The position numbers and the translations under genes were made by a program. Source: Zestosphaera tikiterensis (GTDB lineage: Archaea > Thermoproteota > Thermoprotei_A > Sulfolobales > NBVN01). From it: 32,000 nucleotides of DNA. Positions 1 through 32,000 of the stretch are shown here, piece by piece. How positions within the stretch are numbered: position 1 is the stretch's first letter; every line of letters begins with the position of its first letter. Under the pieces are notes generated by a model. It saw nothing but the letters and a program-made list of their open reading frames with translations, ran no database searches and was not told where the DNA came from. The DNA lies in NCBI GenBank assembly GCA_003056265.1, contig NBVN01000002.1, positions 330,001 through 362,000 of the forward strand, read 5' to 3'.

Positions 1-239
1 TTAGCTTTCTCTCTTTTCCTATTAGGTATCAAGACATTAACTTCAGACGCGTTAAGAACTACGTGCGCGTTCGTAACTATAAGACCCTCCTCTACAAAGA
101 ATCCTGAACCAGCACCTCTAAACTCTCTATAGCCAAAGAAGAGATCAATACTTGGTACTGTAGTGAATATCGTTACAACGCTTTTTGAGACTTTATTTAT
201 TAACTCTGAGACTTGCTTATTGAAAGCTTCTAAACTCAT
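1..239 (-). CDS. Trypsin-like serine protease (HtrA/DegP-like), N-terminal part; the gene runs off the window start
   Basis: Hand translation of the minus strand from ATG 239..237 gives MSLEAFNKQVSELINKVSKSVVTIFTT...FRGAGSGFFVEEGLIVTNAHVVLNASEV... The GSGF..G.IVTNAHV segment is the catalytic-His region typical of S1/HtrA proteases. The frame is open to the window edge; it is absent from the ORF track because it is truncated. Confidence 0.5.
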   Translation of the reverse strand, partial: MSLEAFNKQVSELINKVSKSVVTIFTTVPSIDLFFGYREFRGAGSGFFVEEGLIVTNAHVVLNASEVNVLIPNRKREKA

Positions 240-328
240 GTACACACCAAGACATATTTCCTCAAGCAATTAATAAATGAAAAGTACGTTTATGAGTAAC
301 GCCTAAGTTGTTTTTAACTTAAATAGTT

Positions 329-342
329 AAAGCTTAATAAAA
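329..342 (+). promoter_or_regulatory. BRE/TATA-like box aaagcttaataaaa upstream of rps19e
   Basis: The A-rich BRE-like aaag plus cttaataaaa is centred about 35 nt upstream of ATG 373. The same aaagctt-TATA word recurs upstream of nep1 and secY. Confidence 0.45.
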
Positions 343-372
343 CCTGTAGTAAATTGATTAGGGTGTGAGTGA

Positions 373-837
373 ATGGTTAACGTTAAGGAAGTGCCTGCGG
401 ATTTGTTTATTGCGGAGCTCGCTAGATATCTTAAGGAGAACGTTAAAACCGTAAAACCTCCGGCTTGGGCATCGTATGTTAAGACAGGTTCTTTTAGGGA
501 GAAAATTCCTGAAGACCCGGAATGGTGGTATGTTAGAGCAGCTAGCGTATTAAGGAAGCTCTACATTAGTGGTGAACCCATAGGTTTAAACACGCTTAGA
601 GTTGTTTACGGAGGTCTTAAAAGAAGAGGTTCAGCCCCTCCACACTTTAGAAGGGCTGGAGGCGCTATCTTAAGGACTATACTTCATCAGCTTGAAAGCG
701 CTGGTTTAGTAACTAAGGTAGAGAAGAAAGGCCGTGTTTTAACTCCTAAGGGATATTCTCTACTCGACTCTATAGCTGATAAAGTATTTAAGGAAGTCGT
801 TGCTGTAAACCCTGAGTTAAAGAGGTACGGGGGTTAA
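373..837 (+). CDS. rps19e: 30S ribosomal protein S19e
   Basis: The 154-aa ORF reads VKEVPADLFIAELARYLKE...PAWASYVKTG...PEDPEWWYVRAASVLRKLY...GG..RRG..P.HF....G.I.R..LQQLE, a typical eS19 sequence. It heads the conserved archaeal cluster. Confidence 0.95.
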   Translation: MVNVKEVPADLFIAELARYLKENVKTVKPPAWASYVKTGSFREKIPEDPEWWYVRAASVLRKLYISGEPIGLNTLRVVYGGLKRRGSAPPHFRRAGGAILRTILHQLESAGLVTKVEKKGRVLTPKGYSLLDSIADKVFKEVVAVNPELKRYGG

Positions 838-840
838 GTA

Positions 841-1191
841 TTGAGTGAGGAGTACTACGACGCTGAGTTAGAGGAGCTTAAGAGAAGGCAGCTAGAGGCT
901 CTTATGAGGAAGCAGGAGGAAGAGAGAAGAAAGCAGGAGGAGATGGAGAGGGAGGCGCAGAAACAGGAGATATTGAGGAAGGCTATGACGCCGGATGCTA
1001 GGGCTAGGTTAAGCAATGTGAAGTTGGTGAGGCCTGAGTTAGCTAAAGCTGTTGAGGACTATATAGTTAACCTAGCTCTTACAGGTCAGTTACGTAGCGT
1101 TATAGATGAAGAGACGCTTAAGCAGATTTTATACGCGATAGATTCAAGAACTAGGAGGGATTATAGAATCGTTATTAAAGAGAAGAGGTGA
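841..1191 (+). CDS. PDCD5/TFAR19-like dsDNA-binding protein
   Basis: TTG start. It has a charged N-terminal coiled region, then [32 protein letters not shown]...ETLKQIL, typical of the archaeal PDCD5-family protein that follows rps19e. Confidence 0.85.
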
Positions 1192-1196
1192 TTGAA

Positions 1197-1355
1197 TTGA
1201 CTAGGAATAAACACGTAGCACGTAAGTTAAGGCTTGCTAAAGCACTTACAAGCAATCAAGCAATACCTGTATGGGTTGTAGTTAAGACTTTGAGGAAAGT
1301 CCCTTACAGACCTAAGTTAAGGCATTGGAGAAGGAGTAAGTTAAAGAACGTATGA
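1197..1355 (+). CDS. rpl39e: 50S ribosomal protein L39e (too short for the ORF track)
   Basis: Hand translation from TTG 1197 gives (M)[51 protein letters not shown], 52 codons, with stop at 1353-1355. It occupies the canonical position between the PDCD5-like gene and rpl31e. Confidence 0.85.
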
Positions 1356-1365
1356 GGCGATGTGA

Positions 1366-1689
1366 TTGGTTGAGGGTAGGATATACGTAATAAATTTAAA
1401 CAGACTTAAGTGGACTGGATTAAGTAGGAGAGTGCCTAGAGCCATAAAACATATAGAGAAATACTTATTAAGACATACGAAAGCCGATAAGATTATAATA
1501 GATTCTTCAATAAATGAATATCTGCACTCACGATCTCACGACTCACTACCTAGTAAAATCGCTGTCACGGTAGTTAAGCTAGATAGTGAGGGTAAAGTCC
1601 TTAAAGCTACGTTATGCATCCTAGTGGAAGAGAAGTTGGAACGTGTTGAGGTCGGTTCAGGCGGAAGTAAATCTGAGGTCGTTAGTTAA
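1366..1689 (+). CDS. rpl31e: 50S ribosomal protein L31e
   Basis: TTG start. RIYVINLNRLKW.G.SRRVPRAIKHIEKYLLRHTKADKIIIDSSINEYL fits eL31, and the cluster context agrees. Confidence 0.9.
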   Translation: MVEGRIYVINLNRLKWTGLSRRVPRAIKHIEKYLLRHTKADKIIIDSSINEYLHSRSHDSLPSKIAVTVVKLDSEGKVLKATLCILVEEKLERVEVGSGGSKSEVVS

Positions 1690-2357
1690 TGCCTTTAGAA
1701 AAGCTGAGGATTTTCGGAAATCCAAACATCGGTGTTTACATATTCACAAATAATAAAGTGACTTTAGTTCCTGAAGGTACGCAACCACAGGTTAAGAAGG
1801 CGTTAAGCGATACATTATCTACTGAAGTTCTGGAAGCAGTGGTTGCCGACTCCAGGCTTTTAGGTATATTCATAGCTGGGAACGATAAAGCTATATTACT
1901 GCCTAAAACAGCTCGTGATAAGGAAGTAGATAGGCTTAAAGAGTTAGGCCTTCCTGTTAAGGTGGTTTTCACGTCGTTTACGGCTTTAGGTAATATAATA
2001 TTAACTAACAATAGAGTAGCGTTAATCCATCCGGAGTTAAGCGATAAAGAAGTGGAGGTCGTGTGCAGGGAATTAAATGTGGAGAAATGCGTTAGGAGAT
2101 CTATAGTTAACATACCTACGGTGGGTTCCGTCGCCGTTATTAACGATAACAGCGGCTTATTCCACCCCGACGTCAACGAAAGCGAGTTAAAAGCTCTTGA
2201 GGAATTACTTAAGATACGTGTAGGGACAGGCACTGTAAACTTCGGAGTTGGGTTTATTAAGACCGGTTTAATAGCTAATAATTTTGGGGCTGTGGTGGGG
2301 GATCTAACCACAGGACCTGAGATAATGAGGGTAATGGATGCGTTTAATTTGAGGTGA
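1689..2357 (+). CDS. eif6: Translation initiation factor 6 (aIF6)
   Basis: The 222-aa ORF has the IF6 pentein repeats (RIFGNPNIGVY..., IAGNDKAILLP, LGNIILTNNRVALIHPEL, VGSVAVINDNSGLFHPD, VNFGVGFIKTGLIANNFGAVVG). Confidence 0.95.
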   Translation: MPLEKLRIFGNPNIGVYIFTNNKVTLVPEGTQPQVKKALSDTLSTEVLEAVVADSRLLGIFIAGNDKAILLPKTARDKEVDRLKELGLPVKVVFTSFTALGNIILTNNRVALIHPELSDKEVEVVCRELNVEKCVRRSIVNIPTVGSVAVINDNSGLFHPDVNESELKALEELLKIRVGTGTVNFGVGFIKTGLIANNFGAVVGDLTTGPEIMRVMDAFNLR

Positions 2358-2623
2358 TGTGGGTGGAGGTAAAAACGTTTAGGGTCGTGGGTTTGGCGCT
2401 CTTCAGCCCAGACAGAACTAGAGATTGGCAGAAATTCATGATAGATGTTAGAGGCGTTAATGAGAAGGAAGCTTTAGAGAAGGTTTATTCATTAATGGGT
2501 AGTAGGCATAAGCTTAAGAGATCGCATATAAAGGTCGTTGAGATTAGGGAAATAAGTCCTGAAGAATCCAAGAGCAAGTATATAAGGGAGATATCCGCTT
2601 TAGAGGGTTGGAGCGTTGAGTGA
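2354..2623 (+). CDS. rplX: 50S ribosomal protein LX (L18Ae/L20A family)
   Basis: The 89-aa ORF reads VKTFRVVGLALFSPDRTRDWQKFMIDVRGVNEKEALEKVYSLMGSRHKLKRSHIKV. Its conserved position is between aIF6 and prefoldin alpha. Confidence 0.85.
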   Translation: MMWVEVKTFRVVGLALFSPDRTRDWQKFMIDVRGVNEKEALEKVYSLMGSRHKLKRSHIKVVEIREISPEESKSKYIREISALEGWSVE

Positions 2624-3089
2624 ATCTAAAGGACAGCGAGTCGTTGTTTCTTTAGATGCTTTAGTAGCTCAAATGGCTGAGTTAAGGAAGTATATCGAAA
2701 ACCTTCAAACTCAAATCAATCAAATACAGGAGGAGATCTCTGAATTAAGAGCTAGTAGTAACGCGTTGTCAGAGTTTAAATCAGGTAAGACTGAGGAGAT
2801 ACTTACTCCTGCTGATAGACGCGGTCATATATTAATTAAAGCTAAGCCCGTCTCGAAGGAAACTGTAGTAACTCATATAGGTCTGGAGTATTACGTTGAG
2901 TTACCGCTAGATAAAGCTATTGAAATCTTAACGCTTAAGGAAAAGGAGCTTAGGGAAGCTAGCGATGAACTTCAACGTGAGTTAGTTAGAGTTTTAAACT
3001 ACTATCAAAGACTTGAAAACGTAGTTAACACGGTGTTAACGCAGGCAAGGCAGCAAGCCAAACAAACGTCTGAGAAAATCTCTTCTTAA
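2616..3089 (+). CDS. pfdA: Prefoldin alpha subunit
   Basis: The 157-aa ORF has coiled-coil ends flanking a central beta segment (ILIKAKPVSKETVVTHIGLEYYVELPLDKAIEIL). The position upstream of ftsY is canonical. Confidence 0.85.
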   Translation: MSESKGQRVVVSLDALVAQMAELRKYIENLQTQINQIQEEISELRASSNALSEFKSGKTEEILTPADRRGHILIKAKPVSKETVVTHIGLEYYVELPLDKAIEILTLKEKELREASDELQRELVRVLNYYQRLENVVNTVLTQARQQAKQTSEKISS

Positions 3090-3107
3090 AGATAGAGTGA
3101 TTAAAGG

Positions 3108-4022
3108 ATGTTTAAGAAAGTTAGAGAAACCTTACGTAGCCTCACCTCTAAGGTTAGCGATACGTTAAGCAAGAAAGAACTTAGCTATGAAGAATTTAAT
3201 GAAATATTTGAAGAATTTCGATGGGTTCTTTCAGAGAACGACGTTGCTCAAGAAGCTATCGACGCTCTTAAAGAGATATTAGCTAAGGAGTTAGTCGGCG
3301 TTAAAATTTCTAGATTTACCAGCTCTAAAGACTACGTAGTAGATAAGGTTAAGGAAGCTTTACGTAAATTATTGGAGGAGAACACATTCCAAAACGACTT
3401 AGTGGATTTGGTTAAAGCCTCACCTAAGCCCTACGTCATCGTGTTTATGGGGGTTAATGGGGTAGGTAAGACTACAACCATAGCTAAGGTAGCGTTTAAG
3501 TTAAAGACCAACGGCTTAAAACCAGTTATAGTGGCGGCTGATACGTTCCGAGCCGGGGCTTTAGAACAGCTGGAGATACACGCTAAGAAACTGGACGTGC
3601 CGTTCATCCGAGGTAAGTATGGTGCGGACCCAGCGTCCGTAGCTAAAGACGGAGTCATCTACGCTCAGAAAAACAAGCTTGACGTCGTGTTAATAGATAC
3701 GGCAGGCAGGATGCATACAGATAGAGACTTAATGGATGAAATCCGTAAGGTGGTTAGAGTCGTTAAACCAAACCTTAAGGTACTTGTTCTAGACGCCTTA
3801 GTTGGGAATGACGCCGTAAATCAAGCTAAGTGGTTTGACGAGGTCGTAGGCGTTGATGCAGTTATACTCACGAAACTTGACGCGGACGCTAAGGGAGGTT
3901 CAGCTTTAAGCGTTATTTTAACGATAAATAAGAAGATAATGTATGTCGGTGTAGGGCAGGGATATGAAGACCTCCTTAAGTTCAATCCGGACTTAATACT
4001 TAATAATCTCTTAGAGCAATAA
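3108..4022 (+). CDS. ftsY: Signal recognition particle receptor FtsY
   Basis: SRP-GTPase NG domain motifs are present: GVNGVGKTTTIAK (G1), DTFRAGA, DTAGR (G3), TKLD (G4), GGSALS. Confidence 0.95.
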   Translation: MFKKVRETLRSLTSKVSDTLSKKELSYEEFNEIFEEFRWVLSENDVAQEAIDALKEILAKELVGVKISRFTSSKDYVVDKVKEALRKLLEENTFQNDLVDLVKASPKPYVIVFMGVNGVGKTTTIAKVAFKLKTNGLKPVIVAADTFRAGALEQLEIHAKKLDVPFIRGKYGADPASVAKDGVIYAQKNKLDVVLIDTAGRMHTDRDLMDEIRKVVRVVKPNLKVLVLDALVGNDAVNQAKWFDEVVGVDAVILTKLDADAKGGSALSVILTINKKIMYVGVGQGYEDLLKFNPDLILNNLLEQ

Positions 4023-4032
4023 CTTCTTGATT

Positions 4033-4185
4033 GCTGACGGCTCCTGTTGTTTTTAACAGGGGGTTCTCCCTCTAGGGCTTCCATCACTTCTCTGAAGCCC
4101 CTCACCGGGAGTGCATCATCTATCAGTTCCCGCCGTCAGCGCCGGGAAGGTGTGGGTCTCATCCCAAGCTACGGTTGCCCACACC
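4033..4185. ncRNA. Candidate structured RNA of unknown class (strand undetermined)
   Basis: A GC-rich island lies in the ftsY-nep1 spacer. It contains a perfect 9-bp long-range stem gctgacggc (4033-4041) / gccgtcagc (4132-4140). That stem encloses two hairpins, cctgtt/aacagg (4043-4060) and gggcttc/gaagccc (4075-4100). A further 8-bp hairpin ggtgtggg/cccacacc follows at 4149-4185. Confidence 0.35.
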
Positions 4186-4210
4186 CAACTCAATACATAT
4201 TAAGTTAGAG

Positions 4211-4223
4211 AAAGCTTATAAAC
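4211..4223 (+). promoter_or_regulatory. BRE/TATA-like box aaagcttataaac upstream of nep1
   Basis: It has the same word as the rps19e and secY promoter candidates and lies about 40 nt upstream of the GTG at 4259. Confidence 0.4.
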
Positions 4224-4258
4224 ATTCATCCTACCTTAAAAAGCGAAGCCTCAAACAG

Positions 4259-4951
4259 GTGGTGATTACGATATTAAAACTGGTGTTGGCTGAATCTTCA
4301 CTGGAGCTTGTGCCTCAGGAAATCGCTAGCCATCCTTCAGTGTTAAAGCACGCTAAGCTTAGAGGTAAGAAACCTACGGAAATCCTACTTGATAAGTCGT
4401 TTCATTACTCAGCCATGAAGCGGTTGAAAGATAAGGAAAAGAGGGGTAGGCCCGACATCGTGCACGTGACCTTACTTGAAGCTCTTTCATCGCCTCTGAA
4501 TATAGAGGGTAAGCTACGGATTTACATACATACCTACGGTGATTACGTTATTGAAGTTAATCACAAAACACGCATACCTAAGAACTACTTAAGGTTTGTG
4601 GGACTTATGGAGCAGTTGTTCACGGTAGGTGAAGTACCGCCTAAATCGAAAGAACCCCTCCTTAAGATCTACCCGTCAAACCTCACGAATCTTTTAAAAC
4701 TTCTTAACGCTAGAGGGGCTATAGTGCTTGATGAGGAGGGTGAGTTAGTCAGTCCTAAGGCTATATGTAATGAAGCAATAAGTAAAGACATACCAGTGAT
4801 TGTTGGGGGTTTCCCACACGGTAGATACGGCAGTGAAGTTTACGCTAACGCCATCGCAACATATTCGATCTACCATAAACCACTGGAGACGTGGACCGTC
4901 ACCTCGATAATAATACATGCCTGCGAAGAAGTTTTGAAAATCCTACTCTAG
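4259..4951 (+). CDS. nep1: rRNA small-subunit pseudouridine methyltransferase Nep1 (Emg1)
   Basis: LVLAESSLELVP......GRPDIVHVTLL........L.IYIHT is the Nep1 SPOUT signature. The track ORF opens at TTG 4175, but that extension covers the promoter box and a GC hairpin. I place the start at GTG 4259 or 4262, just before VITILKLVLAES. Confidence 0.85.
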   Translation: MVITILKLVLAESSLELVPQEIASHPSVLKHAKLRGKKPTEILLDKSFHYSAMKRLKDKEKRGRPDIVHVTLLEALSSPLNIEGKLRIYIHTYGDYVIEVNHKTRIPKNYLRFVGLMEQLFTVGEVPPKSKEPLLKIYPSNLTNLLKLLNARGAIVLDEEGELVSPKAICNEAISKDIPVIVGGFPHGRYGSEVYANAIATYSIYHKPLETWTVTSIIIHACEEVLKILL

Positions 4952-5289
4952 CTAAATACATAGATGTTGCGGTTAGGTCAAACCAAACGAGGCTTAAAAG
5001 GTTACTCATACCTGTCAAAAACAACGTATGAACATCTTTCCCTACCTTTAAAGGCAGAGTTCCACTACCGGGTCTTAAGCAATACCCCCTTCAGAGAAGG
5101 TAAGCTGCCAAATATGCTTATCATATAACTTTATCTGCTTCTTCAGATACAAAGGAGGCATCGTGGTTCTTATTCTAAGGTTTCGGCTTCATCGTTTTTA
5201 ATTACTTGCCTTCATCATCCGATCTTTACTCTACCCCCGCTTTCCGAGAGCCTAACTTCATAGCTCAAACCCTCCCCAACCCTCCACTA

Positions 5290-5470
5290 AACACCTCAGG
5301 CGAGGATAGAAGCTTCACTTAGTTGAATCTCATCCATATCTCCATCTCCTCATTAGCTTGACAACACAACCCTCAAACATAAAATTAAACAGTAACATTC
5401 ATATATTTTTATAATTTTTTATAATTTAGTCTTTAAGGTGGGGTAACGCTCCTCCATCGCTGAAAGCCCT
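5290..5470 (-). repeat. Possible third, partial and diverged copy of the 6803-7035 / 30385-30730 element
   Basis: Three collinear blocks resemble copy B read on the + strand. Block 1: ggatagaagcttcacttagttg (5304-5325) against ggatggaaagcttataagttg. Block 2: aaccctcaaacataaaattaaa (5368-5389) against aaacctcaagcaaatcaattaaa. Block 3: taacgctcctccatcgctgaaag (5444-5466) against taacgcctcccacatgaag. Identity is only about 70% with gaps, and the head part is missing. Confidence 0.25.
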
Positions 5471-5530
5471 TCATCAACTCCAAATAGAAACTACAAAACC
5501 AGGCATAAACTTAAAGAACGAAGAAAACAA

Positions 5531-5549
5531 TTAAGAATATTTAAGAATA
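5531..5549 (+). repeat. Direct repeat ttaagaata x2 with 10-bp phasing upstream of the NTase-fold gene
   Basis: ttaagaata occurs at 5531-5539 and 5541-5549. Confidence 0.5.
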
Positions 5550-5596
5550 CCAAGAAAATATACAGAACAGGTTAAGGCGACATCACAGCTTCATAT

Positions 5597-6370
5597 ATGC
5601 ATTCAAAACAGCTTGAAAATTCTCATGGAATACATATAATAGGTGTTATTCATATGACGAAGGAGTTAAAAATGGGTGGCACTCAAATATTTTACGGGGG
5701 TGTTAATGCTGGTAGAGAAGTCAATAGCCGTGCAAAACCCGAAGAATGGATACCGTTGCTTATGAATGCGTATAGAGCACTACGTGAAATTTTAGAGGAA
5801 TTTAAGGTTAAGCCTGTTATTGTCGGTGCTGGTGCCTACGGAATTCATGTTGAATTTGATCCAACTAAGGACATAGATATAGCTCTCTCCAAACCGCTCT
5901 TAGTAAGCGAGCTAGGAACGATTCTAAATCGACTATCGAATTCCCTTAAAACTCTCGGCTATAGAGTGCTTGGTGGAGGACTACAGCAGGGAAGATCGCC
6001 TGAAGATTGGGTTATACAGATATTTATTGGGGTAAAACCTGGGAGGATTGTCGGGCTAGAGATCTTTAATCTATTAAACGCTCGACCACTTTCTGTTTTT
6101 GAAACTAAAACCACGTATCTTGAGGGCGAGATGTTTGAAGTGTTAACTCTTGAGTCATGGATCGCAAGCAAGCTTACAGATCCAAACGGTATTGACGAGC
6201 GCAACTTAAGGAGGCTAGAGAAATCCCTTGAGAAGAACGTAAACGTTGAGAAAATTCTGGAAATAGTTATGAGAAGCGGTCTCAGTGAAATAGCAAAGAT
6301 CAATGCTAAAGATGCGTTAGCTAGGACACGACATGCGAAGCTTAAGACCTTACTAACGGTATTAATATAA
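5597..6370 (+). CDS. Nucleotidyltransferase-fold protein (AbiEii/DUF1814-like), function unknown
   Basis: VIVGAGAYGIHVEFDPTKDIDIAL fits the G[GS]x9-13DxD pol-beta NTase motif. The C-terminal WIASKLTD....DERNLRRL resembles the K..A...R..RD..DL tail of AbiEii-type proteins. The start is uncertain: ATG 5597, 5654 (MTKELK) or 5672 are all possible. Confidence 0.55.
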   Translation: MHSKQLENSHGIHIIGVIHMTKELKMGGTQIFYGGVNAGREVNSRAKPEEWIPLLMNAYRALREILEEFKVKPVIVGAGAYGIHVEFDPTKDIDIALSKPLLVSELGTILNRLSNSLKTLGYRVLGGGLQQGRSPEDWVIQIFIGVKPGRIVGLEIFNLLNARPLSVFETKTTYLEGEMFEVLTLESWIASKLTDPNGIDERNLRRLEKSLEKNVNVEKILEIVMRSGLSEIAKINAKDALARTRHAKLKTLLTVLI

Positions 6371-6371
6371 G

Positions 6372-6752
6372 GTGAGTTTCACGGCAGAGCTAACGCTTAG
6401 ATGGAGGCGTGGTTTAAAGGAGTGGGAGAAACCTCTGCTAGCAGCAGCTATGTACTTCGTGGATCCTAGACCAGAAGAGGAAATCTTAAAGGATATGGCA
6501 GAGCTCGTTGGACTCGAAGAATCTAAAAAGATAGCATCACTGGTATGGAAGATAGCCTTCGGCGAAGGTTATATAGACGAGGAGTGGTTTAAACTATTAG
6601 AAAGCCTTAAGATCTTAAGTCCCTGGAAGTGCATATGGAAATTCCAGGAACTCGCAGAGAAAGGACTCAGAAAAAGACATAATACCGAACCCGCTAAGTT
6701 GAGAGACAGAGACGTTCTAAGAGAAGCATGTAAACTCCTTGGAACAGGATAA
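6372..6752 (+). CDS. Hypothetical 126-aa protein, translationally coupled to the NTase-fold gene
   Basis: The GTG start lies 1 nt after the upstream stop. The protein is predicted helical and charged. No motif recognised; no Rx4-6H HEPN motif seen. Confidence 0.45.
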   Translation: MSFTAELTLRWRRGLKEWEKPLLAAAMYFVDPRPEEEILKDMAELVGLEESKKIASLVWKIAFGEGYIDEEWFKLLESLKILSPWKCIWKFQELAEKGLRKRHNTEPAKLRDRDVLREACKLLGTG

Positions 6753-6877
6753 CGTCTTTAGTCTCTTGAAGCAGCCCAGCAGTCAGGCTTAAAGGATACT
6801 ATGTCTGACCTCCTCCCCGTTCTGAAGGACTTAGGGTTATGGATTGCTTTCACCAATCATCGGCCTCAGAGGGCCTC

Positions 6878-6963
6878 AAAAATTCGTGTGGGAAATATTG
6901 GGCTTCTAGAGGGTGTTTTCGGTATTGCTTGAAGTTTACCTCCAACACATTAAACATCATCAC
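6878..6963 (-). ncRNA. Candidate ~85-nt transcript inside element copy A
   Basis: On the minus strand a promoter-like gaagatttatataa (6978-6991) lies about 20-26 nt upstream of GGUGAUGAUGUUUAAUG. A U5 run (6878-6882) sits at the same aligned position as the U4 run in copy B. Confidence 0.3.
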
Positions 6964-6977
6964 CAAAAGCTAAACAA

Positions 6978-6991
6978 TTATATAAATCTTC
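6978..6991 (-). promoter_or_regulatory. TATA-like box (gaagatttatataa on the minus strand) inside element copy A
   Basis: It closely resembles the AOR promoter candidate aaagatttatatg (14456-14468, minus strand). Confidence 0.35.
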
Positions 6992-7113
6992 CTATCCACA
7001 CCACAGATGACAGGCCTTCGGTTGTAAGGAGGTATCAAAGCGTTCTATGCTTTAACAGCATAAATAGCGAAAAACGCTTAGCTGGTAAAAATAAATATTA
7101 GAATCCTAGCGTC

Positions 7114-7207
7114 TGGTGCCGCGGCCGGGATTTGAACCCGGGTCACGGGCTTTCCATGCGTGAAGCTCGAGAGGCCCGCATACTTGACCGGGCTATACTA
7201 CCGCGGC
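7114..7207 (-). tRNA. tRNA-Glu: tRNA-Glu (anticodon CUC) with 16-nt intron at 37/38 and encoded CCA
   Basis: The reverse complement reads GCCGCGG-UA-GUAU..GUAU-G-CGGGC-CUCUCG[AGCUUCACGCAUGGAA]A-GCCCG-UGAC-CCGGG-UUCAAAU-CCCGG-CCGCGGC-A-CCA. All four stems pair. The intron (7152-7167) sits in a relaxed BHB with bulges CGA and AAA. A cttataag box lies about 29 nt upstream. Confidence 0.85.
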
Positions 7208-7231
7208 ACCAAAACCTTTAATTTAGTAGAG

Positions 7232-7239
7232 CTTATAAG
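7232..7239 (-). promoter_or_regulatory. TATA-like palindrome cttataag upstream of tRNA-Glu
   Basis: It is centred about 29 nt upstream of the tRNA 5' end at 7207. Confidence 0.4.
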
Positions 7240-7308
7240 TGTTTTGGAGTTTAGTCAATGATTAATCATCTTAACGTTTGGTTAAAGTTATGCAAAACAT
7301 ACTGGAGT

Positions 7309-7764
7309 TTAATCGCTTGGTTTTTTAGTAAAGACCTTCTTTAAGGTAAGGTTTATGATGTAAATTAACAGTATTACCTGAGGTATGTCGAGAATGTAAA
7401 CTGAGTAGGTGGTGTTTGTTGCTATTAAGAAGAAGGGTATTGGAGTAATAGTTAATTTCCTCGTTATCGCTACTGAAGCTACGTATAGGTAATACGTCGT
7501 AGCCGTTAAAACAGAGGAGAGCATGAGTAAATCTCGCGTAATTTTAGAGCTTTTGAATACATGCAGTATTAACATCCCTATAAGTAATGTAAAGGATGTA
7601 ACCGCTGAAAGCACTATATGATCCACCCACATACCAACTAAGGATGAGATAAGCCGGAATAAAGCGTAAATTATCAGATATGAAGAGATGAAAGTTATTA
7701 AGGATAATGCGATGCGGCGTTTTAATGACGATTCAGCATTTCCGGCAGAGATCATCTTTATCAC
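7309..7764 (-). CDS. Hypothetical integral membrane protein (4-5 predicted TM segments)
   Basis: The 151-aa ORF consists of long hydrophobic stretches (LITFISSYLIIYALFRLI, VLSAVTSFTLLIGMLILHVF, IPFFLIATNTTYSVYILDI...). No recognisable family. Confidence 0.55.
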   Translation of the reverse strand: MIKMISAGNAESSLKRRIALSLITFISSYLIIYALFRLISSLVGMWVDHIVLSAVTSFTLLIGMLILHVFKSSKITRDLLMLSSVLTATTYYLYVASVAITRKLTITPIPFFLIATNTTYSVYILDIPQVILLIYIINLTLKKVFTKKPSD

Positions 7765-7833
7765 TAGACCCTCTTCTCATCACTCACTATTAAATATCTA
7801 CAGAAATTAATAAGTGATGAGGTAATTAACGAC

Positions 7834-8505
7834 GTGTATGATGAGGTATACATAGCTTATGAAGAGTTAGCGAAGCACTACAGGAGAAGGGCTTGGACTC
7901 TAGTTCTTAAAGCCTTTAAGAAAGACTGTTCTTTCTTCGCCGACGTAGGCTCCGGACCCGGTCAAAACTCTATCTACGTAGCTTCGTTAAACCCTAAAGT
8001 AAGGGGTGTTTTAATAGATCTTTCACAGTCTATGATCGCTAAATTTGTCAGTATATGCCCCGAAGACCTTAAACATAGGCTCTATCCAGTCGTTGGAGAT
8101 ATGGTTTACCTACCTTTAAGAGACTCCTGTTTAGATTCCATAATAGTTATAGCTTCGTTACATCATATAACATCGAAGGAGAATCGATTACAGGCATTGA
8201 AGGAGTTTCATCGTGTGTTAAAAGAGGACGGCTTAATGCTCGTTACTGTATGGAGTAGATGGCAATACGAACTCGTTAAGGAAGCCTTCAAGGAGGTTAA
8301 GCAATACCTACTTAGGAGGAAGAAGAGCTTCTGGGATGTTAAGAGATGCTCCGGTAGCGTCTGTAGGGAGTATCACCTTTATACTTTAGGTGAGTTAGTA
8401 AGGGATGTGAAATCAGCTGGGTTTAAAATCCTGGATAGAGGTGTTTATACACCTGCTCCAGGTAAGAAACTAAGCAAGAATTATTTCTGCTTATGTTCTA
8501 AGTAA
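7834..8505 (+). CDS. trm9: Class I SAM-dependent methyltransferase, Trm9/ALKBH8-MTase-like
   Basis: It has the SAM motif I ADVGSGPGQ. IVIASLHHITSKENRLQALKEFHRVLKEDGLMLVTVWSRWQ and REYHLYTLGELVRDVKSAGFKI parallel the yeast Trm9 blocks ISIAVVHHWSTRERR...GG.ALIYCWALEQ and YRYYHLYREGEL. Confidence 0.65.
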   Translation: MYDEVYIAYEELAKHYRRRAWTLVLKAFKKDCSFFADVGSGPGQNSIYVASLNPKVRGVLIDLSQSMIAKFVSICPEDLKHRLYPVVGDMVYLPLRDSCLDSIIVIASLHHITSKENRLQALKEFHRVLKEDGLMLVTVWSRWQYELVKEAFKEVKQYLLRRKKSFWDVKRCSGSVCREYHLYTLGELVRDVKSAGFKILDRGVYTPAPGKKLSKNYFCLCSK

Positions 8506-9970
8506 GGTATTTAACCATATATGAAGAGTTCGAAGGTCTTGAATAACCAAGCCTAGCGTAGTATTGTCTAACGCCAACCCCCGATAAAACCAAGATTTTC
8601 TTAGCGTCATACTCTTCAAGAGCTATTCTCTCAGCCTCAAGAAGAAGCTTCCTTCCCCAACCCCTGTGTTGCCATTCCAATATATTGCTGGCTTTACCTC
8701 CTAAACCTATCGGAATTCCATAAACATGTAGTTCCCTAACTATAGCTGTCTTACCCTCCTTAACCTCAGGCCTATGAGCTTTATCGCTAGGTATCCTAAG
8801 TCTTAAAATACCTACGACTAAGTCGTTAATCACGTCTTCAACGGCTAAGAAGATTTCATATCCTTGCCCCGCTTCGTAAGTTAACCTAGTTATTTGAAGG
8901 TTCTTCTCATCCACCGCAACGCCGTCTTTAAGTACTCTCCTAGCGACTTCCCTCCACCTAATCTCCCTTATTTGAATACCTTTCTTTAAGCATGTCTCCT
9001 CAACTAACTCTCTTAAGTTGCTGCTTTTAGGTCCTGCTATAATCAGTTGTGAAGGTACGTCCCTTTGAATTCTTTGAATCCTAACGTACTTAGGTATGTA
9101 TTTATACATCTCACATATTAACTCTACAGCGTCGGAGTCGGAAAGTGCTTTATACTCGCCTTTAACCCACATATCGTAGAGTTCCGTGCCTTCCATCACC
9201 AACGTCGGGTAGATTTTAAGGTAGTCAGGCCTAAAGTCAGGGTCTTCAAACAATGTTTTAATCATTTCAACGTCTCTCTCAAAGTCACTACCGGGTAAGC
9301 CCGGCATTATATGGTAAGTGATTTTAAATCCGGAATCTCTCAACACCCTAGTCGATTCTATAGTATGTTTTACTTTATGACCTCTTCTAACCCTCTCAAG
9401 CACGTCGTCGTAGATGCTCTGCACACCTAACTCAACTTTAGTAGCGCCGAACTTCAGCATTAAATCAGCGTGTTTTTCCATACCCCAATCCGGCCTAGTC
9501 TCTATAGTTAAACCAACGCAGCGTACACCAGCACTTTCATTCCTTAAATGCTCCAACTCAAGCGATGTGTTATTAACCCCCTTTCGAATGTTGGGGTAAT
9601 CGTTTAAAGCTCTAAAAACCTCAGTAACGAACCACTCCTGATAATCTTGAGGGTACGCTAGGAACGTACCACCCATAATAATCAACTCAACCTTCGACGG
9701 GAAAAACCCTAAATACCTATCATACTGACTTAACCTAGTGTGTACCTGATCATAAGGATCAAACCCCACCCTAACAGCCCTCATTAAAGCAGGTTCATCA
9801 CCCACATAGGACTGCGGCGTCCCTCGATCAGGCCCTCCAGGACAATAAACACACCTACCATGTGGGCACGGATACGGCTTAGCCATAACAGCAACAGGAG
9901 CAACACCAGACAACACTCTCGTTAACTTCCTTACCTTCACACCAGAAACGCTTAACAAACCGTCAAGCAT
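8498..9970 (-). CDS. elp3: Elp3-type tRNA U34 carboxymethyl-modification enzyme (radical SAM + GNAT)
   Basis: It has the radical-SAM cluster CPHGRCVYCPGG and a TIM-barrel region. The C-terminal GNAT block reads VRELHVYG....G......WQHRGWGRKLLLEAERIA, the classic Elp3 architecture. Confidence 0.92.
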   Translation of the reverse strand: MLDGLLSVSGVKVRKLTRVLSGVAPVAVMAKPYPCPHGRCVYCPGGPDRGTPQSYVGDEPALMRAVRVGFDPYDQVHTRLSQYDRYLGFFPSKVELIIMGGTFLAYPQDYQEWFVTEVFRALNDYPNIRKGVNNTSLELEHLRNESAGVRCVGLTIETRPDWGMEKHADLMLKFGATKVELGVQSIYDDVLERVRRGHKVKHTIESTRVLRDSGFKITYHIMPGLPGSDFERDVEMIKTLFEDPDFRPDYLKIYPTLVMEGTELYDMWVKGEYKALSDSDAVELICEMYKYIPKYVRIQRIQRDVPSQLIIAGPKSSNLRELVEETCLKKGIQIREIRWREVARRVLKDGVAVDEKNLQITRLTYEAGQGYEIFLAVEDVINDLVVGILRLRIPSDKAHRPEVKEGKTAIVRELHVYGIPIGLGGKASNILEWQHRGWGRKLLLEAERIALEEYDAKKILVLSGVGVRQYYARLGYSRPSNSSYMVKYLT

Positions 9971-11264
9971 AGCCCTAACCCATTAGAAAGAAGTTACGTA
10001 GCTAAAGAATTTAAGGTTTAACTTACATAAGCGTTAACAAACCTATATAAGTCTTAGAGACAACCAACTCTCTTAATATATCCTCTACCATCTCTTTGAC
10101 CTACTTGAATGTTTTAAAGCTGCTTGAGAAATACATGAAACTTTACGCTACCTCAGACTCTTCTTAGCCGTACTACCCCATACGATTAGCGGTTTATTTA
10201 TTACTACCACATTATTGTCAATAAGCGATTTAAAAAAAGTGTCATCACACTAGAATAAAGTGTATGGAAATATTAAGGATCTCTGATGCATATGACCCGA
10301 TATTAAGTCAACGTGAAACTTGTTGAAAGTAAACCTCAGGTAGTACGATTAAGTAAACAACCAAGAGACGCTACTACACTATTCCCCTACATAAAGGTTT
10401 AAAGTTCTAGATCCTGCTTCTCAGTGCTCACACGCAGATATGCAACGATAGGTCTGGGGTACAGGCTCCGTTCCGCTTCTCTCACCCGTTTCTGCTACAG
10501 ATCTGTACACTTATAACATTTGAGGAACTCTTTCCGATAAATGTTTGAGAAGGGGTTTTTAATAGCGTGAGAGAAGATCCTAGGGTTAAGCCATTATATG
10601 AGGCATATAGGAGCATTATGTAAATGCTTTATGGAAAGGCTAAAGATTCATTCTTTGAAGATCTCTTTGTAAGACATACATATATGCGTATGATTGTCTT
10701 AACATCTCTAACACTTGCTTTAGGAAAGATTAGGAAGCCTGAAGATATTGTAAGTGGTCTCTTCTAGAGATAGATGTAGCATTACCATATCTAAACTGGT
10801 GGAATATTGTTTCACGTCATTCCACACTTACACTCAAATACTATTTAGCCAGGGTAGAAATGGAGCTTTCCTTTTTCCTTAGAGTAAGGCAGTATATTCT
10901 CAGCCTTTCTTGGGAACGCCGCTTCCAATGTTTAGACTTTCTGGAAGCTTTTTATAACTTCTCTAAGCATTCATTTCCTCCGTGATGTAGCTTGTCCCAG
11001 TTCTTCACCTTTGAAGCAGATCAGAAGCGAGTATCCGAGGTCTTCCGTATTGTGGAGAGCCCTGAGTCCGAGAGTCATGTGAGGACTGTTGTGGGAGGGT
11101 CTGCCTGGGAACAGAGCTGCTTAAGGAGGTAGCTGAGAGATTTGAAACATCAACAGGCTTCAGGTTCGTCCTGTTGAATGTGTAGACTCCCTCAATGACC
11201 CTTATTTGCGGTATTCTGCCTCCGATTCTCACATGATTAAAGCAAAATAGGCTTTGAATCTAAA

Positions 11265-12404
11265 CTATACGTACCTCTCGAAGAGGTAGTACTGCAGTGG
11301 GCATCTGCTGTAGCCGTGGAGGTAAGGGCAGTGAGAGCACGTAGGCATGTTCACCCAGCAGTCCGACTCATTGCTGTAGGTGTACGAGCAGTAGGGTGCA
11401 AGTTCGCAGTTCAGACACGAAGGCATGAGTGCAAGAGCAGCTCTGATTCTGAACTTTGTGTAGAATTCGCTTCTCCATATCTCTAGAAGCTTCTCCTCCG
11501 AGATGTTCCCGAAGACGACGGGCTCAACCCTCCTCTCAACACCTCTGAACGAGAACCTCCAGCTATGGGCGTAGTGTATGCACGGAGCTACACCTCCGTC
11601 GAACCTAACATAGGTCGTCCTAGCCTCTGCGAACGGGCAAGACCTCTCGTAGCCTAATATGGTGGGTGGAAGAACTATTTTAACCGGTTGTCTAAATTGA
11701 ATATTAATACTTCCATAGATAGCTTTTTCGATCATCTTCCTGAACTTATTCTGCCTCTCGGGACTGTACAGACACGAGTAAGCCTCCTCGTGCTCCCGGG
11801 TGAAGGGGATGATGTGAGATATGAAGACCCTCGTTATACGGAACTTCGCGGCGAAGAGGGGAAGATTCAGAACGTCGTGGCAGTTATAGGATGCAAGAGT
11901 GAACCAGAACGCAATTATAGGGCTCTTCCCCAACTTCTCGGAGACTTCAACAAGCCTTAGAACGCCGTTTAGTACCTCGTTGAACGCTCCTCCAACCCTT
12001 AACCTCCCGTAGAGCTCAGGATCAGCTGAGTCAACGCTTACAACAACACCGTCCACACCCATCTTAACCAAGTCGTCAACGTAGTCGCTGAGCAGAGCTC
12101 CGTTGGTGTTCAGGAGCACTCTGAAGCCCCGCTTCTTCGCTTCACCGAGGATTTCGAGTATATGTGGATGGACTAGGGGCTCCCCCCACCCGGTGAAAGT
12201 GATATTCCTGATGCCGGCCTCTTCGAGCTGATCCAGGAGTCTTCGGTACAGCTCCAAATCCATGTGACTAAACTCGGAGGGCTTCATATAGTTCCTGAAG
12301 CAGTGAACACACCTATAGTTGCAGTGAGTCGTAACTTCAACAACGACTTCAGACGGCTTCGATGGCTGCTCCTCAATTCTGAGACCTCTAAACCTTACCT
12401 CCAA
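11265..12404 (-). CDS. Radical SAM / SPASM-domain protein, putative tungsten-cofactor oxidoreductase maturase (Cmo-like)
   Basis: It has CNYRCVHC (CxxxCxxC), GWGEPL, and a Cys-rich C-terminus (CPFAE...APCIH...CLNCELAPYC...CSHCPY). It lies directly downstream of the AOR gene, as with P. furiosus cmo next to aor. Confidence 0.75.
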   Translation of the reverse strand: MEVRFRGLRIEEQPSKPSEVVVEVTTHCNYRCVHCFRNYMKPSEFSHMDLELYRRLLDQLEEAGIRNITFTGWGEPLVHPHILEILGEAKKRGFRVLLNTNGALLSDYVDDLVKMGVDGVVVSVDSADPELYGRLRVGGAFNEVLNGVLRLVEVSEKLGKSPIIAFWFTLASYNCHDVLNLPLFAAKFRITRVFISHIIPFTREHEEAYSCLYSPERQNKFRKMIEKAIYGSINIQFRQPVKIVLPPTILGYERSCPFAEARTTYVRFDGGVAPCIHYAHSWRFSFRGVERRVEPVVFGNISEEKLLEIWRSEFYTKFRIRAALALMPSCLNCELAPYCSYTYSNESDCWVNMPTCSHCPYLHGYSRCPLQYYLFERYV

Positions 12405-12545
12405 AATCTCAGCCCATTGAACTGTTTGAAGCCTTTAGGGCTTTTTAAGTGTTCAGCTCTCAATAAAGCGACTCTCCTAGCAGGATCAATATTCTTTGTC
12501 CTGGCTAAATAGTATTTAAGTGTAAGTGTGAAACGGTATGGGAAA

Positions 12546-14435
12546 TTATTTTAGTAGTTCGAGTGCTACATCTTCGAGATCTAGCTCCTTAAGCTTTCTC
12601 ACGGTTGGCAGACCTGTCTCCTTATCCCATCCCATTGCCTCATAGTACTCGTCGAGGATAACGTTCAGGTTTACAATCTGCCCTTTGCCTCTTCCATCCG
12701 GTGCTGGCTCCTTTAGGAATCTTTCAGGTAATGTATCATCCTTTCTTGTGAATCCTTCTCTTGCATTGAAGGCCCTTTCAAGATTTATTACACGTTCAGC
12801 ACTTTTTAGGAGGGTCTCCTTATCCGTGTTTATCCCAGTAACTGCGGTAAATAGTCCTGCTAGTGTTGAGGGTTTTACTGCTAATAGTATGCCTGTGAAG
12901 TAGCACATTCCAAGCATGTTGAACAGCATGGAGTATTCTTTGAATGGTTTCACCCATGCCTTATCCGTGTCTTTTAGTGGATCCTTCTTCTCAGTTATAC
13001 CTAGCTCTGGCTCAATGTATCCGAAGGCGTCGACAGCCGATGCATAGGGCCTTAAGTGATCTGCACCTCGCTCCGAAGTCGCGTGGGTTACTACTTCACC
13101 CTTGCTGGCCCTTACACCGTCGGCAGCCATCTCCATGCCTTTGACGTGCATCACATAGTTTATAGCACCTCTCCCTATCTTCAATGCAGCTCTATACGAT
13201 CCCTCAGCTAAGAGGTTGCCGAACCCCTCCCTGTAGGCAATCTTCTTAATCATTTCGATAACCGCATCAGCGTTGCCGAATCTGAGTTCTATCCCGTCGG
13301 TTACAGAACTGTCTATAATACCCCTCTCATACCACTCCATAGCTGTCGCTATTACTTGTCCAGTAGATATAACGTCAAGCCCTAGTCTATTACTCAGATA
13401 GTTGGCCATGGCTATAGCGTACAGATCGGATATACCGAGCTTTGTTCCAAAAGCTGCTACTGCTTCATATTCCGGTCCATGCCCCTTCTCCCCAGCATAC
13501 TTTCCTTCGGGGATCTCAGTATATCTACCGCAGACAACTGGACAGTTATAGCAGGGCCACGGCTTGACCCTGAGTTTTCTATGGTAGGCCTCGTGGTCGA
13601 TCTCAGCAATCTTGTCAAACGTTGTCCTCTGCCAGTTGTATGACGGCAGTATACCGACATCATTTATTGCTTTAGTAAATGCCGGTGTACCATATTTTGC
13701 TAACAATTGGGATGTAAAGGGCTCCGCCTTGATCTCCTCAATCGCCTTGAGAGCGTATTTTCTGAGCATCTCTGGATCCTTTACTGGTACCTCCTTGGTG
13801 CCATAAGCTACAACAGCTTTAAGGTTCTTAGAACCCATTACAGCTCCTCCACCACCTCTACCAGCAGCCCTGCCTCCATCAACCATAATGCTCGCAAATA
13901 GTACAAGGTTCTCTCCAGCAGGACCTATACAGGCAACAGAGGCCTTCTCGTGGGTCTCCTTTAGAAGCTCCTTGGTCGTCTCTTCAACATCAAGACCCCA
14001 CACGTGGTCTGCACTACGAATCTCGACGACTCCGTCGTGAACCCATAGATAAACAGGTTTCTTGGCCTTACCTGTTACAACAAGTACGTCAAATCCAGCC
14101 TTCTTCAGATTAGGAGCGAAGAATCCTCCTACATTGCTTGCACCAATGGTGCCTGTTAGAGGACTCTTAAATACAATGGAAGTTCTACCCGAAGCAGGAA
14201 CCATAGTGGCAGTTAAAGGACCTGTAGTGAATATGATCGGGTTCAGAGGTGAGAAGGCTGAAACCTTAGGTGGAAGCAGATCCCACAAAATCTTTGCTCC
14301 AAAGCCCTCTCCACCAATAAACTTGTAGATCCATTCCTTAGGCAAGTCCTTTACAACAACCTTCTCCCTAGTTAGATCGACGAATGCTATCTTGCCCATA
14401 TAACCGAAGACTTCAGACACCAGTATATCCCCCAC
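12546..14435 (-). CDS. aor: Tungsten-containing aldehyde:ferredoxin oxidoreductase family protein
   Basis: 629 aa with a GTG start. The N-terminus GKIAFVDLT...V.....P......FIGGEGFGAKILWD fits AOR, and later blocks include CYNCPVVCGR (4Fe-4S ligands) and GLDVISTG. Confidence 0.92.
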   Translation of the reverse strand: MGDILVSEVFGYMGKIAFVDLTREKVVVKDLPKEWIYKFIGGEGFGAKILWDLLPPKVSAFSPLNPIIFTTGPLTATMVPASGRTSIVFKSPLTGTIGASNVGGFFAPNLKKAGFDVLVVTGKAKKPVYLWVHDGVVEIRSADHVWGLDVEETTKELLKETHEKASVACIGPAGENLVLFASIMVDGGRAAGRGGGGAVMGSKNLKAVVAYGTKEVPVKDPEMLRKYALKAIEEIKAEPFTSQLLAKYGTPAFTKAINDVGILPSYNWQRTTFDKIAEIDHEAYHRKLRVKPWPCYNCPVVCGRYTEIPEGKYAGEKGHGPEYEAVAAFGTKLGISDLYAIAMANYLSNRLGLDVISTGQVIATAMEWYERGIIDSSVTDGIELRFGNADAVIEMIKKIAYREGFGNLLAEGSYRAALKIGRGAINYVMHVKGMEMAADGVRASKGEVVTHATSERGADHLRPYASAVDAFGYIEPELGITEKKDPLKDTDKAWVKPFKEYSMLFNMLGMCYFTGILLAVKPSTLAGLFTAVTGINTDKETLLKSAERVINLERAFNAREGFTRKDDTLPERFLKEPAPDGRGKGQIVNLNVILDEYYEAMGWDKETGLPTVRKLKELDLEDVALELLK

Positions 14436-14455
14436 TATTATATAAGTTTTACTCT

Positions 14456-14468
14456 CATATAAATCTTT
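14456..14468 (-). promoter_or_regulatory. BRE/TATA-like box (aaagatttatatg on the minus strand) upstream of aor
   Basis: It is centred about 25 nt upstream of GTG 14435, which implies a leaderless or near-leaderless mRNA. Confidence 0.4.
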
Positions 14469-15040
14469 AGTAGACCTTAATTGGACTATTTACTTTAAAT
14501 TAAGTGATTCAATTAATGAGCGTTTCACTACTAGCAATCATCTTATAAGTGAAGGAAGTTGTTAAGATCTAAATTTGATGAATTTGGGAATGTATAAGAG
14601 GTATTTGCGGCAGAGAAAAGGAACGACGGATGGATTGCTTAGTCCTAGTAAAGCGATGTATGAAAGTGCCAACTTATCGACTTCGGATTTACGAAGTCTA
14701 TTCTGAGCATTGTTATAGTTATTAACATGCACACTCTAAATATACTGCGAGTAGCTCTAAAGAATGCTAGGAATACTGAAGAGGAGCCTCGGGATCCTGT
14801 GGAAGGCTACTGGCTCATATATACCACGACACGAAGCGGAAGGTAACACTCGTAGACATCTTCAGAGCTCGCATTCCATAACGTACTTTGCAACCGGTAC
14901 TCTAAGCACTTAGAGAGCCGGAAACTCGAACACGCCATGCGCATGTAAGTCTCCATAGCTGCAGAGAGCAAGCCTTCAGCTAAGTTGCTACGAGAGGGTA
15001 TATAAATCTAATGGAGAGGAAAACCATAAATCTAATTGAG

Positions 15041-15127
15041 TGGCGCCGGGGGCGGGATTTGAACCCGCGCGTGGATACCCACACCGGCTCTCCAGGCCGG
15101 CCCCTTAGACCGCTCGGGCACCCCGGC
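15041..15127 (-). tRNA. tRNA-Ser: tRNA-Ser (anticodon GGA), class II with long variable arm, encoded CCA
   Basis: The reverse complement reads GCCGGGG-UG-CCCG..GGGG-CCGGC-CUGGAGA-GCCGG-UGUGGGUAUCCACGC-GCGGG-UUCAAAU-CCCGC-CCCCGGC-G-CCA. Confidence 0.9.
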
Positions 15128-15166
15128 ACCACATCAATATTAGTTTTGTTTCGTTTTTAAAGTATT

Positions 15167-16160
15167 TTACTCTTTTCTCTTTTTCCAACTTGGTGGGTAG
15201 ACATCCCTACTCATAACTACTCTCTTAGTTTTTATAAATATGCCTTTTTTTGACTGAAGTAGTTCTTCTGTGTGCATTTGCGCGATTCCTACAGCTACCA
15301 ACTCCCCTTTTAAGGTGAATATAGCTACGTGGTCTCCTTTCCTTATTTTTTCATGTACTAACGCTACGCCCGGTACTGCTAAGTCGGCTCCGTACGTTAT
15401 CGCGCTAACGGCACCGTCAACCGCCACCACTTTAGGTAGGTGTGATACCATATACTCAGCCGGTAGTATAGCCTTCTTTAGCTTATCTTCGTCTTTACGT
15501 TCCTTCCATAGATATACATACTCAGAAAGTTCCTGCAACCTAACTAAGTTAAACTCCTCTTTAAACGGGCCTGTCCTTACCCTCCTTAACTCCCTCATAT
15601 GAGCTCCAACACCTAAAACATCGCCTATATCATGTATAAGTTTCCTAACGTACGTTCCATGCTCGCATAAAACCCTAATCAAGGCATAGGGATGTTCGTA
15701 CTCAATAAGCTCAAGTTCGTAAACCTCCTTAACTCTTAAGGCCCTTTTAACGGAAGACCTCACAGGCGGTTTTTGATATATCCTACCCTTAAACATCTCT
15801 AAAACTTCACGTACCTTACTAAGGTCTACCTCCTTATGCAACTGCATAACGGCGACATATTCCTTAGTAGATAACATTAAATAACCTATCAACTTAACAG
15901 CATCTTCAAGAGCTACCGGCAATACCCCCGTAACTTTGGGATTACCCCGCCCCATTACAGGGCTCTAGGGTCCCTCCATGACCGGCCTTACTTAAACCTA
16001 GCAAGTTCTTAACCCAAGCTACGACTTCATGACTTGTAGGCCCCGGGGGCTTATCCAAATTTACAACCCCAAACCTTAACAACTCGTTAAGTCCTCTATC
16101 CTCCGGACACTTCCCATACCTCTCATCTGTTTCAGACTCCCTTACTACAAACCACTTCAT
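15167..16160 (-). CDS. cbf5: H/ACA RNP pseudouridine synthase Cbf5 (TruB family), two exons joined by removing a 22-nt BHB intron: 16160..15964 + 15941..15167
   Basis: Exon 1 ends ...KPPGPTSHEVVAWVKNLLGLSKAGHGGTL. Exon 2 continues (D)PKVTGVLPVAL... and carries a C-terminal PUA domain. The joined length is 972 nt, i.e. 323 codons plus a stop. The gene follows rpl14e and cmk as in other archaea. Confidence 0.9.
15942..15963 (-). other. Bulge-helix-bulge (splicing-endonuclease type) intron in the cbf5 mRNA
   Basis: The mRNA reads GGGA-CCCU-[AGA]-GCCC-UGUAAUG-GGGC-GGGG-[UAA]-UCCC. Two 3-nt bulges sit on opposite strands, separated by a 4-bp helix. Excision restores GGG ACC CUA GAU CCC AAA, which encodes G T L D P K. 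Confidence 0.8.
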
Positions 16161-16280
16161 ATTTAAACCTGCGAACCTATCAAGCCTAACTATAAAATCT
16201 AATCCTTTACTCGTGAAACATCACCACCTTTTGAAAACCTCTAAAGAATAAAGTCTTTAAGATCGTTTTAAACCCAACGT

Positions 16281-16613
16281 TTAAGCCACTATGGTTTTAG
16301 AAGCTTTAACTTCTAAAAGCTGTTTCCTACTGATTTTAATCCTTTCCTTCATAAATTCTTCTAAACCATTAGCTTTTAAAGCTTCAGCAACTTCCTCATC
16401 GCTAGCGCCTTTCTTAATATCCACCTTCTTCTCCGTAGGTTCTATATGATTTACGTTAACTCTTCTCCTCTTAACGCCGGTTATCGATTTAGGTCCTGTA
16501 ATAAGGACGTAATTCTCGTCTATTATATCTACTATAACACACTTACGTCCAGCTTCCCTTCCATACAACTTAACGCATATCCTCCCAACTTCTATCGCAG
16601 CCATTTCAAACAC
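16281..16613 (-). CDS. rpl14e: 50S ribosomal protein L14e
   Basis: IEVGRICVKLYGREAGRKCVIVDIIDENYVLITGP is a KOW-type eL14 sequence, and the cluster position agrees. Confidence 0.9.
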   Translation of the reverse strand: MFEMAAIEVGRICVKLYGREAGRKCVIVDIIDENYVLITGPKSITGVKRRRVNVNHIEPTEKKVDIKKGASDEEVAEALKANGLEEFMKERIKISRKQLLEVKASKTIVA

Positions 16614-16639
16614 CTACTAAAGATAACTGTAGAAGCTCT

Positions 16640-17215
16640 TTAAGCTTTACTCTTCAACAACTTACGCTTTAAAACGAACTCAACAGCTTTAAGCGCTATG
16701 TCTAAAGTTTCCTCAGCATTGAAGACTTCAGTATTTATTATTAAGTCGTATACGCTTAAGTCGCTAAAGTCTATACCGTAAAATTCCTTGAACCTCCTAC
16801 TTTCTGAAGCTTCCCTAAGCTTAACTTCATTTAAGGCCTCTTCAAAAGATTTCCCGTCTCTCACAGCTATTCTGTTTGCTCTAGCGTTAAGACTTGCTTG
16901 AAGGAATATCTTAACGTCAGCAACGTCTTTAAGTATCCACCCAGCTATGTGGGCATCAACAACGACACAGCCCTTCATAGCTTCTTCATAGGCCTTAGTA
17001 TCTATATACCTGTCTATGTTTGGGTCCTCCTCAGCAAGTTTTGAAAGTTCTTCAAGCGTTAGCCCCCTCTCCTTAGCAATATTTCTAAATATAGAGCCTG
17101 AGGAAACATACCTAAGCCTTAACTGCTCAGCGAGTTTCTTAGCTAAGGTTGATTTACCACTTCCAGGTAAGCCAGCTACAGCTACGACAAGTCTAACCTC
17201 GCAGGCCTCACTCAA
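16640..17215 (-). CDS. cmk: Cytidylate kinase (archaeal type)
   Basis: It has the P-loop AGLPGSGKST, SSGSIFR and an NMP-kinase fold. Its position between rpl34e and rpl14e is conserved. Confidence 0.88.
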   Translation of the reverse strand: MSEACEVRLVVAVAGLPGSGKSTLAKKLAEQLRLRYVSSGSIFRNIAKERGLTLEELSKLAEEDPNIDRYIDTKAYEEAMKGCVVVDAHIAGWILKDVADVKIFLQASLNARANRIAVRDGKSFEEALNEVKLREASESRRFKEFYGIDFSDLSVYDLIINTEVFNAEETLDIALKAVEFVLKRKLLKSKA

Positions 17216-17230
17216 AAAAATTACCTCTTA

Positions 17231-17494
17231 CTAACTACTTCTTATTACTGACTTAATCGCTAGAGCTAAACATGAAGGACATAAAACGCCGCCGAACAAC
17301 CGCTCAGGCCTTTTAAACGTTTTACTGCCCCTCATCACAGCACCCTCTCTTGGAATGCCGTTAATTTCAGCACCGCATATAAAGCATCTAACTACGTATT
17401 TCTTCCTACGCTCGTAATGAATGACGGTCCTGCCTCCAGGGGTCCTACGCCATACCCTCTTAAACGACCTGGATCTAAGCGCAGGCCTCACCAT
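17231..17494 (-). CDS. rpl34e: 50S ribosomal protein L34e
   Basis: MVRPALRSRSFKRVWRRTPGGRTVIHYERRK..C..CG fits eL34. Confidence 0.9.
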   Translation of the reverse strand: MVRPALRSRSFKRVWRRTPGGRTVIHYERRKKYVVRCFICGAEINGIPREGAVMRGSKTFKRPERLFGGVLCPSCLALAIKSVIRSS

Positions 17495-17540
17495 CGAGTT
17501 AACCCCGCATAGGATAGGTACATAAATACTTAAAAGTTTT

Positions 17541-18005
17541 TTATTGTGTACCTCTTCTTAAGTAATCAAGCCCTACGATTCTATTATGTAGTGTTTGATA
17601 GCCGATTAACGTAGCTAGATATAGGAACAGATCGTTTAGAACGCCACCTTCTGAGATTATAGGTAGATCTATAGGTGAAGGTATGGGCATTCCAGACCCG
17701 TAAACAATTACTGAAGCTATGTAAGTATACCTAGTTAAAAACAAGGATATGAATATACCGGCCCATAAAGCAAGTAAATTAACTAAGAAGAAATTACTTA
17801 ATTTACCACGTAACACTTTAATCCTCGCTTCTAAGATCTTAGCTTTCTTCTCCTTCCCCGAAACACTACTGGCTTCCTTCTCTAACTCCCTCAACTCCTT
17901 AACAACATCCTTAATTTTCAACCTCCCCTCAGCATACCACTTAACTAGGTAAGACCATGGCAACACCGTAGCTACTATAGTCATAACGTATAACACTGTA
18001 AGCAT
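17541..18005 (-). CDS. DUF106 / EMC3-Oxa1-like membrane protein
   Basis: The 154-aa ORF has TM, charged coiled-coil (KELRELEKEASSVSGKEKKAKILEARIKVLRGKL), TM, TM topology. It occupies the conserved adk-DUF106-rpl34e position. Confidence 0.7.
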   Translation of the reverse strand: MLTVLYVMTIVATVLPWSYLVKWYAEGRLKIKDVVKELRELEKEASSVSGKEKKAKILEARIKVLRGKLSNFFLVNLLALWAGIFISLFLTRYTYIASVIVYGSGMPIPSPIDLPIISEGGVLNDLFLYLATLIGYQTLHNRIVGLDYLRRGTQ

Positions 18006-18006
18006 A

Positions 18007-18639
18007 TCACAACCTCTTTACCGCTTCAGCTAATGATCTACCTGCCTCCTCAGCTTTACCTTCTTCGTTATATATGATAATTAACGACGCTCCAACGTAT
18101 GAAGCACTGACCGCGGCAAACACCCTAATAAGACCCATTACCTCCTCAATAATCTTAAGGTCGGAGTAGTCGCTCCTAACCCTACTCACGTCCTTAGCCT
18201 GCCTAGCTAAAACTTCCTTAGGATCAGCTTCTATAACGGCTATCATGTCAGGCCTTAACTCCTTAACGACATGTTCCGGTAAGCCAGGCCAATACCCTGA
18301 TGGGGTTTTTATTAAGGCATGAGTATCTACGAAGAAAATCAATTTTTCATTACTACGTTCGTTAGCTAAACTTTCGATATATTTACGCATATCCTTAGCA
18401 GCTAAAGCTTGAATCTCTCTTTGCTTACTTAAGGGCAACTTCCTTATCTCATCTCTGTTTTTAATTAAGCCTGTTTTAATGAGGTAGTTAAACATGTAGT
18501 CCCCGAAGTTCAATATCTCAACAAGGAAGCCCTCCCCTTCAAGGAATTTTTTAGTATGGTTCAACACCGTTGACTTCCCAACGCCTGCTATACCTACGCT
18601 CACTACAACCCTAAGCGTTTCAAGCCCCACTTTACTCAC
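18007..18639 (-). CDS. adkA: Adenylate kinase, archaeal AdkA type
   Basis: It has the P-loop GIAGVGKSTV and the typical AdkA length, and lies directly downstream of secY. Confidence 0.88.
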   Translation of the reverse strand: MSKVGLETLRVVVSVGIAGVGKSTVLNHTKKFLEGEGFLVEILNFGDYMFNYLIKTGLIKNRDEIRKLPLSKQREIQALAAKDMRKYIESLANERSNEKLIFFVDTHALIKTPSGYWPGLPEHVVKELRPDMIAVIEADPKEVLARQAKDVSRVRSDYSDLKIIEEVMGLIRVFAAVSASYVGASLIIIYNEEGKAEEAGRSLAEAVKRL

Positions 18640-20026
18640 CGATGATGCGTTTTAGAAGTGGGTACATCTCTAAAGCACGTTCGTAAGCTATTTGAGCGTA
18701 GAGCTGTTGGATTATCCCAACTCCGAGTAACAATCCCATACCGGATCCGTAAACGTTGAATATATCAGCAATTAAAGCTATAGCCGCTACTATAATCGAG
18801 CTTAGCAACGCTAAGGGGTATATATACTTCGAAAGAACCATTTCTAAAGATTTCGGATTGCTTCTATGCCCCGGCATTTGAAGACCTGACTTTATTAAAT
18901 TCTCTGCTTGCGCTGAAGGCCCAAGACCAGCAACCTCAACCCACATGAGGCCGAAGAGTATTGCTAGACCTACTAATAATATAGCGTAAACACCCACTCT
19001 AACTGGGTCATAAAGGATTTCAAGCAAGGTGTTTGGCGGTTGCATGTAGTGAACAGCAGTTTGCAACGCTCCTACAAGCCAAGGCACGTTAGAGGCGTAA
19101 GCAGACGCTAAGTTGTTGAACAATATTAAGTCAGAGAAGACAATCCCTACAAGCAGTATGGGTATGTTGGTAACGTAGAGGAACTGTAGGGGTACGCTAG
19201 ACCTTATCCCAGGAAGTCTTTGGGTAGTTATGGGTATGTTTACCTTCATACCCTGAAGGTACGTTATAACTATAGTAAGCACTATCAACGCTATTAAACC
19301 AGTTAACGAAGGCACTACCCCAACCCCTGGGACATAACCGAAGATTAACCTCGTAAAGTCTATAGAACCTCTTTGTAAGGCTTGTATAAGGTATGGTATG
19401 ATTCCGTAGTATTGCTCCGGAGAAGCTTTCGGGATGTTAACTGGGGCGAATAAAGACCAAGCTATGGTTTTCGAAATGCCCGCTAATATAAAGAGACTCA
19501 CACCAGAGCCTATACCGTAACCTTTCTGCACCGCTTCATCAAGAATCATAAGTATTAACGCGCCTATGAAGAACTGTGTAAATATAGCTAAGGTTATGAA
19601 TATGTTTAAACGATAGTATAAGGCAAATCCGAAGCCCTCCACGCAAGCCAGGATTAAAGCAAGTCCCTTCTCAGCTTGCGTAAAAAGTTTCCTATCCTCA
19701 GGTTTCGTTAGATCTAAATCTATGATCTTAGCACCAACCAATATCTGTATTATTAACCCGGCAGTAACTAAGGGACCTATACCTAACTGAGCTAAGGAAC
19801 CGCTTGTAGACGCGAAGATTACACTTATTATTTGAGGTAATTGAACGCCTTGAACGTTAGGATAAGCAGCTAGCGGAAATGCTAACGTTGAAGACATGAT
19901 GTAGTAAACAACAACTACTAAAAACGTATAGATTAACCTCTTACCTAAGTCGGGACGTCTGGCAGGCTTAGGTGGGGAAGGCACGTACTCGCCAAGCTTC
20001 GCAAACCACTGCAGGATACCCATCAA
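18632..20026 (-). CDS. secY: Preprotein translocase subunit SecY
   Basis: 464 aa with 10 TM segments and SecY/Sec61alpha blocks (LGIGPLVTAGLIIQIL, GYGIGSGVSLFI). Confidence 0.95.
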   Translation of the reverse strand: MMGILQWFAKLGEYVPSPPKPARRPDLGKRLIYTFLVVVVYYIMSSTLAFPLAAYPNVQGVQLPQIISVIFASTSGSLAQLGIGPLVTAGLIIQILVGAKIIDLDLTKPEDRKLFTQAEKGLALILACVEGFGFALYYRLNIFITLAIFTQFFIGALILMILDEAVQKGYGIGSGVSLFILAGISKTIAWSLFAPVNIPKASPEQYYGIIPYLIQALQRGSIDFTRLIFGYVPGVGVVPSLTGLIALIVLTIVITYLQGMKVNIPITTQRLPGIRSSVPLQFLYVTNIPILLVGIVFSDLILFNNLASAYASNVPWLVGALQTAVHYMQPPNTLLEILYDPVRVGVYAILLVGLAILFGLMWVEVAGLGPSAQAENLIKSGLQMPGHRSNPKSLEMVLSKYIYPLALLSSIIVAAIALIADIFNVYGSGMGLLLGVGIIQQLYAQIAYERALEMYPLLKRIIGE

Positions 20027-20053
20027 ACACTCCCTAAGTCTTTATACTATCCG

Positions 20054-20066
20054 ATTATAAAGCTTT
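20054..20066 (-). promoter_or_regulatory. BRE/TATA-like box (aaagctttataat on the minus strand) upstream of secY
   Basis: It is centred about 32 nt upstream of ATG 20026 and carries the same word as the rps19e and nep1 boxes. Confidence 0.45.
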
Positions 20067-20397
20067 ACAACTAAAAGCTCCGTTATCTACGGTGGGATAT
20101 ACGTTTATATCTTCTTTTAAACTCAATGTTTCATCGCTCCTAAGTTATTATTTACTTAATTTGCGAGGATTCAAAACGCTTAAGAGCTCTAGAGGCAATT
20201 AACGATGACTCAAGATAATATAAACCCGTGAAAACGAATAGATGATTTAAGTCGTTGGAAATAAAGGATCATTACTCCTCCCTGGAAAACGACGTAACGA
20301 AGAAGTACAGCTTTAAGTTTTAAAATACTGAGATAAAACTCCGTCTTAAATCTTATGGGAAGGTTTTTGCGATGAGTGAGGGTATAGACGGAACATT

Positions 20398-20402
20398 AAA
20401 AA
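20398..20402 (-). terminator. Oligo-T (T5 on the minus strand) 4 nt after the rpl15 stop
   Basis: The plus-strand aaaaa at 20398-20402 matches the archaeal intrinsic termination signal, and a 380-nt gene-free spacer follows. Confidence 0.4.
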
Positions 20403-20406
20403 CCAG

Positions 20407-20868
20407 TTATTCACCTTCCTTCTTAGTACTTAAGACGATGACTTCTCCGCCGGCTTCTTTAACCTTCCTTATAGCTTCTTCAGTAGCGAACATCGTTTTT
20501 ATCCTTAACTTCTTATTTACGCTACCCCCTCCTAACAGCTTATTATAGCCTAAGGTTGCTAAGTCTATCTCTATAAAGTCGTTGGTCGCTTTTATCTTGC
20601 CTGAAGCTATTAACTCATCTACGATCTCGTTTAATCTGCCGACGTTTATAGCTATTATATCTTCACTTATGGATGTTGGGTTCTTAAATCCGTGTTTCCC
20701 GTACCAGTCTGGGTGATATTTCACTGTCCACGTCCATTTATGTTTATGGAGGCCTGCTGCCCCCCTACCTCCTCTGCTTCCTGCTTTCCTATGCTGACCT
20801 ATAGTTCCATAACCGTGTGTTCTACTCCCCCTCATCTTCCTACTTTTCTTATTTCTCCTTACGACCAT
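20407..20868 (-). CDS. rpl15: 50S ribosomal protein L15 (uL15)
   Basis: KKSRKMRGSRTHGYG..GQHRK.G.RGGRG.AG..KH fits uL15. Confidence 0.93.
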   Translation of the reverse strand: MVVRRNKKSRKMRGSRTHGYGTIGQHRKAGSRGGRGAAGLHKHKWTWTVKYHPDWYGKHGFKNPTSISEDIIAINVGRLNEIVDELIASGKIKATNDFIEIDLATLGYNKLLGGGSVNKKLRIKTMFATEEAIRKVKEAGGEVIVLSTKKEGE

Positions 20869-20879
20869 AGCCTATCACC

Positions 20880-21353
20880 TCAAACCATCCTATTTATTAA
20901 CTCGTTTATTGCCTCCCCTCTATAACCTAATTCTCCCCCGCTACCTAAAGGTTTTTTAATGCTTCTCTTAAACCCTCCTTTAGGGGGATGTAGTCTAAAT
21001 ACGGGTTTTACCTTATCCTCCAGTTTATGCCAGAATATCCTACCTTCAATCAACGCATTTACAAGTTCATCTACGTCCATACCGAACAACTCTTTAATCC
21101 TCTCCTCATTTAAAGGTTTATTACCTACTGTACGGCCTCTCTCAAGTATTAACTTCTTAAGTGTTTCAGCCTGTATTTCCCCCCAAGTCACCCAATCTTT
21201 CACTACATCAAGCATGCCGTCTATGGAATCCGTCTTAGGATATATCACCGCTGTGTATTTACGTGTTAACCTCAGGAGCTTTAAAGTAGCCTCAACGTCT
21301 GGAGGGACGTCCACCCTCCCCCTTAATCTCACTATAACGTAAAGCGCTGACAT
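20880..21353 (-). CDS. rpl30: 50S ribosomal protein L30 (uL30)
   Basis: LYVIVRLRGRVDVPPDVEATLKLLRLTRKYTAVI fits uL30. Confidence 0.92.
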   Translation of the reverse strand: MSALYVIVRLRGRVDVPPDVEATLKLLRLTRKYTAVIYPKTDSIDGMLDVVKDWVTWGEIQAETLKKLILERGRTVGNKPLNEERIKELFGMDVDELVNALIEGRIFWHKLEDKVKPVFRLHPPKGGFKRSIKKPLGSGGELGYRGEAINELINRMV

Positions 21354-21985
21354 TACATACCCCCTCTAGACCAGTCGTAGACAGTCATGAATTTATACGT
21401 CCTCTTTAAGGCATCGAAAGTAGCTTGAGCGAAGTTTATAGTTGTGCGTGTCTCGCCTTTACTCCACGTCCAAACATCGCTAATTCCCGCATACCTTAAT
21501 AACAACTTAGCTACGTCGCTAGCTACTAACCCAGTACCTTTAGGAGCAGGCATTAAAGTAATTCTTACAGAACCTGCCTTACCTTCGACTTTAAACGGCA
21601 CGCTATGAGGTTCCGTACACGAACATTCCCAACTGCCGCAACCCCTCCTTACAGGCACGATGTTAAGTTTAGCGTTTCTAATGGCTTTATCTATCGCTTG
21701 ACGTATTTGCTTAGCCTTACCGAGGCCTATCCCTACATAACCATTGAAATTACCCACCACAACCATAACTCTAAACCTTGTTACCTCACCCGCATCCGTT
21801 TGTTTCTGCACGATGTTAACGTCGACTACTTCGTGCTTTAAATCAGGTAGTAGGTAATCTACGATCTCAGGCTCTCTAATAACCATGTTCTGATCGAAGA
21901 TCTCTTTTATGCTGGTTATCCTACCCTCTTTAACGAGCCTTCCTAACCTAGTTCTAGGAATCCACTCACTTAAGTGTGAACTCAT
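21353..21985 (-). CDS. rps5: 30S ribosomal protein S5 (uS5)
   Basis: [17 protein letters not shown] plus [17 protein letters not shown] fits uS5. Confidence 0.93.
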
Positions 21986-22587
21986 GGCTTACCACCGGAG
22001 AAAACCTTAAGTATTTTGTCCTTCACCTCATTAAAGTGTTGTGGGAGGTTTCTAGGGTCAAGCCCTCTCTTAAGATATTCTGAAAACCTACTTTCGAAAG
22101 CTGCTTGATCATTGCTATACATTAAATTGGCGTACTCAGATATATGCTTGCCTAAGATCCTATCCTCGTCTGGGAACATCTCCTCATCCACAGGTATTTT
22201 AACTCCGGCGTCTACGAATCCCTTTAAAACAGCGTATATCCTACTACCCTTCACAGACTTATGCATTCCTATATCAGGTATGGCGTATGTGATTCCCTTC
22301 TTTAAAGAGAGTAGTCCAGCCACCAACCCCGTGAGGTAAGCGGCTGGCGTGTTATTAAGATCGCCTAACCATCCATAATTCCTTAACGACTTGCTTGTGA
22401 CGCCTACTAATGTTTTATCTCCGTTGGGTGCGAATTCTATTACTTGAGCTATGATCTGAGTATTCGTCTTCCTTACCACTACCCGTATTTTCTGACCTGA
22501 TTTAACCATCCTATACCTTCTACAGTAGTTTGTTTTCCCTTCTCTTCTCCTCCTGCGTGGGACTTTATACGTAGGTCCTCTAGCCAC
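21982..22587 (-). CDS. rpl18: 50S ribosomal protein L18 (uL18)
   Basis: [25 protein letters not shown]....R.VVRKTN..I.AQ fits uL18. Confidence 0.93.
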
Positions 22588-22588
22588 A

Positions 22589-23041
22589 TTACCTCACCTT
22601 AATACCTAAATCACTTAAGTACCTTTTAAGGTCGGCTAAGCTTTTGAACGCACCGCCTTTAGCGTGAAGGTATAGCCTCCTGTAGGTTTTCCTATCTATT
22701 ACTTCATTGTCCCGTAACCACTTAAGATACCTTCTTATCTTCCTTATCGTGTAAACCCACATCATCTCCGGATCGCTTCGAGATGTTTTACTACCCTTCC
22801 TACTTCCGTAACCTCTCCTATGCCCTTTCTTACGTTTTTCATGTAGTTCTTTCCACCTACCCCTAGAGTTCCTCCTCGCCGGCTCAGCCCAAATAACCCC
22901 CTCATCAATCAACTTCTTGATATCCTCCCTCCTAAGCGCCGATTCAACCTCCGAGATCTTAGTTGGATCTATCCTAATCCTTGAAACTCCAACGCCCAAT
23001 ATCTCCGCAGCAAGTCTTTTCTGCGTGGTTAAGTCAGGCAT
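22589..23041 (-). CDS. rpl19e: 50S ribosomal protein L19e
   Basis: DLTTQKRLAAEILGVGVSRIRIDP fits eL19. The track opens at 23056, but ATG 23041 (MPDLTT...) avoids overlap with the rpl32e stop. Confidence 0.9.
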   Translation of the reverse strand: MPDLTTQKRLAAEILGVGVSRIRIDPTKISEVESALRREDIKKLIDEGVIWAEPARRNSRGRWKELHEKRKKGHRRGYGSRKGSKTSRSDPEMMWVYTIRKIRRYLKWLRDNEVIDRKTYRRLYLHAKGGAFKSLADLKRYLSDLGIKVR

Positions 23042-23429
23042 GCACCCCACCCTCATTAGCTACTATAAAGCCTAATTCTTTAGCTTTAGCTACAATCTCA
23101 GATTTCTTACGCGCACCTACGGTTCTTCCCACGTACACTATGACTTCCGCTGGGTTAAACAAAGAAAGTTCTTTAACGTTATGAACCACTACAGGTTTCA
23201 ACCCGCTTGGGTGATAACCCCTTATATCTTTAGGAACTCTAAACCCTACGGAAGCCATAGGCGGATGTCCCTTAAGCCTCAACCTCATTGGGTTGTCTAT
23301 ACCCTTAGGTTTCCTCCACTTTAAATCATTCATAAACTTTCTAAACTTCCACCATTGATGTCTAAGGAACCGCACCTTCCTTTTGTTCTTTATCTTTTTA
23401 AGCACTTCTTCCTTACTGACTCTACTCAT
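23034..23429 (-). CDS. rpl32e: 50S ribosomal protein L32e
   Basis: RFLRHQWWKFRKF...WRKPKGIDNPMR...G fits eL32. Confidence 0.92.
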   Translation of the reverse strand: MSRVSKEEVLKKIKNKRKVRFLRHQWWKFRKFMNDLKWRKPKGIDNPMRLRLKGHPPMASVGFRVPKDIRGYHPSGLKPVVVHNVKELSLFNPAEVIVYVGRTVGARKKSEIVAKAKELGFIVANEGGVHA

Positions 23430-23431
23430 GC

Positions 23432-23995
23432 TTACTCACCATCCATGAACTCCTTCTTATATATGTAAATCCCGTCAACAAATACTCTTCGATCAACTCC
23501 ACGTATTTTAGTAGCTGTTTCTATGTTGGCAGCTGTTTGACCGACTTCCTCAATATCTATACCTTCAACTACGACGTCCGTCTTCATTACTTTAACTTTA
23601 GCCTTACCTACGATCTTCGCTATTCTAGGGGCTTTCTCACCTATGAAGTTCTCGATTATCACCTTATCACCTTCAACTTTAACGCTTATTGGGTAGTGAG
23701 CGTAAACTATCTTTAACCAATATCTGAAGCCCTTAGTAACTCCTAATATCATGTTCCTTATATGCGCTGCTACAGCGTAGAATTTAGCTTTAGTTTTCCG
23801 ATCTGCGAAGAACGTCGTTAAAACCACTTTATTATCCTCAACGGATATCTTAATCTCCCTAGCATGGCTGAAGTCTCTAGACACCTCACCTTTAGGGCCT
23901 TTAACCGTTACCTTACGGTTATCAACCACCACTTCAACGTTGGAAGGTATTTCGATAGATTCCCTTAATGAAACCACTCTAACCAATGAACCCAC
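23432..23995 (-). CDS. rpl6: 50S ribosomal protein L6 (uL6)
   Basis: It has the two-domain uL6 pattern, including VTVKGPKGEVSRDFSH. Confidence 0.92.
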   Translation of the reverse strand: MGSLVRVVSLRESIEIPSNVEVVVDNRKVTVKGPKGEVSRDFSHAREIKISVEDNKVVLTTFFADRKTKAKFYAVAAHIRNMILGVTKGFRYWLKIVYAHYPISVKVEGDKVIIENFIGEKAPRIAKIVGKAKVKVMKTDVVVEGIDIEEVGQTAANIETATKIRGVDRRVFVDGIYIYKKEFMDGE

Positions 23996-23996
23996 C

Positions 23997-24407
23997 TCAA
24001 TATACGTACGCTAGTAAGATCCCCCCAATCCTCTTCTCTAAAGCTTCCTTATGGGACATGATACCCTGCGGTGTCGTTAATATTAATATACCAATGTCCC
24101 TCGATGGCAGATATTCTCTAAGCCAGTTAGGCATTCTAGCTAACTCACTGTACGTTACCGGCGTCCTAGGCTTAATAACGCCTGTTTTGTTTATCCTACC
24201 TAACAACTGCACTTTTATTTTACCCCATCTACCATCGTCTATGTGTTCAAACTCCCCGATGTAGCCGTGTTTCTGCATAACTCTAAGAACCATAGCTATA
24301 AGTTTCGACGAAGGCATAATAACAGCTTCTTTCTTACCTCTCATTTCATTATTTAATATCGTTGAAAGAGCGTTTGCGAGGGTGTCTGTGGAGACCGTAT
24401 TCATCAC
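23997..24407 (-). CDS. rps8: 30S ribosomal protein S8 (uS8)
   Basis: [20 protein letters not shown] and the C-terminal GILLAYVY fit uS8. Confidence 0.93.
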
Positions 24408-24408
24408 C

Positions 24409-24573
24409 TCACATATATTTCTTAAACCCTAACTCCATCGCTACCTCTCTAAAACATTGCCTACAGAGGTAGAGACCGTATTTCTGAATTACAGCATCTC
24501 TACTACCGCATCTCTGACATACTTGAACGCCACGACCATATCTTCTTACAGTTGGTTGTTTAAACTTACCCAT
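24409..24573 (-). CDS. rps14: 30S ribosomal protein S14 (uS14, zinc type); too short for the ORF track
   Basis: Hand translation gives [54 protein letters not shown] (54 aa, CxxC...CxxC). It fills the rpl5-rps8 gap exactly. Confidence 0.9.
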
Positions 24574-24574
24574 G

Positions 24575-25147
24575 TCAAACCACCCTAGTGTTAAGCTCTT
24601 TAATGAAGAAAACCATAGCCTCGACTTTAGAGACGCGATGTCTTCTAGGGATACGCGATTTTTTAACGCGTCTTCTCATGACTCGATAGCCTGGACGCTC
24701 TAACGTCACACAAACATCCATTCCGAAAATCCCTAATTCAGGGTCGTATTTAACCCCAGGCAACATTATATGTTCTTTAATGCCTATCGTAACGTTTCCG
24801 AAGCCGTCAAAGGATGAAGCCTTAACTCTCCTGCCTAAGGCATCAAGCACTTTATTAAGGAACTCTAAAGCTTTAGACCCCCTTAAGGTTACCGCTACAG
24901 CTATAGGCTCACCCTTCCTAACACCGAATTCCTTAATGGTTTTCTTAGCTTTCCTTTCAGAAGGTTCCTGACCTGTAAGCATCTGCAGAACTTTAGCGGC
25001 TTTCTTCAACCTTTCTCCGGACTCACCCACACCTATGTTTACAGTCACCTTAGCTAGCCTAGGCTTTAACATAGGGTTAGAAGACCATCTCTTAAGAACT
25101 TCATCTACTACCGCATCCGTTATTTTAAGCTTAGCTACCGCGCTCAT
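24575..25147 (-). CDS. rpl5: 50S ribosomal protein L5 (uL5)
   Basis: [24 protein letters not shown] and [16 protein letters not shown] fit uL5. Confidence 0.93.
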
Positions 25148-25908
25148 AACGACCCCTCAGGAAGCTTTATCACGGGTTTATCCGTGCCTATAATCATGAT
25201 ATTATCTAATGTTGTGAAGAAGTAATTCCCTCTAAAGTCCTGCAACTTAACCTGCTTTCTGTAATGTCTCACACCTTCTGAAACCGCAACCAGCTTAGCT
25301 ACTTTACCAACGTTCCTTCCACCTAAAACTATAGAAATACTACCTTCCTTCAGCGGATAATACTCAAGTATTCCACCATCTTTCAATGAAATCTTAACCG
25401 TACCTAAGGTTTCATAAATGTCTTCAACCGGAGATCTAGGGTCTGACACCTTAACTAATACGTTCCTTCCGTCGTGTAGGTTTAGCTGTATATGCCCTCC
25501 CTTAACTGTTGTCTTATTCTCTATCCTGCACAGCTTGAAAGTAGCTTCCTCAGCATCTATAGGTATTAAACCTAAAGTCTTTACGGGAATAGGTATCACG
25601 CGGAAAAACTCTTTCGTAGGTGTGAATTCAATTACGTCCATAAAACCAACTGGAAATCTATAGTTCTTCCTTACCTTCCCATCAACTTTAATTAGACCTT
25701 CGCTTATTATCCTAATCGCTTCTCTAGACGTTTCCACGACTTTAAGAACGTCCCTAACGATTACTAAGAGAGGTAATGACCTACTCTGCAGGTGAGGACC
25801 CGGCGTTGATTTAACTACCCATTTATACTCTTTCCTAGCTATAGGCCAAAACTCCGGCGCAGCAAGCCTCTTTAAATGCTTACTCGATCCCATCCTAGCC
25901 ATCTTCAC
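25144..25908 (-). CDS. rps4e: 30S ribosomal protein S4e
   Basis: [29 protein letters not shown] fits eS4. Confidence 0.93.
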
Positions 25909-26342
25909 CGACCCTCTAATGATTGATTATCGGACTTTTTAACTTCTCCGCTTGATTCCGTTTCTAAAGCCTCAAGCTTACCTTTCCTTCTCTCGATTAT
26001 CTTCTTCCTTGCCTTATCACTTAAGTCTAACTTCGTTATAATCACCTTCGATGGGTGGATTGGGTAGAAAACCGGCGTTCCGTCAGCTTTCTTGATGGTT
26101 ACCCCTTCGACATGCAGTGTGATTTTATCGTAGTCGACCTTCACCACCTTACCTTCATGTCCTTTCCAATCACCTCTAACTATCTTTACAGTATCACCAA
26201 CCCTAACGTTTATTCTCTTTATACCTAACTTAGCGCGAAGATCTTCAGAGAGTTTAGCCGTCATGAATTTACGCCTTATGTGGTCTGGAGCATTGTAAAG
26301 AGCGAGCCTCTGCTTAGTTGGTTTAGCAGAACTCATCCTCAT
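25905..26342 (-). CDS. rpl24: 50S ribosomal protein L24 (uL24)
   Basis: It has the KOW motif [25 protein letters not shown]. Confidence 0.92.
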
Positions 26343-26349
26343 CCACCTC

Positions 26350-26772
26350 TTAAATAATGAGGGAAGCTATAGTGGCTATTTTAGGCCATCTTTCAGCGGC
26401 TTCTTTAGCCATAGGACCACGCATTTCAGTCCCTTTAGGCATCCCGTCAGGAGTGATTATAACACAAGCGTTGTCCTCGAAAGCTATCCACGTACCATCA
26501 GGTCTTCTGTAAGGTTTCCTTTGCCTAATAACTACTGCCTGCATTACCTGACCTATAAGTTCTGTATTACCCTTCTTAACAGTTACGGTTACTAAATCCC
26601 CTACCGTAGCTACGGGTAGACGCCTAAGTCTAGTTTTAATCCCAGGTATTCCAATAACCATTACCTCCTTAGCCCCGCTATTATCAGCTACTTTCAACCT
26701 AGTCCCTACAGTCACGCCGGCAACGCGCCTGACACGCCCGAAAGCCGCACCGCCTCTTTTCTCAGACATCAC
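26350..26772 (-). CDS. rpl14: 50S ribosomal protein L14 (uL14)
   Basis: [16 protein letters not shown] and [15 protein letters not shown] fit uL14. Confidence 0.93.
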
Positions 26773-27137
26773 TGACCACCCTTCTTAAGAACTCCTAAAA
26801 CCACCCAAGCGATAGACTTAGCTAAAGGCCTCGTCTCCCCTATAAGAACGGTGTCCCCAACGTTCACAGAAATACATGGTGGTACTCTAGCGTGGATTCG
26901 CGATCTTCGCCTTTCATACCTCCTGTACTTAGAGATGTAAACTAGGTACTCACGTTCTACTACAACAGCCTTCTTCAAGCGGGTTTTAACAACCGTACCG
27001 GTGAGTAACCCTCCCCTAACTTTAAGATGCCCATGCCATGGGCATTCCGGATCATCGCATTTTTCAGTAGGGGGTGTTAAACCCTCGTATTTAATTCCAA
27101 CGTTCTTTACCTCAGGTCTAGACATCCTATCCACCAA
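26769..27137 (-). CDS. rps17: 30S ribosomal protein S17 (uS17)
   Basis: [23 protein letters not shown]....K.VVVEREY and GD.V.IGE.RPL.K fit uS17. Confidence 0.92.
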
Positions 27138-27420
27138 CTACCCTCTTTAATCTATCCTCGGGCCTTCCCAACAGCTTATCCCCATTCACTAAAACAAAAG
27201 AGTTATTTTCAAGCTTAAAAAGATATGCTCCTCCAGCTTTAGGCACCTTCAACCTTCTCCCATCATCTAATCGCTCGATTTCCAACATGTTTTGAGTTTC
27301 ATCAACTACCAAGCCCTTAACACCCATTAACGATGGGTCGGTATGATCTTTAACTATTACCTGAAGGCCTATCAACTCATGATAGATTAAATTCCTTCTA
27401 CTTCTCTTTAAGAACATCAC
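27127..27420 (-). CDS. rnp1: RNase P protein component 1 (Rpp29/Pop4)
   Basis: HELIGLQVIVKDHTDPSLMGVKGLVVDETQNMLEI is the Rpp29 Sm-like core. The rpl29-rnp1-rps17 position is conserved. Confidence 0.88.
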   Translation of the reverse strand: MMFLKRSRRNLIYHELIGLQVIVKDHTDPSLMGVKGLVVDETQNMLEIERLDDGRRLKVPKAGGAYLFKLENNSFVLVNGDKLLGRPEDRLKRVVGG

Positions 27421-27629
27421 TTCCTAACCCTCGCTTTTAACTCCTCCTCCCTCATCACTGTTAATATCCTTGCTATGTTCTTCTTAACGATTTTAATCCT
27501 AGCTACGTTTTTAAGAACGCCTAGCTGTGCTTGCGTCCTTAACTTAAGTAACTCCATTCTTAATTCATTAAGTAACTTAAGTCTCTCCTCAGGACTCATC
27601 TTACGTATTTCTTCTGCCGAAACGCTCAA
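27417..27629 (-). CDS. rpl29: 50S ribosomal protein L29 (uL29)
   Basis: EEIRKMSPEERLKLLNELRMELLKLR fits uL29. Confidence 0.92.
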   Translation of the reverse strand: MSVSAEEIRKMSPEERLKLLNELRMELLKLRTQAQLGVLKNVARIKIVKKNIARILTVMREEELKARVRK

Positions 27630-28303
27630 GCCTGCTTACCTCCTTCAACATTGCTTTGGCTTTGAGGCGAGGAAGTTTGCGTGACCTCTGGAGCACCTCC
27701 CTCCCTAATCGCTATGACGTCATCGGGTTCTCCGGGCTTCACGATATAAACCTCTATACCATAGATTCCCGGCTTCCTCAGCAGGTGAATAACCGCTCTG
27801 TCGCTTAACCTGTCTAGGTGCTGACCTGCTTTATAGACTTTACCAGCTCTTAACTTCTCATACTTAGCTCTCTCGCTTATGATCTTACCGCTTATTATTA
27901 TCTCAACTCCTTGCGCGCCCGCCGCCAGAACACGCCTTAAAGCTACGAAAGCAGCCCGCCTGAAGTGATAACCCTTCTCTATAGCTAAAGCTACACGAGT
28001 GGCTACGATCCTAGCGTCTAAGTCAGGGTTCTCAACCTGTGTAACCACGACCTGAGGGTTGTCAACTTTAAAGTACTTCTCGAAGATTTCAGTTAACTGT
28101 TTTATTGTTTGGCCTTTCCTACCGATCAGTAAGGAAGGCCTGTCCGCATATATAATTACCCTAGTACCTAACGGCGTTTTAACTAAGTCAACCTTCGAGT
28201 AACCAGCCCTCATGAAATTCTTGGAAAGGAATTCATCTATCTTCAATCTAATTAAGTTCAACCCTATAAAATGACTTTTAATGTCAACCATATACTCACG
28301 CAC
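27626..28303 (-). CDS. rps3: 30S ribosomal protein S3 (uS3)
   Basis: It has the KH domain segment LIGRKGQTIKQLTE and the uS3 C-terminal domain. Confidence 0.93.
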   Translation of the reverse strand: MREYMVDIKSHFIGLNLIRLKIDEFLSKNFMRAGYSKVDLVKTPLGTRVIIYADRPSLLIGRKGQTIKQLTEIFEKYFKVDNPQVVVTQVENPDLDARIVATRVALAIEKGYHFRRAAFVALRRVLAAGAQGVEIIISGKIISERAKYEKLRAGKVYKAGQHLDRLSDRAVIHLLRKPGIYGIEVYIVKPGEPDDVIAIREGGAPEVTQTSSPQSQSNVEGGKQA

Positions 28304-28781
28304 CCCCCTCTTTAACTATTACCTCCACGTTAACTGTGGTTCTGAATTTAGGTGTTGCCCTAGCGAATGCCCTAGGCATCCACCTCTTAATATACATACC
28401 TTTATGGACGGCTATGTGGTAGATATACGTTCTTTCAACGTCCAAACGCTTAAACTCAGCATTGTTTTCAACGTTTCTAAGAAGTTTAAGCAAGGCTTTC
28501 GCCGCCTTCACAGGATACCTACCTATGGGTGAACCCCATCTTTCAAATCTGTTTGGAAGCGCTCTTTTATGAGCTACACCCAACTTATACCTAACGTAAG
28601 GGATGGGCGTCTTATAATTGATTACCTCCTCTAAAAGATTTATAGCATCTTTCAACTTCATACCCCTTAAGACCTTAGCTATTTCATAGCTTTCTTTTAA
28701 AGAAATGGGTACGTCTCTCATCATAGCTTTCGCTACCTTACTCTCATCCTCTACCTTAACAGAGTATTTCCATACCGGCAA
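28296..28781 (-). CDS. rpl22: 50S ribosomal protein L22 (uL22)
   Basis: AKAMMRDVPISLKESYEIAKVLRGMKLKDAI.LLE fits uL22. It is the first gene of the minus-strand array in this window. Confidence 0.92.
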   Translation of the reverse strand: MPVWKYSVKVEDESKVAKAMMRDVPISLKESYEIAKVLRGMKLKDAINLLEEVINYKTPIPYVRYKLGVAHKRALPNRFERWGSPIGRYPVKAAKALLKLLRNVENNAEFKRLDVERTYIYHIAVHKGMYIKRWMPRAFARATPKFRTTVNVEVIVKEGGA

Positions 28782-28903
28782 TCACTCAACCCCTTCAATA
28801 TTCCTTAAACAGTAGTTTTTAAGCTCTTAAACCTTACTAACTTCTAAAACCTTCAATAACGCTAATAAACTAAGTAACTCCCTTAAATATATGGGAAGGA
28901 AAC

Positions 28904-30355
28904 ATGGATGGGAAAGTACCTGTTAATAAACTAAGCGATTATGTGTGGGAGATCCCTAAGGACTTCAAAAGCTGTATGAAGGTACCGGCTATAGTGTTCG
29001 CTGATGAATTCCTACTATCTAAGATGAGTGAAGATTTAACCTTACATCAAGCAGCTAACGTAGCATGCTTGCCAGGCATAGTTAGAGCTTCTTTCGTTAT
29101 GCCTGACGGTCATCAAGGCTATGGATTCCCTATAGGCGGTGTAGCCGGCACAACAGCAGATGAAGGTTACATATCCCCAGGCGGTGTTGGATACGATATA
29201 AACTGTGGGGTTAGGCTCCTTAGAACTAACCTATCATATAACGACGTAATGCCTAAAATCCGGGATCTCGTGAACACCATATTTAAGAACGTACCTTCCG
29301 GCGTTGGCAGTACTGGTAAGCTAAAGTTAAGCTTTACCGAGTTAGATAAGGTTTTAAACGAAGGTGTTGATTGGGCTATCGCGAAAGGTTTTGGTTGGGA
29401 CGAGGATAGAAAGCGTATTGAAAGTTACGGCAGGATAGAACACGCTGACGCCTCTAAAGTAAGTAATACAGCTAAGTCTAGAGGTGCGGATCAACTCGGT
29501 ACGTTAGGAGCCGGTAATCACTTCCTAGAGATTCAAGTAGTTGATAAGATATACGACTCTAACATAGCTAAAGCCTTAGGCATTGAGTACGAAGGTCAAA
29601 TAACTGTAATGGTTCATACCGGGTCTAGGGGGTTAGGACATCAAGTAGCTAGTGATTACTTAGGCGTTATGGAGAGAGCTATGAAGAAATACGGGTTTAA
29701 CCCTCCGGACAGGGAGTTAGCTTCAGTGCCTTTCAACTCTAGGGAAGGTCAAGACTACTTTAAAGCTATGGGCGCCGCAGCAAACTTCGCTTTCACGAAC
29801 AGGCAGATAATAACCCATTGGGTTAGGGAGTCTATAGCTCAAGTATTTAAAACCTCAGCTGACAAGCTGGATTTAAGAGTGATTTACGATGTAGCGCATA
29901 ACATAGCTAAGCTTGAGGAACATGACGTAGATGGTGGGAAAGTTAGCTTAGTAGTTCATAGGAAAGGAGCTACGAGAGCTTTCCCACCAGGCCATCCTGA
30001 AATCCCGGCGGAGTATAGAGGTATAGGTCAACCTGTGTTAATACCGGGTTCTATGGGTACAGCGAGCTACTTAATGATTGGAATACCTGAAGGTAGCTAC
30101 ACGTTCTATTCCGCCGCTCACGGAGCAGGTAGGTGGATGTCTAGAAATGAAGCGTTAAGATCCGCTAGAGCAGACACCGTAACTTCAAAACTTCTCGAGA
30201 AGGGCATATATGTTAAAGCAGCTTCAAAAGAAGTTATAGTTGAGGAAATGCCGGAAGCGTATAAAGACGTTGATAGAGTGGCTATGGTAACTCATAAAGT
30301 GAAGATAGCGGCTTTAGTAGCTAGGATGAGACCTATAGGCGTAGTTAAAGGTTAG
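28904..30355 (+). CDS. rtcB: RNA-splicing ligase RtcB
   Basis: MPDGHQGYGFPIGGV, GGVGYDINCGVR, GAGNHFLE, HTGSRGLGHQ and HGAGR are the RtcB metal and GMP-His motifs. 483 aa, no intein. Confidence 0.95.
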   Translation: MDGKVPVNKLSDYVWEIPKDFKSCMKVPAIVFADEFLLSKMSEDLTLHQAANVACLPGIVRASFVMPDGHQGYGFPIGGVAGTTADEGYISPGGVGYDINCGVRLLRTNLSYNDVMPKIRDLVNTIFKNVPSGVGSTGKLKLSFTELDKVLNEGVDWAIAKGFGWDEDRKRIESYGRIEHADASKVSNTAKSRGADQLGTLGAGNHFLEIQVVDKIYDSNIAKALGIEYEGQITVMVHTGSRGLGHQVASDYLGVMERAMKKYGFNPPDRELASVPFNSREGQDYFKAMGAAANFAFTNRQIITHWVRESIAQVFKTSADKLDLRVIYDVAHNIAKLEEHDVDGGKVSLVVHRKGATRAFPPGHPEIPAEYRGIGQPVLIPGSMGTASYLMIGIPEGSYTFYSAAHGAGRWMSRNEALRSARADTVTSKLLEKGIYVKAASKEVIVEEMPEAYKDVDRVAMVTHKVKIAALVARMRPIGVVKG

Positions 30356-30388
30356 GAAACTTCCTATCATTAACATCCATCTTTTTTT
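30354..30388 (+). terminator. rtcB terminator: short hairpin aggaa-ac-ttcct followed by T7
   Basis: The hairpin at 30354-30365 overlaps the TAG stop, and the T7 run is at 30382-30388. Confidence 0.55.
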
Positions 30389-30423
30389 ACAACTGAAAGC
30401 CTCGCCCTTAAGGGCGGGGATGG

Positions 30424-30435
30424 AAAGCTTATAAG
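30424..30435 (+). promoter_or_regulatory. BRE/TATA-like box aaagcttataag inside element copy B
   Basis: It has the same word as the rps19e, nep1 and secY promoter candidates. GGUGAUGAUG begins about 26 nt downstream of the TATA centre. Confidence 0.35.
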
Positions 30436-30458
30436 TTGTTTCTTCTAACGTTTTTATG

Positions 30459-30552
30459 GTGATGATGTTTAATGTGTGTGGGAGGTAAACCTCAAGCAAA
30501 TCAATTAAAGCATATATATATAACACACATAACGCCTCCCACATGAAGTTTT
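30459..30552 (+). ncRNA. Candidate ~95-nt transcript inside element copy B
   Basis: Its 5' GUGAUGAUGUUUAAUGUGU is identical to copy A. A 9-bp stem UGUGGGAGG (30475-30483) / CCUCCCACA (30535-30543) encloses an AU-rich variable core, and the region ends in a U4 run (30549-30552). Confidence 0.3.
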
Positions 30553-30602
30553 GAGGCCTTCTAAAGGTCGATGATAAATGAAGATATCCCATAACCCTAA
30601 GT

Positions 30603-30704
30603 CCCCCGAAGGGGGATAGGGGTAATGGGCCGGAAGCCCGGCCCGGAGGTGAATAAAGAAAGATGTACCTCCAAACCAATGAACCGCCCGAAGGGAGACC
30701 CTAC
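30603..30704 (-). repeat. 102-nt GC-rich multi-hairpin block present in copy B only
   Basis: It is inserted exactly between ctgaagg and acttaggg, which are adjacent in copy A (6828/6829). It is about 60% G+C by hand count and folds on paper into four consecutive hairpins. Confidence 0.6.
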
Positions 30705-30724
30705 CCTTCAGGACGGGGAGGAGG

Positions 30725-31678
30725 TCAGTCAATAACTTTAACATAGCTTTTAATATCCTTAAGCGAGATTTCAGCTGAGGTGTCTACAAACATATACGCC
30801 GCTCGCTTGTTGAAGTATGGCTCGCCAACACGGCTAAATAACGTTACAACTCTACCGTTATGGTTTAGCTTAAATCCTTCATAAGCTGGTTCATGACCTC
30901 TAACGACAAATTTAAAGTTATACTTTCCTAAAAACCAATTAGTTACGGAGGAACCGAAAAGATAACCAGCCCCTCTCGGCGATGGTTTTCTATCCACATT
31001 AGTTATGTCTATAGGGTCATTCCACAGGATCTCGGTAAGCAACCTGTTAAATTGATCTTCAGATACCCCCATAAAAAACTCTACTAAAGTAACTTCCCTC
31101 CTATAATTCTCTGTTGGAAGTCCTCCATGCAACGCTACGAAAGTTTTATTTACGTACTGAACTAAAGGCATGCTACTAAACAACTCTTGAAATTTAGCGT
31201 AGATGTTAGTTCCCTTCTCATAGCCGAACAAGAGCCTTAATTCGTGGGGGAAGTCGTGAGGTGATGGGATTAAAAACGGTGGTGGTTCGTGATTACCCCT
31301 AAGTATGGTAACACATTCGGGGAACTCTGCCTTAAGCTCTAAAACAGTTAGTATAGTCTCAAGTTGGTTAGGCCCTCTATCTATATAATCACCCAAGAAA
31401 GTTAGCTCAAGTTCTTTACAACCCTTCATAACTGATACATCAACTTTATTGAGTATCTTCTTTAACGTGTCTAAATCACCGTGAAGATCTCCTATAATTA
31501 AGAATTTACTTCCAGGCTCTTTACCCACCATATAACTTCTTCGTTGCTTATACTCGCTAATTAAAACTTCTTGATATCTTTCAAGAGACTTAACTAAGGC
31601 ATTATAATCGCTTAAAGCCTCTGCTAACCTACTTACCATGAAATCCGCTAACGAGCTCATTACATACCCTATATCCAC
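30725..31678 (-). CDS. PPP-family Ser/Thr protein phosphatase (calcineurin-like metallophosphoesterase)
   Basis: IIGDLHGD, LGDYIDRGP, LRGNHE and ALHGG...GH are the PPP signature motifs. The N-terminal extension is about 55 aa. Confidence 0.85.
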   Translation of the reverse strand: MDIGYVMSSLADFMVSRLAEALSDYNALVKSLERYQEVLISEYKQRRSYMVGKEPGSKFLIIGDLHGDLDTLKKILNKVDVSVMKGCKELELTFLGDYIDRGPNQLETILTVLELKAEFPECVTILRGNHEPPPFLIPSPHDFPHELRLLFGYEKGTNIYAKFQELFSSMPLVQYVNKTFVALHGGLPTENYRREVTLVEFFMGVSEDQFNRLLTEILWNDPIDITNVDRKPSPRGAGYLFGSSVTNWFLGKYNFKFVVRGHEPAYEGFKLNHNGRVVTLFSRVGEPYFNKRAAYMFVDTSAEISLKDIKSYVKVID

Positions 31679-31690
31679 TTTAAAACAATA

Positions 31691-31752
31691 ATTTAAGTTG
31701 GTTTAGGTTTGTTTACCTAAGAGTGACGATTTAAGTTGGTTGTTTACTTAAG
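31691..31752. repeat. Imperfect tandem direct repeat in the phosphatase upstream region
   Basis: Copy 1 is atttaagttggtttaggtttgtttacctaag (31691-31721). Copy 2 is atttaagttggtt------gtttacttaag (31729-31752). They share 13 nt exactly plus 10 of 11. Confidence 0.5.
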
Positions 31753-32000
31753 GTGTTTAGGGCTGTTACCTTCGGTTATTCGTAGCACAGTCCGGATTCA
31801 CACAGTTTGCCTGCAACCCTGAAAAATTAGGACTCACTAATATGTGCTATATACGCGACATATCAGGAATGTCAGAAAGAACATAAAACTTTCTAAAAGT
31901 TGTGAAAGAACTTAAACAACCTAATCTGCCCTAAACATCATCTCCATTTTAGAGGCCGCTTTTCGGAGACTTGATATGTGTTGCTGTAAGTAATGGGTAT

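Follow-up and report, generated by a model that had tools for sequence, protein, structure and literature searches.

Two inverted non-coding copies of a short sequence in a 32,000-nt stretch of the Zestosphaera tikiterensis genome (hereafter the window) are very probably protein-less, non-autonomous IS200/IS605 elements of the PATE type that carry an omega-RNA/HgcC-like gene. PATEs are protein-less derivatives of IS200/IS605 elements with fused left and right ends, and they are known from haloarchaea (PMC3119063, PMC4615843); PATE-like elements are likewise known in Geobacillus, and PATEs 'often encode omega-RNAs', on which TnpB must act in trans (PMC10055086). Judged by their sequence, both copies belong to this type, since they combine joined left and right ends, the lack of protein-coding genes and a presence in multiple copies. 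The better preserved of the two, copy B, which looks intact, additionally displays the IS200/IS605 end features, namely a tetranucleotide target, subterminal hairpins, a guide and the appropriate right cleavage spacing. No ORF within either copy matches a known family, and no transposase was recovered among the nine ORFs scanned, which comprised those flanking both copies and the large ones at 7.3-14.4 kb. As the copies encode no TnpA or TnpB and none was found among these nine ORFs, we regard the elements as non-autonomous.

The original prediction had described an element of ~230 bp in two inverted copies, and this repeat proved to be real. Pairwise blastn aligned 165 nt of copy A and copy B at 73% identity (E=1.3e-19) and their terminal 24-mers at 96% identity (E=1e-7), and the local alignment score of 108 lies ~40 standard deviations above the 17.4 ± 2.3 obtained from 500 shuffles; the formal alignment that had been named as a possible refutation thus returned significant similarity, and the repeat stands. 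The collinear blocks reported for the two loci were also recovered in place: a repeat search of the window detected three inverted pairs (6802-6828/30705-30731 at 93%, 6827-6866/30565-30604 at 78% and 6945-6968/30454-30477 at 96%), and MAFFT reproduced one collinear alignment. Stop codons interrupt the frames common to both copies, in agreement with the claim that conservation is non-coding and operates at the nucleotide level, and an antisense 121-aa ORF across copy B (30314-30679) has no Pfam match. The unconserved central core noted earlier was confirmed and corresponds to the variable loop of a long helix in the 5' domain of copy B, predicted to pair GUGUGGGAGG with CCUCCCACAU. A third left-end-like site at 20065 matches at only 13/14 nt, with an alignment score within the shuffle range.

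The limits of both copies required correction (Table 1). TTAC lies immediately 5' of each copy on its sense strand (7027-7024 in copy A, 30387-30390 in copy B), and ACGGGGAGGAGGTCAG forms the 3' terminus of both, at 6805 in copy A and 30728 in copy B. Copy A, previously extended to 7033, stops at 7023, with 7024-7027 representing the target TTAC and 7028-7033 the flank, while copy B, previously started at 30385, begins after its TTAC at 30391. Terminal inverted repeats are absent from the sequence of both loci, and inspection of the flanks for target-site duplications or other direct repeats, one of the checks proposed earlier, found none at either copy.

Table 1. Coordinates and sequence features of the two copies, numbered from the first nucleotide of the window
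Feature	Position	Strand	Sequence or remark	Basis
Copy A	6805-7023	minus	corrected limits	
TTAC target tetranucleotide 5' of copy A	7024..7027	minus	gtaa on the plus strand	
Copy A, left-end remnant	6991..7023	minus	AACCGAAGG, then degenerate hairpin CCTGTC...GATAGG	
Copy A, TATA-like box	6979..6986	minus	TTTATATA	
Copy A, RNA 5' domain	6843..6964	minus	blocks of 21/21 and 18/19 common with copy B	
Copy A, remains of 3' domain	6805..6842	minus	CCATAACCCTAAGTCC fused to TTCAGAACGGGGAGGAGGTCAG	
Copy A, expected empty junction			...CCTCCTTAC / ACATAGTA...	
Copy B	30391-30728	plus	corrected limits	
TTAC target tetranucleotide (presumed TAM) 5' of copy B	30387..30390	plus		sequence; empty-site comparison
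Copy B, left end	30391..30419	plus	AACTG, AAAG (guide), imperfect palindrome CCTCGCCC-TTAA-GGGCGGGG	
Copy B, predicted promoter (archaeal BRE/TATA-like box)	30424..30435	plus	AAAG-CTTATAAG, inside copy B	
Copy B, RNA 5' domain	30457..30590	plus	predicted start near UGGUGAUGAUG	fold
Copy B, RNA 3' domain (omega-RNA/HgcC-like scaffold)	30591..30728	plus		covariance model R1, Rfam, blastn, covariation
Copy B, right-end imperfect hairpin	30699-30718	plus	CCCTACCC-TTCA-GGACGGGG	
Copy B, terminal 10-nt tail	ends 30728	plus	AGGAGGTCAG, closes the element	
Flank 3' of copy B, putative guide segment if transcription reads through	30729..30750	plus		inferred from the omega-RNA model (PMC10055086)
Copy B, target site proposed for the guide			TTAC+TCAATAACTTTAACAT	
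Copy B, expected empty junction			...TTTTTTTAC / TCAATAAC...	

Read in the sense direction, copy B opens with AACTG-AAAG after TTAC and continues with an imperfect left hairpin and a BRE/TATA box; ~270 nt of structured RNA follow, and an imperfect right hairpin and the tail AGGAGGTCAG complete it. Its left end shows 88-91% identity to those of relatives, and the left-end hairpin resembles that of ISSis2-type elements encoding both tnpA and tnpB. The box, which we infer from its sequence to act as a promoter, recurs in the form AAAGYTTATRA ~38 nt past the left-end core at five other loci; because the left end precedes this predicted promoter, it would not be part of the RNA. In its right hairpin, copy B carries two mismatches more than the family consensus (CCCTACCC versus CCCCGCCC), which renders its mobility uncertain, and it may still be competent for transposition or a guide role.

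These ends follow the rules established for IS608, in which insertion occurs 3' of TTAC, an AAAG guide lies 5' of the left hairpin and the right cleavage site follows the right hairpin by 10 nt (PMC3201880). Copy B shares all three features with the Helicobacter pylori element but differs in the position of the left cleavage site, which is 19 nt from the hairpin in IS608 and 9 nt here. With ISSis2, as represented on the plasmids pHVE14 and pMGB1, it shares the hairpins GCCTCGCCC...GGGCGGGG and the tail GGAGGAGGTCAG at the right end, together with two scaffold blocks, GGGATAGGGGTAATGGGC and AAACCA..ATGA.CCGCCC.AAGGGA, whereas ISSis2 has TTGAC in the left flank and CAAG at the guide position in place of TTAC and AAAG. 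Unlike copies A and B, which lack both genes, IS608 and ISSis2 encode tnpA and tnpB.

Both copies abut the 3' ends of genes, as had been noted from the outset. Copy A sits between a 126-aa ORF and tRNA-Glu, and copy B between the convergent genes for RtcB, which stops at 30355, and for a metallophosphoesterase, whose stop codon occupies 30725-30727. The window is archaeal in content, with intron-containing tRNAs and a ribosomal-protein cluster in addition to RtcB, and its closest named homologs belong to Zestosphaera and Desulfurococcaceae. A search for empty sites, also suggested earlier, succeeded for copy B: an orthologous locus (82% protein identity), which derives from another species rather than another strain of the same organism, lacks the element, and its RtcB and phosphoesterase stops are separated by only 16 nt. 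Excision of 30391-30728 in silico restores a phosphoesterase gene ending in ...GTT AAA GTT ATT GAG TAA (...VKVIE-TAA), which equals its ortholog (...KIVS-TAA) in length and has TAA at the same codon position; with copy B present, the right end of the element supplies the stop (...GAC TGA). The TTA of copy B's TTAC is the complement of the TAA used by the phosphoesterase gene at the empty site. Copy B was hence inserted relative to the orthologous locus, whose empty site is scarless. A 96%-identical homolog in metagenome 3300005800 has the element at the same site as copy B, and assemblies of the same organism break inside the copy B element. For the copy A locus, homologs of the upstream 257-aa protein comprised an identical one from the same organism and one that was too diverged and lay in changed synteny, and these yielded no empty site. 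The junctions expected at empty sites of both copies are given in Table 1.

A scan with the right-end 21-mer TCAGNACGGGGAGGAGGTCAG recovered 48 sites in 47 archaeal loci, almost always gene-less, from a collection of species-representative genomes other than the window's own. Among the hosts are Desulfurococcaceae, of which one MAG alone accounts for 10 contigs, Zestosphaera, Thermosphaera and Thermococci, and further Caldisphaera, Pyrobaculum, Caldivirga, Metallosphaera and Nitrososphaeria. Among the 23 elements with an identifiable left end, TTAC precedes that end in 22 (both window copies and 20 of 21 relatives). Seven complete relatives of 260-369 nt, from several MAGs, share the layout of copy B: TTAC/AACTG-AAAG; an imperfect 8-bp left hairpin, CCTCGYCC-TTWA-GGGCGGGG; a BRE/TATA-like AAAGCTTATAA; a spacer of ~25 nt; a 5' RNA domain around a long helix; CAUAACCCC with the conserved 3' domain; CAAACC; an imperfect right hairpin, CCCCGCCC-TTCA-GGACGGGG; and AGGAGG-TCAG. 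In these relatives, the long helix equivalent to that of copy B is formed by GAGUCUCGGGAGC...GCUCCCGAGACU.

Other loci harbor a minimal form of 39 nt, which combines a single hairpin with the left-end leader and the right-end tail and lies between ordinary genes. The ORFs downstream of these minimal forms, examined by eye rather than with a family library, included none resembling a transposase, so we do not regard them as left ends of larger elements. A scan of viral contigs with the same 21-mer recovered one locus, again a minimal single-hairpin form, with no transposase in the ~1.1 kb available upstream. The 5' domain of copy B is specific to its subfamily: blast matched it to no other locus, and a metagenome scan with the 19-mer GGTGATGATGTTTAATGTG returned 12 loci whose similarity is limited to 22-29 nt. 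Since all 12 are chance matches, the domain appears specific to this organism in the collections scanned.

The original prediction could place the element in no known family and held that a match to a described one would make it known rather than novel. Such matches were found, both in its ends, which are of the IS200/IS605 kind (TTAC target, AAAG guide and subterminal imperfect hairpins), and in its RNA, which is related to HgcC and sot0042. At gathering thresholds, Rfam recognized only two tRNAs in the window. The Rfam comparison that had been proposed as a check nevertheless gave significant E-values for copy B against HgcC (RF00062; 31.5 bits, E=2e-5) and sot0042 (RF02656; 29.9 bits, E=6.5e-6), with both scores below the respective gathering thresholds of 50 and 88; its relatives reach up to 44.8 bits against sot0042 (E=1e-8), and the terminal GGGGAGGAGGUCAG of copy B is identical to the HgcC consensus. 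The sot RNAs are sense transcripts of IS1341-type tnpB 3' ends, and the study that described them connected their right-end tetraloop with both HgcC and an RNA derived from a PATE (PMC4615843). Of the HgcC RNAs of Thermococcus kodakarensis, HgcC1-3 begin within transposase genes and HgcC4-5 are free-standing (PMC4247193).

Further scrutiny with a covariance model (R1) built exclusively from protein-less 3' domains, 12 in number, linked the element to tnpB. The model scored 131 bits on copy B (E=2e-32) and also detected the 3' end of the gene annotated as 'RNA-guided endonuclease TnpB' on pMGB1 of S. solfataricus (77.6 bits, E=8e-20) and of the annotated tnpB on pHVE14 of S. islandicus (76.4 bits, E=1.6e-19), both loci being elements with tnpA and tnpB, of the ISSis2 family in the latter. 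A blastn search against the plasmids aligned the last 57 nt of copy B at 88% identity under the annotated TnpB genes and right ends of pHVE14 and pMGB1. In both plasmids, the scaffold starts just past the RuvC-III codons (..NADLNGAINIL..) and shares with copy B the two blocks named above as well as GGGGAGGAGGTCAG, and the left ends display the same hairpin, followed by a promoter-like A/T box. The 3' domain of copy B is accordingly homologous, by these sequence comparisons, to the RNA encoded at tnpB 3' ends. As the genuine Sulfolobales tnpB 3' ends of pMGB1 and pHVE14 also fall below both Rfam thresholds, sub-threshold scores are normal for this branch.

Among the 48 right ends, a long ORF runs into the element only in Caldivirga. 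This ORF belongs to the TnpB family (NF040570, E=4e-19; Pfam TNB domain, E=4.7e-4), has no match among PDB sequences, and is 72% identical over its last 127 nt to a protein-less Pyrobaculum element. A profile search of 5.8 billion proteins recovered no full-length TnpB with the peptide tail that this scaffold would encode, only spurious ORFs of 44-103 aa, which leaves the subfamily without an identified autonomous parent. Compared with TnpB omega-RNA (reRNA; sot0042, HgcC), the RNA of copy B has a homologous 3' domain and a UUCA-type right hairpin loop, and its guide would likewise come from the flank; it differs in lacking a tnpB in cis, in missing both Rfam gathering thresholds and in its predicted transcription from a promoter in its own left end instead of from inside tnpB, with TnpB binding being putative.

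The predicted RNA of copy B folds better than its shuffles (z=-4.15). Across 16 aligned 3' domains, an alignment that was itself fitted to the model, compensatory changes affect 8 base pairs, as against 3.5 ± 1.3 in shuffles (0/500 as high), and 94.9% of cells are paired, as against 40-60% when the partners are slid. By eye, an additional helix covaries between GGGAUU/AAUCCC in the relatives and GGAGGU/ACCUCC in copy B. We also considered a C/D-box or K-turn sRNA, which was suggested by UGAUGAUG at the predicted 5' end, where UGAUGA is present, and rejected it for want of a CUGA D box at the 3' end of that strand; no Rfam C/D family matched better than E=9.6.

Copy A is a decayed fossil of the same subfamily that has lost most of the scaffold and both hairpins. 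The first 16 nt of its left end match copy B at 14 positions, and the hairpin arms are not conserved. A segment of ~115 nt is missing from copy A between GTCC and CTTCAG, and with it the 5' arm of the right hairpin; because all 13 relatives retain this segment, the difference represents a deletion in copy A. The RNA of copy A folds no better than shuffled sequence (z=+0.5), the covariance model did not report this copy at E<=0.01, and against Rfam HgcC it reached 17 bits (E=0.19; threshold 50).

What copy A has retained bears on the strongest of the alternatives, that the two copies are domesticated stand-alone HgcC-type ncRNA genes, derived from a transposon, now immobile and kept for the host's benefit, for instance for antisense or regulatory effects on convergent neighbors, which we consider unlikely. 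Despite the loss of its hairpins and most of the scaffold, copy A has kept the TATA box and the 21/21 and 18/19 blocks at the predicted RNA start, and transcription of either copy would continue, in antisense, into the 3' end of a neighboring gene. There are also precedents, in that the stand-alone HgcC RNAs of T. kodakarensis are expressed (PMC4247193) and overexpression of a PATE-derived RNA altered growth in Halobacterium (PMC4615843). However, the RNA of copy A no longer folds better than shuffles, the 5' domain is not conserved outside the organism in the collections scanned, and the 82%-identical relative lives without copy B; moreover, sequence sharing of this degree is expected without selection after a recent common origin.

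We find it very unlikely that each copy is instead an in-situ remnant of a full-length tnpA/tnpB element that lost its genes by local deletion. Copy A shows that internal deletions occur, and a left-end promoter fused to a tnpB 3' region is the expected deletion product of an ISSis2-like element, but copies A and B share both the deletion junction and the subfamily-specific 5' domain, and this compact 260-369-nt layout recurs in at least seven relatives from other genomes. Because independent deletions would not yield the same product, we conclude that the gene-less form itself multiplied. The original suggestion of an imperfect terminal inverted repeat or closing RNA helix, which would make the element a new MITE or a terminally closed RNA (6808-6814/7027-7033 and 6822-6828/7015-7021), has a negligible chance of being right. 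The complementary heptamers acctcct/aggaggt do exist in copy A, and copy B has an equivalent of the inner pair. However, the outer arm at 7027-7033 lies in the flank beyond TTAC and is absent from copy B and every relative, so that the proposed helix is a coincidence that involves flanking DNA; the inner pair is only the conserved left-end CTGAARG opposite CTTCAG, the loop of the right-end hairpin, and no target-site duplication accompanies either copy.

Under the preferred reading as IS200/IS605 derivatives of the PATE type, a mechanism can be proposed in which the trans-acting TnpA and TnpB partners are assumed. The element would move as single-stranded DNA by means of a Y1 TnpA supplied in trans. 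This enzyme would recognize both imperfect hairpins, cleave on the 3' side of both TTAC and ...GGTCAG, and join the element to the 3' side of a different TTAC. An RNA driven by the internal promoter would cross the right end into the flank, and the first 12-25 flanking nucleotides would serve as a guide for a TnpB likewise provided in trans, which would cleave the vacated site (TTAC plus flank) and spare the occupied one (TCAG plus flank). Occupied sites indeed read TCAG followed by the flank or guide, and not TTAC followed by the guide, an arrangement that fits self-avoidance by a TnpB guide; the distinction between TAM and transposon end has been published for TnpB (PMC10055086). For copy B, the flank at 30729..30750 is antisense to the last metallophosphoesterase codons and carries T-runs at ~+10 and ~+21. 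Within the window, it matches only itself, where it is preceded by TCAG rather than TTAC.

Set against described PATEs, the elements agree in having no ORF, subterminal hairpins at both ends, several copies, intergenic positions and an RNA of the tnpB-3'-end type, as well as in their presumed dependence on TnpA and TnpB in trans. They differ in their hosts, which are hyperthermophilic Thermoproteota (Desulfurococcaceae), in the conserved BRE/TATA box just inside the left end, in a subfamily-specific 5' RNA domain of ~130 nt, and in the existence of derivatives from ~370 nt down to 39-nt single-hairpin forms. The element is thus a diverged new member of an already known kind, PATE/IS200/IS605 with omega-RNA, and opens no new question. 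A bolder view, to which we give rather low credence, is that of a 'guide-RNA-only' transposon lineage with its own promoter, that spreads in hyperthermophilic archaea purely in the form of an expressed RNA gene, while current databases contain no cognate TnpB bearing the same scaffold. The RNA, including the subfamily-specific 5' domain that copy A kept when its mobility signals were lost, might then have been co-opted by the host, either to program in trans a distant TnpB or a nuclease-dead TnpB-like regulator or for antisense control of convergent neighbors.

For annotation, the finding is of practical relevance, as such elements are now called 'hypothetical proteins' of 44-103 aa or 'putative transposases', and their scores are too low for the Rfam thresholds. 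With a covariance model tailored to the crenarchaeal branch, these spurious ORFs could be eliminated and the contig breaks of Desulfurococcaceae MAGs accounted for. At the level of the host, the insertion of copy B replaced the stop codon of a gene without disrupting that gene. For the family, the two copies add a hyperthermophilic archaeal example to the protein-less IS200/IS605 derivatives that carry TnpB guide-RNA scaffolds and would depend on proteins supplied in trans.

The neighbouring metallophosphoesterase gene takes its last sense codon and its TGA stop from the right end of copy B (...GAC TGA; window 30725-30730). The insertion thereby exchanged the terminal residue and stop of this gene, from E-TAA to D-TGA, leaving gene length unchanged. 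Most of copy B is also overlapped on the opposite strand by a 121-aa ORF, which found no match in a Pfam search and is most likely spurious. Short ORFs of 44-103 aa within related elements resemble it and have been entered in databases under the names 'hypothetical protein' or 'putative transposase'.

Elsewhere in the window, a site in a gene-free gap of 380 nt carries TTAC followed directly by AACTAAAAGCTCCGTTATCTACGGTGGGATATACGTTTATATC, similar to the left end of the element, in the order TTAC, AAC..AAAG, small hairpin and TATA box. When compared with the element left end, the match is limited to the first 14 nt, with an alignment score inside the shuffle range; the site may represent one more copy, the third, in an advanced state of decay.

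The longest inverted repeat of the window (60 nt, 77% complementarity) encloses a radical-SAM/SPASM gene together with ~400 nt of apparently non-coding sequence upstream of it. One possibility is that the arms are regulatory regions that were duplicated; another is that they mark the two ends of a small cassette.

Features in the window and in loci of other genomes (L-numbers)
Feature	Sequence	Position	Strand	Remarks
ORF, 121 aa	window	30314-30679	minus	TTG start; antisense to most of copy B, reaching end of RtcB
Left-end-like site	window	20065-20115		
Inverted-repeat arms	window	10794-10853 / 12500-12559		
Radical-SAM/SPASM gene	window	11265-12404	minus	
Tandem pair of copies	L043, Caldisphaera contig	4634-4846 + 4913-5129		covariance model
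Second copy	L047, Thermococci contig	527-691	opposite	covariance model
Right-end 21-mer locus	L036, uncultured Actinomycetes MAG	5009-5146		

Among the loci recovered from other genomes with the right-end 21-mer, 'minimal' elements of 39 nt occur in Thermoproteota (L003, L006, L008, L013, L015, L033, L034 and L044) and of ~46 nt in Thermococci (L007, L012, L022, L027 and L047). All of them lie between ordinary genes and comprise TTAC, the left-end leader, one hairpin and the AGGAGGTCAG tail of the right end. They have the look of products of fusion between a left and a right end, or else of solitary REP-like hairpins belonging to the element's family.

The archaeal 21-mer, its hairpin and ~140 nt of upstream scaffold were also observed on a contig assigned to Actinomycetes; either the sequence occurs in both domains or the contig was binned wrongly. 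Within the family, the covariance model (built from 12 protein-less 3' domains) detected additional copies lacking the exact 21-mer, including a tandem pair and a second, opposite-strand copy; exact-word scans therefore under-count the family.

Follow-up and report, generated by a model that had tools for sequence, protein, structure and literature searches.

A predicted omega-RNA-type scaffold at the right end of a gene-less IS200/IS605-family element in Zestosphaera tikiterensis

The locus and the two copies of the element

The window analysed here, a 32,000-nt stretch of Zestosphaera tikiterensis contig NBVN01000002.1 in which all positions are counted from the first letter, contains two copies of one element in inverted orientation, copy A on the minus strand (6805–7023) and copy B on the plus strand (30391–30728), which share repeat arms at 6827–6866/30565–30604 and 6802–6828/30705–30731. 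Copy B is flanked upstream by rtcB (Pfam E = 2e-176) and downstream, on the other strand, by a metallophosphoesterase gene (30725–31678, minus strand) whose stop codon, TGA at 30725–30727, falls within the element's right end. A tRNA-Glu(CUC) gene of 94 nt, presumably with an intron (7114–7207, minus strand), lies some 90 nt upstream of the TTAC that precedes copy A. Elsewhere in the window a 60-nt inverted repeat, 77% complementary (10794–10853/12500–12559), brackets a radical SAM/SPASM gene (11265–12404, minus strand) that adjoins an aldehyde ferredoxin oxidoreductase gene (12546–14435, minus strand).

Alignment of the two copies within the window bore out the observation of the initial annotation that exactly 102 nt of copy B (30603–30704, plus strand) are without counterpart in copy A. 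The G+C content of this block is 59.8%, in agreement with an earlier hand count of about 60%, vs. 38.9% for the rest of the element and 42.4% for the window; its surroundings, which had been taken for an AT-rich spacer, belong to the 338-nt element itself. At the junction, copy B reads ...CCATAACCCTAAGT, then the 102 nt, then CCTTCAGGACGGGGAGGAGGTCAG on the plus strand, and copy A reads ...CCATAACCCTAAGTCCTTCAGAACGGGGAGGAGGTCAG on the minus strand. By way of a common CC the junction can be placed in three equivalent ways (deleting 30603–30704, 30604–30705 or 30605–30706). The tagggt hexamer reported at both junctions is indeed there, as ACCCTA on the plus strand at 30594–30599 and 30698–30703.

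Copy B is a complete non-autonomous IS200/IS605-type element of 338 nt (PATE-like), whose ends are common to at least 30 other TTAC...GGTCAG elements, the autonomous element at locus L028 among them. It has no ORF for TnpA or TnpB, and tblastn found no tnpA or tnpB within the 32-kb window. Both copies start directly after TTAC (TTAC followed by AAC[CT]GAA[AG]GCCT) and finish in GGAGGAGGTCAG, with the common right end ...CUUCAGGRCGGGGAGGAGGUCAG. The TTAC target motif at the left end of copy B (30387–30390, plus strand) is host DNA, and its TTA corresponds, on the other strand, to the TAA with which the phosphatase gene originally ended. Subterminal hairpins are found at both ends of copy B (left, 30400–30419; right, 30699–30718), and the left-end hairpin sequence (AACTGAAAGCCTCGCCCTTAAGGGCGGGG, 30391–30419, plus strand) is kept in L028, L040, L075, L085, L002, and L052. 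A BRE/TATA-like archaeal promoter (GAAAGCTTATAAG) is predicted at 30423–30435 (plus strand), with the TATA box proper at 30428–30435; GCTTATAAA stands at the equal place in relatives, in L028 upstream of tnpA. The usual TATA-to-start spacing is about 26 nt, which would place the transcript start near G30458.

The 5′ module (30458–30575, plus strand) comprises a C-box-like GGUGAUGA, a long lineage-specific stem-loop (30474–30544), and a UUGAGGCC...GGUCGAUGAU hairpin that opens the match to the Rfam family HgcC (from 30553). The stem-loop, of about 70 nt, follows the C-box-like motif and precedes the UUGAGGCC hairpin; it reads GUGUGUGGGAGG...CCUCCCACAU on the plus strand in copy B and GUGUUGGAGG...UUUCCCACAC in copy A (6950–6886, minus strand), is absent from L040, L075, L085, and L052, and is replaced by a different insert in L002. 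Across the gene-less elements, the 5′ half retains the order GGUGAUGA, about 12 nt, UUGAG, a short hairpin or loop, and CGAUGAU, which resembles the inner part of a C/D box sRNA. This arrangement, seen in the window at 30458–30575 (plus strand) and 6964–6850 (minus strand), at 2730–2790 of L040, and in L075, L085, and L052, is invariant in seven elements from several MAGs, has no terminal D box, and could form a K-turn or be a site for L7Ae. Scaffold helices 3–4 again show this "hairpin + GAUG" shape. An archaeal C/D box sRNA has a C box (RUGAUGA) near the 5′ end and a D box (CUGA) near the 3′ end; we rejected this identity for copy B, which has GUGAUGA at 30459–30465 and CGAUGA at 30569–30574 but no terminal D box on the plus strand, its sole Rfam C/D match having an E-value of 5.6. 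A canonical-looking C/D box sRNA (UGAUGA ... UUGA ... CGAUGA ... CUGA) does occur at L008 (976–1100, minus strand), followed immediately by TTAC and a 39-nt element, so that the D box abuts the target motif.

The omega-RNA-type scaffold of copy B (HgcC/sotRNA-like; 30586–30728, plus strand) was recognized by covariance-model and Rfam matches and by covariation. It is composed of helix 1 (30594–30623), helix 2 (30627–30644), helix 3 (30645–30672), a linker with the penultimate hairpin (30673–30698), and a terminal UUCA-loop hairpin (30699–30718), all on the plus strand, and it stops exactly at the right-end boundary, ...GGAGGAGGUCAG, at 30728. Of helix 1, the 102-nt block contains the apical 5′ strand, the loop, and the complete 3′ arm; it further contains helices 2 and 3, the linker and the penultimate hairpin, and six of the eight nucleotides of the 5′ arm of the terminal hairpin. 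What had been described as inverted copies of the block's own flanks are actually paired arms, those of conserved helix 1 and those of the 3′ hairpins. In helix 3, copy B has GGAGGUG/UACCUCC vs. GGGAUUG/UAAUCCC in the consensus, paired changes that keep every pair. Copy B has no helix 4, and its terminal hairpin contains two non-canonical pairs, so the copy may be past its active life. Should a transcript pass the right end, the segment at 30729–30748 (plus strand; UCAAUAACUUUAACAUAGCU), which lies antisense to the phosphatase gene's 3′ end, would be its guide, as predicted from TnpB omega-RNA architecture (PMC10055086, PMC10640517).

Copy A, 219 nt long, is the same element in a decayed state, with its TTAC at 7027–7024, a degenerate left-end hairpin, and a deleted scaffold core. 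The deletion junction (AAGT/CC; 6827–6829, minus strand) shows a 2-nt CC microhomology and adjoins the ACCCTA direct repeat; the loss runs from helix 1, whose 3′ arm is gone, through helices 2 and 3, the linker and the penultimate hairpin into the terminal hairpin, most of whose 5′ arm is missing. Having lost the scaffold core and with its left-end hairpin decayed, copy A is a dead copy. Its score against R1, the covariance model introduced below, is 10 bits (E = 0.1) and its match to HgcC is weak (17 bits, E = 0.11; 44 central model positions missing), and it folds no better than shuffled sequences. The distance between the ATA[AT]CCC..AG motif and the right end is 36 nt in copy A vs. 135–217 nt in 19 scaffolds (the 18 relatives listed and copy B). 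States specific to this lineage are common to both copies, for example CCCTAAGT vs. CCCCGAGT in relatives, and such shared derived states point to a common ancestor that carried the block. On these sequences, the simplest history is a B-like ancestor followed by a 102-nt internal deletion in copy A, a reading that the initial annotation had listed among three and that both the scaffold lengths and the shared states support. Another short-repeat scaffold deletion like that of copy A is seen in L021, where, compared with L111, the 17 nt of the penultimate hairpin are missing between CCGCCC repeats.

The insertion site and relatives of the element

Removal of 30391–30728 in silico joins ...TTAC to TCAATAAC... 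and gives a phosphatase ending in ...KVIE-TAA instead of ...KVID-TGA. The orthologous protein P0002 at locus L119, 82% identical, ends in ...KIVS-TAA at the same length. At that locus the spacer is without the whole element: the stop codons of rtcB and the phosphatase gene are 16 nt apart, and the site, the empty site of a PATE-like element, reads TTAG, not TTAC. The relative with this empty site is represented by ERZ4120739. Copy B was thus inserted exactly at the phosphatase stop; the ancestral TAA now lies 338 nt away as the TTA of TTAC, and a TGA in the right end keeps the length of the ORF, with a change of E to D. The insertion, in other words, replaced the gene's stop codon without altering the length of the protein. 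Two assemblies of closer relatives (one identical, one 96% identical) break inside the element (L001, 3954–4007; L120, 1478–1489), which is what one expects of a repeat and suggests several copies in those genomes. The exact phosphatase protein was matched only on a 6.4-kb Logan contig that breaks inside the element, and SRR17771679 carries the identical locus. In searches for copies of the same lineage, GGTGATGATGTTTAATGTG...GGAGGTAAAC had no match in the fetched loci or the metagenome contigs, and YCCATAACCCTAAGTCCYYC gave no more than two chance matches.

Scanning one genome per species for the right-end motif, the last 23 nt of the element (CTTCAGNNCGGGGAGGAGGTCAG), yielded at least 117 archaeal loci, each holding up to 8 kb; collected through this motif, the sample is biased towards right-end context. 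The loci listed come from Desulfurococcales, Ignisphaera, Caldisphaera, Acidilobus, Thermococci, Archaeoglobi, Nitrososphaeria, and others, and fall into three classes. Minimal elements of 39 nt (TTAC followed by AACTGAAAGCCTCGCCCTTCAGGGCGGGGAGGAGGTCAG), in which one hairpin serves as both left and right end, are found in at least 15 loci from many archaeal MAGs (L012, L018, L034, L044, L053, L059, L068, L073, L080, L093, L096, L102, L104, L115, and L008). Gene-less elements of 168–428 nt follow the plan of copy B: left-end hairpin, GCTTATAAA, GGTGATGA, CGATGATAA, CATAACCCCGAGT..GGGATAGGGGTAATGGGCCGG..ATGTAATCCCAAACC, terminal hairpin, and right end. The third class bears tnpB: at about 19 of the loci listed a TnpB homolog ends at the motif, and three of these also have tnpA. 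The TTAC/GGTCAG-bounded elements (the window copies and at least 30 others) form a size series from 39 to 1787 nt, and the DNA after GGTCAG differs at every locus; TTAC formed part of the search expression for the 30-element set and is also visible in the raw locus listing. Two loci with the archaeal right-end motif, L045 and L057, are on contigs assigned to a bacterial bin (Desulfovibrio sp. MAG Md513_bin130); contamination of the bin, horizontal transfer, or a branch of the family in bacteria could account for this.

The element at L028, from an Ignisphaera MAG, is a complete autonomous member: it has TTAC, the same left-end hairpin as copy B (TTAC followed by AACTGAAAGCCTCGCC..GGCGGGGATG), a TATA box, tnpA (Pfam Y1_Tnp, E = 2e-40), tnpB (OrfB_IS605 and a Cas12f-like TNB domain), and the same scaffold and right end. 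Its tnpB ORF (640–1947) reads through the scaffold, which overlaps the region coding for the TnpB C-terminus, and its right end finishes at 1934. Copy B therefore has both ends in common with an element that encodes a Y1 transposase, and, as in PATEs, it lies 3′ of a fixed tetranucleotide and has neither terminal inverted repeats nor a target-site duplication.

Ten relatives align with 30586–30728 column by column at a mean identity of 79%, and elements in Ignisphaera, Desulfurococcaceae, Archaeoglobales, and Nitrososphaerota MAGs have a homologous block at this same position. The core motif of the block (ATAGGGGTAATGGG) occurs 18 times in the fetched DNA, with the right end 99–152 nt downstream in 17 of the 18 cases, the exception adjoining masked sequence. 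Among these 18 occurrences in the fetched loci none was seen outside the scaffold context.

The scaffold: homology, strand, and structure

A covariance model, R1, was built from 10 relatives in other archaea, with the window left out. It matched 30586–30728 (plus strand) over its full length (model positions 1–145 of 145) with 103.4 bits (E = 5e-28), and its hairpin part matched the left-end region of copy B (17.4 bits, E = 8e-4). The sequences used for building scored 123–169 bits and L052, which was not used, 145.6 bits; across the loci, full scaffolds scored 61–169 bits and right ends with the hairpin only at most 46 bits. The block is thus far more than a chance structure, given its column-by-column homology with scaffolds in at least 10 other loci and the E-value of 5e-28 for an independent covariance model.

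An Rfam run with permissive thresholds gave two matches on the plus strand, both spanning the full model and including the block and both of its flanks. HgcC (RF00062) matched 30553–30741 with 31.5 bits (E about 1e-5; model positions 1–130 of 130), below its gathering score of 50 bits, and sot0042 (RF02656) matched 30589–30718 with 29.9 bits (E = 3e-6; model positions 1–174 of 174), below its gathering score of 88 bits. A UUCA-loop terminal hairpin followed by GAGGAGGUCAG is present, CCCUUCAGGACGGGGAGGAGGUCAG at 30704–30728 aligns to the HgcC consensus, and the consensus tail CGggGAGGAGGUCAG is identical to the window sequence. At gathering thresholds the window yielded two tRNAs only, and eight relatives yielded no Rfam family. 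Since its scores lie below the curated thresholds, copy B is not filed under HgcC or sot0042; judging from sequence, its RNA is best described as a probable member of a related, uncurated omega-RNA subfamily of Thermoproteota-type archaea.

Single-sequence folding gave –65.5 kcal/mol (z –4.3) for the plus strand and –66.8 kcal/mol (z –3.0) for the minus strand, so stable hairpins are predicted on both; by itself it cannot tell the strands apart. The four minus-strand hairpins drawn in the initial annotation are predicted as described, but mirror-image hairpins form equally well on the plus strand. The RNAalifold consensus, at –53.5 kcal/mol on the plus strand vs. –41.7 kcal/mol on the minus strand, is better by 12 kcal/mol on the former, where helices 1–4 are 93–99% paired. 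Compensatory changes affect 8 pairs and 18 cells; among 500 shuffles, none reached this number of cells and 3 reached this number of pairs, and the percentage paired and the covariation score were also reached by none of the 500. Slid controls were at most 58% paired. At one position the pair is G-U in 10 of 11 sequences, where the minus strand would have A-C, and over the consensus structure there are 42 G-U cells vs. 13 A-C cells. This excess of G-U over A-C favours the plus strand, which is the tnpB sense strand in relatives. The suggestion of a structured RNA therefore stands, while the strand assigned to it, that of the phosphatase mRNA, was wrong according to Rfam, the consensus fold, and the G-U pairs. 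The C(UUCG)G loops pointed out on the minus strand exist in copy B and are particular to it; the homologous loops vary in relatives and are not conserved.

The scaffold resembles the TnpB omega-RNA (reRNA) of ISDra2 and of SisTnpB1 from Sulfolobus islandicus (PMC10640517) in being a multi-hairpin structure on the tnpB sense strand, conserved with covariation, which in autonomous relatives overlaps the 3′ end of tnpB, stops at the right-end boundary, and is followed by variable DNA; a conserved motif, here TTAC, adjoins the left end, whereas it is TTTAA/TTTAT in the Sulfolobus elements (PMC10640517). It differs in that the window is without tnpB and the scaffold belongs to a gene-less element, behind its own predicted promoter. 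With HgcC it shares the full-model match, a 5′ hairpin followed by CGAUGA, the UUCA-loop hairpin, the identical 3′ tail GGGGAGGAGGUCAG, and the character of a high-G+C RNA-like island in an AT-rich thermophile, but it has about 60 extra nt (helices 2–3) as an insertion relative to the model.

The sotRNAs arise from the 3′ end of IS1341-type tnpB and have the UUCA tetraloop in common with HgcC, and elements with fused left and right ends (PATEs) express such RNAs (Gomes-Filho 2015, PMC4615843). VNG_sot0042 (RF02656) and the PATE-derived VNG_R0052 of Halobacterium salinarum (PMC4615843) are similar to the RNA of copy B in the order of hairpins over the full model, in the UUCA tetraloop, in the origin from the 3′/right end of IS1341-type tnpB, and in being an intergenic RNA, predicted in our case, of a fused left-end/right-end element; sot0042 comes from another phylum and has a different primary sequence. 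Like the PATEs of Haloquadratum (PMC3119063) and Geobacillus stearothermophilus (PMC10055086), copy B is gene-less, has ends in common with autonomous elements, and is inserted beside a fixed tetranucleotide without target duplication, and such elements often carry an omega-RNA. In contrast to these, its family has a conserved internal promoter (predicted) and a C-box-like 5′ module, and includes 39-nt minimal forms with little beyond one hairpin.

Interpretation of the block and its possible function

We consider it very likely that the 102-nt block is not an insertion but forms the middle of the omega-RNA (reRNA)-type scaffold with which a gene-less IS200/IS605-family element terminates on the right. 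The initial annotation had also offered a nested mini-element, which would make the block an independent mobile sequence that arrived with inverted copies of its flanks. The precise presence and absence of the block between the copies, the short repeat at its junction (CC, with ACCCTA nearby), and its conspicuous G+C content would all fit such an event; it is nevertheless extremely improbable, as homologous blocks stand at the same position in the elements of other genera, including the autonomous tnpA- and tnpB-coding one, all 18 occurrences of the core motif among the fetched loci are in the canonical context, the block junction has neither TTAC nor left-end or right-end features of its own, a scan of viral contigs with the block core found nothing, and two metagenome scans with other motifs of the element gave no matches or chance matches only. 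Another candidate, a minus-strand role in which the block would give the phosphatase mRNA a structured 3′ UTR or a terminator, strikes us as improbable, though somewhat less so. That mRNA must enter the element, its stop codon being in the right end; the hairpins start a few nucleotides past the stop codon, the loop of the second contains a CUUUCUUUAUU stretch, and for this single sequence the predicted stability of the minus strand matches that of the plus strand. Yet the structure was not built for the phosphatase gene, whose 82% identical ortholog has a 16-nt spacer and no element, and the weaker minus-strand consensus fold, the recurrent G-U pair, the 42 G-U vs. 13 A-C cells, and the lack of conservation of the UUCG loops all speak for the plus strand. 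Two further candidates were set aside. Both copies have a small same-frame ORF on the opposite strand, in which the block would make up 34 codons, but the indels between copies A and B break the frame; and a bulge-helix-bulge intron in a non-coding RNA, considered on account of the intron in the tRNA-Glu gene beside copy A, is at odds with a block that is kept in relatives, read through by tnpB in L028, and folded into covarying helices.

A different question is whether the scaffold still serves a nuclease. With the identity of the block unchanged, copy B could be an inert fossil whose hairpins persist because the insertion is recent or harmless, to which we would give a little less than an even chance. 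The 32-kb window has no tnpA or tnpB, helix 4 is missing, the terminal right-end hairpin has two mismatches, copy A demonstrates decay in this lineage, and copy B reaches 103 bits where the sequences used to build R1 reach 123–169. Against this, helices 1–3 are intact, the paired changes in helix 3 retain every pair, and the left-end hairpin and the TATA box are intact as well. Present-day guide activity of copy B may come close to an even chance.

PATEs often encode omega-RNAs that are acted on in trans by TnpB (Meers 2023, PMC10055086). Copy B was inserted 3′ of a TTAC overlapping the phosphatase stop codon. If, as an omega-RNA-bearing element, it behaves as is understood for IS200/IS605 elements and TnpB (PMC10055086; PMC10640517), the conserved TATA box (30428–30435) would start a plus-strand transcript near 30458 that crosses the scaffold and continues past 30728, ending in a guide derived from the flank. 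TnpB supplied in trans could then cut the TTAC-flanked empty site left after excision, and recombination would restore the element, such that guided cleavage of the empty site would favour its retention. Across several archaeal orders, gene-less elements have kept a predicted promoter of their own, the complete omega-RNA scaffold, and a 5′ module resembling a C box or K-turn (GUGAUGA ... UUGAG ... CGAUGAU). It is conceivable, though we think it quite unlikely, that the gene-less elements are free-standing guide-RNA genes that perhaps recruit an RNA-binding protein, for example L7Ae, besides TnpB in trans, and that the guide of copy B has been co-opted for host regulation.

What appeared to be a self-referential nested insertion is, on the reading we prefer, the conserved core of a transposon guide-RNA scaffold, and the short copy is the product of a deletion. 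The locus documents a PATE-like element with its own predicted promoter and omega-RNA scaffold in Desulfurococcales-type archaea, and it links HgcC-like high-G+C islands to the right ends of IS200/IS605 elements. Current understanding of these elements is unchanged by it, and its main use would be in the correct annotation of such islands.
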